Source: Steroidobacteraceae bacterium (GTDB lineage: Bacteria > Pseudomonadota > Gammaproteobacteria > Steroidobacterales > Steroidobacteraceae). From it: a stretch of 64,000 nucleotides of DNA. Below, in pieces: positions 1 to 64,000 of this stretch (within the stretch, counting starts at the first letter, position 1; each line of letters begins with the position of its first letter). The translations under genes were made by a program, and so were the position numbers. Under the pieces are notes generated by a model. That model had not been told where the DNA came from. It was given only the letters and a program-made list of their open reading frames with translations, and did not search any database. The DNA is taken from positions 2,169 through 66,168 of the forward strand of contig JBEKSM010000032.1 in NCBI GenBank assembly GCA_049517075.1, written 5' to 3'.

Positions 1-373
1 CCAATCGTTCGCAGTCCGTCATCTCACGGCACGCGCAATGAAAGCTCGCACGAAGGATCACCTTCATTCGTTCGATTCGCGCGATCAAGTGATCCAGTTC
101 TGATGCCTTTCGCTCGGCCATCTCGCGCCAGCGCCGCGTTGAAGTCGTTGCAAGCGGAAATCCCTCAAAAAAGGTGCGCGTTTCGCGAACCGAGAAACCG
201 GCTTCGCGCGCAAGAAGAATGATCCGAACGCGACCGACAACTTGTGGATCGTATTGCCGCCGCTTCGAAACACGAATCGGCGCTGCCACGAGGCCGATCT
301 TTTCATAGTAGCGCAGCGCCGAGGTGCTAATACCCGCGGCGCGTGCAACCTCCCCAATCCGCAGATATGCCAT
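1..373 (-). CDS. MerR family transcriptional regulator (C-terminus runs off the window start)
   Basis: Absent from the ORF track because it has no stop in the window. Reverse-strand translation from the ATG at 373-371 gives MAYLRIGEVARAAGISTSALRYYEKIGLVAAPIRVSKRRQYDPQVVGRVRIILLAREAGFSVRETRTFF... This is the MerR N-terminal HTH signature (LRYYE..GL..P.R....R.Y) followed by a helical region. The frame stays open to position 1. Confidence 0.8.
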   Translation of the reverse strand, partial: MAYLRIGEVARAAGISTSALRYYEKIGLVAAPIRVSKRRQYDPQVVGRVRIILLAREAGFSVRETRTFFEGFPLATTSTRRWREMAERKASELDHLIARIERMKVILRASFHCACREMTDCERL

Positions 374-395
374 GGGTTTTCTCCGATTGCCGTGC

Positions 396-414
396 AAACC
401 GATTGCGACGGTTT
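396..414. promoter_or_regulatory. candidate MerR operator (inverted repeat AAACCG-N7-CGGTTT) in the divergent intergenic region
   Basis: Perfect 6-bp arms (aaaccg attgcga cggttt) lie in the 68-nt spacer between the MerR start (373) and the methyltransferase start (442). A direct repeat ccgattgc occurs twice nearby. The function is inferred from position only. Confidence 0.25.
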
Positions 415-441
415 CGATGATCCCAGCAGGAGACGCGTACG

Positions 442-1215
442 ATGAGCAAGCGAACGTGGTTATTCATCGGACTCGCGAGCCTTGCGATCCATGGCTGTGC
501 GGGCGCGCCGACCTCAGGAGTGTCAATCTCACCGGCAATCACGGCGGCCCTGGCCGACTCTCGACGACCGATGGAACAGATGCAGCTGGATTCGACGAGA
601 CGTCCGGATGTCATCCTCGCATTCGCCGGCGTCAAGGCGGGAGACCGGGTTGCGGATTTCATGCCGGGCAATGGCTATTTCACCCGCATTCTCAGTGATG
701 TCGTGGGCCCAAAGGGGTGGGTCTATGCCTTCATTCCGTCGGAGCAAATCGCCAACTGCCCGGCGCGCGAGATTGCCGGCACTCAGGCGATCGCAAAGGA
801 CCGAAGCTATGCCAACGTCGCGGTGCTCAGCGACTCGCTTGGCGCGTTTCGCATGCCGGAAATGCTCGACCTGATTTGGACTGCGCAAAACTACCATGAC
901 TTGCATGACGCCTTCCTGGGTCCTGCCAACGTCGCGGCGCTCAACAAAGCCTTCTTCGACGCGTTGAGACCCGGCGGGGCTTTCTTGGTCATCGATCACG
1001 TCGCTGAGCCGGGGTCCGGTCTGCGCGATACCGAGACGCTGCATCGGATCGATCCGTTCCGCATGAAAGGCGAAATTGAAGCGGCGGGATTCATCTTCGA
1101 GGCGCAACGCAACGTGCTGAGAAATCCAGCCGACGATCACCAGCGCAGCGTGTTTGACCCCGTGATTCGAGGCCGAACCGACCAAGTCGTGTATCGATTC
1201 CGAAAGCCGATCTGA
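442..1215 (+). CDS. exported (lipobox-like) class I SAM-dependent methyltransferase-like protein
   Basis: ORF track, 257 aa. N-terminal signal peptide ends in LAIHGC. Rossmann-type motif VADFMPGNGYFTRIL and post-motif GGAFLVIDH. Divergently arranged with the MerR gene. Confidence 0.55.
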   Translation: MSKRTWLFIGLASLAIHGCAGAPTSGVSISPAITAALADSRRPMEQMQLDSTRRPDVILAFAGVKAGDRVADFMPGNGYFTRILSDVVGPKGWVYAFIPSEQIANCPAREIAGTQAIAKDRSYANVAVLSDSLGAFRMPEMLDLIWTAQNYHDLHDAFLGPANVAALNKAFFDALRPGGAFLVIDHVAEPGSGLRDTETLHRIDPFRMKGEIEAAGFIFEAQRNVLRNPADDHQRSVFDPVIRGRTDQVVYRFRKPI

Positions 1216-1456
1216 CGTGCTTCAGCTGGTGGGTTAGACGGCTGCAACACGAGCATCGGGAGCCGGGTTATTCCCGCTGCACCGTGATTGTGTGCGTGCA
1301 GCAATTCACGCTCCGGAGAGCCAAATTGAGACCCGCCGACCGCTCGCATTGGCGGCGTCCCACTCAAGAAACGGATTTCGATGTCGATTTCTTATTTGAT
1401 TGCCGCTCGGCGGCCGCGGCTGGCCGCCGATCCCTCGCCCTGAGTTGAGAGCCCTG

Positions 1457-4400
1457 ATGACGATCCAATCCACCTCAACCGTCCGTCTGGCAGATACCGC
1501 GGCGACGCGTGTACGCGGTTGGTCGGTCGCCGTCACGGTGCTGCTGTTGATCTGCGCGCATCGGGCGCACGGCAATCAATGCTATGCGGCCGCGACCCAG
1601 GGTACTGCCCCGTCCACCTACCAGGCCTATTGCTGGCTGGACTTTACCGGCTACTCCGACACGCAAGCGCAAACCGCCGCGGGGCAAGCCTTTACCTTTG
1701 CCTTATCGGACGGCACGACACTGAGCTTGTCGCTGCACGTCAGTACGAACGCCTCCAATCCGGCGCTCTCGGCGAGCGCGGTGCCCACGTGGAGCGGGGC
1801 CGCGTTCGGTAACAGCGCCTTCTTAGGTATTTCCGGCAAGCCCGTGTTGTATGAGGTGCAATCGGGCTCCACAGTCCAAATCACCTTGAGCAAAATTACG
1901 CTGACGCCGCCGAGCGGCGTGACGGCGATCGGTGCCTACGGCTTTGTCGCCGCCGATGGAGAGTCGACCAACGGCGGCGAAACCTTGAGCTTCACGACCA
2001 ATGGCGCCGCTTGGACCGAAATGGCGCAGATTCCGAACGGCTCCGCGTATCCGAGCTTGAGTGGGGTCGGAACGACCACGGTGACCGAGACGGGTATTGC
2101 CGGAACGGTCGGAAGCTATGCGTTCCAAACCCTGAATAACCCCACGCAAGTATCCTCGGTACTCGTGGGCGCCGGCCTGCAGGGCGCCATCTTCGGCGTC
2201 CGGTATGGATCGATGGTGGTCAACACGCAGCTCACGACGACCCGCGCCAATGCGAGCGATCAATTCACCTACGGCGTTCAGTCCACCGGCGGTACGGTCA
2301 TTGCGACCGGCACTTCCACCGGCACCGGCTTGGGTCCGTTTACCGCAGCGAGTGCACCAACCATCGCCGGCAGCTACGCGTTCGTCGTGAGCGAATCGAT
2401 GGCGGCCGGCAGCGTGAGCCCGTTCAACTATTACGTGCCGTCCTTGACCTGCACCAACGCCGCCGGCGGATCGACGACGGTCATGCCCACGAATGCCGCC
2501 GTGTCGAGTTACACGTTTCCCGGTCTGCAATATCAGGACGCCGTGAGCTGCATCTTCAGCAATTCGGTATCGCCGCTCTATGTCCCCAATCATTTTGCCG
2601 TGAGCACGCCGGGCACCGCCGTCAATTGCCAGGCTGCAGCGGTGACGATTACGGCGCACACCGCGGCGCACGCGGCGCTTGGCATCACCTCGAGCATCTC
2701 AATCACCACCAGTACCGGGCACGGGGATTGGACCTTGACCACCGGTAACGGCACGTTCGTTGCGGGAAGCTCCAATAGCGGCATCGCGAGCTACACGTAT
2801 GCCGCGTCGGACGCCGGCGTAGCCGTGTTTGCGCTTCGCGATACCTATGCGGAGGCCGTCACGATCAACGTGACCGATGGAACCGTGACGGCTAAAGCCG
2901 GCACCGCGCTCGCCTCCGAGGACAGCCCGCTCACTTTTGTGGCATCCGGCTTTCGCGTGACGAACGGCGGCAATGTCGCGACCACCATCGGCACTCAGCA
3001 GGCCGGCGTGAGCTCGAGCGTGAGTCTCGCACTGCAAGCCATTCGCACCGATACCTTGACCGGCGCCTGCACCAGCGCGTTCGCGAGCGGGTCCACGGTC
3101 AACGTGAGCCTCGCCTATCAGTGCAATAATCCGCTCAGCTGCATCGGCGGCCAGATCTTTTCTTTGACGAACAACGGCACCACGACGAGCCTTGCATCGA
3201 ACGCGAACGCCGGCATCACGAACTATACGACCGTGCCGCTCAAGTTCAGCACGCCCAATGCCGAAGCGCCCTTCAGCCTCAATTACAGCGACGCCGGTCA
3301 GATCACGCTTGCGGCAAAATACACGATCCCGCTGCAAAACGGCGCGGCATCCGGCAACACCATGATCGGCGCCGCCCAGTTCGTGGTACAGCCCTATAAC
3401 CTCACGCTGTCGAACATCAAGACCTCTGCAAGCGGCAGCGCCAATCCGGCGGCGAGCACAGCGACCGGCCCGGTGTTCCTCGGCGCAGGACAGCCCTTTA
3501 CCGCCAGCGTCACCGCGACTAACTACTTCGGCAACGCGACCCCAAACTTCGGCCAAGAGACCTCGCCCGCCGCAGTCACGCTCGGCCCCAATCTCGTGCT
3601 GCCGGCGGCCGGCCATGACCCGACGGTGAGCGGCGGCTTCGGCACCTACTCGGGCGGCAGCGCGACCGGCACCGCCTTCTCCTGGCCGGAAGTCGGCATC
3701 ATCACGCTCACGCCGAACGTCGCGAACTATCTCGGCAGCGGCATCATTTACGGCACGACGTCGGGTGACATCGGTCGCTTTGTCCCGAACAAGTTCACAA
3801 CCGCGGTCAATACTCCCGTGTTCGGCACCGCATGCATCACCGGTGCCTTCACCTATGTCGGCCAGTCATTTATCTATGCCGTTGCGCCGGTCATCACCGC
3901 CACCGCGGTCGCGCTAGGCGGCACGACCACCCAGAACTACACGGGTGCGCTCATGCGCCTGTCAAACAGTTCCCTGACGGGGCGCAGCTATACGCCGACG
4001 CCGGCGAGCCCCGCACTCAACCTGACCGGCCTGCCGGCCACCGCAGTCGACCCGATAATCGTCGACCTCGGCGCCGGCCAGGTCTCGCTCAGCTTCAGCA
4101 CCGGCAGCGGTTTGTCCTTCATTCGCGGAAGTCCCATCGCACCGTTCGGCGCGAACATCACGCTCGCCGAAAATGTCATCGATCTCGATGGGGTCAGCGC
4201 CACGAATCCCGTCACCTTCGGCGCCACCGGCGGCATCGCATTCAGCACCGGCGCCAACCAATACTACGGCCGTCTCACACTGCGCAGCGCCTTGGGCTCC
4301 GAGCTGCTCGACCTGCCCATGACGCTCAAGACCGAGTACTACGCCGGCGCCTCCGCGGGATTCACCACCAACGCCGCCGACAGCTGCACCGCCGCGCCGC

Positions 4401-4726
4401 CGATTGCCTTCAGTGCCTACCAGCAAAATCTCGCCGCCGGTGAGACCTGCGTGCGCGACAACGGCTCTCCGGGATTGTCCGGTGTTGGCTGCAGTACCGC
4501 CGCGAGTTCGCGCTACGGCGCGGCGTCGGCAGGCATTTTCAATCTCATCCTCGGCGCACCGGGTAGCGGCCATAACGGCGCGCTGACCGTCACTGCCACC
4601 GCCCCGCTTTATCTGCAGTACCTGTGGTCACAAAGTGTGGGCTCGATTTCCAACCCCGCCGCGCTTGCGACCTTCGGCGTCTTCCCGGGTCCCGCCGCCC
4701 GCATCTATCAGCGCGAGGTTTATTGA
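1457..4726 (+). CDS. very large secreted Thr/Ser/Ala/Gly-rich protein, MshQ-like (DUF6701-type C-terminus)
   Basis: ORF 1400..4726. I start it at ATG 1457 (MTIQSTSTVRL...VTVLLLICAHRAHG, signal-like), giving 1089 aa with no further TM segment. The C-terminal ...TFGVFPGPAARIYQREVY resembles the conserved end of MshQ-type proteins as I remember them. The family call is unverified. Confidence 0.45.
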   Translation: MTIQSTSTVRLADTAATRVRGWSVAVTVLLLICAHRAHGNQCYAAATQGTAPSTYQAYCWLDFTGYSDTQAQTAAGQAFTFALSDGTTLSLSLHVSTNASNPALSASAVPTWSGAAFGNSAFLGISGKPVLYEVQSGSTVQITLSKITLTPPSGVTAIGAYGFVAADGESTNGGETLSFTTNGAAWTEMAQIPNGSAYPSLSGVGTTTVTETGIAGTVGSYAFQTLNNPTQVSSVLVGAGLQGAIFGVRYGSMVVNTQLTTTRANASDQFTYGVQSTGGTVIATGTSTGTGLGPFTAASAPTIAGSYAFVVSESMAAGSVSPFNYYVPSLTCTNAAGGSTTVMPTNAAVSSYTFPGLQYQDAVSCIFSNSVSPLYVPNHFAVSTPGTAVNCQAAAVTITAHTAAHAALGITSSISITTSTGHGDWTLTTGNGTFVAGSSNSGIASYTYAASDAGVAVFALRDTYAEAVTINVTDGTVTAKAGTALASEDSPLTFVASGFRVTNGGNVATTIGTQQAGVSSSVSLALQAIRTDTLTGACTSAFASGSTVNVSLAYQCNNPLSCIGGQIFSLTNNGTTTSLASNANAGITNYTTVPLKFSTPNAEAPFSLNYSDAGQITLAAKYTIPLQNGAASGNTMIGAAQFVVQPYNLTLSNIKTSASGSANPAASTATGPVFLGAGQPFTASVTATNYFGNATPNFGQETSPAAVTLGPNLVLPAAGHDPTVSGGFGTYSGGSATGTAFSWPEVGIITLTPNVANYLGSGIIYGTTSGDIGRFVPNKFTTAVNTPVFGTACITGAFTYVGQSFIYAVAPVITATAVALGGTTTQNYTGALMRLSNSSLTGRSYTPTPASPALNLTGLPATAVDPIIVDLGAGQVSLSFSTGSGLSFIRGSPIAPFGANITLAENVIDLDGVSATNPVTFGATGGIAFSTGANQYYGRLTLRSALGSELLDLPMTLKTEYYAGASAGFTTNAADSCTAAPPIAFSAYQQNLAAGETCVRDNGSPGLSGVGCSTAASSRYGAASAGIFNLILGAPGSGHNGALTVTATAPLYLQYLWSQSVGSISNPAALATFGVFPGPAARIYQREVY

Positions 4727-4744
4727 CGGGCAGTCGACGCGCGA

Positions 4745-7603
4745 TTACCCGAGCGCGAGCGTTACAACGATTGCTTCGCCGGATTCCATCCATGCGCCAT
4801 GGTGGTAGGTGCCTCCAATCAGACGGGTCCGGTAGCCGATCAGGTCGAGTTCAAAAACGTCCGCTGCAGCAGGGCTTGAATCCGCGGCTTCGCCATCCCA
4901 GCGGACCCGGAGTTCCAAGGACTCTGCATCGGCGCCGAGCTCCATGAAGATTGACGAGCCGCGGCGGCGCCGGGCAGCGTAGTGCAATGCGCTGCGCGCG
5001 ATCAGGTAAAGCTGATCGGCGATGATTGGTTCGAGATCATCGCAGCGAGCACAGGCCTGGTACTGGACGGGCGCAGCGAAGCGCGCCTCGGCCTCCTGTA
5101 CAAGTGCGCGCAATGCGGAGTCGAGGGATCCCCGCACGACCGTCGTTGGCGACAACACGGCCGCGACCTCCCTTGCGGTCTGAACTGCGCCGGTCAGATG
5201 ACGCTGAGTCTCCTGCAGCATGGCGGCGGTCGCGGCATCCTGCGATGACAGTCGACTCGTCAAGCTGCCCAGTGACATCGACAGGCCCGCGAGCTCCTGC
5301 GCCAAGCCTTCGTGCAGACGACCGCTGATTTGCAATGATTCCCGAGCAGCGACGCTCGCGAGCTCCCGTTCGATGCGGCGCTGGTTTGAGATGTCCCGGC
5401 AGACGCAGATCAGCGCCTCCCGATCGGCAAGCGTGAGTCGCGAGCGCGTAACGGACACCAGGCAGTGGCTACCGTCCCCGCGGTGTAAAGTGGTTTCTAT
5501 TCGGGATGCCCCGCCACAGGAAATGAGCGTTCCGGTCGATTGCAGCTCGGTCGCAACGCCGTTCAGCAATTCGAGTGACAACCGCGACTCGCCATCAGGG
5601 CTGTAACCGAGCAGCCCCCACATCGCATCGTTTGCGAAGCTCACACGATCGCCGCCCTCAATGATGATGACACCTTCGTTCATCGTTTCGAGCACGCGCG
5701 CCTGCAGCGTCAGCCGGTTCTCGAGAAGTTGTCGCACGGTCACATCCGTGCACCGGACCGTAATTCCGATGAGCTCGCCGGCCGAGAGCACCGGCGTCGC
5801 GCGAATCTCGAAGTGACTCGGCTCTTCGCGTCCGGCGGGCCAGCCCGCCTGCAAGTCCCCCGAGCGTGTCTCGCGAATCACGTCCTCGATGAATGACCGA
5901 AATTGCGCCCGCGCTGGCTCGGGGACTCCGATCTCTGCCGAAGTGCCGACGGTAATGCTGGCGGCTCCCGGAAAGCAGCGGTTGGCGAACAGCATTCTTC
6001 CACCCGGGTCGAGCAGCATGACCGTGTCCGGAAGATTCTTGGTCAGCGTGTCGAGAGTCGCCGCATAACGAGCGAGTGCGCGCCGATGACGCTGGCCGAG
6101 ATAGAGAAGGTAGGCGAGCAGGCAGCATCCCAAAAAACCGGTGACGGCAAGACTGATAATCAAGCGACGCACCACGCGCTGACTGTCGAGTTGCTGCCGC
6201 TGCGCGCTGTTCTCGCTCGCGAGATCTCGATTGGCGGTCTCGAGCATCCTTGTTTCGGCGATACCGTTGAGAATCGCCATGCTCCTGCCGCGTTCCGCGA
6301 CGGCCGCGCGCTCGGTGCTCGAGATTGAATGCTCCAGATCCTCAGCCGCCTCCCGATACCGCCCCAGTCCACGCAGAGCGCGTGCGCGATCGCGGTACAA
6401 CGGGCCGAGATACCGCAGCGGCTCGAGTTCGAGGCGCTCGTTCAATATCGTGTTGAATCCCTCCAGCGCGGCCTTGTATTGTGACCGCTGCAGAGCGATC
6501 CGGGATTGGTACATCAGCGCATCAGTTGCAAGATCGAGGCGACCCAAATCCTCAAATGTCTTGACGCCCGATCGGCAAATCGAGTCGGCTTCGTCGAGCC
6601 GGTTAGCACCAATCAAGGCACCGCACATTGGCAAAGTCGTGAACGCTGCATCGAGTCGATCGCCGAGACTGATCGCCACCTCGCGGGCCTGCGGCAACAC
6701 GGCAAGCGCAGCGTCCCAGCGACCGCCATCGAGATCGATCTGGCCCGTGGTGAAATCCACCAGCCAAAGCAGTCGTCGATAGCCCCGCGCTCGTGCCTGC
6801 TCCCCGGCCTCGTTGGCCATCAGCTCAGCGTCCTGCAGCAGGCCGCCACGACGATAGATCGTCGCGAGGCGCAATGCTGCATACATGCTTGCGTCGGGAT
6901 ATTGATGCGCTTGTGCCTCTTGATAGGCGGCGATCGCATCAGCGACGGCGAGATCGGGGCGGTCAAGCTCCGCATTGACGTCGCCGCGGGTCAGCCGCAG
7001 ACAGATTTGCGGCAGTGAGCCGGCAGTTGTTTCGGCAAATAACTGATCCGCCTCTTCGCGAACGCGCTCAAATTCCTCGCGCCGGGTCGCTATTGCGGCT
7101 GCAGCGCCCACCACGCCCATCCTCAGCTCGAGCGTCCGCTGATCGGCGGGCAGCTGTTTCAATAACTCGCGTACCGTTGTCAGTGATTCACTTGCATCGC
7201 GCGCACGACCCTCGCCGCTGCGAACCTTGGCGATGACCAAGTAGAGTCCTGCGCGAACCGCGAGCGAATGATCCGCGTCGGCCTTCGATAGCTCGGCCGT
7301 TGCGGTTGCCTCTGCCTGCTCGGGGTTGCTATCGATCAACGCATCGGCGCGTGCCACGATCGGATTGGACGGTGACTGACAGCTTGCTTGCGCCGGCGTG
7401 CTCCATCCCACGAGCGCGCTCGCAATCGCCGAGGCGGCGACGAGTGTCCGGGGTCGTGGGGTTCGAGAGGCGCTTCGGCCGCTGCGTATCATCGGCGTTG
7501 TCGAGCACATCGGTAGGTAACGCGCTCGTGTGTTACTGCCTGCGAGGTGGTTGCTAGGTTCTGTCGGGGTATTTGCAGGATCATCATTTTCTTCTTGAGC
7601 CAT
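4745..7603 (-). CDS. membrane sensor histidine kinase (TPR-like periplasmic region, two PAS-like segments, HisKA_3 H-box, atypical ATPase motifs)
   Basis: ORF track, 952 aa. Signal/TM RTLVAASAIASALVGW, a long helical-repeat region, then TM LIISLAVTGFLGCCLLAYLLYLG. PAS-like segments LPDTVMLLDPGGRMLFANRCF and METMNEGVIIIEGGDRVSFANDAMWGLLGY. H-box SGRLHEGLAQELAGLSMSL (NarX/LuxR-partner type). No response regulator is adjacent. The start may be an internal Met (MIRSGR...). Confidence 0.7.
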   Translation of the reverse strand: MAQEENDDPANTPTEPSNHLAGSNTRARYLPMCSTTPMIRSGRSASRTPRPRTLVAASAIASALVGWSTPAQASCQSPSNPIVARADALIDSNPEQAEATATAELSKADADHSLAVRAGLYLVIAKVRSGEGRARDASESLTTVRELLKQLPADQRTLELRMGVVGAAAAIATRREEFERVREEADQLFAETTAGSLPQICLRLTRGDVNAELDRPDLAVADAIAAYQEAQAHQYPDASMYAALRLATIYRRGGLLQDAELMANEAGEQARARGYRRLLWLVDFTTGQIDLDGGRWDAALAVLPQAREVAISLGDRLDAAFTTLPMCGALIGANRLDEADSICRSGVKTFEDLGRLDLATDALMYQSRIALQRSQYKAALEGFNTILNERLELEPLRYLGPLYRDRARALRGLGRYREAAEDLEHSISSTERAAVAERGRSMAILNGIAETRMLETANRDLASENSAQRQQLDSQRVVRRLIISLAVTGFLGCCLLAYLLYLGQRHRRALARYAATLDTLTKNLPDTVMLLDPGGRMLFANRCFPGAASITVGTSAEIGVPEPARAQFRSFIEDVIRETRSGDLQAGWPAGREEPSHFEIRATPVLSAGELIGITVRCTDVTVRQLLENRLTLQARVLETMNEGVIIIEGGDRVSFANDAMWGLLGYSPDGESRLSLELLNGVATELQSTGTLISCGGASRIETTLHRGDGSHCLVSVTRSRLTLADREALICVCRDISNQRRIERELASVAARESLQISGRLHEGLAQELAGLSMSLGSLTSRLSSQDAATAAMLQETQRHLTGAVQTAREVAAVLSPTTVVRGSLDSALRALVQEAEARFAAPVQYQACARCDDLEPIIADQLYLIARSALHYAARRRRGSSIFMELGADAESLELRVRWDGEAADSSPAAADVFELDLIGYRTRLIGGTYHHGAWMESGEAIVVTLALG

Positions 7604-7821
7604 TCACATGAACCGGCCCCGAATCGAGCTCGGTTGTTCGCGCAGTAAGCGCAGCGAGCACGGTTTCAGTCTAGTTGTTGAGCAACCGGTCTAGTCATTG
7701 CCCACCGCATTCAACCGGTCACGAACAATGGGCACCTTTGGAATATTATTGCGCCGCAACACGGCCGTTCCCTAGCCTGTGTAGTGTACAACGCGGCCAT
7801 TGCCGGGCCGAAGACAGATAC

Positions 7822-7850
7822 TTGACTATTATATTTCTACATGGCTATAT
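7822..7850 (+). promoter_or_regulatory. sigma70-like promoter giving a leaderless or near-leaderless arsR-family transcript
   Basis: TTGACT (7822-7827), a 17-nt spacer, then CTATAT (7845-7850). The ATG of the ArsR-family gene follows at 7857, only 6 nt after the -10 element, with no Shine-Dalgarno. The region is AT-rich and contains TATAT/ATATA symmetry. Confidence 0.3.
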
Positions 7851-7856
7851 AGCTGC

Positions 7857-8204
7857 ATGGCAATACACAGTAGAAATGCGAACCGGCTGAGCAGCCGCTT
7901 TCAAGCCCTGAGTGACCCAACGCGGCGCGCGATTTTGGCGCGTCTCGTATCGGGCGAGGCGACGGTCTCAGAACTCATGGCGCCGTTCGAACTCAGTCAA
8001 CCGACGATCTCGAAACATCTCAAGGTTCTCGAAGACGCCGGACTCATCGAAGGTGGGCGCGATGCGCAGCGCCGCCCTCGCCGGCTCGCGCCGCTCGCGA
8101 TGAAAGACATCGCCGATTGGATCGAGCCGTTCCGACAACAGTGGGACAGCAGGTTCAAGAATCTGGATGCCCATCTCGCCAATGTCAAAAGACAGGAGCA
8201 GTGA
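7857..8204 (+). CDS. ArsR/SmtB family transcriptional regulator
   Basis: Within ORF 7800..8204, starting at MAIHSRN. Winged-helix signature FQALSDPTRRAILARLVSGEATVSELMAPFELSQPTISKHLKVLEDAGLI. Confidence 0.85.
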   Translation: MAIHSRNANRLSSRFQALSDPTRRAILARLVSGEATVSELMAPFELSQPTISKHLKVLEDAGLIEGGRDAQRRPRRLAPLAMKDIADWIEPFRQQWDSRFKNLDAHLANVKRQEQ

Positions 8205-8205
8205 T

Positions 8206-8685
8206 ATGCCCGCCCAATCAACGACCGGAGCCGAGACCGGCCTCGAAATTGATCGTAGAACGCATACGATCAGGCTGACGCGCATTTTCGACGCCTCGCG
8301 GGCTCAAATCTTCGACGCGTGGACGAGACCTGAGCAGGTGAGTTGCTGGTGGGATGCCGCGAGCGCGCCGCTGACCGCGTGCGAGATCGACCTACGCCCG
8401 GGTGGCGCCTTCAGATTTGTCACCAAGAGCCGCCCCGACATGCCATTCGCCGGGGTCTATCGAGAGATCGCGCCGCCCGATCGTCTGGTATTCGAGGCGA
8501 TGGGTTCCACCGGCCGGGTCTTGTTGCGAAATGTTGCCGGCAAGACTCACATGGTGGTCGAAATCGAATGCCACTCCGCGCAGCAGTTGGACCAATTTCT
8601 CACCATGGGCGTCGATGTCGGCACGGCGCAAACCCTCGAGAATCTCGTCGCCTATGCGCGGAGTCGATTCATCGCAGCCTCTTGA
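8206..8685 (+). CDS. SRPBCC / AHSA1 (Aha1-like) domain protein
   Basis: Within ORF 8167..8685. ATG 8206 lies 1 nt after the ArsR stop and is preceded by AGGAG. Contains RIFDASRAQIFDAWTRPEQVSCWW and GGAFRF, typical of the SRPBCC partners of ArsR regulators. Confidence 0.75.
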   Translation: MPAQSTTGAETGLEIDRRTHTIRLTRIFDASRAQIFDAWTRPEQVSCWWDAASAPLTACEIDLRPGGAFRFVTKSRPDMPFAGVYREIAPPDRLVFEAMGSTGRVLLRNVAGKTHMVVEIECHSAQQLDQFLTMGVDVGTAQTLENLVAYARSRFIAAS

Positions 8686-8787
8686 GCGCGAGTTCGGCTG
8701 AACTTCAACGACTCCATATCGCGTAATCCCATCTCGCGTGCGGTCAGCGATGGTTGACATGCATCTATTACTTGCCTATAGGGATCC

Positions 8788-9235
8788 ATGCCCGGACGCC
8801 TCGATGACACCGACGTGCTTTTCAACGCGCTGGCCGATCCAAGCCGGCGCAGGCTCCTGGACCTGCTGTATGCGCATGACGGCCGCACACTGAATGAGTT
8901 GTGCGGACACCTGGACATGACGCGGCAGGGGGTGACACAGCACCTGGATTTGCTCGAGGCGGCGAACCTCGTCGCCGCGGCGCTTGGTTATCCGCTGGCA
9001 GAACCAGTTCAGGCCCGAGCTCAAGGCCGAAGGCGACTCACTCTGCACGATGGAGCTCGAGCCGGTTGGATCGGCGGTCAAACTCTCCATCACCCAAACG
9101 ATCGAGCGCGAACCTTCGAAGTTGATCGAGGCGGTGTCGGGAGGCTGGCCGAAGATTCTCTCGAATCTGAAGTCCCTGCTGGAGACCGGTTCCATTGTTT
9201 TGCCGGATCCAAACCCGGCGGGCAATCAGCGCTAG
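8788..9235 (+). pseudogene. decayed second ArsR-SRPBCC module (internal deletion/frameshift fusing the ArsR N-terminus to the SRPBCC C-terminal third)
   Basis: Frame 1 encodes an ArsR HTH (LFNALADPSRRRLLDLLYAHDGRTLNELCGHLDMTRQGVTQHLDLLEAANLV), then continues as Arg/Gly-rich read-through without the expected wing. Frame 2 from about 8984 encodes only the tail of an SRPBCC protein (SLCTMELEPVGSAVKLSITQTIE...GGWPKILSNLKSLLETGS). The SRPBCC N-terminal two thirds are missing. Confidence 0.5.
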
Positions 9236-9277
9236 TTGCCCGCGACCGACGACTCTGCGTCAAATTTGGAGTTTGAC

Positions 9278-10051
9278 ATGAAGACGACCGGAATGATTGT
9301 GGGGACGTTGGTGTCACTGATGGCCTGCGTTGGCACGCGCGCGCAATCGCCCGCTTCGCCCACCGCGGCCGTGACCATCGTGCTCGTTCACGGGGCACTC
9401 AGCGATGGCTCGAGCTGGCGCGGCGTTTATGACGTGCTGACCCGGGACGGTTTTCGCGTCAGAATCGTGCAGCAGCCGCTGACCGGGCTCGACGAGGACG
9501 TCGCCGCGACCAGGCGCACGCTCGACGAGCTCGACGGCCCCGTCGTCCTCGTCGGCCACAGCTACGGCGGCTCGATCATCACCGTTGCCGGTAGCGACCC
9601 CAAGGTGAAGGCACTCGTCTATGTGGCCGCGCTCCAACCCGATGTCGGCGAGACCAGCGCCGAGGTGGCTGCCCCAATGAAGCCGGCGAGTGACGATTTG
9701 GAAACGACCAAGGATGGCTTCGTCTTCGTCGATCCGGCGAAGTTTGCCGCCGACGTCGGCGCGGATCTGCCCAAGGCGACGGCCGAGTTCATGGCACATT
9801 CGCAAATGCCCATTCTCGGCGCCGCCTTCAGCACCAAGCTGTCCGTCGCAGCCTGGCGCGATAAACCGAGCTACGCGATCCTCGCCACCGAGGACCGCGA
9901 GCTGGACCCAGTGATTGCGCGGCGAATGGCCAAGCGCGCCGGATCGAAGCTGACTGTCCTCAAGGGGAGCCACCTCATCTACATTTCCCAACCCCGCGCG
10001 GTCGCGCGGGTCATCGAGACGGCGGTGCGCGCCAATGCCCAGGCACGCTGA
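9278..10051 (+). CDS. secreted alpha/beta hydrolase
   Basis: Within ORF 9236..10051. ATG 9278 follows GGAG. Signal peptide MKTTGMIVGTLVSLMACVGTRAQS. VLVHGALSDGSSW and nucleophile elbow LVGHSYGG. Confidence 0.8.
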   Translation: MKTTGMIVGTLVSLMACVGTRAQSPASPTAAVTIVLVHGALSDGSSWRGVYDVLTRDGFRVRIVQQPLTGLDEDVAATRRTLDELDGPVVLVGHSYGGSIITVAGSDPKVKALVYVAALQPDVGETSAEVAAPMKPASDDLETTKDGFVFVDPAKFAADVGADLPKATAEFMAHSQMPILGAAFSTKLSVAAWRDKPSYAILATEDRELDPVIARRMAKRAGSKLTVLKGSHLIYISQPRAVARVIETAVRANAQAR

Positions 10052-10100
10052 CCCGCAATCGCTAGGGGCTCCGTGCCAAAATGAGTATACGACCGGGCGC

Positions 10101-10700
10101 TCAATATTTGACGCTGCACCCATATGGCCGCGTCACGGGATGGGCGACCGCCTGCCCCTCGACGACCGCGAGCATGGCCTCCTTCAAATACGGCTCGGCG
10201 CTGCGGATATCGCTCGCCTCAGCGCTCGCGATGCTGTCGATGCCGCCCATGTACTGCAGCGTGCCGTGCTGGTCGACGACGAACATATGCGGCGTCGTCT
10301 TGGCATGATATAGCCGACCGACGGTCCCCGTCGGGTCCAGCAGAACTGCAGTGGGTTTGGCGCCGCGCGACCGCGTGATTTCATCGGCACCAGGACCGGT
10401 CACGTACCCCTGTTTGCCGGGAGCCGAGGAGATGACGCTGAGCCAGACCACGTCATTTTTTTGCGCAAGTGCTTGAAGGTCTTGCATGTTGCCGCTGGCG
10501 TAGTGCTTGCGCGTATAGGGACAGTCCGCATTGGTCCATTCGAGCACCACCACTTTGCCGAGAAAATCGCTGATGTGGCGCGAGTGCCCCTGGCTGTCGA
10601 CGGCCGTGAAGTCCGGCGCTGACTGCCCAATTTGAGGGGCGTCGGCCAAGGCTGCGCAGCAAAAAAGAGTCGTCATTGTGACAGCGGCGAAACGGCGCAT
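10101..10700 (-). CDS. secreted thioredoxin-fold (redoxin/AhpC-TSA-like) protein
   Basis: ORF track, 199 aa. Signal peptide. APDFTAVDSQG...GKVVVLEWTNADCPYTRKHY and the C-terminal YGCSVKY characteristic of this redoxin subfamily. Confidence 0.7.
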   Translation of the reverse strand: MRRFAAVTMTTLFCCAALADAPQIGQSAPDFTAVDSQGHSRHISDFLGKVVVLEWTNADCPYTRKHYASGNMQDLQALAQKNDVVWLSVISSAPGKQGYVTGPGADEITRSRGAKPTAVLLDPTGTVGRLYHAKTTPHMFVVDQHGTLQYMGGIDSIASAEASDIRSAEPYLKEAMLAVVEGQAVAHPVTRPYGCSVKY

Positions 10701-10898
10701 AAAACACCCTGCTGTGATTCTGGGCTGGTGCTCGCTTAGTACCGCAAACGGCTGCGGCGTTCAACTTGGCCGTTGCGCCGAGTGACCGACCGCTTAGATA
10801 TCCGCACGGTGGTACGGGAACGAAGTCCGCGTGAGCCATCACGGCTGCTGCGCTTGATTACTAGCTGCGTTTGACGGCCGCGCGCGCGTCGAATCACA

Positions 10899-11114
10899 TC
10901 AAATTCGACGCGCTGATGCAAAGCGCCTTAATTTCTGAGCGTCGGTCAGGTCTTTCTCGACGTCACCGAATTTCCCTTGAACCTTGCCTAGATTTTTCTG
11001 AATCTTTCCCTTGGCTTCCAACGTTTTGTCGCCCGTGATCTTGCCGGCGGCTTCCTTAATGGATCCCTTCGTCTCTTCGACGCGGCCCTTCACTTGATCT
11101 TTGTTCATGCTCAT
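10899..11114 (-). CDS. CsbD family general stress protein
   Basis: ORF track, 71 aa. MSMNKDQVKGRVEETKGSIKEAAGKITGDKTLEAKGKIQKNLGKVQGKFGDV is the canonical CsbD repeat pattern. Confidence 0.85.
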   Translation of the reverse strand: MSMNKDQVKGRVEETKGSIKEAAGKITGDKTLEAKGKIQKNLGKVQGKFGDVEKDLTDAQKLRRFASARRI

Positions 11115-11423
11115 GAGGATTTCCTTTTGACAATTACCGACAAGCGGCCGGCACGCCCCGCATCAAAAAGGGCGGGCATTTCCATGCGCGCCAACTTAGA
11201 GCTGCGGGCCATTGCGGTCTGTACGTTGCCTAACGTGGTTGCATAAGACCGCTCTCAGGCACACCGTTCAGGTTGCAAGCGGCGGATCGAGAACCTCAAG
11301 CGTTACGGACGCAAGCGCACAGACTGCCGGCGCACAGGTGCATATCGTCGCCGCGTTCAGTGCTCATCGCCTGACCATTTTGGCAACGCCCGCGCACCAA
11401 ATCGACCAATGCGGAATGCGATC

Positions 11424-13490
11424 ATGAATCCACAACTCGATCAGCTATGTGTCAATACCATCCGCTTCCTGGCAGTCGATATGGTGCAAAAGGCGGACAG
11501 CGGCCATCCCGGCCTGCCGCTCGGTGCGGCTCCAATGGCTTACGTGTTGTGGACGCGCTTTCTCAAACATAACCCGCGCAATCCCGATTGGGCCGATCGA
11601 GACCGCTTCGTACTGTCGGCTGGGCACGGTTCGGCGCTGCTCTATAGTCTCTTGCATCTGACCGGCTATGCACTCTCTCTGGATGACATTCGGCAATTCC
11701 GCCAGTGGGGCAGCAAGACTCCCGGGCACCCCGAACGCGGGCACACGCCGGGCGTCGAAGTAACGACCGGGCCGCTGGGACAGGGCCTCTGCAATGCGGT
11801 CGGCATGGCGATTGCCGAGGCGCAACTCGCCGCGCGTTACAACCGCGCCGGGCATGCGCTGATCGATCATCACACCTACGCCATTGTCAGCGACGGCGAT
11901 CTCATGGAAGGCGTGGGCGCAGAAGCGGCATCGCTCGCGGGGCACCTCGGGCTCGGCAAACTGATCTGTCTATACGATGACAATCACGTCACGCTATCCG
12001 CCGGTACCGATGTCGCGTTCACCGAAGATCGCGCGGCGCATTTTGACGCCTGCGGGTGGCACACGCTACGGGTCCAGGATGGCAATGATCTCGGCGCGAT
12101 CGAAGTCGCAATGACTCGAGCGCGCGCTGAAGAAACGCAACCGTCCCTGATCCTGATTCGCACGCACATCGGCTACGGCTCGCCCGAGCAAGACAGTTAT
12201 AAAGCGCACGGCTCGCCATTGGGAGTCGATGACGTACGCAAGACCAAGGAACGACTGCAATGGCCGACCGACCCGCCATTTCTCATTCCGGATTCAGCGC
12301 TTGCGCACTTTCGAGAAGCCATTAGTCGCGGCGAGAGCAGCGAAACCGCATGGAACGGCCGCCTCGGCGCCTACCTCGATGCATTTCCCGCACTGGCCGC
12401 CGAATTTCAGGGCAGCCTTCGCGGCGAGCTGCCCGCGCGGTGGGATCAGGATATTCCCGTGTTTCCACCGGACTCAAAAGGAATCGCCACGCGCGAATCC
12501 TCGGGCAAGATCATGAATGCAATCGCGCCGCATCTACCGGCATTGACCGGTGGTTCGGCCGATCTCGATCCGTCGACGAAGACTGCGCTAAAGGGTTTCG
12601 GCGACTTCAATCCGCCGGCCAAGAAAGAGCAGGATACCCAAGGCTCCGACGCAGCGGGCTGGAGCTATGCCGGGCGCAATCTTCATTTCGGTGTGCGCGA
12701 GCACGCGATGGGCGCGATCGCCAACGGTCTCGCGGCGCACGGCGGCATCATTCCGTTCGGCTCGACATTCTTGATTTTCTCCGATTATATGCGCCCGGCA
12801 ATCCGTCTCGCGGCGCTGTCGCGCCTGCACGTGATCCACGTCTTTACCCATGACAGCATCGCGGTCGGCGAGGATGGCCCCACGCATCAGCCCATCGAGC
12901 AATTGGCTAGCCTTCGTGCGATCCCGAACCTGACCCTACTGCGCCCTGGTGATGCCAACGAAACCGCCGTTGCGTGGCAGATCGCGCTAACGACCAAGAG
13001 CCGCCCGGTACTGCTGGTCTTGACTCGCCAAGCAGTGGCGACCTTGGACCGCGGCCGCTATGCGTCCGCAGAGGGCGTGCGTCAAGGGGCTTATGTGCTC
13101 AGCGACGCAACCAACGCACGGCCGCAATTGATCTTGATTGCGAGCGGCTCCGAGCTTGGCTTGATCGTCGCAGCCGCGGAACGTCTACAGAGCGAGGGCG
13201 TCGCGGTGCGCTGCGTTTCGATGCCAAGCTGGGATCTGTTCGATGCGTTGCCGCAGACCGCTCGCGACGCGGTACTGCCGCCGTCGGTGCGCGCCCGCCT
13301 CGCGGTCGAGGCGGGCTCCCCGCAGGGATGGCATCGCTATGTCGGGGATTCGGGTGAGGTGCTTGGCATCGACCGATTCGGCGCATCTGCGCCTGGCGAG
13401 ACCGTGCTGCGAGAGTATGGATTCAGCGTCGAGAACGTGCATGCGCGCGCAAAGGCGCTGCTAACCCGGTGTTCTGGTGGTCCGCGGTGA
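11424..13490 (+). CDS. tkt: transketolase
   Basis: Within ORF 11409..13490, starting at [91 protein letters not shown]. Confidence 0.95.
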
Positions 13491-13592
13491 TTGTCACGGC
13501 ATCGAGACCGCGAGATTCCATGCAGTGGCGGCAATATGTACGGCAGCGCATAGAGCCGGTCGGCGTTCGGCCTTAGATTCTCGTCACACGGC

Positions 13593-13850
13593 GTGAAGCG
13601 TCTCTTGAGGAGCAGTCCAATCATGGAATCCATTACTGAAGCACTCGAGCTGCTGAAACGCCAGGCGATACTCGAGCACCGAATGCGCCAGGCAGGCGGG
13701 ATTCGCGTCATCGAAGAGCGCGAACTTTACGCGGTGCGCGAGCGCGTGCAGCATTATCCGCAAGCAGTGGCGGCGATTCTCGCAATGGCCTCCGATCTGC
13801 ATCGACCCGTGGATACGCTATCCACCGCGGACCTGCGTAATTTGTCGTAG
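13593..13850 (+). CDS. hypothetical small helical protein
   Basis: ORF track, 85 aa (GTG start; an internal ATG at MESITEALELL is possible). No recognisable motif. Retained only because its composition is protein-like and no better overlapping ORF exists. Confidence 0.3.
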   Translation: MKRLLRSSPIMESITEALELLKRQAILEHRMRQAGGIRVIEERELYAVRERVQHYPQAVAAILAMASDLHRPVDTLSTADLRNLS

Positions 13851-14040
13851 CTTCCAAGCCGCCACGATCCGTAAGAGTTGCGAAATGAGCTACGGCTCGC
13901 TTCGGTGTGATTATCGGTGCCTATGAGTACATTCGGTGATGTCAGCGGGCACTGACGAGTGACACAGCCAATTGCCGGCTGATCAATTTTGGCTTTAGGC
14001 ACACGATTCAGTTCTGCCCACCTAGCAGTGAGGACATTCT

Positions 14041-14652
14041 ATGAGTTCTGAACGCCCCGAGGAATTCTCCCAGCCGTCGGCAAGCAGCGGCCCACAAACG
14101 GCCGGCGACCATCGTGGATCCGCCGACGATTCTGCGCATCAAGAAACCACCGTCCTGGTGCGCGGTGAGACCATCCGAGATCAGGATAAGTCTCCGCGCA
14201 AGGAGGTTTCGGAGGCCAAAGTCAAAATGCAGAATCGTCTTCCGGCCCTCGATGACGATGCCGACGTCGGGGTTACGAAAGAGCAGATCGTGATCAGAGA
14301 CGGCAAAGCGGACCTCGCATTTAACGGAAAGCTGCTCGCCTCCGCAGCGCCATCATCAGCACCCAAGGGGCAGTGGCAGGAATACCGGATTTATGAGACG
14401 CATGGCGGGCTGCACGTGTTTTCAAAGGTGACCCGGAGCGTGTTCATGGGAGACCAAGATACTCACGTCGCAGAAGTGTTTGACCCTTCTCCCTCTTCGG
14501 TGCCGTCACAGCTGCTGCGAAGCGCGCGCGATCTCGCCCGCTCGCGGCCGATGACATGGATGGATGCAGCCGCCGCGTTTTTTGGATACGACCCACTGGC
14601 CAAGGCTCTCTATCGAAAAGTCAGCGGCCAATTCGAGGAGCGCATCAGTTAG
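14041..14652 (+). CDS. hypothetical protein
   Basis: ORF track, 203 aa. Disordered acidic N-terminus followed by a folded-looking C-terminal half (QIVIRDGKADLAFNGKLLA...WQEYRIYETHGGLHVFSKVTRS). No family assigned with confidence. Confidence 0.5.
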   Translation: MSSERPEEFSQPSASSGPQTAGDHRGSADDSAHQETTVLVRGETIRDQDKSPRKEVSEAKVKMQNRLPALDDDADVGVTKEQIVIRDGKADLAFNGKLLASAAPSSAPKGQWQEYRIYETHGGLHVFSKVTRSVFMGDQDTHVAEVFDPSPSSVPSQLLRSARDLARSRPMTWMDAAAAFFGYDPLAKALYRKVSGQFEERIS

Positions 14653-14723
14653 TAAGCCTGGACCCAGGCGGGGCTGGGCTATTGACGAAGTGCATCCATG
14701 TCGGCGTGCATGCGCCTTTTAAA

Positions 14724-15146
14724 TTAGATCGATAGCAGGCGTTCAAAAAAGGAGCGGTAGCGTTGAAACGCCAATCGCCGATTCTCGGTCGATGACTTTT
14801 CGGTCTGGTCCGTCGGACTTTCGAGCTCTGCGCGTTGCTTGGAGAACGACTCCGACAGACTCTTGATGACCTGGGCGACGAGGTCATCGCCCGCGCGGAC
14901 GGCTTGCTCAGGGTCATCGACAAAACCTCTTTGAATGACATCCCATCGCGAGCGAAAATCGGTCGTCGCGTGTTGCGTAAATAGCGGAGCGAGAGTTTTC
15001 TCATGCGTCGTCTTAACGACTCCGTCGGTGTTTACGGTCATCACCGGTCGATCAGCTCCGTGCGCCAGTGACGGTTGGACGGTCGCGGTAGCCGACAGAT
15101 CCGCAGCGCTCAAATCTCGCGAGTCGCCATTCATTGGAGTATTCAT
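14724..15146 (-). CDS. conserved hypothetical protein
   Basis: Within ORF 14724..15302. ATG 15146 is preceded by AGGACAGGA. The segment FRSRWDVIQRGFVDDPEQAVRAGDDLVAQVIKSL...RLAFQRYRSFFERLL matches a widespread uncharacterised family as I recall it. Confidence 0.55.
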   Translation of the reverse strand: MNTPMNGDSRDLSAADLSATATVQPSLAHGADRPVMTVNTDGVVKTTHEKTLAPLFTQHATTDFRSRWDVIQRGFVDDPEQAVRAGDDLVAQVIKSLSESFSKQRAELESPTDQTEKSSTENRRLAFQRYRSFFERLLSI

Positions 15147-15350
15147 GATTGTTCCTGTCCTTAAGATAATCCGAGGTCCGCAAGTAGAATCTAAGGCTGG
15201 TCCGATCTTCGGCTTCCGTCTGTGCGCTGCCGCGCAGCCGCCAAGATCGCAGCGCCGCCTGAGTCCGTCGCGCCTGCAACTTTGGTACAGTCTCGGCGAC
15301 ATCGTCCCGTTATCCAGGCAGTGGTCATCGGAGACCCAGGGGGAAGCGTT

Positions 15351-16430
15351 GTGACAAAGCCCTGTCTCCTGTGCGGCGCTCTGTGGCTCTTGCTGGCTGG
15401 AATCTCATCAGCTGCGCAGACGCACCGTTACGGACCTGAGCTCGAGGGCTTCGCCTATCCCTACCCGATCCGGCGATACCACTTCACGTCGCAACAGGTA
15501 CAGCTGCAGATGGCCTATATGGACGTGCCCGGTACCGGCACCGCAAACGGTCGCATCGTTGTGTTACTGCACGGCAAGAATTTCTGCGGCGCCACCTGGC
15601 GGGACACGATCGCTGTGTTGAGCGATGCAGGATATCGAGTGATCGTGCCGGATCAGATCGGCTTTTGCGCATCCAGCAAGCCGGCTCATTATCAGTACAC
15701 GTTCCAGCAACTGGCAGCCAATACGCGAGCGCTGCTGTCCCATCTCGGAATCAGCCGCGCAACGATCGTCGGCCACTCCACCGGCGGCATGCTCGCGGCG
15801 CGCTATGCGCTGATGTTTCCGCAGGAGGTGCAACAGCTCGTATTGGTGAATCCCATCGGGCTCGAGGATTGGAAAGCGCTCGGCGTGCCAACTCGCACCG
15901 TGGATCAGTGGTTTGCCCGCGAATTGAAGCTGTCGGCAGACGGCGTGCGCCAATACGAAAAGTCGACTTACTACGTCAATTGCTGGAAGCCCGGGTACGA
16001 ACGCTGGGTCGACATGCTTGCCGGCCTCAATCGAGGCCCGGGCCACCGGCTCGTGGCGTGGAACTCCGCGCTGATCTACGACATGATCTTCACGCAGCCC
16101 GTCGTATACGAATTACCGTTGTTGCAAGTGGATACCGTATTGATGATCGGTGACGCCGATACCACCGCCATCGGCAGCGATATCGCGCCTCCCGAAGTCA
16201 AGGCACGGATCGGCCGGTACGCGATGTTGGGTCAGGAGGCCGCGCAGCATATTCCGCACGCGCGGCTGCTCGTCTTCCCTGGACTCGGCCATGCGCCTCA
16301 GCTGCAGGATCCCGAATCATTCCACAAAGCACTGCTCGAAGCCTTGGGCATGCCGCCTGGTCTCGTGGGTGTGAGCGCCGCCCCGGTCACCGCTAGCCGG
16401 CCTAGCGAGCCGTGCCCTCAACACCAGTAG
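15351..16430 (+). CDS. secreted alpha/beta hydrolase
   Basis: Within ORF 15222..16430. GTG 15351 follows GGGGGAAG. Signal CLLCGALWLLLAGISSAAQ. VLLHGKNFCGATW, nucleophile elbow IVGHSTGG, C-terminal GLGHAPQ. Confidence 0.8.
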   Translation: MTKPCLLCGALWLLLAGISSAAQTHRYGPELEGFAYPYPIRRYHFTSQQVQLQMAYMDVPGTGTANGRIVVLLHGKNFCGATWRDTIAVLSDAGYRVIVPDQIGFCASSKPAHYQYTFQQLAANTRALLSHLGISRATIVGHSTGGMLAARYALMFPQEVQQLVLVNPIGLEDWKALGVPTRTVDQWFARELKLSADGVRQYEKSTYYVNCWKPGYERWVDMLAGLNRGPGHRLVAWNSALIYDMIFTQPVVYELPLLQVDTVLMIGDADTTAIGSDIAPPEVKARIGRYAMLGQEAAQHIPHARLLVFPGLGHAPQLQDPESFHKALLEALGMPPGLVGVSAAPVTASRPSEPCPQHQ

Positions 16431-16800
16431 TGTGGACGATGATGCCGCTACTGAATCCGCGCGCAAAGCGGCGCACTTCGACCGACACCGGACGAAACGC
16501 GATCTCGAGCGCCGCGAGCGCACGCTCGGGATTGGCGACCGCGCCGCACATGAAGAGATCGATCGCGGCATAAGAATATTCCGGCCAGGTGTGAATCGAG
16601 ATGTGCGATTCTGCGAGCAGCGCCATGCCCGCGACGCCCATGCCCGGCCCAAAGTCGTGCAGCTCGATCTTGAGCAGCGTCGCGCCCGCGGCGGTGACGG
16701 CCGCCTCGAGGCCTCTACGGATGCAATCTTCGTCGGCTAGGCCGGTAGCGCCGTAAAACTCCACGAGCCAGTGACGCCCCTCGGGCGCTGGAATGCTCAT
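16402..16800 (-). CDS. speD: S-adenosylmethionine decarboxylase proenzyme (small bacterial class)
   Basis: Within ORF 16402..16968, starting at MSIPAPEGRHWLVEFYG. Self-processing/pyruvoyl motif LLAESHISIHTWPE. 4-nt ATGA overlap with the upstream gene. Confidence 0.85.
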   Translation of the reverse strand: MSIPAPEGRHWLVEFYGATGLADEDCIRRGLEAAVTAAGATLLKIELHDFGPGMGVAGMALLAESHISIHTWPEYSYAAIDLFMCGAVANPERALAALEIAFRPVSVEVRRFARGFSSGIIVHTTGVEGTAR

Positions 16801-17894
16801 ACGCGCCCGGCCGCAGGTTGCAGGTTCCAGAACAGCGTTCTGCGCCACTCCGGATGGGTCCTCAACCGCCAGATGACCCCGTCGATGATGTAGTGGGTCA
16901 GTTGAGGCAAGGTCAGCAGCGGTACGACGATCGCAAGCACCGCGTCGCCGTTGATCTGCGGCAACCACGCGAACATCGGAAAAAGCCGTAGATGCTCACG
17001 CCAGACCAAGCCGTCCCATAGCCCCTCTTCCACGAACGCGAACAAAATCAACATCGCGATAGCCGCTGGTATGAAATGCACGAGGCGCGATCGGAATTCC
17101 GGATGCTGTCGTTCTTCGCCTTTCGCATAAACGAAGGTCAGTGCCATGTAGGGAATGCCGTGCGCAACCACGTTGGTCATCGTGAACACGAGATCGCCGG
17201 TGGCGGCGACGATGCCCACGTACCAGGACGCGGCCGTGCCAACAACGATGATGTTGCGAGGCAGGTTGACGGAACGGTGTGCGACGACCAGCCAGCACTC
17301 CTTGATGAGATAGATCGCGAGCACGGCCAGGTAGAGCGGCCAAATCATCGGCCATAGCTGACCCGGCAATTTCAGAAAATCACCATCGATGAACCACACG
17401 AATTGCCGCGGCATGTGCGTGTGCCAATAGATCAACGGGCCGAGCGTCGCCGCATAAATGGCGCACTTGTCGACGATCAGACAGATCGGCGGCAATGCGC
17501 GCTCGCTGCGCGCGTAGATCATCAGGAAGCCGTATTGCTGGCGCATGAAGTGGAATACCGCGGCGTACGCGAGCAAAGTCCAGAAGTAGGCGGCGCTCCA
17601 CGAATACAACAGCACGCCGAGTACCCACCCGGCGAGCGGCGTGAGGATCAGCCAGCCGGACAGGCGCCGGCGCTCGATGGGATCCAGGTAGGTACGAAAA
17701 ATCGTGCTATACACGTGCGCCACATCGACGCCGATGATGAGGATCGCCCACATCCAGATCGACAAGCCGCGGCCGCCGTGGCCTGTGCCGATCAAAACCA
17801 GCGAGAGCGCGGTCGCGACCAAGGCAGGTGCCAGAATGAAGGCGCCGTCGACGAACGGCGAGTGGATCCACGGCTGGCGATTTGAGGCCGTCAT
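16797..17894 (-). CDS. polytopic integral membrane protein of unknown function
   Basis: ORF track, 365 aa, about 9 hydrophobic helices, Trp/Tyr-rich. 4-nt overlaps with both neighbours (FAD oxidoreductase upstream, speD downstream). Confidence 0.6.
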   Translation of the reverse strand: MTASNRQPWIHSPFVDGAFILAPALVATALSLVLIGTGHGGRGLSIWMWAILIIGVDVAHVYSTIFRTYLDPIERRRLSGWLILTPLAGWVLGVLLYSWSAAYFWTLLAYAAVFHFMRQQYGFLMIYARSERALPPICLIVDKCAIYAATLGPLIYWHTHMPRQFVWFIDGDFLKLPGQLWPMIWPLYLAVLAIYLIKECWLVVAHRSVNLPRNIIVVGTAASWYVGIVAATGDLVFTMTNVVAHGIPYMALTFVYAKGEERQHPEFRSRLVHFIPAAIAMLILFAFVEEGLWDGLVWREHLRLFPMFAWLPQINGDAVLAIVVPLLTLPQLTHYIIDGVIWRLRTHPEWRRTLFWNLQPAAGRV

Positions 17895-19510
17895 GCTGCC
17901 GCACCGATCGCGCTCGACGCGAGTTCGCGTGCCGCGAGCTCACCCGCCGTACGACCACGGCAATAGGCTTCCTCGAAGATCGATATGCCGCTCAGGTCAG
18001 AGTGCGCGAAGAACACCGGCGGCATCTGCGCAAGTGCTGCCTGGCGCGCCGCGCCCCAGATGAAGCCTGGCGTCGGCCGCACCATACCGTGTCCCCAGAT
18101 GCACACGTCGATGTTTTCGATGTGCCGCTCGAGCTCCGGGTGGACTCGCAGCAGGTCCCCGATCACGATCGCTTGCCAATCCGACAGGGACCGGTCGAGC
18201 GCGGTTCGCCGCTCCGCATCGGGTGTGCCGGCGGACAACGGCCAGTAATAGGTGATCACGGTGCTCGTGCGCCGCTGCTCGAGTCCCTGGTGGGTCGCGA
18301 CCACGTAGCCGAGCAGCGGACTGTCATAAATCACGTTATCCCAGGCCAGCGCTTGACCCCTGCCGGCCGGGAGCCGGCTCAACGTGACATTCGCGACCAT
18401 CCAAGGCGAATATGAAAATCCCGTAGCGCTTGGCGCCGAAAACCCATCGACGACGCGCGCCGCGACGAATCGCGGCAAACACACGACCGCGGCCCGCGCC
18501 TCAACACGCACCGACCGCTGCAGGCTTGCGTCGAAATAGTCGAGCTGAACACCCGAATCCGCGCGTGCCACGCGGGTCACAAGCGCGTTGCCTTGAAAAG
18601 CCACCGCCGCGCGCGACGAGAGTTCCCGTACCAGATACCCATTGCCTTCGGGCCAGGTCACTACGCTCGAGGCATCCGCGTTCGCGGCCACGCCATTGCG
18701 CGACGCGAAATAATGCAGACCAGCCCAAGCGGAGACATATGCGGCGACTGCTCCGTAGTCGTCGCGGCAGCAGTAATCGGCATACCAGCGAACGCGCGGC
18801 GAATCGAAGCCCTGGTTGCGCAGATAGTCGGCAAATGAAATTCGATCGAGCTCGCGCCAGTTCGAATCCGCCGTGCTGTTCTCGACCGGGATCGCGAACA
18901 GCGGCTTGCCATCGCTGCCGACCCCATGCTTCATGCGTTCGGTCGCGGCAAAAAAGGCCGTGAATTGAGCCTCGTCGCGTGCCGACGATCCAATCACCGG
19001 CACAAAGCCCTCCTGCCAACGCCCATACATCCACAAGCGCTCCTGCGGATCCGATGAGATCGCGTATTCGTCGTAGATTGGCCGGCCCTGCTGGTCCGCT
19101 CCGACGATGATTCCGAGTTCGGAGAACAAGTTGAGCACGGGGGCGCAATCAGAACGCACCAACGGCACGTAATGCGCACCCCAGGGGTAGGCGCTCACCG
19201 AATTTCGTCCGCAACTCGCGTTGCCGCCCGGTTCCTCGAGCGCATCGAGTATCAGAACATCGCGGACTCCCTGTCGGCGCAGCGCGTACGCCGCCGCGAG
19301 CCCGGCGATACCTGCGCCCGCGATCACAACGCCGGCTTCGCGCGTGGAATCCGGCGCCGGAATCATGCGATCGCGCAACCGATGGCCGAGCGCAGCCGAC
19401 GGCCCGAGCAGGCGGCCCGGAACGGCGCGCGACGCCGCTCGGTCGCAGCCGGCCAACCAGCCGCCGGCCGCGGCCAGCGAACCGCGCAACAACGTACGGC
19501 GCGTGATCAC
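17891..19510 (-). CDS. Tat-exported FAD-dependent oxidoreductase (amine-oxidase-like)
   Basis: ORF track, 539 aa. Twin-arginine signal MITRRTLLRGSLAAAGGWLAGC. Dinucleotide fold VVIAGAGIAGLAAAYAL. Confidence 0.75.
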   Translation of the reverse strand: MITRRTLLRGSLAAAGGWLAGCDRAASRAVPGRLLGPSAALGHRLRDRMIPAPDSTREAGVVIAGAGIAGLAAAYALRRQGVRDVLILDALEEPGGNASCGRNSVSAYPWGAHYVPLVRSDCAPVLNLFSELGIIVGADQQGRPIYDEYAISSDPQERLWMYGRWQEGFVPVIGSSARDEAQFTAFFAATERMKHGVGSDGKPLFAIPVENSTADSNWRELDRISFADYLRNQGFDSPRVRWYADYCCRDDYGAVAAYVSAWAGLHYFASRNGVAANADASSVVTWPEGNGYLVRELSSRAAVAFQGNALVTRVARADSGVQLDYFDASLQRSVRVEARAAVVCLPRFVAARVVDGFSAPSATGFSYSPWMVANVTLSRLPAGRGQALAWDNVIYDSPLLGYVVATHQGLEQRRTSTVITYYWPLSAGTPDAERRTALDRSLSDWQAIVIGDLLRVHPELERHIENIDVCIWGHGMVRPTPGFIWGAARQAALAQMPPVFFAHSDLSGISIFEEAYCRGRTAGELAARELASSAIGAAA

Positions 19511-19513
19511 GGC

Positions 19514-21010
19514 TTACTCCGCAAGATAATTCCCCCATTCCTTCTCGAAGTAACGCACCAGCACTTGATTGTCGAGGCGATTGACCTCGGTCGGCACGCG
19601 CTGCATGTCGGGCGGGAAATCGAATAGTTGCGGCAAAGTATCCATCGTGATGAAGCGCAGTCCCGCAGGCAGCGCCGCGGGAATCCGATAGGGGTCGTGG
19701 CCCGCCGCAACGAATCCCCACTCGCCGAACGACGGCACGAATACGTGATAGGCCGCGGTTTGCAGGCCCGCGGCCTGCAGCGTTCGCTCGACGCACCAGT
19801 ACGCCTTGGGTGCAACGTAGGGCGACGTGCTTTGAATCACCGCCCACCCGCCGGGCGCGAGCACCGCGCCGAGGCGGCGGTAGAACGTCAACGAAAAGAG
19901 CTTGCCGATCGAGTAATTGGAAGGGTCCGGAAAATCGACGATGATCCCGTCGTAGGCCTCATGCGCCTCTTTGAGCCAGACGAAGGCATCGGCATTGATG
20001 ATGTGCACTTTGGCCGAGCTCAGCGCCCCGCCGTTGAGTTCGGCCAGGAACGGCGTGCGCGAAAAAAGACGCGTCATTTCAGGATCCAGGTCGACCAGCG
20101 TGATCGATTGTACCGACGGGTACTTGAGGAGTTCACGTACCGCAAGACCGTCGCCGCCGCCGAGCACGAGGATGCTTCTTGGTGCCGCAAGCGCCGCCAT
20201 GATCGGATGCACGAGAGCTTCGTGATAGCGATATTCATCGCGCGAGCTGAATTGCAGATTGCCGTTGAGGAATAGGCGAATATCATCCGCCTGTCGTGTC
20301 ACGACGATGCGCTGATAGGCCGTCGACTTGGCGAACAAAGCCTGGCCGGGATACTGTCCCTCTTCGCTCAAGGCCATGAGATCTTCCGCACTCGCGAATC
20401 CGATCACGAGCAGCACGGTTGATGCGGCCGCTCCGACCTGCAGCCCGAGGCGGCGCTGCGGCGACGGCAGCTTGTAGATCAGGACGATGGCCACCGCGAC
20501 GTTGACGATTCCGAAGAAAAAGCTCGTGCGGATCAAGCCGAGTCGCGGCACGAGCAGCAGCGGAAACAGCAACGACGCGAGCAGGCCGCCAACGTAATCT
20601 GCTGCCAGAACCCGCGCCACGAGATCGCGCAGTTCCAACCGATCCTCGAGCAGGCGAATCAGCAGCGGAATTTCGAGCCCGACGAGAATGCCGATCAGTC
20701 CGACGAGCCCGTAAAGCGCGACCCGGAAATGCGTTACCTCGCTGAAGAGCAGGAACAACACCGCCGCGGAGCACCCGCCAACGACGCCGACCAGAATTTC
20801 GACCCGGACGAAGACGTCGAGAATGTCGTTGCGTACGTAACGCGACAGCCACGATCCCACGCCCATCGAGAACAGGTACGCCCCGATGATCGTCGAGAAT
20901 TGCGTCACCGAGTCGCCGAGCAGGTAACTCGCCAAGGTGCCGGCGACCAATTCGTAGACGAGACCGCAGGTCGCGACGACCAGCGCGGAGAACAGGAAGA
21001 GCGTCGGCAT
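19514..21010 (-). CDS. membrane-anchored spermidine synthase-like polyamine aminopropyltransferase
   Basis: ORF track, 498 aa. The N-terminal ~200 aa hold multiple TM helices. C-terminal aminopropyltransferase motifs ILVLGGGDGLAVRELLKY, LVDLDPEM, IIVDFPDPSN. Confidence 0.8.
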   Translation of the reverse strand: MPTLFLFSALVVATCGLVYELVAGTLASYLLGDSVTQFSTIIGAYLFSMGVGSWLSRYVRNDILDVFVRVEILVGVVGGCSAAVLFLLFSEVTHFRVALYGLVGLIGILVGLEIPLLIRLLEDRLELRDLVARVLAADYVGGLLASLLFPLLLVPRLGLIRTSFFFGIVNVAVAIVLIYKLPSPQRRLGLQVGAAASTVLLVIGFASAEDLMALSEEGQYPGQALFAKSTAYQRIVVTRQADDIRLFLNGNLQFSSRDEYRYHEALVHPIMAALAAPRSILVLGGGDGLAVRELLKYPSVQSITLVDLDPEMTRLFSRTPFLAELNGGALSSAKVHIINADAFVWLKEAHEAYDGIIVDFPDPSNYSIGKLFSLTFYRRLGAVLAPGGWAVIQSTSPYVAPKAYWCVERTLQAAGLQTAAYHVFVPSFGEWGFVAAGHDPYRIPAALPAGLRFITMDTLPQLFDFPPDMQRVPTEVNRLDNQVLVRYFEKEWGNYLAE

Positions 21011-21226
21011 TCAGCTGTGAATAGCCGCGCCGACGATGATTGCGATGCCGATCGCCATAGCCCCGACGAGGATTGCGAGCGCGCTATTTTGCTTCTCGTT
21101 GATCTCCTTCCAAAGATGATAGGGAGTCAGATGATCGAGCAGATAGAAGAATAGCCCGTAGATCAGCACCCCGACGAGCGCGAAAATCACCGAATTGAGC
21201 ACGATTCCCCAATTTATTGTCGACAT
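21011..21226 (-). CDS. DUF350 family small membrane protein
   Basis: Within ORF 21011..21313. ATG 21226 is preceded by GAGGAA. 71 aa with two TM helices (MSTINWGIVLNSVIFALVGVLIYGLFFYLLDHLTPYHLWKEINEKQNSALAILVGAMAIGIAIIVGAAIHS). The stop abuts the next start. Confidence 0.75.
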   Translation of the reverse strand: MSTINWGIVLNSVIFALVGVLIYGLFFYLLDHLTPYHLWKEINEKQNSALAILVGAMAIGIAIIVGAAIHS

Positions 21227-21236
21227 GGCAAGTTCC

Positions 21237-21407
21237 TCATTTATGAAAGTGGCCGGCGGTCGTTCCCGAATACTTGGAGGTGGGCGAGGCAAATGGCACA
21301 AAGCCACGCGCATTGGCGACGCCGAGATAGCCGAGTGCGAGACAGCACGTCGCGATGTACAGGATGATCTTAGGATTGAGGCCCTGGCCTAGGGGTGACA
21401 TCATCAT
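21237..21407 (-). CDS. unlisted 56-aa hydrophobic micro-ORF
   Basis: Below the ORF-track size cutoff. My translation is MMMSPLGQGLNPKIILYIATCCLALGYLGVANARGFVPFASPTSKYSGTTAGHFHK. Its ATG overlaps the upstream DUF4178 stop (ATGA), and it ends 10 nt before the DUF350 start, filling an otherwise unexplained 177-nt gap in a tightly packed operon. Confidence 0.35.
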   Translation of the reverse strand: MMMSPLGQGLNPKIILYIATCCLALGYLGVANARGFVPFASPTSKYSGTTAGHFHK

Positions 21408-22678
21408 TCCTCTTTCTTGGTGTGATAAGGATTGAACGCGCTATCCGACCAGCGCTCTCGTTCGAACACGAAGCGCCGGTAGATCAGAAACACGGGATAG
21501 ATCAGAATCACGGCGCAGGCGATCCAGAAGTTCTGCCACGGCGCCACATTATGCGTCAGCGACAACTGGATCGGCGTTTGGGACGGCGCGCCATGCGCAT
21601 CGCCCGATGCTGAATCGACGACGACGTCATAGTCGCCGGCGGGTATCGCGGGCACCAGGGAACTTCCGAGGTTCGATCCTTCGCTCCATGCGCCGTCGCT
21701 GTCGACGCCGGAATAAAACTCGACGCTGTTCGAAAATTCGTAGCTTTCACCGGTGCCTTTCCTCACGAGCGCGTAATCGAGGTCCACCCAGCTGTTGCTG
21801 AGTGAGGTGGCCGCGGTCAGCTCGTTCAGAGAATGGGTCGCGTCCAGATGCACCGGCCCGAAAACCGCCTCCTGGCCGTGGCTCGCGGAGGGCGTATAGA
21901 TGCCGATCGGAATCTGCTGATTGCGGGCCGTGATGACCGTCGCCATTTGCAGCAGGAGTGCGAGGCCGAGCGCGGCCCATATATAGCGTTTGAGCGAGCT
22001 CAGCGTTTCGGTGGCCGCGCACGGCTGGTGAGCCGCGACGTCATCGCGCGGCTGCGGTTGGATTTTAAATGCCGCTTGTATTTCTGCAGGGTCGAGATAA
22101 ACCAACAGGCTCCAGATGAGTTCCGCCCCGGTCTTCTCGCGCGAGAGCAGCCAGGGAGGCGCGATGTAATCGATGGTTTCCGCCTTATCGCCAACTTTGA
22201 CGCGCCAGTAAAATTCACCGATCACCGATTCGACCACGGCATTTCCGACCGCGTATTTCCTGAAGTCGCGGTTGTCGTAATGCAGGCCGAGGTAGTTGGG
22301 CTTGATCGCGGAGATGTCCTTGATGGTCTGCGCGAAACTCCAATGGCTGCGATCCTGGACCAGCCAGCGAAAGCCGATCAATGGATTGAATAGGAGATAT
22401 TCGGTCCAGCTACCGTCCTCGCTGGATCGCACCATCGCGCCGATGATCTCGAAGGGCTTGCCACGCAGCACACCGCGCGAACCGAGCGCCAGATCGAACT
22501 CGCGCGCGGTTGCGTTGTATTTCTTGATGACTTGGATTTCGGGCTTGGATACGTCGATTTGAGTGCCACAGGACGGGCACGCGACCATCACGCTCGCGCC
22601 CAGCGCACGCAGCGTGATCGGCGCGCCGCATGCCAAGCAATTGATCGACTTCGTCGCCGCGGTTTTTTCGTTCGGCAT
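21404..22678 (-). CDS. DUF4178 domain protein with N-terminal zinc ribbon and TM segments
   Basis: ORF track, 424 aa. CLACGA...CPSCGT zinc ribbon. DUF4178-like core GSWTEYLLFNPLIGFRWLVQD. TM helices YIWAALGLALLLQMATVITA and FWIACAVILIYPVFLIY. Confidence 0.7.
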   Translation of the reverse strand: MPNEKTAATKSINCLACGAPITLRALGASVMVACPSCGTQIDVSKPEIQVIKKYNATAREFDLALGSRGVLRGKPFEIIGAMVRSSEDGSWTEYLLFNPLIGFRWLVQDRSHWSFAQTIKDISAIKPNYLGLHYDNRDFRKYAVGNAVVESVIGEFYWRVKVGDKAETIDYIAPPWLLSREKTGAELIWSLLVYLDPAEIQAAFKIQPQPRDDVAAHQPCAATETLSSLKRYIWAALGLALLLQMATVITARNQQIPIGIYTPSASHGQEAVFGPVHLDATHSLNELTAATSLSNSWVDLDYALVRKGTGESYEFSNSVEFYSGVDSDGAWSEGSNLGSSLVPAIPAGDYDVVVDSASGDAHGAPSQTPIQLSLTHNVAPWQNFWIACAVILIYPVFLIYRRFVFERERWSDSAFNPYHTKKEE

Positions 22679-22688
22679 GCCGGGTGCG

Positions 22689-23342
22689 CTACGCCTTGGC
22701 GCCCCAGCCGTCGAGTTGCCTCAGGTTCGCGAAACGGCAATCCGCGAATTCAACGAAACGCCCCACATACGCTTTGACCGACGCCCGGCGATATTCGACG
22801 GTCGCGAACTCGAGACCGCTGCCTTTGAGGTCGACGCAGAGCACTTCCTCGCCCGGGGCAAACACCTCGGCGAGCTCGCCTTCGGCTCCTTGGCAGCTGA
22901 CCTGCTTGACGTCCGTGACCGTGAAGGGCTTGCCGTCCAAGCGCCAGTTGGTACCCGGCTCCGCGAGCGCCGCCTGGTCCTTGTGAGGCACGCCACCCTG
23001 TGCCGCGGACGACGTGTCGAATGTCATGACCAGATCGCCCTGCGCCTCGCCAAGCCAGCCGAAGCGCTGATCGTCGAACATCACGCACCACTCGTTCCAA
23101 CTACCCTCTTCCCAAACCTTGGCGAGTCGACCCACGATATTGAAATGGCGGTCCGCAAATTGCCCCGTCACCCCGAGCTGCAACGGACTGAAATCGTCCG
23201 GCACCGCGGCCACTCGGCCCACGGATTCCACGGTCGCGTCACTCCGAACCAGCAATGATTTGCAAAATCGACAGACTGCGTAGGGAGCCCCACTGCGAAA
23301 CGCGGATTCGGCACCACAGGTAGGGCAATGAAATGCTGTCAT
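22689..23342 (-). CDS. DUF4178 domain protein with N-terminal zinc ribbon (soluble paralogue)
   Basis: ORF track, 217 aa. CPTCGA...CRFCKS. Core GSWNEWCVMFDDQRFGWLGEAQG. First gene of the operon. Confidence 0.7.
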   Translation of the reverse strand: MTAFHCPTCGAESAFRSGAPYAVCRFCKSLLVRSDATVESVGRVAAVPDDFSPLQLGVTGQFADRHFNIVGRLAKVWEEGSWNEWCVMFDDQRFGWLGEAQGDLVMTFDTSSAAQGGVPHKDQAALAEPGTNWRLDGKPFTVTDVKQVSCQGAEGELAEVFAPGEEVLCVDLKGSGLEFATVEYRRASVKAYVGRFVEFADCRFANLRQLDGWGAKA

Positions 23343-23839
23343 GATGGCGGTCTCGGCACTCCCTTGGATCGACCGGCCTTTTTTTAGATATTAGCCGAAG
23401 TCGGGACCGTTGTTGCAGTTCTTGCGGCGGACCAGTTCACACGCGACAGGAACCGCTCGCTCGACACCATACTTCACGAACTCGCGTCGAGTTTGCAGCT
23501 AAAGAGCGCATCGAGAAATCTCTGAAGCCAATAATCGATAGCGGCGGCGGAAACTCGGCCGGCAACGGCGCTGAGTCGAGCAGCGCGCGCGCAAGCCAGA
23601 TGAGGTCGCTCAATTCGGCACGATGCCGATTATTCCCAAGATCCGACGCCCCGAGGGTAATATTTCAAGACACCGTCGGGAATCGTCATTAAATCAACTA
23701 CTTGCTTGTCATTCACTGGTCAGCAATCGGCAAATTATGCCGCCCAGGTTGAGGCTCATACCCAATGGATCCCAGCACCCGTGTGCATGCACGAGCTGCG
23801 ACGATTGACGGTCGCCCCGGCCTCGCGCACTCTCGCACT

Positions 23840-24292
23840 ATGAAAGTCTCTCGAAAATTAAAGGTCGTCGACCAGAACGAGCCGGCGCTGATTGAAGCAG
23901 CGGCCAAGGCCGCCGACAGCGCCTACGCACCCTACTCGCGCTTCACGGTCGGCGCTGCCGTACGTACGAAGACCGGCGGAATTTACGTCGGGTGTAACGT
24001 CGAAAATATTTCCTACCCGGTCGGCGTTTGCGCCGAGCGCAACGCCATTGCGGCTGCCGTGAGCGCGGAAGGACGCGGTGTGCAGATCGCATCGATGGCC
24101 GTCGTGGCGCGCAACAACGGCAAGGAAGCGCCATGCTCTCCCTGCGGCGCCTGCCGCCAGGCGCTCCGAGAGTTTGGCAAAGACATCGCCGTCTACTACC
24201 GCTGGCCGGCGCTCGAATTCAAGCGCAGCAGCGCCGCCGAGTTGCTGCCCGATACCTTCGGCTTCGACAAATCTCCCGAGGCGCGGCGGTGA
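23840..24292 (+). CDS. cdd: cytidine deaminase (homotetrameric type)
   Basis: Within ORF 23765..24292, starting at MKVSRKL. AYAPYSRFTVGAAV, zinc ligand motifs CAERNAI and PCGACRQ. Confidence 0.85.
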   Translation: MKVSRKLKVVDQNEPALIEAAAKAADSAYAPYSRFTVGAAVRTKTGGIYVGCNVENISYPVGVCAERNAIAAAVSAEGRGVQIASMAVVARNNGKEAPCSPCGACRQALREFGKDIAVYYRWPALEFKRSSAAELLPDTFGFDKSPEARR

Positions 24293-24948
24293 TGTTCGCG
24301 CGCCCGAGCATCGAGCAACAGCTCCATGCCGAGCGCGTGCACTACACCGTGATCCGCTTTCTCGCGGACAACAACGATTTCAATGCAATTAGATACTTGT
24401 ACGATCGGCTCAATATCATCGATGCGAAGGCACAGGGCCTGCTCACGCGCAACAGCCTGTTGCTGACCGTCGTTTCGATCCTGGGTGCGGTAAAACTGCG
24501 CGGCGATGATCATTCGAAGCTATTCTTGTCCTCGGCGTTGGAGCAATCCGCCTTTGCAATCGGCTTTCTGCTGCTGATGGTATCGACGATCTCGACGCTG
24601 TACTGGATGTTTTTCCGATTCGATCACATCACCGCGGTACCTCCTCGAGTGCTCGAGCGAATGAAAGGCGATTGCGCTTGTGTGAAGGCCGGGACACTCG
24701 TCGAGGGCGGGTCGATTCCGACTGATTGCAAGCACACCAAACAGTGTGGTCTAGCGTTGCTGGCGCAGAACGCCGTCGGTCAATCACGCACGCTGGAGCA
24801 ATACGAGAACGAGTTCTTCGAGATCACGATTTCGAGGCAGAATAAGCTCCGCTTCGCACAGTTCGCCACCTATCTCGCCAGCATCATTTTTTTCGTTTTG
24901 ATCGGCTACATCTTTTGGGCCGCCATGGACCAATTGTATTTTCATTGA
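24292..24948 (+). CDS. 3-TM membrane protein, architecture reminiscent of Pycsar-type (PycTM/DUF5706) effectors; Cys-rich loop
   Basis: Within ORF 24028..24948. The ATG overlaps the cdd stop (TGATG). The N-terminal helix ends in IIDAKAQGLL. TM1 is SLLLTVVSILGAV and TM2 is FAIGFLLLMVSTISTLYWMFFRF. A loop carries CACVKAG...CKHTKQCG. ...SRQNKLRFAQFATYLASIIFFVLIGYIFWAA forms TM3. The family call is from memory of the PycTM layout and is not verified. Confidence 0.5.
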   Translation: MFARPSIEQQLHAERVHYTVIRFLADNNDFNAIRYLYDRLNIIDAKAQGLLTRNSLLLTVVSILGAVKLRGDDHSKLFLSSALEQSAFAIGFLLLMVSTISTLYWMFFRFDHITAVPPRVLERMKGDCACVKAGTLVEGGSIPTDCKHTKQCGLALLAQNAVGQSRTLEQYENEFFEITISRQNKLRFAQFATYLASIIFFVLIGYIFWAAMDQLYFH

Positions 24949-24978
24949 TGCCGCACATTCGGCGCCCCCGACACCTGC

Positions 24979-25743
24979 ATGAACGCCGATAAACCGGTTG
25001 ATTCGGCCCAGCCTCCTATCCCGGTGCAGAATTACGATCGAATCGCCGCGGAATATTATGACCCGACTCGGCATCCGACCTGCGCCGACTTTCGGGACGC
25101 GACGCGCCTGCTGCTCGAGCGGTTTCTCGCACAATACGCTCCGCGTCCGCGATCACTCGAGCTTGGCGCCGGCAAGTCCTTGGTGGCGGAATGTTTTGCG
25201 GCACATCATCTGCCGCTCTCCACACTCACGATCACCGATGCGTCCGCGGCGATGCTGGCCTACTCTGAGATCTGGCGTGAGCGAGGCGCCGCACTCGCCG
25301 TTGCAACGATCGAGACGCTCGGCGATTCAGAGCAGCCGTTTGATCTCGTGTTCGCTTGCTTGGGCGATCCTTACAATACGCCGGATCTTTGGCAGCGCAT
25401 GCGGCGGTGGCTGACGCCCAATGGCGCTTATTTCTATACGACACCGTCGTTCGACTGGGCAACTCGGTTTCGGCGGCATCACCAGAACGGCAACGATTCC
25501 CTCGCGGAATTCGTGGTTGAAGGGGAAGCCGTTTATGTACCTTCGTTCGTCCCTTCACCGGCGGCGCAGCGCGCGCTGATTGTGGGCTGCGGACTGACGG
25601 TCGACCATATCGTCCACATCACTCGCCGCGAACTGCCCAATGGCGTACGCTCTGCGAAGCTGAGCTTGCCCGAGATTGCGGCCGATCTGCCGATCGTGAC
25701 GGGTTTTTGGGGGGGCTTGCAGAAAGAGGGCTCAGCCCGGTAA
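24979..25743 (+). CDS. class I SAM-dependent methyltransferase
   Basis: ORF track, 254 aa. YDRIAAEYYD, motif I LELGAGKSLVAE, FDLVFACLG. Confidence 0.65.
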   Translation: MNADKPVDSAQPPIPVQNYDRIAAEYYDPTRHPTCADFRDATRLLLERFLAQYAPRPRSLELGAGKSLVAECFAAHHLPLSTLTITDASAAMLAYSEIWRERGAALAVATIETLGDSEQPFDLVFACLGDPYNTPDLWQRMRRWLTPNGAYFYTTPSFDWATRFRRHHQNGNDSLAEFVVEGEAVYVPSFVPSPAAQRALIVGCGLTVDHIVHITRRELPNGVRSAKLSLPEIAADLPIVTGFWGGLQKEGSAR

Positions 25744-25782
25744 GCGAACGAACGACGACACTTTGCCTCGAGGCTCACCACC

Positions 25783-26379
25783 ATGATCCGAGCGATTCTG
25801 ACCGCCCTGTTGCTGAGCCTTGCGCTGACGGCATCGTCGGAGACAAAACTGCTCGAGCACATACCGCTCCAATGGCGGCCCACCTCCGCGCTGCAGCTCG
25901 GCACCGCCCAGATGAGCGCCGCGACGGTCACGATCGTCGCCTTCACCGACCTCCGCGACAACAAGGAGCTGATCGGCGAGAACCGAGAGGACAAGACCCC
26001 GAAGCCGGTGACCACGACCGATGATGTCGGCGCATTCGTGAGCACGAACATCCGCAAGCTATTCGATCAGGCGGGCATCAAGACCGTCGACAGCAATGGT
26101 GAGGTCACGATCAAGGGCGAAGTGAAACAGTTTTTCGTGCGCGAAGAATCGACTTACAAATCCACCGTGGAAATTCATCTGACCGTCACCGATCAAGATG
26201 GCAAGACGCTATGGCAGGGTCTCGCCTCCGGCGATGCCAAGCGCTTCGGCCGCTCCTACAAGGCGGAGAACTACTACGAGGTGCTATCGGATGCGGTCGT
26301 CAACACCGTGAGCTCGATGCTGCTCGCCGATGAATTTCGCAAGGCCTTGTCCGGGCACGGCAGCGGGCCATCAAGCTAG
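25783..26379 (+). CDS. secreted protein of unknown function
   Basis: ORF track, 198 aa. Signal peptide MIRAILTALLLSLALTASS. Beta-rich body (TIKGEVKQFFVREESTYKSTVEIHLTVTDQDGKTLWQG). Confidence 0.55.
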   Translation: MIRAILTALLLSLALTASSETKLLEHIPLQWRPTSALQLGTAQMSAATVTIVAFTDLRDNKELIGENREDKTPKPVTTTDDVGAFVSTNIRKLFDQAGIKTVDSNGEVTIKGEVKQFFVREESTYKSTVEIHLTVTDQDGKTLWQGLASGDAKRFGRSYKAENYYEVLSDAVVNTVSSMLLADEFRKALSGHGSGPSS

Positions 26380-26391
26380 CGCGGCGCTGCA

Positions 26392-27375
26392 TCAGGGATT
26401 GCGTGCAGCGAACCGCAGGCGCCTCCCTTCGAGCCATTGCCAGGACGCGAGCGATGCGACGCCCCAGAGCACTTCGCGCAGACGCTTGGCCATCGAAACC
26501 GCGAGTGCGAGTTCGCGGCTGATACCCAGCGGCGCACCGAACAAGATCAGTCCGGCCTCCTGTACGCCGACACCCGCCGGCACGACGAAAGCGACCTGCC
26601 TGACCGCCTGCGTCATGCTTTCCAAGGTGATCGCGGCCTTGATGCCGACCGGATGCCCGAAAAGACGCAGCGCGAGCCAGACCTCGAAGGCCCCGGAAAT
26701 CAGCGCAACCAATTGCAGGCCGCCGGCGAGCACCAGCGTTGCCCGGCGATCGAGAGTCGCCCGCACTTCGCGGTCCAGTGCGGCGGCGCCATTCGACAGC
26801 GCGGTCGCGCCGACCATCGGCCGCAGAAACCGTTGCAGGCGATCAAAGACCGAACCGTGGCGCAACAGCAGCGTGACCACGATGGGCACCGGCAGCGTTG
26901 CGATCAACGCGTAGATCAATCCGCGGAATTCGTGGCCTTGCGCACCGATGTCCATGAGCAGCAGCAAACCGAGCACCGCGAATAAATACGAGGCGATCAA
27001 GTTGAGCAAGATTTCGACGATCACGGTCGCACCCGCGGGCGCTCCGCCGATGCCTCGCCAACGCAGCAGGCGGACCGCCGCGAGTCCCCCGCCAACGCTC
27101 GCGACCGGCAGCAGGCGGTCGATCGCCTCGCGCACCGTGGTGACCCAATAGATGTAGTCGAATCGCAGATTCCGTTCTGCGTTGTACGGGGCGAGCAATC
27201 GGAACCAACCGATTGCGAACATCAGAAAAAACAGCGCCCGGTAGGGGATCAGCCACAGCAGCGGCCAGCCTGCCAGCACGAGCGTCTCGGCCATCGACGC
27301 ATAATCCGCTCGGATCACGAGCGTGATCAGCAGGCCCAAACCGAGCAGCCCGCCGATGTACGTGGCGAGCTTCAA
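26392..27375 (-). CDS. hpnL: HpnL-like flippase-like (LPG-synthase TM family) membrane protein
   Basis: Within ORF 26392..27462. I prefer the TTG at 27375, which overlaps the hpnI stop (TTGA), over GTG 27462, which would overlap hpnI by 91 nt. Polytopic membrane protein located directly downstream of hpnJ-hpnI, as hpnL is in hopanoid loci. Confidence 0.6.
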   Translation of the reverse strand: MKLATYIGGLLGLGLLITLVIRADYASMAETLVLAGWPLLWLIPYRALFFLMFAIGWFRLLAPYNAERNLRFDYIYWVTTVREAIDRLLPVASVGGGLAAVRLLRWRGIGGAPAGATVIVEILLNLIASYLFAVLGLLLLMDIGAQGHEFRGLIYALIATLPVPIVVTLLLRHGSVFDRLQRFLRPMVGATALSNGAAALDREVRATLDRRATLVLAGGLQLVALISGAFEVWLALRLFGHPVGIKAAITLESMTQAVRQVAFVVPAGVGVQEAGLILFGAPLGISRELALAVSMAKRLREVLWGVASLASWQWLEGRRLRFAARNP

Positions 27376-28550
27376 GGCAATCGATACATGATGCCGTCGG
27401 CATCGACCGAGAATCGGCTGCCGCGCCAGGAAAGACGTGACGCGAAGAAGCAGCTGCACCACACGCAGCAGAGCAGCAGGTCACGGACCGGCACGAGCCA
27501 CCAATCCGCGAGCAGCCCGCGGATGCTTCCAAGCCGGTGCCAGGCATGTAGAAACAGGCGCGCCGCCGCCGTGATCCAAAAGAGCGCCCAGGCAATGCTC
27601 GGAATCGGCGGGCTCGCCGACACCATCACGAGGCCGATCGCGGCCAGCGGCAACGTAAACGTGATGAACAGCATCCGAAAACCGGCCGGCTGCAACACGT
27701 GTATCGTGCGCATCCACCGTAGCTCATGGCGGATCAGGGAGCCGGCGTCGGGTTCATCGTGCTCCGCATTGACCCGATAGGGGTACAGCACGATCCGCTG
27801 CCCCAACGCGCGTACGAGCTGACCCAATCGATAATCGTCGGCGACATAATTGACGATCGCGCCGAGGCCGCCGATCGCCTCCAGCGTTTCGCGCCGGATG
27901 CACAGCGTCTGGCCGGACGCATAACCGCGAAAGCCGAACAAGTGGGCCAGCATCACCGACGGCATATACCATTCGTTGACGTACATCGCGCCGAGCCGCG
28001 ACCAGACTCGCATGGTCGGCACGTCGCGGTAGAGGCAGGTCACCAAGCCGACGTCCGCATGCTGCAACGGCGCCGTGACGTGCGTAAGGTAATCGGAATC
28101 CACCCAAACATCGCTGTCCACCATCACGAGCACGTCGTAACGCGCGCGCGCAATCATGTTGATCATGTTGCTGATCTTGAGATTCGCGCCGTGCAGAAGC
28201 GGATCGACGACGACGTCGATCTTCAGGGACGGAAATTCGGCCGCAAGCCGCGCGACGACCGCGAGAGCAGGATCATTGGCCTCGCGCACGCCATAGACGA
28301 TCTGAAATTGCGGATGAACTTGCCGGCATAGCGAACGCAGGTTTTCGTAGAGTCGCGGCTCCAACCCGCACAGGGGTTGCAGCACGGTGACCGGTGTCGG
28401 TGGACCCCGCGGCGCCTCGGCGCGCACGCCGATCCAGGCGAGCACCGCGACGACGCTCAACACCGAATGTCCGGCGGCCGCGGCGAGCAGAATCCAGCCG
28501 ACTATCGCTATCGCAGCGTGAACGGCGGGTATTGACGCCAGGAATGTCAT
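27372..28550 (-). CDS. hpnI: hopanoid-associated family 2 glycosyltransferase HpnI
   Basis: Within ORF 27372..28634, starting at ATG 28550 (MTFLASIPA) after the hpnJ stop. VTVLQPLCGLEPRLYENLRSL...QIVYGV...DPLLHGANLKISNMINM...VMVDSDVWV (ceramide-glucosyltransferase-like GT2 typical of HpnI). Confidence 0.7.
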   Translation of the reverse strand: MTFLASIPAVHAAIAIVGWILLAAAAGHSVLSVVAVLAWIGVRAEAPRGPPTPVTVLQPLCGLEPRLYENLRSLCRQVHPQFQIVYGVREANDPALAVVARLAAEFPSLKIDVVVDPLLHGANLKISNMINMIARARYDVLVMVDSDVWVDSDYLTHVTAPLQHADVGLVTCLYRDVPTMRVWSRLGAMYVNEWYMPSVMLAHLFGFRGYASGQTLCIRRETLEAIGGLGAIVNYVADDYRLGQLVRALGQRIVLYPYRVNAEHDEPDAGSLIRHELRWMRTIHVLQPAGFRMLFITFTLPLAAIGLVMVSASPPIPSIAWALFWITAAARLFLHAWHRLGSIRGLLADWWLVPVRDLLLCCVWCSCFFASRLSWRGSRFSVDADGIMYRLP

Positions 28551-28587
28551 CAGCGACGACGGCCCCGTGACCTCAAGCGACGCCGCT

Positions 28588-30051
28588 TCAGGCCCGATGC
28601 GCGCGCAAGAATCGAAAGAATTCGACTCCTTCACGCAGACGCCGCTTCATCATGTCCCAACTCGAGAGCATCTCTTTGACGATCTCCCAGATTTTTGCGG
28701 GCCGCAAGTAGAAGCGCTCATAAAAGATCTCCATGCTGTGGAAGATCTGTTCCTTGGACAAGTGCGGGTAGCTGAGCGCCGCCAGTTGCACACCCTTGTC
28801 GTTGACGAGATTGACGGCGTCGCTCTCGACGAGCCACTTGTTTTCGACCGCTTGCCGATAGAGCGTCGTGCCGGGATAGGGTGCTGCCAGCGAGACCTGA
28901 ATCGTGTGCGGATTGATTTCCTTCGCGAATTGGATCGTCTTCTCGATCGTCTCCGCGGTTTCCCCCGGCAGCCCCAGGATGAAGGTACCGTGAATCAAAA
29001 TCCCGAGCTTGCGGCAGTCCTCGGTGAATCTTCGCGCGATATCGGTGCGCAGGCCCTTCTTGACGTTGTGCAGAATTTGATCATCGCCGGATTCGTAGCC
29101 GACGAGCAGTAGGCGCAGGCCGTTGTCGCGCATGATCTTGAGCGTCGTATACGGCACATTCGCCTTGGCATTGCAGCTCCAGGTCACGCCGAGCGCGCCG
29201 AGTCCGCGCGAGATCGCCTCGACGCGCGCGAGGTTCGACGTGTCGGTAAACGTGTCGTCGTCGAACATGACCTCTTTGACCTGCGGCAGGTTTTCCTTGA
29301 TCCACCGCACCTCGGCGATTACGTTGTCGGCCGAGCGTACGCGGTAGCGGTGGCCGCCGACGGTCTGCGGCCACAGGCAGAACGTGCACTTCGAGCGACA
29401 GCCGCGGCCGGTGTAGAGGCTCACGTAGGGATGCAGCAGATAGCCGATGTAGTAGTTCTCGACGGTCAAATCGCGCTGATAAATGGGCGCGACGAACGGC
29501 AGCTCGTCCATGTTCTCGATCGATGCGCGCGGCGGATTGTGGACCACGGATCCATTTGCAGCGCGGTACGACAGACCGGTGACTTCCGGGAGCGGCCGAC
29601 CCTCGGCGACCTCCTGACAGGTGTAGTCGAATTCCTCGCGGCACACGAAGTCGAGCGCCCGCGTCGCCTGCAGCGAACCCTCCGGGTCGACCATGGTTTT
29701 GGCGCCGACCATGCCGATCAATACAGCGGGGTTGGCCTCTTTCAATAGTTCGGCGAATTTCGCATCGGTCGGAAACGACGGCGTGCTCGTGTGCATGATC
29801 ACGAGATCGAAGCCGCGTGCAATCGCAAGACTTTGTTCGACGCCGATGCCGTCAGCCGGCGCATCGAGCAGCTTCGAGTCCGGCACGAGCGCCGCCGGCT
29901 GGGCGAGCCAGGTCGGATACCAAAAGGATTTCACCTCGCGCTTGGCCTGATAGCGCGATCCCGCACCCCCGTCGAAGCCGTCGAACGAGGGCGCCTGCAG
30001 AAACAATGTTTTGAGCGCTTTGTGCGCCGCCGAACCGATCATCATTGACAC
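28588..30051 (-). CDS. hpnJ: hopanoid biosynthesis-associated B12-binding radical SAM protein HpnJ
   Basis: ORF track, 487 aa. N-terminus LFLQAPSFDGFDGGAGSRYQAKREVKSFWYPTWLAQP. Radical SAM cluster motif GRGCRSKCTFCLWP. Confidence 0.8.
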   Translation of the reverse strand: MSMMIGSAAHKALKTLFLQAPSFDGFDGGAGSRYQAKREVKSFWYPTWLAQPAALVPDSKLLDAPADGIGVEQSLAIARGFDLVIMHTSTPSFPTDAKFAELLKEANPAVLIGMVGAKTMVDPEGSLQATRALDFVCREEFDYTCQEVAEGRPLPEVTGLSYRAANGSVVHNPPRASIENMDELPFVAPIYQRDLTVENYYIGYLLHPYVSLYTGRGCRSKCTFCLWPQTVGGHRYRVRSADNVIAEVRWIKENLPQVKEVMFDDDTFTDTSNLARVEAISRGLGALGVTWSCNAKANVPYTTLKIMRDNGLRLLLVGYESGDDQILHNVKKGLRTDIARRFTEDCRKLGILIHGTFILGLPGETAETIEKTIQFAKEINPHTIQVSLAAPYPGTTLYRQAVENKWLVESDAVNLVNDKGVQLAALSYPHLSKEQIFHSMEIFYERFYLRPAKIWEIVKEMLSSWDMMKRRLREGVEFFRFLRAHRA

Positions 30052-30123
30052 TCCTCGCGAAGTCGAATCGCGCCGCTTTTCGAGTTTACACGGAACAACC
30101 CGCAGCGACCATAAAGCACTAAA

Positions 30124-30786
30124 ATGCGATCTATGCGGTTCAATTTAATGAGGATTCGTATGACAGCCAGACCACTGCGGCTGGGGATTATACTGTGCGT
30201 GCCGATCGGAGTTGCATTGCTGGGTTTATTCGCCGGCGCGGGCCGCGCTGCGGTCGACCCGGCCGTGGCCCAGGTTCAGGGTCTTGATGAGGCGCTGCTG
30301 GCGTCGATGAAAGCCGGCGCCGGCGCGAGCCAAATGGCGCGCTACGGCAAGCTCGCGCCGGTGGTCGAACAGGTATTCGACCTGCGCGCGATGACGGGAT
30401 TTGCGGTGGGTGCGGCCTGGCCGACATTTTCGGCGCAACAACAAGAAGCGGCCATTGCCGCGTTCGCGCGTCTGACGATTGCGAGCTATGCGAACAATTT
30501 CAAGTCATTCGATGGCGAGCACTTCGAGATCAATCCGGAGGTCGTGACGCGCGGCGCCGACAAGGTCGTGCAGACCCAGCTGCTTTCTGCGCACGCGGCG
30601 CCGGTCACGCTGAATTACCGCATGCGCGAATCCGCCGGCTCCTGGAAGATCATCGATGTGTACTTCGGCGCGGTGAGCCAGTTGACGATTCGGCGGTCGG
30701 ATTTCGCCGCGCCCGTCGCGACCGGCGGCGCACAAGGACTGATCGACCACGTGAACGCACTCAGTGATGCGTTGATCAAGCCCTAA
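30124..30786 (+). CDS. hpnM: HpnM-like periplasmic lipid-binding protein (MlaC/Ttg2D family)
   Basis: ORF track, 220 aa (the start may be the MTARPL Met). Signal peptide, size and position between hpnJ and hpnN fit. The MlaC-like call rests on context and overall pattern. Confidence 0.6.
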   Translation: MRSMRFNLMRIRMTARPLRLGIILCVPIGVALLGLFAGAGRAAVDPAVAQVQGLDEALLASMKAGAGASQMARYGKLAPVVEQVFDLRAMTGFAVGAAWPTFSAQQQEAAIAAFARLTIASYANNFKSFDGEHFEINPEVVTRGADKVVQTQLLSAHAAPVTLNYRMRESAGSWKIIDVYFGAVSQLTIRRSDFAAPVATGGAQGLIDHVNALSDALIKP

Positions 30787-33373
30787 TGTGTTTGGGTGCT
30801 GCGCCCATGAGCGCGGGCTGAAACAACAGCGCGGATACCAAGGTCCAGATCAGCGAGATCATCAGCAGCCTTCCCATGCTCGCGGTGCCCGGATGGCTCG
30901 ACGCCCACAGACTACCGAATCCGGTCGCGGTCGCGAGCGCGCTGAAAAAGACCGCGCGTGCGAGCGGCGAGGTCAATAAATGCGAGCCGCCGGATCGCCA
31001 CGACACCACGAAATAAATGTGAAACGCGACGCCGATGCCGAACAATAGCGGCAACGCAATGATGTTGGCGAAATTCAGCGGTTGACCCGAGATCACACAG
31101 CAGGCCATCGTGAGCAATCCTGTCAATACGATCGGCGCCATCGTTATCGCGACGTCGAGCACGCGTCGCAGCGCGAAGAACAACAGCGCGGTGATTGCGA
31201 TGAACGAGACGATGCCGGCCTCGATGAACGCACCGACGACCGCGTTGCCGGCCTCCTGGATCGCGATCGCGGTGCCGGCCGCATCCGGAACCACCGTCTT
31301 GAGCGCGTCCGCAAACCGCGTCAAGACCGCATCATTATTGGCATCGCCCCGCGGTAGCACCGCGATGCGCGCCTGACCGTCCGGGGTTACCCAGTCCCGC
31401 ACCAATTCCGGCGGCAGCGTGGAAATATCAATCGGCTGCGGCCGCAGCGAATCGCGGATTTGCGCGAGCAACTGCTCGAAGCCGGGCATCAAGGCTTGCG
31501 CGACTGCGCTGCGCCGCGAGCCATCCGCCGTCGCGAGCGCTCGCAGCTCGGCGGCGAGCCGCGCTGCGCCGCCGCCATGGCCCGGCTCGCGCGCTGCCGC
31601 CTGTTCGAGACCCGCAGCCGTTGTCTCGAGCGCCTTGATGACCTCTGCATCAGTCGGCGCCGGAGCGACGCTAATCGGGTTCAGCGGCAGATCGAGAAGT
31701 TCGGCCGCATCTTCGATGACCGCGATTTTTTCCGCTTGCTGCGTCGGGATGAAACTCGACAGCGTCCGCGCCGCATGCACCTCGGGCAGCACCTGGATCT
31801 TGGCGGCCAATGCGTCCGCCGCGCGCAGGTCGGGCCGGATCACCTCGACCGTGTTCGGCGTTTGATCCGGATCGCGCGTCACATCGAGCAGCGTCGCGAC
31901 CGACGGGGCCGTGGGGCTGCGCAGATGCAAGGGGTTGAAGTCGAAATGCAACTTCGGCATCAACAGCGCCGAGACGACGGCCGCGGCCACGCCGATGCCG
32001 ACGACCAGCCGCCGATGACTCAGCACGTAGTTGTCGAGCCGAGCCAAGCGCGGATCGGTGCCCCGAGCGGGCATGCCCGGCGGTTGGGTCAATTGGATCA
32101 ATGCCGGCAACACGGTCAAATTCAGCGCCAACGCAACCAACATGCCGAAGCCCGCGACCACTCCGAGCTGCGACACGCCATAATAGTCGGTCGGCGCAAA
32201 CGCGAGGAAACCTGCCGCAATTGCGCTTGCTGCCAAGCTCAGCGAACGGCCCATCGTGCGCCCGGTCGCGATGATCGCTTCTCGCGCGCTCGTGTCGCCC
32301 ATGCGCTCGGCGCGATAACGAACGCTGAATTGAATACCGATGTCGATCCCGAGTCCGACGAACAGCGGAATGAACGCGACCGATATGACGTTGTACTGGT
32401 GGAATACGGCAAGCCCGATCGCCGCCGCGGTCACAAGGCCGAGCAGCGTCGTCGTGAGTATCGCGGCGATCAGCCAGACCGAGCGCACCGCCATGTGAAG
32501 CATGAGGATGATCGCGCCGAGCGCCAGTACCGCGATCAACGGCGCGCGCTCCGCGAGTGTTGCGAACTCCTCGGTCTGCAGCGGCAGAGGCCCCGTGAGG
32601 CGTACCCGCACGCCGCCCGCGGCATCGAAATGCAGCGTGGCCGCTGAAGCACGGATCGCGTCAATCGCCGTCTTACCCGGCTCGAGCCGATCGAACTCGA
32701 CATTGGGTCCGATCAGAATGATCCGGCGCAGCGCACGTTGATCCGGAGCGCTGCCGGTCGTGAGCGATTCCCACGAGAAAAACGTCGGCTTGCCGGCACG
32801 CAGGCTCTCGAGCGCATCGGCCAACTTGGCGGTCGGGGCGTCGAGATCCGCAAACGACGCCGCACCGCTCGAGACACCCTGTAGCAAGGTCGAGAGCGTC
32901 GTCATGAGCCCGCGCAGCGACGGGTCGGCCGCGATCGGACCCAAGAACGGCTCGCTCTTGATCAGGCGCGCCATGTCGGTCTGCACCTCGGCGAGCGGAA
33001 GGTAGAGCAGGCCGTTGCGCGACCAGAATTCCCCAGCGTCCGGGCGGCGAACCGAATGAAATAACTGCGGCTGCGATTTCAAGCTCGCGGCGAGTGCGGC
33101 CGCGGCTGCTTCGGCCAGTTCCGGCGTTTGCCCGTCGACGACGACGATGATTTGAGACCCGCTCGGGGGGAACAGCGCGTTGAGCGTGGCCTCCCGCATG
33201 CGCCAATCGAGCTTCGGCGATATCAGCTCGCGCGTATCCGTGCTCATTGCGAAGTGGCTGATCGAATACCCGGTCGCGACGACCGCTTGCACGAGAGCGA
33301 TCGCGACGATGATCACGGCATGATCTGCGCAAAAGCCAACGAGACGCGAAATCGGGGAAGCGCGGCCGTTCAT
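30776..33373 (-). CDS. hpnN: hopanoid transporter HpnN (MMPL/RND superfamily)
   Basis: ORF track, 865 aa. Two 6-TM bundles, each preceded by a large periplasmic loop. N-terminus RLVGFCADHAVIIVAIALV...FAMSTDTRELISPKLDW is typical of HpnN. Confidence 0.8.
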   Translation of the reverse strand: MNGRASPISRLVGFCADHAVIIVAIALVQAVVATGYSISHFAMSTDTRELISPKLDWRMREATLNALFPPSGSQIIVVVDGQTPELAEAAAAALAASLKSQPQLFHSVRRPDAGEFWSRNGLLYLPLAEVQTDMARLIKSEPFLGPIAADPSLRGLMTTLSTLLQGVSSGAASFADLDAPTAKLADALESLRAGKPTFFSWESLTTGSAPDQRALRRIILIGPNVEFDRLEPGKTAIDAIRASAATLHFDAAGGVRVRLTGPLPLQTEEFATLAERAPLIAVLALGAIILMLHMAVRSVWLIAAILTTTLLGLVTAAAIGLAVFHQYNVISVAFIPLFVGLGIDIGIQFSVRYRAERMGDTSAREAIIATGRTMGRSLSLAASAIAAGFLAFAPTDYYGVSQLGVVAGFGMLVALALNLTVLPALIQLTQPPGMPARGTDPRLARLDNYVLSHRRLVVGIGVAAAVVSALLMPKLHFDFNPLHLRSPTAPSVATLLDVTRDPDQTPNTVEVIRPDLRAADALAAKIQVLPEVHAARTLSSFIPTQQAEKIAVIEDAAELLDLPLNPISVAPAPTDAEVIKALETTAAGLEQAAAREPGHGGGAARLAAELRALATADGSRRSAVAQALMPGFEQLLAQIRDSLRPQPIDISTLPPELVRDWVTPDGQARIAVLPRGDANNDAVLTRFADALKTVVPDAAGTAIAIQEAGNAVVGAFIEAGIVSFIAITALLFFALRRVLDVAITMAPIVLTGLLTMACCVISGQPLNFANIIALPLLFGIGVAFHIYFVVSWRSGGSHLLTSPLARAVFFSALATATGFGSLWASSHPGTASMGRLLMISLIWTLVSALLFQPALMGAAPKHIRA

Positions 33374-33438
33374 TTAATTCGTGTCCGTGCCGCTCGTATA
33401 AGGGATAATCAATCGTTTGCACTCGAGGCCAACCCGCC

Positions 33439-34287
33439 GTGATTGAACCTGACATGCCGCGCCGCGTCCAGTCCGGCATGCGTCCCGGGCGCCGCTGGAC
33501 GCCGGCAATTAGCGCCGCGCTAGGCGTAGTTGCGCTGTGCACAGCGGGGGTCGTGCGTGCGGCCGACGGCGCGGCACCCGCGCCGGATCCGACCGATCCG
33601 TGGCAGCCCTTTAATCGCAAGAATTACGCGATCCAAGAAGGCCTGGAGCGCGCAGCGATTAGGCCCACGGTGAGAGCGTATCGGACCTTGACACCGGGTC
33701 CGATCGGCGTCGCCATCCATAACGTGCTCGTGAACCTCTCGGAACCGGCCGTGTTGGTCAACGATGTGCTGCAGTTTCGGATCAAGCGCGCCGCGGTGCC
33801 GGTCGTGCGCATGGTGCTCAACACGACGCTCGGCCTGCTGGGGTTGATCGATGTCGCTGCGCGCATCGGCATGCCACACCACGACAACGAATTCGGCATA
33901 ACCCTCGGGCGCTACGGCGTGAAGTCCGGGCCGTACCTGTATTTGCCGCTACTGGGCCCAAGTTCCCCGCGCGACCTGTTCGGCACGATCGTCGACTTCG
34001 CGACGAATCCGCTGCATTCGGTCAAGTATCCCTACCGGACCGAGGTCATCACCTCGCAATTCATCGTCGGCGGACTCGATCTGCAGATCTCGACCGAAGG
34101 CCAGCTCAACGCCTTGATGAGCGGTGCCGTGGATCCGTACGCCACATTGCGCTCGGCCTATATCCAGAACAAGCAGGGCGAGATCGTCGGCACCGGTGTG
34201 CCCTTGAACCTGCCGACGTTCGAGGACATCGACACACCGTCGCCGGTGCCCCCACCCGATCCGACCGCGGCGACGAGCACGCACTGA
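33439..34287 (+). CDS. MlaA/VacJ family lipoprotein
   Basis: ORF track, 282 aa. WQPFNRKNYAIQEGLERAAIRPTVRAYRTLTP, NVLVNLSEPAVLVNDVLQ, NTTLGLLGLIDVA, GITLGRYGVKSGPYLYLPLLGPSSPRD. The start may be the ATG at about 33454. Confidence 0.8.
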   Translation: MIEPDMPRRVQSGMRPGRRWTPAISAALGVVALCTAGVVRAADGAAPAPDPTDPWQPFNRKNYAIQEGLERAAIRPTVRAYRTLTPGPIGVAIHNVLVNLSEPAVLVNDVLQFRIKRAAVPVVRMVLNTTLGLLGLIDVAARIGMPHHDNEFGITLGRYGVKSGPYLYLPLLGPSSPRDLFGTIVDFATNPLHSVKYPYRTEVITSQFIVGGLDLQISTEGQLNALMSGAVDPYATLRSAYIQNKQGEIVGTGVPLNLPTFEDIDTPSPVPPPDPTAATSTH

Positions 34288-34346
34288 GAGCGCGCCAACA
34301 GAAGATCTCCCTCGCGATTTCTCGCGAAGAGGATCTCCTCAGGTGC

Positions 34347-35651
34347 TCAGTTGCCCGAGCCGTGGCAAAACCCGACACCCTTGTCGCTGTAGGTGGGCCC
34401 GCCGGTCGGCTGTGCAGGGTCCTTGAGTGCCGACTCGAAATCCCACTTGTAGCCATGCGGATCCAGCGTCAGGGCCATCACGCCCCAGAATTGGCCGCTG
34501 GCCGCCTCGAGATTCGCGGCGTTGAATTGCGCGCCGGCGTCAGCGGTTGGGCTCGTGCTCGAAACGACCGCATCGAGCGTCTCACCGCCGGTACCCACGA
34601 TAAATTCGCGGATGCCTCGGTGGGGATCGTAATTTCCCGACGGGTCTAGGGGACGGTAGCGGGCGTAGAGGTGGTCGTGTCCGTTCAGCACGAGGTCGGC
34701 GCCGTACTGGTAGAGCAGTTGCCAAAAGGCCAGAGCGGTCGGGCCCTCGGGTACCGCGAGGCTGTCAGCCGCGCTGAACGAAGGCTGATGCCAGTACGCG
34801 AGTGTACATTCGGAGTGATTCGCGGCGAGATCGTTTTTGAGCCAGGCGAGTTCGGCCGCAAACCACGAGCCCGTACAGCCGCCGGGTTGTGTCTCACACT
34901 CTATATTGAGTGAAATCAGGTGCCACGCACCCAGATTATAAGAGTACCAGCCGTCGCCGACGCCGACCGGTCCACCCGCGGGCAGCAGGCTGTTGCCAAG
35001 TCCGCCCGTTTGCTCAAAGTGCCCGGCCTGTCCATCGGAAAACGGCACGGGTTGGGTGAAGGTGCCCCCCGTGTCCGGGTTATTGGCGATCGTCGCCATC
35101 ATCAGGCTGCCATCGGCATTGTGCTGGACGCCGTTGAAGTACGAGAAATAGCCGTAGCCGGCAACGCCGATCGCACCGTGCTCGGTATAAAACTCGTGGT
35201 TGCCCGGCGAAGGCCGCGTGATGAATTTAAAAGCGCCGTAGGTCAAATCGTAGGAGTTCTGAAAGTCCGAATATTGACCGACCTGGTATTGCTCATCCCC
35301 GACCAGCGCGACGAGGTCGGGCTTCATATTCTCAATCTGCAGTGCGGTGGCCGCTTGCGATGCGTTCAAATTCTGAGCGGTGTCCCCGTCGCAGTTTTCA
35401 CCCGCCTTCTCACCCTCAGGTTCCTCGCCGGGCTGGCAGGCGACATCGCCAACCACCGCGAGCACCGGCGAGCGGCCGATTTTTGCGTAAGGCCAGTTGT
35501 TGTCCGGCGTCGGATTGCCGAAAGGCCACTGGTTGCCGTTGGCGTATGGACCCTCTGCGAATTGTGCCCGTGTTGCAGATGCGAATGTCAGCGCCAAAGC
35601 GGCCGCGCCGATCAGCGCAGCGGCTCGGAAGCACGTTCCGATCGTCTTCAT
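34347..35651 (-). CDS. secreted calcineurin-like metallophosphoesterase
   Basis: ORF track, 434 aa. Signal peptide. Motifs VVGDVAC, LVGDEQY, PSPGNHEF, LNGHDHLYARY. Confidence 0.75.
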   Translation of the reverse strand: MKTIGTCFRAAALIGAAALALTFASATRAQFAEGPYANGNQWPFGNPTPDNNWPYAKIGRSPVLAVVGDVACQPGEEPEGEKAGENCDGDTAQNLNASQAATALQIENMKPDLVALVGDEQYQVGQYSDFQNSYDLTYGAFKFITRPSPGNHEFYTEHGAIGVAGYGYFSYFNGVQHNADGSLMMATIANNPDTGGTFTQPVPFSDGQAGHFEQTGGLGNSLLPAGGPVGVGDGWYSYNLGAWHLISLNIECETQPGGCTGSWFAAELAWLKNDLAANHSECTLAYWHQPSFSAADSLAVPEGPTALAFWQLLYQYGADLVLNGHDHLYARYRPLDPSGNYDPHRGIREFIVGTGGETLDAVVSSTSPTADAGAQFNAANLEAASGQFWGVMALTLDPHGYKWDFESALKDPAQPTGGPTYSDKGVGFCHGSGN

Positions 35652-35853
35652 GAGGCTCCTCCCGTTCTGATTTGTGGTTGGATTGCTGCCAGAACGGGGA
35701 CTTTTATCGCCGCAATGTTTCTTTTCTATGTCGGAAGTGTGAAACGCGGGCGACAGGGACTACCACGCGGTGCCGCCGACCGCCAGGAAATTTCCCGGCA
35801 GGCGCTCGAGGGGACGAAGCGGATCTGAGATTTCCCTTGGCGCGCGTCTTGGT

Positions 35854-36744
35854 TTACAGCGACAACGCCATTCGATGCCACGCTCTGAACGGGTGGTTAA
35901 ACCACTCATTCATCTCGTCCAAGTTCATCAGGTGAGTCTTCAACTGACTTCCATCTTTCACGACAACTTTACGCTGCACGCAGGCGTGCCTCATATCCGC
36001 CCACTCGTAATCGACGTCCAGGAAACTGAGAGTGACCAAACCCAATCCCCTCGGGTCCAGGCTACTCTTTTCGATCGTAATCGTCACGACGGTCGATACT
36101 TCGCTTACAGTTTTAAAATCTTCGCTGATTATAGGGTCCGCTCCCGCCACCACCCCGTAAATCTCGGAACTAAGATTCGCTATTTGCTCTCCTCTCTTGT
36201 CCTGTGGGTCCATGAAGACCCGTGTAGCTTTCCCCGATTCTTGTTTCAGAAGAAGCTTAACGTGAGCCCGACGCTTAACCATCTTGACGGGGCCGATTGG
36301 AGATTTAAAAGGTGTTTCTCCTACACCGACAAGTACTCCCCGATATCGCTCGTCCTCGACACCATCAGGCATGCCGGCAAGCCTTGCAGCCTCTTCCCCC
36401 ATGGCGACCCTTCGGTCTATCAAGCAACGGGCCGCAGCGCGGAACCAGTCGACGCCATTTGCACGCGCAACATCCTGCAGGGCCTTTTCTACGTTCTGGG
36501 CGCGTGACATTGACAAGCTCATATTGAATTCTTCGGGGCCCGTCCGGCTCGCCAGCCCGATGAGAAATAGTTGTGCACGAGGTTCCCAGCTGCGCCGAGG
36601 CGTGAGATATGGGGGCATATTCTTATTCAACCAAAGGCTGTGTTCCGGCTTCAATACGGCAGAACCAACATCGAACGCGTAAAGCAGAGCCGTTGGGGGT
36701 GTGGTGCTTACAACACGGACCTTTTCCATATTTATTCCTTTCAT
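35854..36744 (-). CDS. OmpA-like (peptidoglycan-binding) domain protein with unknown C-terminal domain, no signal peptide seen
   Basis: ORF track, 296 aa. OmpA_C-like pattern LLYAFDVGSAVLKPEHSLWL...LFLIGLASRTGPEEFNMSLSMSRAQNVEKAL. The ~170-aa C-terminal part is unrecognised. The gene is visibly more AT-rich than its neighbours. Confidence 0.55.
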   Translation of the reverse strand: MKGINMEKVRVVSTTPPTALLYAFDVGSAVLKPEHSLWLNKNMPPYLTPRRSWEPRAQLFLIGLASRTGPEEFNMSLSMSRAQNVEKALQDVARANGVDWFRAAARCLIDRRVAMGEEAARLAGMPDGVEDERYRGVLVGVGETPFKSPIGPVKMVKRRAHVKLLLKQESGKATRVFMDPQDKRGEQIANLSSEIYGVVAGADPIISEDFKTVSEVSTVVTITIEKSSLDPRGLGLVTLSFLDVDYEWADMRHACVQRKVVVKDGSQLKTHLMNLDEMNEWFNHPFRAWHRMALSL

Positions 36745-36762
36745 CGTCCGAACGGCCGCTGA

Positions 36763-39195
36763 TCAGCCGTCGTGCTCATCCGCGCAACAATCATCGGCAG
36801 CCCCGTCGCAAGCACCGCAAGGACCTTTGCAGCGGCAGGCATCGCATCCCTTGCCGCCGCATTGGTCGCAGTCGCGCTTGCAGCGGCACTCATCCCAAAT
36901 CGTGTAGGCCATCACGTCAAGAGTCTTGACCGGCGTCGTCGGATCGTCGCTCGTGATCACGAGTTCGCTGGCGATCGGACACTTCTCGGTAGCCTTGTAG
37001 CGAATCACGACGCCGAGGCATGCGCCGGGCGGCAGTGTGACCGGGAACGGATTGTTGATGAGCTTCCAGTGTGGGCTCTTGCGTTTGAACGCGACGCTGC
37101 TCACGAACAGCGAGCACTGGCCCATGTTGCAAATGGAAATCGTGCGTTCGGCGCGGCAGCAGGCCTTCACGCCGCCAAAGCATAGTGATCCGGTGACGAC
37201 CAGCCGGCCCGCCGGCGCGTCGCCGCTGACGTTCACTTTGTGTGGGCTGCCGGGGTCGCTGCTCGTCACCGTGATCGTGCCGGCCACCGGTCCTATCGCC
37301 GTCGGCGCGAAGCGGATCGGCAAATCGAGCGAGTCCCCGGAACCAATCAGCAGCGGGAAGAAGTGCACTTGCGGGACCAGGAATGCGGTGGACGAGGATG
37401 AGATCGCGGACACCGTCACCGGACAATGTCCGCTGTTGTTGAGCACCAGCGGCTCATCGGCCGTGTGGCCGACACAGACCTTGCCGAAATTGCCGCTATC
37501 CGCGATCGCGAGACTGAGGCGGGGCGCCGGCGCATCGCCGGAGACCCTGACCACGTGCGGCGAGGCCGGGTCGTTGCTGAAGATCGTAATGGTCCCGGCT
37601 TTCGGACCTAAGCTCAAGGGTGCGAATCGAATCGGGATCTCGATCGCGTCGCCCTCGCCGAGCTTGATCGGGAAGGACAGCACGCTCGGCGCCTCGAAGT
37701 CGGCAGGTGCGGTAACGATCGAGGTGATCAGCAGCGGGCCATTGCCGCCGTTATCGATCGTCAGTTCCTCATCGACGAAGGAGCCGAGGCAAACACGGCC
37801 GAAATTACCCGCATCGGCAATCGCGGTAACGACTCGACCCACGGCCGGCACCACCTTGAATACAAACGGGTCGATCGATACCGGTACCGGATTGTTGCTG
37901 AGGTCGAGCAGCGTCTTGGTCGTGAAGTTGGCGTTGCGCTGGTAGATCACGCCGTTCGGAAAGTTGGCGTGATCGGGGGTGTTGTTGGCCGTGAAGATCC
38001 CGTAGAACGTCGTATCTACCGCCATCATCGAAAGATAGTCGCCGAGATACGGTGAGCCTGAAGCCGGCGGTGTCGCGGCAGGCGTATTGGCGAGTATGTG
38101 GGTCGTGATCGAGGCGAAGTCGCTGTGCGTAAACTCGAGCGTCGTCTGCCATTTTTGATTCGGCGCGCTGCCGGTGACCTGCTGATAGAGAAGCCCGACG
38201 CGGCCATGGCTGTTGATCGCGAGCGCCGGATTGGTCGCATTCGTGATGCTACGAATCGCGGGCAGCCACGTTGCGCCCGAGTTGATCGATTTGCGCACAT
38301 AGAGCGTGTAAATACCGGCCTGCAAATCACCGTAGCAAACATACACGATCGCGCTATTGTTCGGATCGACCGCGATCGCAAGATCGCTGCCGATGCGCTG
38401 CTGTCCGAGTGACAGGGAGTTGAACGGATTGGTCACGCCCTGTGCAATGCGGATGCCCTGCTTGCCGTCGCTGTCGATCAGCGCGAGAAACGGCGTGACA
38501 CCGCTCGCCCAATTGTCGTCGCGCACGATCACGACATCGCAAGCGGGACCGATCAACGCGTAATACAAGCCGTAAATCGTCCCGCTCGGATGGATCGCAG
38601 GCCGCGTGGGGTACCCGTCGCGGATCACCGTGCGCTGCTCGAGACGAACCGTGCTCGTGGCCGGCGCGACCGCGGCCGCATCGAGCGAGAGGTCGATCGT
38701 GGCCGGTATGTTGGCGGGCGCGTGATCATTGCTGCCGACATAGATGCGGTCTTTGCCCGCCGCCGTTCCGCTCGGGACCGTGGCGGCTTCCACGAACGGC
38801 TGGTCATCGTTTTGGCGCTGGGCCATCTGCTGCATCGTGACCGCGCCTGAGAAGTTGTTGGTCCTCAGGATGTCGAAATTGATCGTCGCGATATTATTGC
38901 CCGTGCCCGATAGCACGCCGCCGTACAACATTCCGCCTTTGGTCGCGAAGCGCAGCGTTTGATCCCGAATGGGCGTCGTGCCGATGAGGTCTTTGAGCGC
39001 CCAGGTGAGTCCCCCATCGTTCGAGTAAAACACCGGAGAATTGGGGCTGCCGATATTGGGACTCGGTGTAAAAGTGGTCGCCGCCATCTCCAGCGGATTG
39101 GCCGGATTGACCGCGAGGTTGGATTCGCTGTCCTGATTGAACTCACCGCTCGACAAATTCGGGATGATGTTGACAACCCTGATGATGTCAGTCAT
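36763..39195 (-). CDS. Asp-box (BNR) beta-propeller-like protein with three Ig-like (ASH / choice-of-anchor-D-like) repeats and a Cys-rich C-terminal tail
   Basis: Within ORF 36763..39777. I start at ATG 39195 (MTDIIRVVNIIPNL), 1 nt after the upstream gene stop, giving 810 aa. Asp-boxes are YSNDGGLTW and SINSGATW. Three ~100-aa repeats each begin ...GNFG(R/K)VC.G or an equivalent and end ...V(R/N)VSGDAP. The last 45 residues, IWDECRCKRDCDQCGGKGCDACRCKGPCGACDGAADDCCADEHDG, contain 11 Cys. No signal peptide is evident. Confidence 0.65.
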   Translation of the reverse strand: MTDIIRVVNIIPNLSSGEFNQDSESNLAVNPANPLEMAATTFTPSPNIGSPNSPVFYSNDGGLTWALKDLIGTTPIRDQTLRFATKGGMLYGGVLSGTGNNIATINFDILRTNNFSGAVTMQQMAQRQNDDQPFVEAATVPSGTAAGKDRIYVGSNDHAPANIPATIDLSLDAAAVAPATSTVRLEQRTVIRDGYPTRPAIHPSGTIYGLYYALIGPACDVVIVRDDNWASGVTPFLALIDSDGKQGIRIAQGVTNPFNSLSLGQQRIGSDLAIAVDPNNSAIVYVCYGDLQAGIYTLYVRKSINSGATWLPAIRSITNATNPALAINSHGRVGLLYQQVTGSAPNQKWQTTLEFTHSDFASITTHILANTPAATPPASGSPYLGDYLSMMAVDTTFYGIFTANNTPDHANFPNGVIYQRNANFTTKTLLDLSNNPVPVSIDPFVFKVVPAVGRVVTAIADAGNFGRVCLGSFVDEELTIDNGGNGPLLITSIVTAPADFEAPSVLSFPIKLGEGDAIEIPIRFAPLSLGPKAGTITIFSNDPASPHVVRVSGDAPAPRLSLAIADSGNFGKVCVGHTADEPLVLNNSGHCPVTVSAISSSSTAFLVPQVHFFPLLIGSGDSLDLPIRFAPTAIGPVAGTITVTSSDPGSPHKVNVSGDAPAGRLVVTGSLCFGGVKACCRAERTISICNMGQCSLFVSSVAFKRKSPHWKLINNPFPVTLPPGACLGVVIRYKATEKCPIASELVITSDDPTTPVKTLDVMAYTIWDECRCKRDCDQCGGKGCDACRCKGPCGACDGAADDCCADEHDG

Positions 39196-39196
39196 G

Positions 39197-39949
39197 TCAG
39201 CGCCCTCCCCGGTCACGCTCGACGAGACGCTCGATCTCGCCGCGCCGGTCGATCGGCAAAAAGTCGAGCGGGTCTGTCGCCTGATACGCGGATCGCGGCA
39301 CGTGTTTCGGAATCTCGTCCTCCTTGAGGTGGATGAGGAGCAAGATGCCGCTGGCGCCGTCGCGCAGCTTCGGCGAGCGGAACCATACGATGTCGTCGCT
39401 GCTCGCAAACAGCACCTCGATCTCGGCTTTCGGCTTGCGACCCTTGAGCACGGCGGTGACGGTGACGCGCGCGATCGACCAGGCGGGGTCGTGCTCGGAT
39501 CGAGGTGGGAAAGGCCGTTCGAGCGGCCGGCTATCGACGACCTCCGCCTCCACGATGAGATCGGCCGCCGCGACGCGCGCGCGCAGTGGAAGCTCGGCCA
39601 CTTCGCGTATCGTCTCCGCGACTTGCCGGGAGACTTCGTGGGAACTCTCGACATGGCCGATTTCCCGCAGCAGCAGCACCTCGCCGAGCGAGAGACATTC
39701 GGTGAACAGAATCGGATTACGCAATTGCCGCAGCGTCGCGGAATGTTTCGTGACGACCAGCGCTTCGCGCCCGGCAAGGCCGCGCAAGACCGGCGTGCTG
39801 CGAATCACTTCCTCGATTCGCGCCGCGACAACCTCGCCGGCGTCTTTCGGAAGCGGCGGAGATTCAAGCTTGCGTTCGCCGTGGATGCTGCCGCGGAAGA
39901 TAAACCCAGCCGCAGCGACGACACGCTTCAGTTCCTCGGTATCCATCAC
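39197..39949 (-). CDS. hypothetical protein (250 aa)
   Basis: ORF track. Balanced protein-like composition with no recognisable motif. The stop lies 1 nt before the propeller-protein start. Confidence 0.5.
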   Translation of the reverse strand: MMDTEELKRVVAAAGFIFRGSIHGERKLESPPLPKDAGEVVAARIEEVIRSTPVLRGLAGREALVVTKHSATLRQLRNPILFTECLSLGEVLLLREIGHVESSHEVSRQVAETIREVAELPLRARVAAADLIVEAEVVDSRPLERPFPPRSEHDPAWSIARVTVTAVLKGRKPKAEIEVLFASSDDIVWFRSPKLRDGASGILLLIHLKEDEIPKHVPRSAYQATDPLDFLPIDRRGEIERLVERDRGGR

Positions 39950-39967
39950 GCCACCCCGGATAGCAAG

Positions 39968-40249
39968 TCAAGGCTTGGTTTCAGACCCAGCGTTTGGTCG
40001 AACGGCCGTGCTCGGCACCAATAGCCGCGCGGCGACCGCCAGTGTGATCACGAGGCCGAGCGACGCTTCGCCGAGGTCGAGCAGCAGATACATCCAGCTT
40101 GCGTGATACTCGCCGCTGAGTACCGTAGCGGCGATCCCGCTCAACAGGACGCAAGCGGCGTTGATCACAGTGCGGTAGTAGCGCTTGGTTCTGAACCCGA
40201 ACACTGCGCCGAGGGAGGCTCCGAGAATAAACGGAATGAACTCTTCCAT
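39968..40249 (-). CDS. small membrane protein (about 93 aa, 3 hydrophobic segments)
   Basis: Within ORF 39968..40300, starting at MEEFIPFILGASLGAVFGF. Further helices INAACVLLSGIAATVL and ASLGLVITLAVAARLLV. 18 nt upstream of the next gene. Confidence 0.45.
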   Translation of the reverse strand: MEEFIPFILGASLGAVFGFRTKRYYRTVINAACVLLSGIAATVLSGEYHASWMYLLLDLGEASLGLVITLAVAARLLVPSTAVRPNAGSETKP

Positions 40250-40479
40250 GTTCACGCTCCTTTCGAGGCTTGAGTATATCCCCGCTGCTGAGGCGTGCAA
40301 CTTTTCCGAAGGCCGCGACGCAGCATGACTGTCGCTGGCACGATGAGCTGGACCGGGGCGGCAGCCAGCGCTGGAGCCTGCTCAGCTACGGGAGCTTCAG
40401 TCCAGCCAAACCGTTGGCTTTCCTGCATTCTAGTGCCCCTAGGGGCCAGGTCTGCATTGCAAAACCATCCGGATCATCC

Positions 40480-41805
40480 ATGAACAAGTCGCGCTTTGTG
40501 GGACTCGCGTTTCTTCTAACGCTGGCGACCACTGCGGAGCTCAGCGCACAGGCGCCTCAAGCCTCGAATGATGGACTCTACTTTCCGGAGGCCGTCGGTC
40601 AGACCGAAACCGATGAATACACGCGCTATGAACTACTGGCGCCCGAGACGGCCAGCTTCAAGATTTATTACGAGGTAGCCGCGACGACCGCGGGGGCGAG
40701 GTTCTTTTATAATCCAATCCGAAAAGGCAGCGCCGCCAGCGAGGAAGCCGTGTTTGATGCGATGCTCGGAACGCCGCTGCATTTCGAGGTCGTGAGCGGC
40801 GCGCAGGCGCGCAACGATCCGTTGATGCCGGATGCGGATCCGCAAACCAACTACATCAAAGTCACGCTGGCTCGGCCCGTTCCGCCGCAGGGCCAGGGTC
40901 GTGTGCGGGTCGTCAAAACCTACACGGATGCGAAAAGCTACTCCTTGGACGGGAAGACGCTGGTGTTCAATCGGCCGCTCGGCGTCAAGCGCAACAAAGT
41001 GGTTCTGCCGGCCGGGTATGAAGTCGTGGGCTTGACGGTGCCGTCGCAGATCCTCACGGAGAAAGACGGACGCATTGCGATCAGCTTTCTGCATGCGGGA
41101 GCGGGCGAAGCGCCGCTGATGCTGCGCGCAATCCCGGATGCACAGGTGGGAACGGCGGCACTCCCGACGGCGTTGACGGAGCAACGCAGCTGGGAGTCGC
41201 CGTTTGAGGGAGAGACCGAGCAGGACCGGCTCTCGGAGCGCGCCCATCAAGACCGGGACATCGTCTACTTCTTGCAGCAACCCGAAACGCACGCGTTCAG
41301 CCTGTATCACGACTACACCGAATCGCGCGTGGGTGTGAACGGCTATGCGAATGTGGTTCGCGAAGGCAGCGTCGCGAGCCACCCGTCGGCCAGCATTCTC
41401 GACACGGGGGAGCAATTGAAGGCCTTGGAGATGAGCGGCGCCGAAATGCTCGCATCAAAGATCAACGTGGGCGAAGCAGTGCCGCCAACGGCCCGCGTCG
41501 TAGTGATTCCGTTCGCCGCGCTCCGGACGGGCGAGACGCTACGGCTGCGCATTGCAGAGACGTACACAGCGCCGTTGAGCTACAAACTCGACAAAGAGGA
41601 ACTGGTGTTCGATCGCAGCCTCGGCAGGCCGCGAAATGCCGTGGTCTTGCCGTCCGGTTGGTATTGCACGTTCAGCGCGGTGCCGGCGACCGTGAGTCAG
41701 CTACCGGATGGACGCGTGCGCTTGGACTACTGGGATGATCGGCCGGAGGCGGTGGACGTGCTGATCAAGGCGAAGCGGCGCGTGGGCAGCGATGCGTTGC
41801 GGTAG
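40480..41805 (+). CDS. secreted protein with an internal domain duplication
   Basis: Within ORF 40270..41805, starting at MNKSRFVGLAFLLTLATTAELSAQA (signal). Two homologous halves: TYTDAKSYSLDGKTLVFNRPLGVKRNKVVLPAGYEVVGLTVPSQILTEKDGRIAISF and TYTAPLSYKLDKEELVFDRSLGRPRNAVVLPSGWYCTFSAVPATVSQLPDGRVRLDY. Confidence 0.6.
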   Translation: MNKSRFVGLAFLLTLATTAELSAQAPQASNDGLYFPEAVGQTETDEYTRYELLAPETASFKIYYEVAATTAGARFFYNPIRKGSAASEEAVFDAMLGTPLHFEVVSGAQARNDPLMPDADPQTNYIKVTLARPVPPQGQGRVRVVKTYTDAKSYSLDGKTLVFNRPLGVKRNKVVLPAGYEVVGLTVPSQILTEKDGRIAISFLHAGAGEAPLMLRAIPDAQVGTAALPTALTEQRSWESPFEGETEQDRLSERAHQDRDIVYFLQQPETHAFSLYHDYTESRVGVNGYANVVREGSVASHPSASILDTGEQLKALEMSGAEMLASKINVGEAVPPTARVVVIPFAALRTGETLRLRIAETYTAPLSYKLDKEELVFDRSLGRPRNAVVLPSGWYCTFSAVPATVSQLPDGRVRLDYWDDRPEAVDVLIKAKRRVGSDALR

Positions 41806-41815
41806 CGCGGATCTG

Positions 41816-44266
41816 ATGACGGTTAGGGACCTCTGTTTTGCACTGCTACTGGCCGTCCCAGCGATGGGCGTGTCACAACCGGCGCCCACGACCGACGCAC
41901 GCTTGCAAGCAAGCGTATCGAGCTCGGATATTGTGTTGGGGCAACCGAATGTTCTTCCGACCCAGGCGATGCCGCTAGGCAATGGCCGCCTCGGAATCGC
42001 GATTTGGGCCGCCGATGGAATGACTTTGCAGCTCAATCGAAGCGACACGCTGCCCGGTCGCTTGTCTCCGGGCCAGGTCGTCTTCCCGGGGCTAGCGCCA
42101 ATGATCGCCGATCGGAAATTCCACGGCCGTTTGTCGCTGTTCGACGGTGTGTGGCGCGCGGCCGGCGGCGGCATGAAGACCCAAGTCGTTGTGGATCGCG
42201 ACTCCGACCGGGTGATCGTCGATGTCTGCGGCGCGAATCCAATGCTCGAGCAATCGGTGATTCTTCAGTTGTGGTCACCCCGGTCTCCCGCCGCGATCGT
42301 CCATGGCCGGTCGGTACTGCTGGCCGAGCACTGGCGCGACGATCAGCTGCCGGGCGCTTCCGGGTGGGCGTTCGGGTCTTTGGCGGCGGTGCAGGTCATC
42401 GGTCGCACCGTGGCTGCACATAGGATTGACCGCAGACAGCTGGAAATTCGCTTCAAGCCGATGGCCGACGGCCACTACCGCGTGATCATTGCGGCACCGG
42501 CTTTCAGCGGCGCCGTTGATCCGTGGTCGGCTGCGGAACGGACCCTGACTTCGCCTGTCGATCTATTGGCGTCGCAGCATTGGTGGAATGCGTATTGGCG
42601 GCGCGCGGGCTTGATCAGCGCCTCGGCCCCGGATGGAAGCGCCCGGTATTTCGCATCGCTTCGGACGCTCTACCTATTCTATGCGGCGGCACTCAGCGCC
42701 GGATCGACTCCCGGATCCCAGGCCGGTGTCGCCGATTTGTTTTCCTCGGCCAAGGATTTGCACTTTTGGGATCCCGCGGCGTACTGGGAATGGAATTTGC
42801 GCATGCAGGTGGCCGCCAACTTGAGTGCGGGCTTGCCGGAACTCAACGAACCCTTCTTTGCGCTGTATCGAAATAATCAGGATCCGATCCGGCGCTGGAC
42901 GCAGGCCAAGATGGCGGGGCGCGCGGGCCTTTGCGTACCGGAGACGATGCGATTCAACGGTGTGGGCATCGAATATGAAAGCACTGCAATGCGGCCATTT
43001 GCGATCGTGACCCACGGCTGCGATCTGAATTGGACAGCGGAAGCCAACGCCCGCACGCTGACGACGGGCGGCGAAATCGGCTTGTGGGTTTGGGAAACCT
43101 ATCTCAAGACCGGCGATCGTGCGTTTCTGCGGGCGAACTATTCGTTGATGTCCGGAGCGGCCCGGTTTCTGTTGTCATACCAACACCTCGGCGACGACGG
43201 CCGCTTGCATACCTATCCGTCCAATGCGCATGAAACCCAGCATGACGTCCATGACCCGACGACCGACCTGTCCGCGATACGGGCGCTCTATCCCGCCACC
43301 ATTGAAGCCGCGCAAGAACTGTCGCTCGACGACGATTTGGTGGCGGAGCTCAGCGCAGCGCTCGCGAAGACGCCGGAGCTGCCGCTCGTGGCAGCCAAGG
43401 GCGTCGCCGATATCACCTTGCCGGCCTCGGCGCAGACGCCGGGCATGGTCATTGCCGCGAGTTACGATCCCGATGTGCCCTTTGTAAATGGCGAAAACAT
43501 TGGACTGGAAGCCGTCTGGCCGTATTCCTTGATCGACGCGAGCAATTCCTTGTTCCCGGTCGCGCAGCGATCCTACGCCTATCGACCATTTCGCTATCAG
43601 GCCTCCTGGAGTTCGGACCCCATCGACGCGGCTCGCTTAGGCTTCGGCGCAGAGCTATCCCACAGCCTCTATGAGTTGACGCAGCTCTACCAGATCTACC
43701 CCAATGGCATGGCGGACCTGGGTATCGGGGACGGCGAATTCTATATCGAGCAGATCGCGATCGTCGCGGACGCACTCGCGGAGGCTCTCGTGCAAGATTA
43801 CGGCGCACAGCTGCGTATCGCGCCCGCGATTCCTCCCGACTGGACGATGAGCGGGACCGTGGCCGTGCACGGTAACGCGCGCGTCACGGTCAAGGTGCAA
43901 AACGGCAAGCTCCTGCAATTTGAGTTGCAGGCGAATTCCGCGCACCAATTCACGATCGCGAATCCGTGGCCGGATCAGCCAGTCATTCAGACGCGCCTCG
44001 ATTCGCCAGACTCGCGATCGACGCGGGTAACGAAACTGATTTCCCTCGATGCGGAAGCCGGCGCGACCTATGTCTTCCGGCCATCGGGCCCCACCGATGC
44101 CGAAGACTCGGCGGCCATCGAGGACGCGGCCGCCGGCCCGCGATCCCTCGGCCGCGCCAGCATCGGACTCGGCGAGCCGTGCTGCGCGGCACCCGCCAAC
44201 TATGATGGCGACAAGGGAGTGAACTGGAAACCCGCAAGCGACGATCGCCGGTCAACGCGCGAGTAA
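41816..44266 (+). CDS. secreted glycoside hydrolase-like protein (GH95-like N-terminal and six-hairpin region)
   Basis: Within ORF 41792..44266, starting at MTVRDLCFALLLAVPAMG (signal). AMPLGNGRLGIAIWAADGMTLQLNRSDTL resembles the GH95 N-terminal motif (P.GNGrlG...lN..tlW). FWDPAAYWEWNLRMQVAANL resembles the catalytic-domain motif. Unverified. Confidence 0.5.
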   Translation: MTVRDLCFALLLAVPAMGVSQPAPTTDARLQASVSSSDIVLGQPNVLPTQAMPLGNGRLGIAIWAADGMTLQLNRSDTLPGRLSPGQVVFPGLAPMIADRKFHGRLSLFDGVWRAAGGGMKTQVVVDRDSDRVIVDVCGANPMLEQSVILQLWSPRSPAAIVHGRSVLLAEHWRDDQLPGASGWAFGSLAAVQVIGRTVAAHRIDRRQLEIRFKPMADGHYRVIIAAPAFSGAVDPWSAAERTLTSPVDLLASQHWWNAYWRRAGLISASAPDGSARYFASLRTLYLFYAAALSAGSTPGSQAGVADLFSSAKDLHFWDPAAYWEWNLRMQVAANLSAGLPELNEPFFALYRNNQDPIRRWTQAKMAGRAGLCVPETMRFNGVGIEYESTAMRPFAIVTHGCDLNWTAEANARTLTTGGEIGLWVWETYLKTGDRAFLRANYSLMSGAARFLLSYQHLGDDGRLHTYPSNAHETQHDVHDPTTDLSAIRALYPATIEAAQELSLDDDLVAELSAALAKTPELPLVAAKGVADITLPASAQTPGMVIAASYDPDVPFVNGENIGLEAVWPYSLIDASNSLFPVAQRSYAYRPFRYQASWSSDPIDAARLGFGAELSHSLYELTQLYQIYPNGMADLGIGDGEFYIEQIAIVADALAEALVQDYGAQLRIAPAIPPDWTMSGTVAVHGNARVTVKVQNGKLLQFELQANSAHQFTIANPWPDQPVIQTRLDSPDSRSTRVTKLISLDAEAGATYVFRPSGPTDAEDSAAIEDAAAGPRSLGRASIGLGEPCCAAPANYDGDKGVNWKPASDDRRSTRE

Positions 44267-44478
44267 GCGCCGGCAGCGACGTGCACCTCTACTTTACGCC
44301 AGACGCGAGCGGCAGCAGTGCATGCAGCAGCCAAGGGAGTGTCGGATCCTTGTCCGACGAACTGCTTCTTCACGAAATGGTGCATGCCTTACGGGACATG
44401 CAAGTAAAAAAGGAATCCAATTCCAACGGAAGGCAATCTATCAGCCTTTCCGCAGAGGCCGCGGGCATGGCAAGACCG

Positions 44479-45396
44479 TCACACCATGACGGGTTGGGCG
44501 CCAGGGCCGGCGTGCGGATGCTTGTCCACGGGAGTGGTCAGCCCGATGTCCGCATCGAGCGCAACTTGGGGTCCGGCCGCCGATGCTCCAGCACTGAGGA
44601 CCGGGTAAAGCGCCAACTGCTCGACCGCGATCGCAAACGGGTTGGTCATGTTGAATATCGCCGGCATCCCAGGGATTCTCGGCATCGAGGGTGGGACGAA
44701 CATGCGTTTGGGAAAACTCGCATCCGCAACCTGGTTGCTGATCGCCACCCGTTTGCCGTCGATGTACCAAGCATGTGACGGAAAGATCGATCCATGCCCA
44801 TAGAGCTTGAGCTTTCCGGAATTCCAACTCAGCAAGGTTTCACACCAAACCCAGGGAACGTGATAGGGACAGCCCACGGTATTGACGCCGATCGAGTCGG
44901 TGTGCATGCCGGCACGAAACTTGATGATGCCATTGACGAGGACGATCTCGCCGGCCCCGAGCGCCGGCAACGTCGTGTTCGCGTGCCGCGACTGCGTGTA
45001 GACTTTCGACAGCAGGCTGGCTTCGCCCGCATACCACGCGAAGCTATACACGCTGCGGTCGAAGCTGAGCAGGGTCGACGGCCAGTTGCGCATCTTGAAC
45101 GGCGGCGTGAACCCGGGGTCGTGGAACGCGTCGATGACCTGAAACGCAGATATGCCGCTCGGTGATTCCTCGAATGCGATGCGGCAATACGTCATTGCCC
45201 GGAAGTTCTTACTTTTTTGGAAACCGGGCAGATCTGCAATATTGTCGCCCGGGTCGCCGTTTGCGGTCGCCACCAAGCCTAGGTAAGTCTTCGGAACCCA
45301 TTCCGGGTCGTACAAAGTCGCCTCGGCTGCGAGGCTGATCGGATTGGGTGTTTCATTGATCCAGCTCACCGAAGCCACCGTCAGTTCGCGACGCAT
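44479..45396 (-). CDS. hypothetical protein (305 aa), no signal peptide
   Basis: ORF track. Trp/Pro/Phe-rich globular-looking sequence with no recognisable family. Convergent with the GH95-like gene. Confidence 0.5.
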   Translation of the reverse strand: MRRELTVASVSWINETPNPISLAAEATLYDPEWVPKTYLGLVATANGDPGDNIADLPGFQKSKNFRAMTYCRIAFEESPSGISAFQVIDAFHDPGFTPPFKMRNWPSTLLSFDRSVYSFAWYAGEASLLSKVYTQSRHANTTLPALGAGEIVLVNGIIKFRAGMHTDSIGVNTVGCPYHVPWVWCETLLSWNSGKLKLYGHGSIFPSHAWYIDGKRVAISNQVADASFPKRMFVPPSMPRIPGMPAIFNMTNPFAIAVEQLALYPVLSAGASAAGPQVALDADIGLTTPVDKHPHAGPGAQPVMV

Positions 45397-45905
45397 ATTT
45401 TCCTTCCATGGCCTTGCAGCCTGACAACGATCGCTGTGAGATTTTCGGAGCCATTATCGTGGCTGTCGCTTAATCCTGTCCAATTGTTGCGCCATGCGCG
45501 TCCAAGTGATGGGTAGCAGAACTGCCTGACGAAGAATTACATTGCTGTATGGGCGAGGCGCACCGGTGTGCTCTGAGCCGGTCGGATTTAGGCTCTCGCA
45601 ATACATCCATCGCGATGCGCGCCATCACAGTCGATCAGCGCCGCTTCAAAACCCATGCCGACATGTTTCAGACTGGTAACCTGTTGATGAGTCGCAGTTT
45701 TATCGGCTGACCATCGGAAATAGTTGTCCCACATCACGGTCTCCGCGATCAATTGCGCCGGACGCTCGCGCGCCCACGGCCGCGCGTGCGCTTGCTACTA
45801 TCATCGCCATGATTGCCGCACGCGGGCCGACGATGAGCGAAGGCCGATCGACCGACGTGAGACGCGTCAAGGACTCGTCGATGCGCGGCGCGGCACGGTG
45901 AGCGA

Positions 45906-48101
45906 ATGAATCGACTCTCGTCTGTTACGCGTTCGCAATCTCTGACCGTCGCCGCATGGATTCTGATCGCGTTGGCGGCACTGCCGTTCGCCGCCCGGGT
46001 CAATGACGAACTCGATCCGTCGGTGCGGCTTCAGGACACCGAATCAGGGCGCGTCGAGGCGGATCTGCAACGGCAATTCAGGTCACCCTTTACAAAAATC
46101 GCGCTGCTGCGGATTGCAGCAGGCCCGGCGGCTCGGACGGCCGACGGTGAGGCACTACTCAAGCAAGCCACCGATACGATACAACGTACCCCCGGCGTGC
46201 AAGGAGTCATGTCCTATATCGACCGCAATGACAGCTTGTTCGTCGGGCAAGACGACAGCCCGATCATCATCGTCGGATTGAACGCCGCGAAGGGCTCCGA
46301 CGACGCTTTGATGACCAAACTCAGCGAGACGACCGAAGCCTTGCGCGCCGAGTTTCGCGACAGATACCCCGACGTGACTTTCGGCTGGACTGGCGAGGCA
46401 GTCGTCAATGCCGACCTGCGGCACGTGAGCGCGAACGAAACGCGCGCCGCCGAATTGCGCGTGCTTCCGCTCACGTTGGTGCTCTTGCTGATTGCATTTC
46501 GCTCGCTGCTCTCGGCGGTTCTGCCGGTCGTATGCGGCGCGCTCACGATTTTGGTTTCGCTCGCGTCGATTGAAGCCGTCAACCGGGTCTGGCCGGTATC
46601 CATCATCGTGATCAGCATCATCAGCATGACCGGCCTTGGATTGAGCATCGACTATGCGCTGCTTATCGTGAGCCGCTATCGCGATGGAGTCGTCGAGGGT
46701 CTATCGCGACCCGAGGCGGTGCGGCAAGCGGCCAAATACGGCGGCCGCACCGTAATCGTTTCCGGCTTGACGGTCGCGGTGGGATTCGCGGCCATGCTAC
46801 TGGTGCGCGTCAGCGAGATTCGATCGATCGGCGTCGCGGGACTGCTGGTGACGACGCTCGCGGTTTTGGTCGCCACCACGCTGCTGCCGATCCTACTGGC
46901 GTGGATTGGACCGTGGATCGACGCCGGCCCGTTGAGATTGGGCGGCAAATCAGGCGCCGGGCGCCACTGGCGGCGGTGGGGCAGATGGGTAACGCGACGC
47001 CCCCTTGGCGTACTGGCGGTAGCGGGCATACCGCTTTGCTTACTCGCCGCTCAGGCGGCGCATCTGCGCATCGATCTGCCGCGCGGCCACTGGCTGCCCG
47101 AGAGTGCGCCGTCAGTACGCGTTCTTCATGAAATCGACTCGGTGGCGCGTGGTAGCTTCGGTCAAATCATTCAGGTGATCGTGCATCTCCCTGCGGGAAC
47201 CCCTATTCAAAATGAAGCGGGCTGGCGTGCCGAATCTCGGCTGGTGCGATTCTTTGCGCACGACGCACGAATTCAGCACGCGTGGGCCGCAACGACCATG
47301 AGCACCGTGCCGCTCGGTGGGCCTGAGATCCTGACTCGGCTACCGGATTCCGTGCGCCGCAGTTTCCTGAGCGCGGATGGCGAGGCCGGACTCGTCGAAC
47401 TGTTGCCGCGACGCGGGGTCGCCGCCACCGATGCGGCGCTGCTGGTGCGCGAAATTCGCGCAGCCGATCCGCCGGCGCTCACGGGGCTCGCGGGCACGCG
47501 CCTCGAGGTGGGTGGGGTACCGGCATTCAACGCAGATTACGAGGATGCCATCAAGAACACGATGAGCACCTTGGTCGCGAGCGTCATCGGTGCGACGCTG
47601 CTCGTCTTGGCGCTGGCATTTCGCAGCGTGCTGATTCCGATCAAAGCGGTTGCGTTGAACCTGCTGTCGGTAGCGGCCGCATTCGGTGCCGTCGCCGCCG
47701 TCTTTCAGCACGGCCTGGGGTCTCGGCTGCTCGGCTTGGATCGCCCGATGGACGGCGGATTTCCGATATTGCCGGTACTCGTGTTCTGCATCGTATTCGG
47801 CTTGAGCATGGACTACGAAGTGTTCATCGTCGCTCGGATCGCGGACGGTCGACGTGCAGGACTTGCGGACAACGACGCAATCGTCGAAGGACTTGCCGGC
47901 ACGGGCCGTGTCGTCAGCTTTGCCGCGGCAATCATGGTCACGATATTCGGTGGGTTCGTTCTTGGCGAATTTGTGCTCATCAAGGTATTGGGATTCGCGC
48001 TCGGTGTCGCGGTGCTCTTGGATGCCACCGTGATTCGCTTGGCGGTCGGGCCGGCGCTCGTGCGGCTCGCGGGACGTTGGAACTGGTGGCCTGGCCGTTG
48101 A
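45906..48101 (+). CDS. MMPL family RND-type transporter
   Basis: ORF track, 731 aa. Two 5-6 TM bundles containing GLSIDYALLIVSRYRD and GLSMDYEVFIVARI (MMPL signature), each following a soluble loop. Confidence 0.85.
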   Translation: MNRLSSVTRSQSLTVAAWILIALAALPFAARVNDELDPSVRLQDTESGRVEADLQRQFRSPFTKIALLRIAAGPAARTADGEALLKQATDTIQRTPGVQGVMSYIDRNDSLFVGQDDSPIIIVGLNAAKGSDDALMTKLSETTEALRAEFRDRYPDVTFGWTGEAVVNADLRHVSANETRAAELRVLPLTLVLLLIAFRSLLSAVLPVVCGALTILVSLASIEAVNRVWPVSIIVISIISMTGLGLSIDYALLIVSRYRDGVVEGLSRPEAVRQAAKYGGRTVIVSGLTVAVGFAAMLLVRVSEIRSIGVAGLLVTTLAVLVATTLLPILLAWIGPWIDAGPLRLGGKSGAGRHWRRWGRWVTRRPLGVLAVAGIPLCLLAAQAAHLRIDLPRGHWLPESAPSVRVLHEIDSVARGSFGQIIQVIVHLPAGTPIQNEAGWRAESRLVRFFAHDARIQHAWAATTMSTVPLGGPEILTRLPDSVRRSFLSADGEAGLVELLPRRGVAATDAALLVREIRAADPPALTGLAGTRLEVGGVPAFNADYEDAIKNTMSTLVASVIGATLLVLALAFRSVLIPIKAVALNLLSVAAAFGAVAAVFQHGLGSRLLGLDRPMDGGFPILPVLVFCIVFGLSMDYEVFIVARIADGRRAGLADNDAIVEGLAGTGRVVSFAAAIMVTIFGGFVLGEFVLIKVLGFALGVAVLLDATVIRLAVGPALVRLAGRWNWWPGR

Positions 48102-48216
48102 ACGGCGCGCCGAAGGTTCTTGCAGCGCCGATCGTGATCCGATGGATTTTTTGACCACCCGCCCCGCTCGAGCGCACACTGATTCGACGCGAGGCCAACA
48201 CGGACGTCATCTCAAC

Positions 48217-49458
48217 ATGCGCATTGCCCGCCCTCGACCGATCGTCAACGTCATCGCAGCGCTTAGCTTCTCGACCGCCGCGATCGGCGCTCAATCGCCG
48301 GCCCCGCCGGAGAGCCCGCAGCCCCTCGACCTCAAGCCGGGACTGTGGGAGGTCGTGAAAGTAACGACGATACTCAACCACCAAATGAATCTCGAGCAAA
48401 TCTTCGCTCAATACACACCGTCCCAGCGCGACAAGCTCATTGCCGACATTCGCGCCAAGGAAGACACACCCCACCCCAATACGCAAAAGGGCAACCTCTG
48501 TTTCCCGAAACAAGAACCGGCGATGACGGCGCTGATCGTCTATGCGGCCAATGACTGCTCCCGGACCGTCACGGCCTCCGCCCAAGCGTCGGACATGCAC
48601 GTCGTTTGTCCGACCAAAGCCCAAAACACTGCGGCAAGCAGCGCGATCGTGGAGCAGACCAGCCATTTCGAACTCATCGATGCGGAGAATTTCACGGGAA
48701 CGATCAGTGCCCACGAGTCGAGCGACGCGCTCAAAATGAACGCCGACATCCGCTTCACCGGCCATTGGCTGCGCGACACCTGCGGTCCCGCGCCTCTGCC
48801 GCCGGGGCAGGCCGTGCCGATCTCGGTCTCGACGGCCCGCATCGGCAACCGCTATGAGATTCATATCCAGAATCAGACCGCGCAGCCCGTGACGGCCTAC
48901 GCCTTCCAGATCAGCGGCTTGGGTGGTCAGGGCTCCACTCGCTTCGTCGACGCGCGCCTCGACGGTGCACAGCCGATCAAACCCCACGGCGGCGCCGCCC
49001 AATACTTTCCCGATGGTGTCCCGGTCGCCACCGGTGCCGTGATTGCCGGCGTGTTCGCAGACGGTACGGCCGTCGGCGAGCCGAAGACGCTCGCGGAGCT
49101 CATGGGCCGACGCGTATCACGGCTTCGCGCGCTCAAGGCGATCAGCACGATACTCTGTGAGGCCGAGCGCAAGGGTCAAGACCCCGGCAGCGTCGTCCAA
49201 CGATTGCAATCTCCAGCGCCTTACACCGACCCGTCCGACATCGCGATGCTCTCCAATGTGTATACCGGAACCTTCGTCAACCTGGCGGAGCGCATGAAAC
49301 ACAACGGCGGCGGACCGCCGATGTCGATCGAGCAAGCGATGCAGAACGTGACGTCGCAAAGCGCCGCACTCGCGCTTGACCCCGTCAGGGATCCCGGCGG
49401 CAAGCTCTATATCACCCCGGACCTGATGCCCCAAGCTTGCGCTGCGAGCTCACGCTGA
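48217..49458 (+). CDS. secreted protein, DUF3617-like N-terminal half plus unknown C-terminal half
   Basis: Within ORF 48142..49458, starting at MRIARPRPIVNVIAALSFSTAAIGAQS. LKPGLWEVVKV plus spaced Cys residues, as in DUF3617 lipoprotein-like proteins. Confidence 0.5.
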   Translation: MRIARPRPIVNVIAALSFSTAAIGAQSPAPPESPQPLDLKPGLWEVVKVTTILNHQMNLEQIFAQYTPSQRDKLIADIRAKEDTPHPNTQKGNLCFPKQEPAMTALIVYAANDCSRTVTASAQASDMHVVCPTKAQNTAASSAIVEQTSHFELIDAENFTGTISAHESSDALKMNADIRFTGHWLRDTCGPAPLPPGQAVPISVSTARIGNRYEIHIQNQTAQPVTAYAFQISGLGGQGSTRFVDARLDGAQPIKPHGGAAQYFPDGVPVATGAVIAGVFADGTAVGEPKTLAELMGRRVSRLRALKAISTILCEAERKGQDPGSVVQRLQSPAPYTDPSDIAMLSNVYTGTFVNLAERMKHNGGGPPMSIEQAMQNVTSQSAALALDPVRDPGGKLYITPDLMPQACAASSR

Positions 49459-49595
49459 GGGCTGACGCCGATGGCGCGAGCGACGAAACGCGATTCGTCG
49501 GGCTATACTCGCGCAGACAGCGTTCGTCGAGGACCCGCGCGATCGCGATGCAACCATCGGGATACCGGAACGACGCATAGCCGGGAGTTAGAACC

Positions 49596-50006
49596 ATGGC
49601 GTGGCTGAAAGTGATCACGGATCCATTGGAAATTACCGCTTCCGCCCTCGCGTTGATTTTTGGGGTGGCGACCGGCGCTCTGCGCCACCGGCGATCGAAA
49701 CAACTGCGGTGGTTGGCACCGCTCGCCGCGGGTTTGGCGGCGTTGTGCATCGCCGGCGGCCTGTTTTTGGCCTACCAACGCGCAGCGGATGACACTACGA
49801 AGACGACCGGGAGATCACCGGGGTCTTCCCGATCGCCTGCAGCCGAGTCGCCGCGCGAGATCAGCGTGCATGCCGACCACATCGATCAGAAGGTGACCAA
49901 CGGCGCCGCTGTCGCCGGCGTCGGCGGCAATGTCACGGTCAACGCGTCAGCGCCGCAACCGCAGCCGCAGACGAACTCAAAGCCGCCGCAGTCCAATAAC
50001 GACTAG
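49596..50006 (+). CDS. small 2-TM protein with Pro/Gln-rich tail
   Basis: ORF track, 136 aa. Helices ITASALALIFGVATGAL and WLAPLAAGLAALCIAGGLFLAY. Tail NGAAVAGVGGNVTVNASAPQPQPQTNSKPPQ. 17 nt upstream of the TPR gene. Confidence 0.45.
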   Translation: MAWLKVITDPLEITASALALIFGVATGALRHRRSKQLRWLAPLAAGLAALCIAGGLFLAYQRAADDTTKTTGRSPGSSRSPAAESPREISVHADHIDQKVTNGAAVAGVGGNVTVNASAPQPQPQTNSKPPQSNND

Positions 50007-50023
50007 CACTGCGCACCTCTCGT

Positions 50024-51961
50024 ATGCGTTGGCTCGCTATGGTCCTTACTCTGTTGGCGCTCGATGCCGTCTCGCAGACCGTCTCCATCGGGCCCGTTCA
50101 TCAACAGGGTACCTGCACAGCGGCAGGCGTCGGCGGAAACCTCACCCTCAACTGCCCGGGACTCGATCCGTCGATCATTCGACAGCTGGAGAAACATTTT
50201 CAAAAGGAGCTCGCGCGCAGCGATATGCGAATCGAGACGATTACGAAGGAGGCCACCGAATGGCGCGATAAATATTTCGCACTGGTTGATCAACTGGCCA
50301 ACGTCATCGCTGACGAGCCGCTCAAACGAAAAGCGGAGGATGCGCTCAAGGCGGGCAAGCTGGACGAGGCGGCCGATGCGCTCGACAAGGTCTTGGCCCA
50401 CGGGGAACAGGCGGTGGACCAGCTTGCCCACAACCACTTTCAACGGGCGCTTCTCCATCAGCTGCAATTTCAGCCGCTCGAGGCGCTCGCCGAATTCAAG
50501 AAAGCGTACGATTATCGCCCAGAGCGCACTGAATACGCCGAGGCCTATGGCCGTTTGCTGTTCGACCAGCGTGACCTCGCCGCGTCGGAAAAGGTCTACG
50601 AGCAGTTGCTCGCCAATATGCGCGCACTGTCGAAAGCCGATGAGCACCAGTATTTGCCGGAGGTGGCGTTCATCCAGAACGTATTGGGAGCCATCTTCGG
50701 CAACACGCAGCGATTCGCGGACGCCGAAACGGCCTATGCAGAGTCATTGAGCATTCGCCGTGAACTGGCGAAATCCAACCCCGCGGAATTCCAGCCCTAT
50801 GTCGCACAGACCGACTGCAACCTAGGAACGCTATACACCACGCTGCATCGGCTCGCAGATGCCGACATGGAATTTGCAGAAGCATTGCAAATCTACCGAG
50901 CGGCAACCCAAGACCACCCGCAGGACCCGCAATACCAGAGCGAACTCGCCGCGACGCTCAACAGCAACGCGATTCTGCGCGAAGAGCAGCAGCGCGCCGC
51001 CGATGCCGCCAAGGATTATGCCGAGGCTCTGCAGATCTATCGCGAGTTGGCCAAGGCCAATCCCCGCGCGTATCTGGCAGACATAGCCCGGGTGCAAAAC
51101 GGCGTCGGTAACGTCGAGGAGAATCTCGAGCAGCCCGAGCAGGCGTTTGCCGCGTTCACGGAGGCCCTCGATATCTACGGTAAACTCGCAGAGTCCAATC
51201 CGTCCGCGTATGGTTTTTATCAGGCCTCGACGTTGATCAATTTGGGGAGTGCAGAAGTGCAGCTGCACAAAAGCGAAGCAGCGATTGCGCATTTCAACGC
51301 GGCGCTCAGGTTGTACCGTCAGTTGTCCCGTACCAATCCCGAGATGTATCTACCGTATGTGGCGCTCGCGTTGACCGATCTGGGATCGATCTACAACGAT
51401 GAGAATCGATTGCAGGATTCTCTCGCGGCTTACAGCGAGTCGCTGCAGATTCGACGCGACTTGGCGAAATCCAACCCGTCGGTTTATTCGAGGGACGTTG
51501 CGTACAGTCTCAACGGGCTTTACCTGCTGTATAGCAATCTGCATCGCGACAAGGAGGCGATGGAAGCGGCGGCGGAAGCGGCGGAAATCTACGGTGGGTT
51601 GGCGAAGAACGAGCCGGGTGCCTATATGCCTGAGTTGGCAAAGACCCTCGAGAACTTGGAAATGGTTTATGCCAATCTGGGTCACAGTCGTGAAACCACG
51701 GAGTGCGCAGAGCTCGCCCTGTCGATCTATCGCAACTTGGCCAAAGAGAACCCGCGCAGATATCTTCCCGACGTCGCCAAGCAATCGGAAGTTCTCGGGT
51801 ATTCTTACCATTGGCAAGGACGTAAAGATGAGGCGAAGCGAGTTTGTGCCGAGGCCACCGACGTTCTCGAGAAGCTCGCCACCGATCGCCCCGAACAGTT
51901 TGGCTCGATGCTGAAATCGGTATGCTCGTTTCTGAACGACGACAGCCCGGCTCGGCCGTGA
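50024..51961 (+). CDS. tetratricopeptide (TPR) repeat protein, about 10 tandem ~42-aa repeats
   Basis: ORF track, 645 aa. Repeated pattern (A/S)L.IYR.LAK.NP..Y.P.VA..L.NLG.LY....R...A. Hydrophobic N-terminus MRWLAMVLTLLALDAVSQ. Confidence 0.8.
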   Translation: MRWLAMVLTLLALDAVSQTVSIGPVHQQGTCTAAGVGGNLTLNCPGLDPSIIRQLEKHFQKELARSDMRIETITKEATEWRDKYFALVDQLANVIADEPLKRKAEDALKAGKLDEAADALDKVLAHGEQAVDQLAHNHFQRALLHQLQFQPLEALAEFKKAYDYRPERTEYAEAYGRLLFDQRDLAASEKVYEQLLANMRALSKADEHQYLPEVAFIQNVLGAIFGNTQRFADAETAYAESLSIRRELAKSNPAEFQPYVAQTDCNLGTLYTTLHRLADADMEFAEALQIYRAATQDHPQDPQYQSELAATLNSNAILREEQQRAADAAKDYAEALQIYRELAKANPRAYLADIARVQNGVGNVEENLEQPEQAFAAFTEALDIYGKLAESNPSAYGFYQASTLINLGSAEVQLHKSEAAIAHFNAALRLYRQLSRTNPEMYLPYVALALTDLGSIYNDENRLQDSLAAYSESLQIRRDLAKSNPSVYSRDVAYSLNGLYLLYSNLHRDKEAMEAAAEAAEIYGGLAKNEPGAYMPELAKTLENLEMVYANLGHSRETTECAELALSIYRNLAKENPRRYLPDVAKQSEVLGYSYHWQGRKDEAKRVCAEATDVLEKLATDRPEQFGSMLKSVCSFLNDDSPARP

Positions 51962-51962
51962 C

Positions 51963-51981
51963 CGCCGAACTCTTTTCGGCG
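51963..51981. terminator. hairpin between the convergent TPR and caspase-like genes (possible bidirectional terminator)
   Basis: cgccgaa-ctctt-ttcggcg: a 7-bp perfect stem with a 5-nt loop, starting 2 nt after the TPR stop. There is no clear U-tract, so it is weak as an intrinsic terminator. Confidence 0.25.
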
Positions 51982-52034
51982 AACCATCAAGCGATCGCAC
52001 CGGCCGATTTTGAACTGCGATGCCGCTCGATGCT

Positions 52035-52958
52035 CTAGGTGAACTCTCCTGGGTTCAGAAAACGATTCTGTGTAATGAGCGGAAGATCCGGAAATAGCCC
52101 GGGAACCTGGCGAAAGCGCTCTTCTTTCAGGCGTTGAGAGACCTCCTGCAGAACGATGCCACGATCTAGGGCGGACGTCGCCGTCAGCACCTCGTTCAAG
52201 AAGAATGTGAACGCACCATGCTCCAACCCATGACTCGGAATGAATTCGTCGGAGATCTGGTCAGCACCGGATGCGGCCCAAAGAATGCACCGCTTGGGTC
52301 CGGCGGAGCCGAGCGTTGACATGATCCTTGGGTTGGCCATGTTGCCTTGCGCGCTCATGATCCGGGCCAGGACTTCCGGTGGCGGAACAAGGAAACGTAA
52401 GCTCTGAGGCAGCGATGCATCCGCTGCTCGGCTGAGCAAGGGCATTTGCATCAACGAGCCGTACTCTCGAACAATTCGCCTCATGCCGCCCGCACCGCAG
52501 GCGTCCAAGACCATTTCGATGGCGGCTCCGTCGGGAAGCAGATTCACGATGTTTCTGAGGTCTGACTCCGATATGAAAATCTCTTGGTCCCAATCCATAT
52601 CGTACGGACACAGAATTTCGAAGATCGGCTCTTCGCGCTTCGGATCATTGCTTGGCGGAGTCCGGCGATACAAAGAACCATGTCCAGAGAAGTAGAAAAG
52701 CAAGCGGTCACCCGGTGCAGCGGAGTTAACCATGCCCTTCAGCGCTGCCAGAATCGCAGATTGGATCGCGCTTCCGTCGGTTAACTCCTGGATGTCGGCC
52801 GGCACGAATCCAAAATGTTGGATCAGCAAGTCCGAAATGGAATGGACATCATTCACGCAGCCGTAGAGCCGATGCCGCTGCAGCGGCACCACATGGCCCT
52901 TGTGCCGGATATACCCGTCATAAAGATTGATGCCCACCAACACCGCTTTGCAGGCCAT
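52035..52958 (-). CDS. caspase-like peptidase (C14 / metacaspase-type fold)
   Basis: ORF track, 307 aa. AVLVGINLY...LYGCVNDVHSISDLL, catalytic His context LLFYFSGHGS, catalytic Cys context MVLDACGAGG. Confidence 0.8.
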   Translation of the reverse strand: MACKAVLVGINLYDGYIRHKGHVVPLQRHRLYGCVNDVHSISDLLIQHFGFVPADIQELTDGSAIQSAILAALKGMVNSAAPGDRLLFYFSGHGSLYRRTPPSNDPKREEPIFEILCPYDMDWDQEIFISESDLRNIVNLLPDGAAIEMVLDACGAGGMRRIVREYGSLMQMPLLSRAADASLPQSLRFLVPPPEVLARIMSAQGNMANPRIMSTLGSAGPKRCILWAASGADQISDEFIPSHGLEHGAFTFFLNEVLTATSALDRGIVLQEVSQRLKEERFRQVPGLFPDLPLITQNRFLNPGEFT

Positions 52959-52967
52959 CGTTTCCCC

Positions 52968-53288
52968 TTATTCGTCGTCCGGAAAAAACAACTCCATGTA
53001 AATTTTCGGTCGATGACGCGGCTTCGGCTTCTTGTGGTAGGCAACGAGCTGAGCCGCGAGGTAGCCTGCGTCAAACCGTGATAGTGGAATTCCTGCTACG
53101 CGGTTTTCACCCTTGATCAAATTCGATTGAAGCGCCGAAAGCTGCTCTGGCGTTGCAGCATCCAGTGCCTTCGCGATGGCGGCATAGGTATCTGATTTCG
53201 CCTTCTTGACTGAGCGCGCGGTCTTTTTTGGCGGTTTGGATTTTTGTCTTTGCGGCTTCTTCTGGGCACGTGAACTGTTATCGCTCAT
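52968..53288 (-). CDS. 106-aa Lys/Arg/Pro-rich small protein (candidate substrate or partner of the adjacent radical SAM enzyme)
   Basis: ORF track. GAGGGA lies upstream of the ATG, and the ORF overlaps the radical SAM gene end by 11 nt. MSDNSSRAQKKPQRQKSKPPKKTARSVKKAKSD...AYHKKPKPRHRPKIYMELFFPDDE. Confidence 0.55.
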   Translation of the reverse strand: MSDNSSRAQKKPQRQKSKPPKKTARSVKKAKSDTYAAIAKALDAATPEQLSALQSNLIKGENRVAGIPLSRFDAGYLAAQLVAYHKKPKPRHRPKIYMELFFPDDE

Positions 53289-54312
53289 GTTCGATCCCTC
53301 GTGATTTTGTGAGACGTTGAGACGTTGATTTGCGCGTGATCAGGGTTGCGTTTGCTCTCATGGTTTTCGCAATACGCATTGCCCAGCGCCTTCGATAGGT
53401 CCTGGCACTGTCTTGCGCGAGTTTTGTCAAAACCGGATCTGACGCAATATGTGCGCATAAGTCGCAAACATCGGCGTAGGCCGACCGTAAGCGCCCTTCC
53501 TCGCCGTTCTTGATGGCATGGCGTGCGAAATGAATGGGGCCCTGCTCGCGCAGCACTTGGAACGTCGGATCGAAGTGGTAGCGATCGACCAATGCGTCCA
53601 GTGAATGATCGAAGACGTTGCCAAGCTTCAAGAGCGTCTCGAATCCGCCCGGGGTGCAACAATTGAAGGCCGCTCCATCCTCCCGGATTGTCAGTACCGC
53701 TGCTGGGCAGCGCCCTTTTGGCAACCCGGGAGCTCGAACGTAATGTTCCAACGGAAGCTCGCCGCCCTGCCTTAGGTAAGGAACCACCGGAAACGCCTGA
53801 AGCGCATCGGCGCCGACAAAATCGGCCCATCGCTGGACCACGCCTTCTTGTTCTTCGGGCGCAGAGTAGACGATCTTGAGCAAGGTGTTGATTCCGGCGG
53901 CGCGCGCGGTGGACAGGGCGCGCTTCACGCGCTCGATCGGCACAAAGCGTTGATGGTACCGGCTGGTGCTGGCTGCCAAGTGAGTCAGCCCGGCCGCACG
54001 CACGCGAGCAACGATCGATTGCGCCTTAGCGTCCGACGTCGCCCAGTAGGCGTTTGTGACGCACGTGACGGTGGCGCCGAGACCCACGCCATGAGCGATG
54101 ACCGCGACGAGTTGCTCGAGGTCGAGAAAGGCCTCGCCTCCCGACAAACCGAACATCAGTGATTCTCCGGCGCGCCGTCGCTGCGCGGCTTCGTTCATGA
54201 TGGAGAACACTTTTTGTGTTGGCAGCGATCGTCTGGCGTACGGGCCGCTGTCGGTCGCGCAGTGCGCGCATTGTGCGTTGCAGCGTTTCGTCAACAAGAG
54301 GCTGAGCTTCAT
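53278..54312 (-). CDS. radical SAM enzyme with partial SPASM/twitch C-terminal Cys motif
   Basis: ORF track, 344 aa. CNAQCAHC (CX3CX2C) at residues 11-18. GLSGGEAFL (GGE motif). C-terminal GRCPAAVLTIREDGAAFNCC (C-X11-G-X4-C) and CDLC. Confidence 0.85.
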   Translation of the reverse strand: MKLSLLLTKRCNAQCAHCATDSGPYARRSLPTQKVFSIMNEAAQRRRAGESLMFGLSGGEAFLDLEQLVAVIAHGVGLGATVTCVTNAYWATSDAKAQSIVARVRAAGLTHLAASTSRYHQRFVPIERVKRALSTARAAGINTLLKIVYSAPEEQEGVVQRWADFVGADALQAFPVVPYLRQGGELPLEHYVRAPGLPKGRCPAAVLTIREDGAAFNCCTPGGFETLLKLGNVFDHSLDALVDRYHFDPTFQVLREQGPIHFARHAIKNGEEGRLRSAYADVCDLCAHIASDPVLTKLAQDSARTYRRRWAMRIAKTMRANATLITRKSTSQRLTKSRGIEHER

Positions 54313-54324
54313 GGGCGTGGCCTG

Positions 54325-57066
54325 CTAGGTGAGTTGCGCCAAATCATCCTGCCCACGCCGCGTGCGCCAATGTGCTTTTCCATAGCGCAACGTGAATATC
54401 CGCAGCGCCTCGGTGAGCGCGGCTCTCGATGCCTCGATTTGGCCGCGTTGTTTGAGCAACAGGCCCTGCGTACGGCGCAGCTCGCCGAGAATCGGATGAT
54501 CCCTGGGCAAGCCCGGCAGACCGCTCATGTCGACACGCGCAAGCAAACCTTGTGCCTCGTCCGACTTCCCCTGCAATCGGAGGACCTCGGCGAGCCCAAT
54601 ACGAATTTGCTCGGTCAGAGGATACTCGAGACCTTTTGCGGCCTCACAACGCTCCAGTGAGCCACGCAACATCGAGGCGGCCTCCTCCAGGTGCCCCTGC
54701 GCTTGATAGGCAAGTCCGAGGAAGTAACGCACCAGCCAGGAGCCGTCCCGATCCGTGTCGTGCGGAGAGGAGGAAAGGACGTTGATCACCTCTTGCAGTA
54801 TCGTGCTCGCCTCCGCTGCTTGCCCTTCTTCCAGCTTGAGCTGACCCTGATTTCGGCGAATCTGCAATATGAAGGCGCTATTGTCCGGTACCAATTGCCG
54901 CATGCCGGCCAACGCAAGGGACAGTTCCTGCTCGGCTTCGGCGTAGCGCTCGGTCTCGCGGTAGAGGGCACCGAGATCCATGTGAACGACCTGCGCAAAC
55001 GCGCTTGAATGTCCCGGTGCTCGCTCGATTTGCGTTCGAGCACGAACCAACCATTGCTCTGCATTCGCGAAATCGGCGACGCTAAATAAGCCCGAGCCGA
55101 GCAATCGGGACAGTTGACCGTCAAAATGCGCGGCGTTCGGGAAGTAACGATCCATATCGGCGGAGAGCGATCGCAGCTCCTCGACTTCGCGTATCCAATC
55201 GCCCTGCTGATATTGCCCGAGGGCCGATCTGAAGCGCAGCTGCAGCACCGCGTCGTTTGCCTCGCCGTATTGCCGGCGGCCTGCGACGAGCGCCCTCTCG
55301 GCGTGGGCAACCAGCAACTTGGTTTGCTCCGGCGTATGGTGGAATCCGAGCAGTTGCGCCAGGATGCTGAGGCCTTCCGAGGAACCGACACCCTTGGTCG
55401 ATTCATACAGTTCAAGCGCTCGATTGAGCTGGTCATCCACCTCCGGCAATTCCAACGCCATGTAGGACGCGCCAACCGCGGCATGAATCTCTGCCGCAAC
55501 GTCCGGCGCATCTCGAAAACGTGTGTCGATCTGCGCCGCGCCGGCGTCGAGCACCTCTTTGATCGTGAGGTCGCGTACCGCGCGTTTCGATAGATCGATG
55601 GATCCAAACAGATCCTTACTCAGGAAGCCGGTGACCGCGCGTGTCGCTTCTGCGGCTTGTTCGGCACGGCGTTGTGCTTGCCGCGCCTTGAAATACAATG
55701 AAGTGCTGACTATCAGTCCCACGCACAAGGCCGCGAACGCCAGTATCAAGCCGAATCGGCGCGCCTGCGCGCGTTCCAACACACGCCGCGCCCGTTCGGC
55801 CCGCGCCTGTGCCTCGCGGTCCGCGATCAGCTGGCGCCGACGCTCGTCCAATGTCCGCAAGCGCCGCGCCAGAGCCGCCGCATCACCCAAGCGCTCCGCC
55901 GGATTGCCTTCGGCCATGAGCGCGATGTCCTCGCGCAACAACTCATCGTCGATGCCGCGTTCCCACCCCGGCGACATGACTTTGTGAAAGTCCCCGGCCA
56001 GGAACTGATAGAGAATGATGCCGAGGGCATAAATATCGCTCTTTACCGTGAATGGCTGACCGGCCAATATCTCCGGAGCCAAGTACAACGGGGTGCCTGA
56101 GCTCATCTCCGGCGTCGCGATCGTCTTGGTGAATCCAAGACGGGTGATCCCCAAGGCCTCGAGCCGATTGAAATCGAGCACGCCGCCACTGCCAAAATCC
56201 GCCAATACGATATCGATCGAGTTGCCCGGCAATGGCTTGACCAAAACGTTGGACGGCTTCAGATCCTTGTGCAAGACCCCAACGGAGTGTACGGCACCCA
56301 AGGCCTCGGCAATCTTGGCAACGACCTCCAAGCGATCGGACACCGACATGCCGAAGATGCCGCCACGAACCGCGACCCAGTCGACGAGGCTGCCTCCCGC
56401 GATGAATTCTGCCTCGACAAAATAGGGCAGCTGCTCGAGATTCCAGTCGAGCAGCTTCACAACGCGAGCGTTGTCACCGACCGTGTCATGGATGACCCTG
56501 AACAAGGTGATTTCGCGCTTCAGTGCGACCAACGCCCTTTCTTCTAATGCAAACTTGAAGACGCGCTGCTCGCCGGTCTTGTCGTGACGAGCGCGCCAGG
56601 CTTCGCCGTGCCCGCCTCCACCCAGCCGTTCGACCAGGCTCCAGAGGGGGCGTGCGGGAGGATGCATCCCGGCACAAATATCGAAGCGCACCGGCTCCGC
56701 CGCCGCCGTGGTTTCCACACGAACCGGCGCAACGAAGCGATACCCAAAACCATAGGAAGTCTTGATGATCTCCTGGTTATCATCGACCAGGACATCTCGA
56801 ATCCTACCGATGCACTTGGTGAGCACCGTCTCGCTGAGAATGCGGCCCGGCCACACACCGGCCAGTAGCTCATCCTTGGTACACACCTCACCGGCATGCT
56901 GCAATAGATACATCAGAACTTCGAGCGGCTTACGCTCGAGTTCTGCGTCGACGCCATCCACGAATAACTCATGGGTGCGTTCGTCTAAGACGGAACGCCC
57001 GAAATGCCAGCGCCGCCAAGTCCTGTCAGCGCTCGATGACGTCGCAGTGCTTGCGTGTACGTTCAT
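54325..57066 (-). CDS. winged-helix (CadC/OmpR-type) - Ser/Thr protein kinase - TM - TPR-like sensor protein
   Basis: ORF track, 913 aa. wHTH ERKPLEVLMYLLQHAGEVCTKDELLAGVWPG...GYRF. Kinase motifs LGGGGHGEAW, VFKF, HKDLKPSNVL, ADFGSG, YLAPE. TM FGLILAFAALCVGLIVSTSLYF. About 430 aa of helical-repeat C-terminus. Confidence 0.85.
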   Translation of the reverse strand: MNVHASTATSSSADRTWRRWHFGRSVLDERTHELFVDGVDAELERKPLEVLMYLLQHAGEVCTKDELLAGVWPGRILSETVLTKCIGRIRDVLVDDNQEIIKTSYGFGYRFVAPVRVETTAAAEPVRFDICAGMHPPARPLWSLVERLGGGGHGEAWRARHDKTGEQRVFKFALEERALVALKREITLFRVIHDTVGDNARVVKLLDWNLEQLPYFVEAEFIAGGSLVDWVAVRGGIFGMSVSDRLEVVAKIAEALGAVHSVGVLHKDLKPSNVLVKPLPGNSIDIVLADFGSGGVLDFNRLEALGITRLGFTKTIATPEMSSGTPLYLAPEILAGQPFTVKSDIYALGIILYQFLAGDFHKVMSPGWERGIDDELLREDIALMAEGNPAERLGDAAALARRLRTLDERRRQLIADREAQARAERARRVLERAQARRFGLILAFAALCVGLIVSTSLYFKARQAQRRAEQAAEATRAVTGFLSKDLFGSIDLSKRAVRDLTIKEVLDAGAAQIDTRFRDAPDVAAEIHAAVGASYMALELPEVDDQLNRALELYESTKGVGSSEGLSILAQLLGFHHTPEQTKLLVAHAERALVAGRRQYGEANDAVLQLRFRSALGQYQQGDWIREVEELRSLSADMDRYFPNAAHFDGQLSRLLGSGLFSVADFANAEQWLVRARTQIERAPGHSSAFAQVVHMDLGALYRETERYAEAEQELSLALAGMRQLVPDNSAFILQIRRNQGQLKLEEGQAAEASTILQEVINVLSSSPHDTDRDGSWLVRYFLGLAYQAQGHLEEAASMLRGSLERCEAAKGLEYPLTEQIRIGLAEVLRLQGKSDEAQGLLARVDMSGLPGLPRDHPILGELRRTQGLLLKQRGQIEASRAALTEALRIFTLRYGKAHWRTRRGQDDLAQLT

Positions 57067-57324
57067 CGGATCCCATGTCCCTGCATTTTAGCCGCGTCCC
57101 GTGCGACGTTATTTTTCCATGATGCCAGAAGCATATCCCCGGAACTACGTCCTCGGGAACGGTTTTGGTAAGGCTATAGCCCCTTTATAAATCAATGTCT
57201 TGAAATATTCATTTTCTTTCCCTGAGTTTTTCAGCCTGCCGTCAGGATTTTCAACCTGCGCCTACCTACGTTATTGGCCAGCCGGGGCAAGAAGTTCCGG
57301 CACGAAAACGACGGAGGGGTGCAA

Positions 57325-58536
57325 ATGCCTACACAGACACAATCCCAGAAGACGTTCTGCAAGTACGTACTCTTAAGCCTGTGCGCATTAAGTATGGCCG
57401 GTTGCCTGCGCCCCTACCGAAACTCCGTTTTCGATCCGCCGACCGCGCAATTCCCCGGAATCATCAGCCAGTGGGGCGGGACATCGGGCTCCAACATCCG
57501 TGTTTTGTTCGTCCATGGCATGTGCTCTCACACGGAAGCGAATTGGATAACCGCCGGCTGGGACGTCGTCATCAAAGGGTACTTCCCGGCGGAGACGATG
57601 ACCGAAGCCGCACATTCCACGGTCGGCCAAGTTCAAATCGTCGACCATGACTATCAGATCGGCCCGAACAAGCTCGCCGGCCGTTTCCTGATTTGGTCAC
57701 CACTGACCACGGCCGACAAGGCAAGGCTCAATTTTGACAATCCACCCGGTTATAGCGGGCCTCCCATCTTTACGGGCGGTCAATTCACTTGGAAACGCGC
57801 GACGCTCAATTCGGATTTGAAGTCTTCGCTGCTAAACGACTGCCTCTCAGACGCCATCATCTATGCCGGTTACCGGGGCGCCGACATTCAGACTTCGATG
57901 CAGAACGCCATTTGCGCCGCTTTGGATGGAACGTCCACGAACAACACCTGTGTATTTCCGGCCACTTACGGCCACGGCAGTCGAAAAATCGCCATCGTCA
58001 CCGAAAGCCTCGGCAGCCGCATGGTCTTCGACGCGATTTCCGCGCTCAAGCTCGAGGCGCAAGGCAGAAGCCCCGCCGCACTAGCCGCATTCGACGAAGC
58101 GGTATCGCCCATCACGCAGATCTACATGCTCGCCAACCAATTACCACTTTTCGCGCTGGCGCGACCGGCGCCGGCACCGGCCGTTGCGGGATTGGATGTC
58201 TCGGCATCCCCAACGCCTAGTATGACGACCGCACTCGGCGTGCTGTCGGAAGCCCGCGCAAGGCACCGAGCGAAGCAATCCCTTGACGCACAACGGTCCA
58301 TGGTTGAGGCGCCGCTCAGCCTGGTGGCCTTTAGCGATCCCAATGATCTGCTGAGCTATCGCATACCGCCAAACGACACCGCGATCGTCGGCAACGGCAC
58401 CACAGTCGTCAACGTCATCACGAGTAACGCGGATTCGTACTTCGGTTACGTCGAGAACCCGTACCCCGCGCATACCGCCTACAACCAGAACCCGGACGCC
58501 GTCCGATTACTGTTCGGCGGATCGATCAAGGAATGA
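57325..58536 (+). CDS. lipoprotein, possibly alpha/beta-hydrolase (lipase-like) fold
   Basis: Within ORF 57274..58536. ATG 57325 follows GGAGG. Lipobox LCALSMAGC. IRVLFVHGMCSH and IAIVTESLGSRMVFD resemble an oxyanion strand and a nucleophile elbow. Weak call. Confidence 0.45.
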   Translation: MPTQTQSQKTFCKYVLLSLCALSMAGCLRPYRNSVFDPPTAQFPGIISQWGGTSGSNIRVLFVHGMCSHTEANWITAGWDVVIKGYFPAETMTEAAHSTVGQVQIVDHDYQIGPNKLAGRFLIWSPLTTADKARLNFDNPPGYSGPPIFTGGQFTWKRATLNSDLKSSLLNDCLSDAIIYAGYRGADIQTSMQNAICAALDGTSTNNTCVFPATYGHGSRKIAIVTESLGSRMVFDAISALKLEAQGRSPAALAAFDEAVSPITQIYMLANQLPLFALARPAPAPAVAGLDVSASPTPSMTTALGVLSEARARHRAKQSLDAQRSMVEAPLSLVAFSDPNDLLSYRIPPNDTAIVGNGTTVVNVITSNADSYFGYVENPYPAHTAYNQNPDAVRLLFGGSIKE

Positions 58537-58754
58537 TCTCGATGAAGCGCGACGCAACAACGGAGGGCAAGGAGATGCTTATTTGTCGCTCGGTCGATTC
58601 CTCGATCGGAGAAAAATCGCCGCGATTCTTGATCGGGTCGGGACATTCGCCGGGCTTCCACGAAACTGGCCTTCGGCCTGGTGGCACTTCGACAACTTAG
58701 AAAACCGCGTTCCACACCGTCAAATGTTTGGATTGTTAAAAAAGGGAGCAGGAC

Positions 58755-60314
58755 ATGAGAACCTTCCGTCAATTTTCCACTTTGTTGATGTTGATGCTGA
58801 GCCACCTAGCCGGCGCACAGATCGTTGGCTCCGTGAACGTTGACGTGACGCTCGCCGTGCCCGCCCCGATGCTTTCATACGGCAGCCAAAACATGCCGCT
58901 AAAGGCCGCGAAGGTGCCTGTCATTCAAGGAAAATCTGGAAAACTCCTCGACATCAACGTCCTTGACTACAATCCGGTCTTCTACACCTATACGGTGAGC
59001 GCTGTTCAAACGCCCACTGCCTCTGCCAATGCGCTCGCCGAAATTATCCCCAAACTTCAAGCGTTCGGAAAGGCGGCGACCGGTACCCAAGCGGCGGTAA
59101 ATGCAGCCGGGCAAGGCCTGGCAGGCACGCGATGTAGCACGCGATTGAATAATGTCGATATCACTCGACTTCATGCACAACTCACATCGGCCGCGGTCGC
59201 ATTATCTGACACCCTTCCGACCCATAACACCCTTCCGGACCAATTGAAGTTGCTCGCCGCTGCTACCAGCGTCGCGACTTTGAGATCGACTGCGCAGACA
59301 GCCTATCTGACTTTAAAGTCCTCGAGCGAGGATGCCAAGGATGCTGCGAATAAGCTCAACGACTTATCCACGCTGCTTTTTCAGAGCGTTTCTGCTACCG
59401 GTCAATTCCGCGTGACTTGGTGCGATCCGGGCTCCGCGTCCGAGCGTCACTATCCAGATTTACCTGCACAACCGGCGCAGACGCTCGCGCAGATCCTCAG
59501 CGGTCTTGGGGCAATCTCGACCACCGTTCCTAACGGTGACCAAGGCGCCACACTCGCGCTCGATGAACTCGAGGAGGTGCTCGGGTTCGGCGGCGGATCC
59601 TACAAGGACTACATCGACACGTTCAATCTGTTTGCTAGTTTAGTCGTCCAGTTACAGGTCGTTGGCGTTGCAAAGATTTTGAACACTCCAGACAAGGAAT
59701 GGCCGGATTTCGCGTCGGGCCTTGATAACACGGTAACAATCAACGTGGCGGAAAATAAGTCGCTGCAGCCCCTCCTGACCAGTGTCTCTTCCGACATTTC
59801 CTCGCACGCTGGAGACTACAAGATTGACCTCAAGACCAAAGAACTTATTGATTTCTCGGTCTCTGCCGCCGCGATTTACAGCTTCGTGAAGAACCCGAGT
59901 TACAGCGCGCAAACCGCCAACGCTAAATTGACGATCATGGAGACAAACACGGATTACAACAAGCTATCCGGCGCCGTGGCACTCAATATGACCCCGGACA
60001 AATGGGATTCATATTACGTTCGTCCGCACCTCCAGGTAGGCCTCGTTCCTGACTCCAGCAAAACGGCCGTCTTCCTCGGTCTTGGCTTCTCCGCCGGATC
60101 ACCAGGATCGAAATCCAGCTCCACTTCTGGCTCCTCCAAACAGTCGAGTTCATCTTCGCAGTTGGACTTTAACATTGGCGCGATCTACCAGAAGACGACC
60201 GAGTTGGGCGCGGGCCTGGCCGTTGGACAAACCGTCGCGACAACGCAGGACCTGAAAACCGACACGGCATACAAAGTGGGCCTCTATCTTGGCATTGGCT
60301 ACAGTCTCAAGTAG
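58755..60314 (+). CDS. secreted protein of unknown function with Ser-rich linker and beta-strand-like C-terminus
   Basis: ORF track, 519 aa. Signal MRTFRQFSTLLMLMLSHLAGAQ. Helical Ala/Thr/Leu-rich middle. Linker SPGSKSSSTSGSSKQSSSSSQ. Alternating-hydrophobic end ...AYKVGLYLGIGYSLK. Confidence 0.55.
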   Translation: MRTFRQFSTLLMLMLSHLAGAQIVGSVNVDVTLAVPAPMLSYGSQNMPLKAAKVPVIQGKSGKLLDINVLDYNPVFYTYTVSAVQTPTASANALAEIIPKLQAFGKAATGTQAAVNAAGQGLAGTRCSTRLNNVDITRLHAQLTSAAVALSDTLPTHNTLPDQLKLLAAATSVATLRSTAQTAYLTLKSSSEDAKDAANKLNDLSTLLFQSVSATGQFRVTWCDPGSASERHYPDLPAQPAQTLAQILSGLGAISTTVPNGDQGATLALDELEEVLGFGGGSYKDYIDTFNLFASLVVQLQVVGVAKILNTPDKEWPDFASGLDNTVTINVAENKSLQPLLTSVSSDISSHAGDYKIDLKTKELIDFSVSAAAIYSFVKNPSYSAQTANAKLTIMETNTDYNKLSGAVALNMTPDKWDSYYVRPHLQVGLVPDSSKTAVFLGLGFSAGSPGSKSSSTSGSSKQSSSSSQLDFNIGAIYQKTTELGAGLAVGQTVATTQDLKTDTAYKVGLYLGIGYSLK

Positions 60315-60323
60315 GGCCAGGAA

Positions 60324-61340
60324 ATGACGATCTTTTCCAGACCGACCGCTCGAGCGACCCTTGGGTGCCTACTGCTCTGGGTTATCCATATGAGTTGTCA
60401 CGCCGGCGATCCAAGCGCCCCCGCCGCGCCAACAAGCGAAATCGCGGCCTCGGGCACACCCCCTGTTGGTACCGTATTCCAATCGGTGCTCGATTTGAAT
60501 CAAAAGCCGGGGCCATTTGTCCCCCAGCTGCGGAATGGTGTCGATGCCAATTCCACGGATTGGCCGGTATCATTTTTTGCCAGTTGGAAAGGTGCGGGGG
60601 CATTTGTCGGGTGTACCGCCGCCCTGGTCGGTGCTGAGGTGCTGTTGACAGCGGCACACTGTGTACCGGCGGATCATACCTTGTCATTTCAATTTGGGAT
60701 TACGACATATTCGTCCGATTGCGACTTAAACACTGACTATCTGCGCGCGAATCCGGACGCCTCCGCTGATTTTGCGCTCTGCCTGCTTCGCACGCCATTC
60801 GCGCTGCCGGCCGGATATCGCTTCGAGACAATCGCCACTCCGACGCTCGACTCAGTGATTGGCATTTCCCTCGTATTGACCGGCTATGGGTGTACCGACA
60901 ACCTCGTGAACGTGGGGATACCCGATGGCAAGTACCGCATTGGCGTCAACTCCATCATTCAAACCTCCAATAGCCCGGCGCCGCAACCTCCGTTCTCGGC
61001 CGCATACTATCGGCCGAGCGAATTGAACAATCTTTTGACCGGCAATGCCGGTGCAAACATTTGTCCTGGCGATAGCGGCGGGCCCGCGTTTCAGATTGTC
61101 GCCGGTCCAGAACAAGGTCAGCAATATCCGAATCGACTCTTGATCGGTGTCAATTCGCGCGTGGTATACGCGGACGCAAGTCACTTGTTCTGGGGGCCGT
61201 CTCTGATTTCAGCGACGGGTGGCCCGTCGTTCCGAGCGTGGGCAATTGCCTGGGCCAATGGAAAAAACGGTCAGAAAAAGACAGTTGCGATTTGTGGCCT
61301 CGCCGGAGCGCCTGCACACTGCCGAGGAAGCGGCGCGTGA
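60324..61340 (+). CDS. secreted trypsin-like serine protease (S1 family)
   Basis: ORF track, 338 aa. Signal peptide. Catalytic triad contexts LTAAHCV, ADFALCLL, CPGDSGGPAF. Confidence 0.8.
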   Translation: MTIFSRPTARATLGCLLLWVIHMSCHAGDPSAPAAPTSEIAASGTPPVGTVFQSVLDLNQKPGPFVPQLRNGVDANSTDWPVSFFASWKGAGAFVGCTAALVGAEVLLTAAHCVPADHTLSFQFGITTYSSDCDLNTDYLRANPDASADFALCLLRTPFALPAGYRFETIATPTLDSVIGISLVLTGYGCTDNLVNVGIPDGKYRIGVNSIIQTSNSPAPQPPFSAAYYRPSELNNLLTGNAGANICPGDSGGPAFQIVAGPEQGQQYPNRLLIGVNSRVVYADASHLFWGPSLISATGGPSFRAWAIAWANGKNGQKKTVAICGLAGAPAHCRGSGA

Positions 61341-63502
61341 TCGGCCGGTCGTCGCCTGTATTCTGGGCCGCGCTGGTCGTGAGTCTCCAGGCTGCGGCCG
61401 GACCTGCCGCCATATCCACCGAAGCAGCTCCGGTCAGTCCAAAATTTGCAATCGAAGCCGATCCGACCGCGGCTAAGCGCATCAACCGGTTCCTCGCGCA
61501 AGTGAGTATGCCTACCGAGGTACTCTTACCGACGCACGTCACGGCGCGTCATTTCCTAACGGATCGCTGCGGAGGCGACCTGCCGGATACCACCCTCAAG
61601 TCCGCGAAACGCTCCACGATCGGCGATGCCGCATTCTTACAATTCACGCCCTGCTTGCGTTTTCGTATGGCGGTGGAAATCAAGATACGCGCCGATGAAA
61701 CCCTGGAAAGCCTCGCGGGACGACTAGGATTGAGTCCTGACAATGTCGGCCAATTCGTCCACCTGCGCGCATCATCCACCAGCCGCCGCCCACTCGACCC
61801 AAAGGCGAGTATCGAGGCGGGGGATCGCGTCATCGTCCCTAAGGTGCCGCAATGGACCATCTTTCGAGCCGACGCCACGAAGATTACCGGCATCCATCAG
61901 CTCGTTGACGGGCTCGCGCAGGCGCTTCAGTGCGGGGCCCGCGTCGCCGAAGAATGCCTCATACAACACCACGTCATTGCATTCGAGAATCCCGCGAGCT
62001 CACCGGATTGGATTGCTCCGCCGAATGCGACATCAGCAATAAAGCAGGTCCTCGACTCCGTCGATATCTGGGCCCGCAGCGCAAATGTGATGAGCGATGC
62101 GGCCGCCGCCAATTTTTCCTTGTCGGTCGCCGATACCCACCCGATCGCGAGCAGCCAATGGCCCTACGATCTCGCGCTCGTAACGGCCATATTGAAGGCG
62201 GCCATAGCGGCTCACCCCGAGCTGCGCCCAACGGTGCTGGGCGTTGCCGACGGTGGGCTTGCGGCTAAAGACGGCAAGCCTCTGCCGACAAGCGCATTTA
62301 CGACTATCCCCAGTGACCGAAGCTATGCATACCCGAATGACTCAATTGGAGCGGGAGTCGACCGCTCATCGGAGCCCCAAAACGGAGATGTTGGACTGTG
62401 CCCTCCGGGACAGGATACGCATGTCGCATCGACCTGGCCGCCACTCGCGTTTCAACTGGCGAGCCACGGTTCTGTGGTTGCCTCACTCGCAAGCGGGCTT
62501 GCGTTGCGTAGCGATGCGACGCTACAGAACATCCTGCCCGTCATCGCATTCTTCCGACTCTCGACCGCAGATTGTACTGTCCCGCCGGCCGAGCAACCCA
62601 ACCCCCAAGATGTCTTCGACGCCATCCGCTATCTCGACGGGCGCGCGTCCGTTGTCAACGTCAGCTACATCGACAGCAGTGACAATCCATTCTTTCCCTA
62701 CGCCCTCAAGACCGAGCTCGCAGCGAGCAATACCTTGCTGGTCGTTCCCGCAGGCAACGATGGTGCCGATCTCGACGCTCTGCATCAGTGTCCACCGTGT
62801 TTGGCCAACGCGGATTGGCCCATGTTCGACCCCGGTACGGGCCACCGCGTGCTGGTAATTGGTGCGGCGACTCGGGATCTTCAACCTGCCGACTTCTCGG
62901 GAGGCGGCCGGCACACCGTCTATTTGTATGCGCCCGGCGAACCCTTCGGCGCTGTCGATCTACTCGGCCAGAACGCGACATTCCCGCCGGCCACCTCTTA
63001 TGCCGCGCCTTACGCCGCGATGGCAGCAGCACTGTTGCGCTCCCTCGGAATGAACGATACCGGAGACATCGTCCATCGATTGCGCGCCGCTTCCTGGCCG
63101 CTCGCAGAGAACGGCAGCATTTCCAGCGGATTTGACCGCGGCATCATCGATCTTGCAAAGGTGGCCGCGGCGCGCCTCTATGCGGTCGAAACTCTTGAAG
63201 TCGATGAGGGCGCCAAGGTGCGACGCACCTATGTGGGCCAGCTCTCGCAAAAACTCGATCAATTGGTACTGTGTCCCGGGATTCCCGTCTATGAATCAGT
63301 CGTACAAGCAGTCCGTATTAGCGAGCCCGATGCATCAGGCAATCGGACAGTCACAGCTCACACCAGAAAGGCGGACGTGAATCCGCCGCTGCTGGGCAAT
63401 TGCAAACCCACTGGATCACTCACGCTCACCGATCTCTCGGGGATACAAAGGACTATCCAGATGGACAGTGTTACGGAAATTCTGGCGCCTTGGTTGCAAT
63501 AG
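61337..63502 (+). CDS. secreted subtilisin-like serine protease (S8 family) with LysM-like N-terminal segment
   Basis: Within ORF 61238..63502. GTG 61337 overlaps the S1 stop (GTGA) and opens a signal-like SSPVFWAALVVSLQAAAG. S8 motifs VLGVADGG (Asp), HGSVVASLASG (His), VVPAGNDG (Asn), ATSYAAPYAAMAAALL (Ser). LysM-like IKIRADETLESLAGRLGLSPDNV...AGDRVIVP. Confidence 0.75.
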   Translation: MIGRSSPVFWAALVVSLQAAAGPAAISTEAAPVSPKFAIEADPTAAKRINRFLAQVSMPTEVLLPTHVTARHFLTDRCGGDLPDTTLKSAKRSTIGDAAFLQFTPCLRFRMAVEIKIRADETLESLAGRLGLSPDNVGQFVHLRASSTSRRPLDPKASIEAGDRVIVPKVPQWTIFRADATKITGIHQLVDGLAQALQCGARVAEECLIQHHVIAFENPASSPDWIAPPNATSAIKQVLDSVDIWARSANVMSDAAAANFSLSVADTHPIASSQWPYDLALVTAILKAAIAAHPELRPTVLGVADGGLAAKDGKPLPTSAFTTIPSDRSYAYPNDSIGAGVDRSSEPQNGDVGLCPPGQDTHVASTWPPLAFQLASHGSVVASLASGLALRSDATLQNILPVIAFFRLSTADCTVPPAEQPNPQDVFDAIRYLDGRASVVNVSYIDSSDNPFFPYALKTELAASNTLLVVPAGNDGADLDALHQCPPCLANADWPMFDPGTGHRVLVIGAATRDLQPADFSGGGRHTVYLYAPGEPFGAVDLLGQNATFPPATSYAAPYAAMAAALLRSLGMNDTGDIVHRLRAASWPLAENGSISSGFDRGIIDLAKVAAARLYAVETLEVDEGAKVRRTYVGQLSQKLDQLVLCPGIPVYESVVQAVRISEPDASGNRTVTAHTRKADVNPPLLGNCKPTGSLTLTDLSGIQRTIQMDSVTEILAPWLQ

Positions 63503-64000
63503 TGGATCAAATCGAGCAAGTCGCGGTCTCGAAACGGTGAACACAGAATTCGACGCGTGTATCTTCCAGGCGACTTGCAAAATTGCGGTCCAGCAAGCGG
63601 AGGATCTCACCTTCGGTTTCCTAGGCGCTGCCGAGGAGGAGGAGGCGGCGCTGATCGAATTGGTGCAGCTCGGATATTCGGGCGCTGGGTACGGCGACAC
63701 GTGGTCGCGCGTCCGGCGCGCGCATCAGAAGGGTCCCGATCGCTAGAACCGGTTCAGGTGCCGCCGGTCCTGGACTGCCAGGCAATTCAAGCATCCTAGT
63801 CGATGCACGATGGGTCGCTCCGAACGCCCCGGAGCCGCTGGCGGCGAAGCAGGGATCTCGTCCAATTCTATTGCCGCCTTGACTATAGTTATACAATGCC
63901 GTGGCCGGTCGGTTCGGCGACGCCTTTGATTCCGGTATCCGCACTCATAGGTGGAGGGTGCATGACCCGATATTTCGATCCAGTCACCAACAAGCCGGTC

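Follow-up and report, generated by a model that had tools for sequence, protein, structure and literature searches.

A probable RiPP operon coupled to its own transmembrane sensor-regulator, with an EpeE/YydG-like radical SAM enzyme and a metacaspase-type peptidase, in a Steroidobacteraceae bacterium

Four co-oriented genes lie on the minus strand of the window, the 64,000-nt stretch of DNA from a Steroidobacteraceae bacterium that was analyzed here. The genes were present at the coordinates given in a preliminary description of the locus, and their domains were confirmed by profile matches. From upstream to downstream, the features are as follows.

57067..57273, minus strand: intergenic region preceding the kinase gene, divergent from a 420-aa ORF
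54325-57066, minus strand: wHTH-Hanks kinase-TM-TPR gene, 913-aa ORF
56734..56946, minus strand: OmpR/CadC-type winged-helix DNA-binding domain, aa 41-111 (Trans_reg_C, PF00486, 2.5e-13)
55837..56649, minus strand: Hanks-type kinase domain, approximately aa 140-410 (Pkinase, PF00069, 5.6e-27)
55690..55752, minus strand: single transmembrane helix, aa 439-459 (Kyte-Doolittle maximum, 2.32)
54328..55656, minus strand: TPR-rich C-terminal domain, aa 471-913 (TPR_12, 4.7e-15, and related matches)
53278-54312, minus strand: EpeE/YydG-like radical SAM (rSAM) gene, 344-aa ORF (Radical_SAM, 4.3e-9; TIGR04078)
52968-53288, minus strand: small ORF, 106 aa, proposed precursor peptide
53034..53198, minus strand: conserved helical leader-like region of the small protein, aa 31-85
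53004..53033, minus strand: basic cluster HKKPKPRHRPK, aa 85-95, ending at Lys95 (the range starts at K86)
52971..53003, minus strand: hypervariable C-terminal tail IYMELFFPDDE, aa 96-106, proposed core
52035-52958, minus strand: metacaspase-type C14 peptidase gene, 307-aa ORF, proposed leader peptidase (PF00656, 5.4e-15)

From upstream to downstream, successive genes are 12 nt apart, overlap by 11 nt, and are 9 nt apart, as described earlier and as the ORF coordinates give. Shine-Dalgarno-like sequences precede the ATG of the small ORF (GAGGGA) and that of the caspase gene (GGGGAA). The intergenic region that precedes the kinase gene, which is presumed to be the operon's promoter/operator, has conserved blocks in common with the L170 and L087 upstream regions; a search of this region for the sigma-70 consensus gave no match. 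Higher AT content than the backbone, claimed earlier for the last three genes, was found for the small gene (GC, 0.517) and the caspase gene (0.561) against the window (0.610), but not for the rSAM gene (0.596); the kinase gene stands at 0.605. No transporter or immunity gene occurs within the four-gene operon. The locus is most likely one undescribed operon making a small modified peptide, and the view that no characterized system has this composition held in the literature searched.

In 28 of 30 related loci, the kinase gene is the immediate upstream neighbor of the rSAM gene in the same orientation; a small ORF that evolves rapidly usually comes after the rSAM gene. The fourth gene varies. 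Of 33 loci, 7, all within one sub-clade, encode a C14 metacaspase-like peptidase and 10 encode a PF00144 PBP/D-peptidase-like hydrolase; elsewhere the slot differs again, with PAP2 proteins or nothing in place of the caspase. What is conserved is a three-gene core of kinase, rSAM, and small ORF, so that the "four-gene system" first proposed is upheld for this core but not for the caspase. Among more distant YydG-like rSAM loci, none of 34 has a kinase gene adjoining the rSAM gene. One related locus carries a B12-rSAM. TIR-FGE-sulfatase and toxin-antitoxin genes are found in the vicinity of one relative, L170.

The rSAM protein matched TIGR04078 (rSAM_yydG) over its full length (1.2e-32), with a score of 113.6 bits that is well below the YydG equivalog cutoff of 300 bits; other families scored 30 bits or less. 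YydG was the only PDB sequence match (3e-21), and the fold of the rSAM family matched that of EpeE with a TM of 0.81 to 0.85 (E, 1e-16), compared with 0.54 (2e-9) for the next best structure. The peptide epimerase EpeE/YydG is the only close characterized relative of this enzyme. Cysteines C11/C15/C18, C202, C218, C283, and C286 are invariant in the family, and the auxiliary motif, given earlier as C-X11-G-X4-C, has the actual spacing C202-X10-G213-X4-C218. Cys219 aligns with Cys223, the H-donor of EpeE (PMC5682303; PMC13012085), and is present in 26 of 29 family members. Asp210, the proposed proton relay of EpeE (PMC13012085), aligns with Val206. On the basis of these similarities, we propose that the window rSAM is a peptide epimerase. 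An anSME-like identity was considered and rejected (TM, 0.5; E, 1e-6); the anSME/FGE link suggested in the preliminary description fails because this fold match is far poorer than that of EpeE.

The enzyme could instead serve a RiPP operon through other chemistry, cross-linking aromatic or aliphatic residues of IYMELFFPDDE or desaturating a residue after C-alpha/C-beta hydrogen abstraction. The subcutoff score, the loss of Asp210, the three family members without the donor Cys, and the abundance of Tyr and Phe in the tail would all suit such a reaction, and similarly folded SPASM/twitch rSAMs do cross-link; SkfB, PqqE, and SuiB were weaker fold matches of the family. However, the window enzyme is among those that keep the donor Cys, EpeE is by far the closest relative in sequence as well as in fold, and the tails compared have in common no fixed aromatic or Cys pattern, as cross-linking would need. 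We therefore regard this alternative as unlikely, though the strongest of those considered, and retain epimerization as the proposed activity.

The evidence confirms the small ORF as a gene, as had been supposed: it has homologues, and its dN/dS against L170 was 0.31, compared with 0.09 to 0.23 for the three enzymes. In the AF2 model, residues 1 to 30 are disordered, three helices span residues 31 to 85 (pLDDT, 80 to 89), and residues 86 to 106 are again disordered. The helical region, with an invariant G-I/V-x-L-S...A-G-x-L motif, has a mean pairwise identity of 0.43, compared with 0.15 to 0.17 for the termini (0.15 for the tail), and the tail is 7 to 12 aa long across the caspase-linked relatives examined. 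The ORFs at the small-ORF position in sister loci matched NHLP-clan RiPP precursor models (E, 2e-11 to 5e-7), with one match above the curated cutoff. For the window small protein itself, Pfam and NCBIfam searches and a fold search gave no match, and hhalign against the NHLP-type neighbors gave a probability of 1.7%. Despite the absent family match, the protein has the anatomy of a precursor, with a basic, disordered N-terminus, a conserved leader of three helices, a basic site, and a hypervariable tail of 11 residues, and we propose it as such.

A role as an rSAM adaptor or scaffold, or as a basic nucleic-acid-binding protein, with the rSAM acting on some other target (the caspase or the kinase-TPR protein, for example), is improbable. 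This role would account for the missing precursor-family match of the type A small protein, for a size of 106 aa with a folded core, which is large for a precursor, and for a strongly basic N-terminus (12 K/R in the first 33 residues). The in-frame joining of a precursor-like segment to the C-terminus of the rSAM in P0022 and P0029 speaks for the precursor reading but would be expected of an enzyme subunit too. On the other hand, the positional equivalents in sister loci are NHLP-clan precursors, and NHLP/proteusin leaders are long and structured (PMC10858898). A hypervariable tail after a conserved cleavage-like junction is unexpected for a scaffold, and in an AF2 model computed for the natural fusion, the basic N-terminal segment is a disordered linker. 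In that model, the tail did not dock into the active site, a point against the proposed pathway.

The nearest solved structures to the caspase are the metacaspases AtMC9, AtMC4, Mca1, and TbMCA2, and like metacaspases/orthocaspases (C14B), it has GCxND, SGHG, and DxC motifs. The His-Cys dyad reported earlier is present as H93/C154, H93 being the catalytic His of SGHG. C34, D37, S91, and D152 match the S1 residues of TbMCA2 by motif, and a basic P1 residue would be expected. Unlike those enzymes, the window caspase is compact and has no extra domains, and its clade was found only in this operon type, following the rSAM gene and the small ORF. A Lys followed by Ile or Val at the aligned junction occurs in the window and in seven other confirmed caspase-linked loci, plus one probable case, a count in which L087 and L170 encode an identical small protein. 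This junction is present in all confirmed caspase-linked precursors examined, which are related and non-independent sequences. Type A loci without the caspase have no Lys-Ile/Val (L004, K-A; L173, K-L; L007, L089, and L090, no basic site). We propose that the caspase is a dedicated leader peptidase cutting at Lys95. Such a role for a C14 peptidase is not described in the literature searched, and C14 peptidases are absent from the list of RiPP leader proteases in a 2023 review.

In the kinase protein, the motifs GGGGHG, VFKF, HKDLKPSN, DFG, and APE are all in the translation, and the catalytic motifs are intact, as reported. The motifs given earlier for the rSAM (CNAQCAHC and GGE) and the caspase (SGHG and DACGAG) are likewise in their translations. 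The winged-helix domain has further CadC/HilA/PhoB-type NCBIfam matches. The one TM helix previously noted is the protein's only hydrophobic segment and is kept at aa 433 to 479 in six orthologues; by topology, the TPR domain is predicted to be periplasmic. The TPR domain diverges in step with the rSAM across related, non-independent sequences (r = 0.95; with the kinase domain controlled for, partial r = 0.92), whereas the kinase head has no such co-divergence. We propose that this protein is the operon's sensor and regulator.

A RiPP-like pathway, one of the two hypotheses first advanced, is the best-supported reading of the locus and can now be stated in greater detail. The EpeE/YydG-like rSAM, the NHLP-clan sister ORFs, and the pairing of Lys-Ile/Val with a metacaspase favor it, and the lack of NHLP homology in the window protein does not. 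The locus is probably a RiPP operon coupled to its own transmembrane sensor-regulator, with an epimerase-like rSAM and a caspase leader peptidase. The three-helix region of the 106-aa precursor would serve as leader and recruit the rSAM, and the rSAM would remove the C-alpha hydrogen at one or more positions in I96-E106; Cys219 would give hydrogen back on the opposite face, leaving one or more D-residues in the tail. The peptidase, in the cytoplasm, would then cut after Lys95 and free an 11-residue peptide. The wHTH-kinase-TM-TPR protein would control the operon, with a periplasmic TPR domain matched to the rSAM/peptide cassette that may sense the peptide, or what the peptide does to the envelope; the signal would pass via the cytoplasmic kinase to the DNA-binding domain.

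The other original hypothesis, an anti-phage or programmed-death module, is very unlikely. In such a module, infection would be sensed by the kinase-TPR protein and answered by the caspase as effector protease, which the rSAM and small protein would license or restrain. Bacterial caspases and Hanks kinases do occur in defense systems, PADLOC matched the kinase domain to mad6, PD-T4-6, and PglW and gave a caspase match, and L170 has the neighbors noted above, but these matches are generic, no system-specific model fits the rSAM or small protein apart from a weak likeness to viperin-type rSAMs, the family can do without the caspase, the rSAM is of the peptide-maturase type, a periplasmic sensor domain is oddly placed for detecting intracellular infection, the window neighborhood is not a defense island, and the anSME/FGE link is lost.

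The probable RiPP operon resembles the epipeptide pathway epeXEPAB/yydFGHIJ of Bacillus subtilis in the full-length fold, CX3CX2C motif, and H-donor Cys of its rSAM, in a short hydrophobic C-terminal core behind a leader, and in a protease encoded within the operon. It differs in its 106-aa precursor with a folded leader (EpeX/YydF is much shorter, at approximately 49 aa), in a C14 metacaspase-type protease in place of the M50 EpeP, in having no ABC transporter, and in its obligate wHTH-kinase-TPR partner. The two rSAMs each have a single C-terminal auxiliary cluster (twitch-like; PMC13012085), but they are only about 20 to 25% identical, and both the equivalog score and Asp210 set them apart. 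Epipeptides have been described as restricted to Bacillota (PMC13012085), whereas the hosts here are Gammaproteobacteria.

Proteusins and other NHLP-leader RiPPs, such as polytheonamide (PoyA, PoyD epimerase, and PoyH protease), likewise have long precursors with structured leaders. Sister loci carry NHLP-clan precursors beside the orthologous rSAM, a B12-rSAM occurs in one relative, and the introduction of D-residues by an rSAM with leader removal by a cysteine protease, both proposed here, would be shared. By contrast, the window rSAM is EpeE-type rather than PoyD-type (no TIGR04517 match), the leader has no detectable NHLP homology, and the protease is C14 rather than C1A or C39.

In streptococcal Rgg/SHP-controlled RaS-RiPP operons, a DNA-binding regulator with a TPR domain of the peptide-binding type is encoded beside the rSAM-RiPP operon (PMC13361665; PMC9389541). 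As with these and other RRNPP HTH-TPR receptors, the TPR regulator here adjoins the rSAM cassette, with which its TPR domain co-diverges. The window regulator, however, spans the membrane in a Gram-negative setting, has a Hanks kinase between wHTH and TPR, and carries a TPR domain that is predicted to lie outside the cytoplasm and whose peptide-binding role is putative.

Borosins are OphMA-type enzyme-precursor fusions. The fusions in P0022 and P0029 are comparable in joining a precursor-like segment to a putative modifying enzyme, but that enzyme is an rSAM and not the N-methyltransferase of borosins (PMC8429565). In the window, the rSAM gene and small ORF are separate and overlap by 11 nt.

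The preliminary description had placed four co-oriented genes on the minus strand of the window, in which the first and second lie 12 nt apart, the second and third overlap by 11 nt, and the third and fourth lie 9 nt apart. This layout was borne out by the ORF coordinates, with the overlap falling between the radical SAM (rSAM) gene and the small ORF, and a Pfam profile search found all of the expected domains:

54325-57066, minus strand: kinase gene (913 aa), with Trans_reg_C, Pkinase, and TPR_12
53278-54312, minus strand: rSAM gene (344 aa), with Radical_SAM
52968-53288, minus strand: small-protein gene (106 aa), with no family match
52035-52958, minus strand: caspase gene (307 aa), with Peptidase_C14

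Shine-Dalgarno-like sequences precede the starts of the small ORF and the caspase gene. The rSAM, small-protein, and caspase genes had been thought to be AT-rich; this held for the small-protein gene (GC 0.517) and the caspase gene (0.561) against the window mean of 0.610, but not for the rSAM gene (0.596). The kinase gene (0.605) is close to the mean. The upstream region contained no sigma-70 consensus promoter, and no operator motif is claimed from the comparison of two independent upstream sequences. No RNA element (Rfam), tRNA, or bounding repeat was found around the module, and the operon contains no transporter gene. Three plus-strand genes (57274-61340) diverge from the operon and encode a 420-aa protein, a 519-aa protein, and a 338-aa trypsin-like serine peptidase; the first two have no Pfam match, and the 420-aa protein also has no NCBIfam match.

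Loci of relatives were gathered by exact look-ups and pattern scans of genomes and metagenomes, together with a tblastn/ORF census. Some 34 proteins are closely homologous to the rSAM, at 44-100% identity, and are hosted mostly by Nevskiales (Nevskia, Hydrocarboniphaga, Solimonas, Sinimarinibacterium, Fontimonas, Panacagrimonas, and Oceanococcus) as well as Steroidobacteraceae, with single hosts outside these groups in Verrucomicrobiia and Alsobacter. For 30 rSAM genes, 2.7 kb or more of upstream sequence was available; in 28 of these, the kinase gene is the immediate upstream neighbour and has the same orientation, and only locus L013 and the second rSAM paralogue of L005 depart from this. 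Kinase, caspase, and PF00144 genes were all absent from the vicinity of 34 full-length but more distant YydG-like rSAM loci (22-32% identity). In most loci the rSAM gene is followed by a small ORF, the sequence of which is highly variable between loci. Further downstream, 7 of 33 loci carry a caspase gene and 10 carry a PF00144 (beta-lactamase/PBP-fold) gene, never both; the others have genes for PAP2 proteins, haem peroxidases, TonB-dependent receptors, or a B12-rSAM. Since the kinase is near-constant and the downstream gene varies, the conserved unit is kinase, rSAM, and small ORF, and the fourth gene is exchangeable. Thus, the core of the proposed four-gene system stands, but the caspase is not a fixed member of it. 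The PF00144 partners belong to the PBP/DD-peptidase/D-peptidase group (alkaline D-peptidase and R61 DD-peptidase are among the matches), and such family membership would suit a substrate containing D-residues.

The rSAM matched the NCBIfam model of YydG (TIGR04078), also called EpeE, the epipeptide epimerase of Bacillus subtilis, from residue 3 to 304 (model positions 3-306 of 309; E 1.2e-32, 113.6 bits), a span that takes in the C-terminal, twitch-like domain with its single auxiliary cluster, and all other rSAM families in NCBIfam scored at most 30 bits. YydG/EpeE was also its sole match among all PDB sequences (residues 3-289, E 3e-21). A fold search was run with the AF2 model of a family member that shares 47% identity with the window enzyme (pLDDT 85 on average and above 90 over the enzyme part), and EpeE held the top nine Foldseek places (E about 1e-16, target-normalised TM 0.81-0.85), followed by BlsE (2e-9, TM 0.54) and then PqqE, SkfB, and anSME. 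All 29 family members have the CX3CX2C cysteines (C11, C15, and C18), the GGE motif (G58-G59-E60), and the auxiliary-cluster cysteines C202, C218, C283, and C286. C219, kept in 26 of the 29, aligns with Cys223, the H-atom donor of EpeE (PMC5682303; PMC13012085). The position of Asp210, the proposed proton relay of EpeE (PMC13012085), is Val206 in the window enzyme and varies across the family. Because the match to YydG is full length but its score is far below the curated equivalog cutoff of 300 bits, and because Asp210 is not kept, the enzyme counts as a distant relative of the EpeE type, not as an equivalog. The operon differs from the epipeptide epeXEPAB context of short precursor, M50 protease, and ABC transporter; here the rSAM is accompanied by the kinase, the 106-aa protein, and the C14 peptidase, with neither an M50 protease nor an ABC transporter among its neighbours. 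The link to anSME and FGE drawn in the preliminary description was rejected on Pfam and fold evidence: there is no SPASM (PF13186) match and no sulfatase neighbour, and the fold match to anSME is weak (E 1e-6, TM about 0.5) against 1e-16 for EpeE.

Locus L005 (6135-13036) carries two convergent, paralogous EpeE-like rSAMs. The first lies behind the kinase and ahead of an 87-aa NHLP-type ORF. The second (P0027) lies behind a PF00144 gene and has CG in place of the CC pair, and is therefore without the Cys223 equivalent.

The 106-aa protein has the anatomy of a RiPP precursor, namely a conserved leader, a Lys-Ile/Val junction, a hypervariable C-terminus, and a gene that overlaps that of the maturase by 11 nt. 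In its AF2 model, a disordered basic stretch (aa 1-30) is followed by three helices (aa 31-85, pLDDT 80-89) and a disordered C-terminus. Over ten sequences of this type (type A), mean pairwise identity fell from 0.43 in the helices to 0.15 in the tail. Measured against the closely related locus L170, the dN/dS of the small-protein gene was 0.31, compared with 0.09-0.23 for the three enzymes, which indicates that the gene is under purifying selection and evolves faster than the enzymes. An exhaustive HMMER search over 1.84 billion representatives returned only 8 type A relatives, all standalone and 83-114 aa long. This is a small environmental family, and the impact, should the RiPP reading be correct, would be mechanistic and conceptual, not broad.

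The small ORFs of sister loci (type B; L005, L010, L011, L012, L015/16, L027, and L095) match the NHLP-clan precursor model NF038399 (2e-11 to 5e-7, one above the curated cutoff) and, more weakly, TIGR04509 and TIGR03793. For the window protein, no NHLP-clan leader match was obtained at E up to 10 and nothing better than E 5.5 among PDB folds, and hhalign of type A versus type B gave a probability of 1.7%, with only a 19-column GIxLS motif aligned. For these reasons, homology of type A to NHLP leaders is not established and is not claimed. Leader residue Ser70, in a G-I/V-x-L-S motif, is shared by all of 11 type A sequences, and 8 of 9 type B sequences have Ser or Thr at the matching position; the neighbouring kinase could phosphorylate it. 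A third type of small ORF (113 aa; L019, L020, and L157) has a Cys at its end and no family match.

In two relatives, the rSAM and a precursor-like segment are fused in frame: P0022 (450 aa, L003 8001-9353, Fontimonas sp. SYSU GA230001) and P0029 (454 aa, from a metagenome). The order is EpeE-like rSAM, Lys-rich linker, NHLP-like leader segment, and short C-terminal tail, the fused segment being called type B-like by the shared motif FRxxLLxxPxxAAxxxGL. This enzyme-precursor layout is reminiscent of the borosins. In the AF2 model of a natural fusion, the linker is disordered and the tail is not docked in the active site (pLDDT below 50). Such fusions would provide structural studies with a ready-made single-chain system.

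The caspase matched PF00656 at 56.1 bits (cutoff 21.4), and its nearest solved structures are the metacaspases AtMC9 (9e-16), AtMC4, Mca1, and TbMCA2. Its homologues form a tight clade at 42-100% identity, after which there is a sharp drop to generic metacaspases at no more than 34%. All clade members with readable context (L001, L087, L088, L167, L169, L170, L171, and one further contig) lie behind a small ORF, and behind the rSAM and kinase where the contig reaches. The dyad is H93/C154, and C34, D37, S91, and D152 correspond, by motif and not by residue-level alignment, to Cys92, Asp95, Ser156, and Asp211, the S1-pocket residues of TbMCA2 (PMC4357240). These residues are consistent with Lys/Arg specificity at P1. 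In every confirmed caspase-linked precursor, Lys followed by Ile/Val stands at the aligned junction before the tail.

Junction and tail of the precursors, by locus
Window: RHRPK / IYMELFFPDDE
L087 and L170 (identical small protein): RRRRPK / IYLELFLVDN
L169: GPRPK / IMGEMMARR
L167: SHPK / VPTPQQTPHVSG
L001: GRKK / IEYDHIT
L088: RRKK / IELDHILFSLS
L171: RWPK / IIPVQMF
L172 (next gene only begins like a caspase): CPK / VVPIVRLFNPPKS

The junction is absent from type A loci that have no caspase: L004, linked to PF00144, has K-A, L173 has K-L, and L007, L089, and L090 have no basic site. The RiPP reading offered earlier, in which the caspase cuts at Lys/Arg, gains from this regularity; as the sequences are related, the contrast is a pattern and not statistical proof. 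The nearest caspase outside the clade (P0055, 31% identity) lies in an unrelated phage-like gene array (L168 1-12966) that also holds PARP, PTH2, Thg1, PRPP-synthase-like, and metallophosphatase genes.

Six kinase orthologues share one TM helix (about aa 435-479). Because the wHTH domain must be cytoplasmic and the helix is single, the TPR region would be periplasmic. Compared with the window kinase, that of L094 is 77% identical in the wHTH domain, 85% in the kinase domain, and 28% in the TPR, and that of L014 77%, 75%, and 30%, respectively; the rSAMs of these two loci are merely 44-45% identical to that of the window. In type A loci, TPR identity is 52-78%. These domain-wise identities point to a mosaic protein. 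Across 15 loci, to which phylogenetic non-independence applies, TPR and rSAM identities were correlated (r = 0.95; partial r = 0.92 controlling for the kinase domain), and the kinase domain added nothing beyond the TPR (partial r = 0.02). By this measure, TPR, rSAM, and peptide appear to behave as one cassette on a more conserved wHTH-kinase head. In regulatory terms, the closest parallel is found in the streptococcal RaS-RiPP operons, which are under Rgg/SHP (HTH-TPR) control (PMC13361665).

The evidence best supports a RiPP operon that encodes its own sensor-regulator, a model whose four steps are all drawn from homology, synteny, and conservation patterns. The rSAM would recognise the leader of the 106-aa precursor and perform radical chemistry at C-alpha within the tail; the analogy with EpeE makes L-to-D epimerisation the most likely reaction. 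The metacaspase-type peptidase would take off the leader after Lys95, and the wHTH-kinase-TPR protein would control the operon. A more ambitious version, which we consider rather improbable, casts the operon as a self-contained circuit for peptide signalling, a type not described in Gram-negatives. In this circuit, a D-residue-containing 7-12-mer freed by the metacaspase-type peptidase would be sensed by the periplasmic TPR of its own one-component wHTH-Hanks-kinase receptor, and cassettes of TPR, rSAM, and precursor would diversify jointly into "pherotypes" under a conserved kinase head. The defence or programmed-death module also suggested earlier ranks low, because the PADLOC matches are generic and the caspase is dispensable across the family. 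PADLOC-DB v2 gave kinase-domain matches to mad6, PD-T4-6, and PglW, a generic caspase model, and weak similarity of the rSAM to pVip, and none of its models matched the small protein. Assignment to a known anti-phage system was rejected, as no system-specific PADLOC model fits the components.

The RiPP operon model would describe an rSAM-dependent pathway whose protease belongs to an unusual class, whose kinase-TPR partner is obligate, and which in relatives includes enzyme-precursor fusions. No caspase, C14, or beta-lactamase-fold enzyme appears in a 2023 review of RiPP leader proteases, where the protease given for epipeptides is the M50 enzyme EpeP (PMC10885120). Epipeptides were described as restricted to Bacillota in a 2026 paper (PMC13012085). 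Nothing relevant to the gene combination or the kinase architecture was found in the part of the literature that was searched in full text. If the model is true, EpeE-type peptide chemistry reaches from Bacillota into Gammaproteobacteria (Nevskiales and Steroidobacterales). In addition, the RiPP leader peptidases would come to include the C14 metacaspase fold, and possibly hydrolases with a PBP/D-peptidase fold, and bacterial "caspases" would gain a non-death function. The model would also define a wHTH, Hanks kinase, TM, and TPR regulator architecture with a sensor that co-evolves with the peptide cassette, which makes the receptor-ligand hypothesis directly testable.

Several relatives have other neighbours. 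PAP2-domain proteins (309-427 aa) are encoded downstream of the rSAM in L014 (7972-9255), L094 (7997-9124), and L023 (8364-9293), and similar ORFs occur in L096 and L098. In L014 and L094, the PAP2 gene is directly behind the rSAM gene, with no small ORF found between them. In these loci, the kinase head is 75-85% and the TPR 28-30% identical to the window's. Genes of the animal haem peroxidase family lie on the opposite strand just past the small ORF in L019 (8306-9751) and L021 (8521-10005), and probably in L157 (8317-9759). TonB-dependent receptor genes adjoin the cluster in L003 (11873-14074), L005 (3795-6056), and L012 (8322-10616), which might hint at uptake of a peptide or metal complex. 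In L173 (1663-3972), the place of the peptidase behind the type A small ORF is taken by a 118-aa ORF and a second radical SAM protein of 769 aa. L170, which carries a four-gene module closely related to that of the window, has within a few kb (10202-12784 and flanks) genes for an 860-aa TIR_2 and FGE-sulfatase protein, DUF4926/DUF6883, and PIN proteins.

A specific kinship between the TPR of the kinase and the neighbouring secreted 645-aa TPR protein was rejected, the similarity being that of generic repeats. The gene for this protein (50024-51961) and the adjacent ORF at 49596-50006, both on the plus strand, share a 30-nt direct repeat with 80% identity (49914-49943 and 50123-50152), which encodes a common GVGGN(V/L)T(V/L)N motif.
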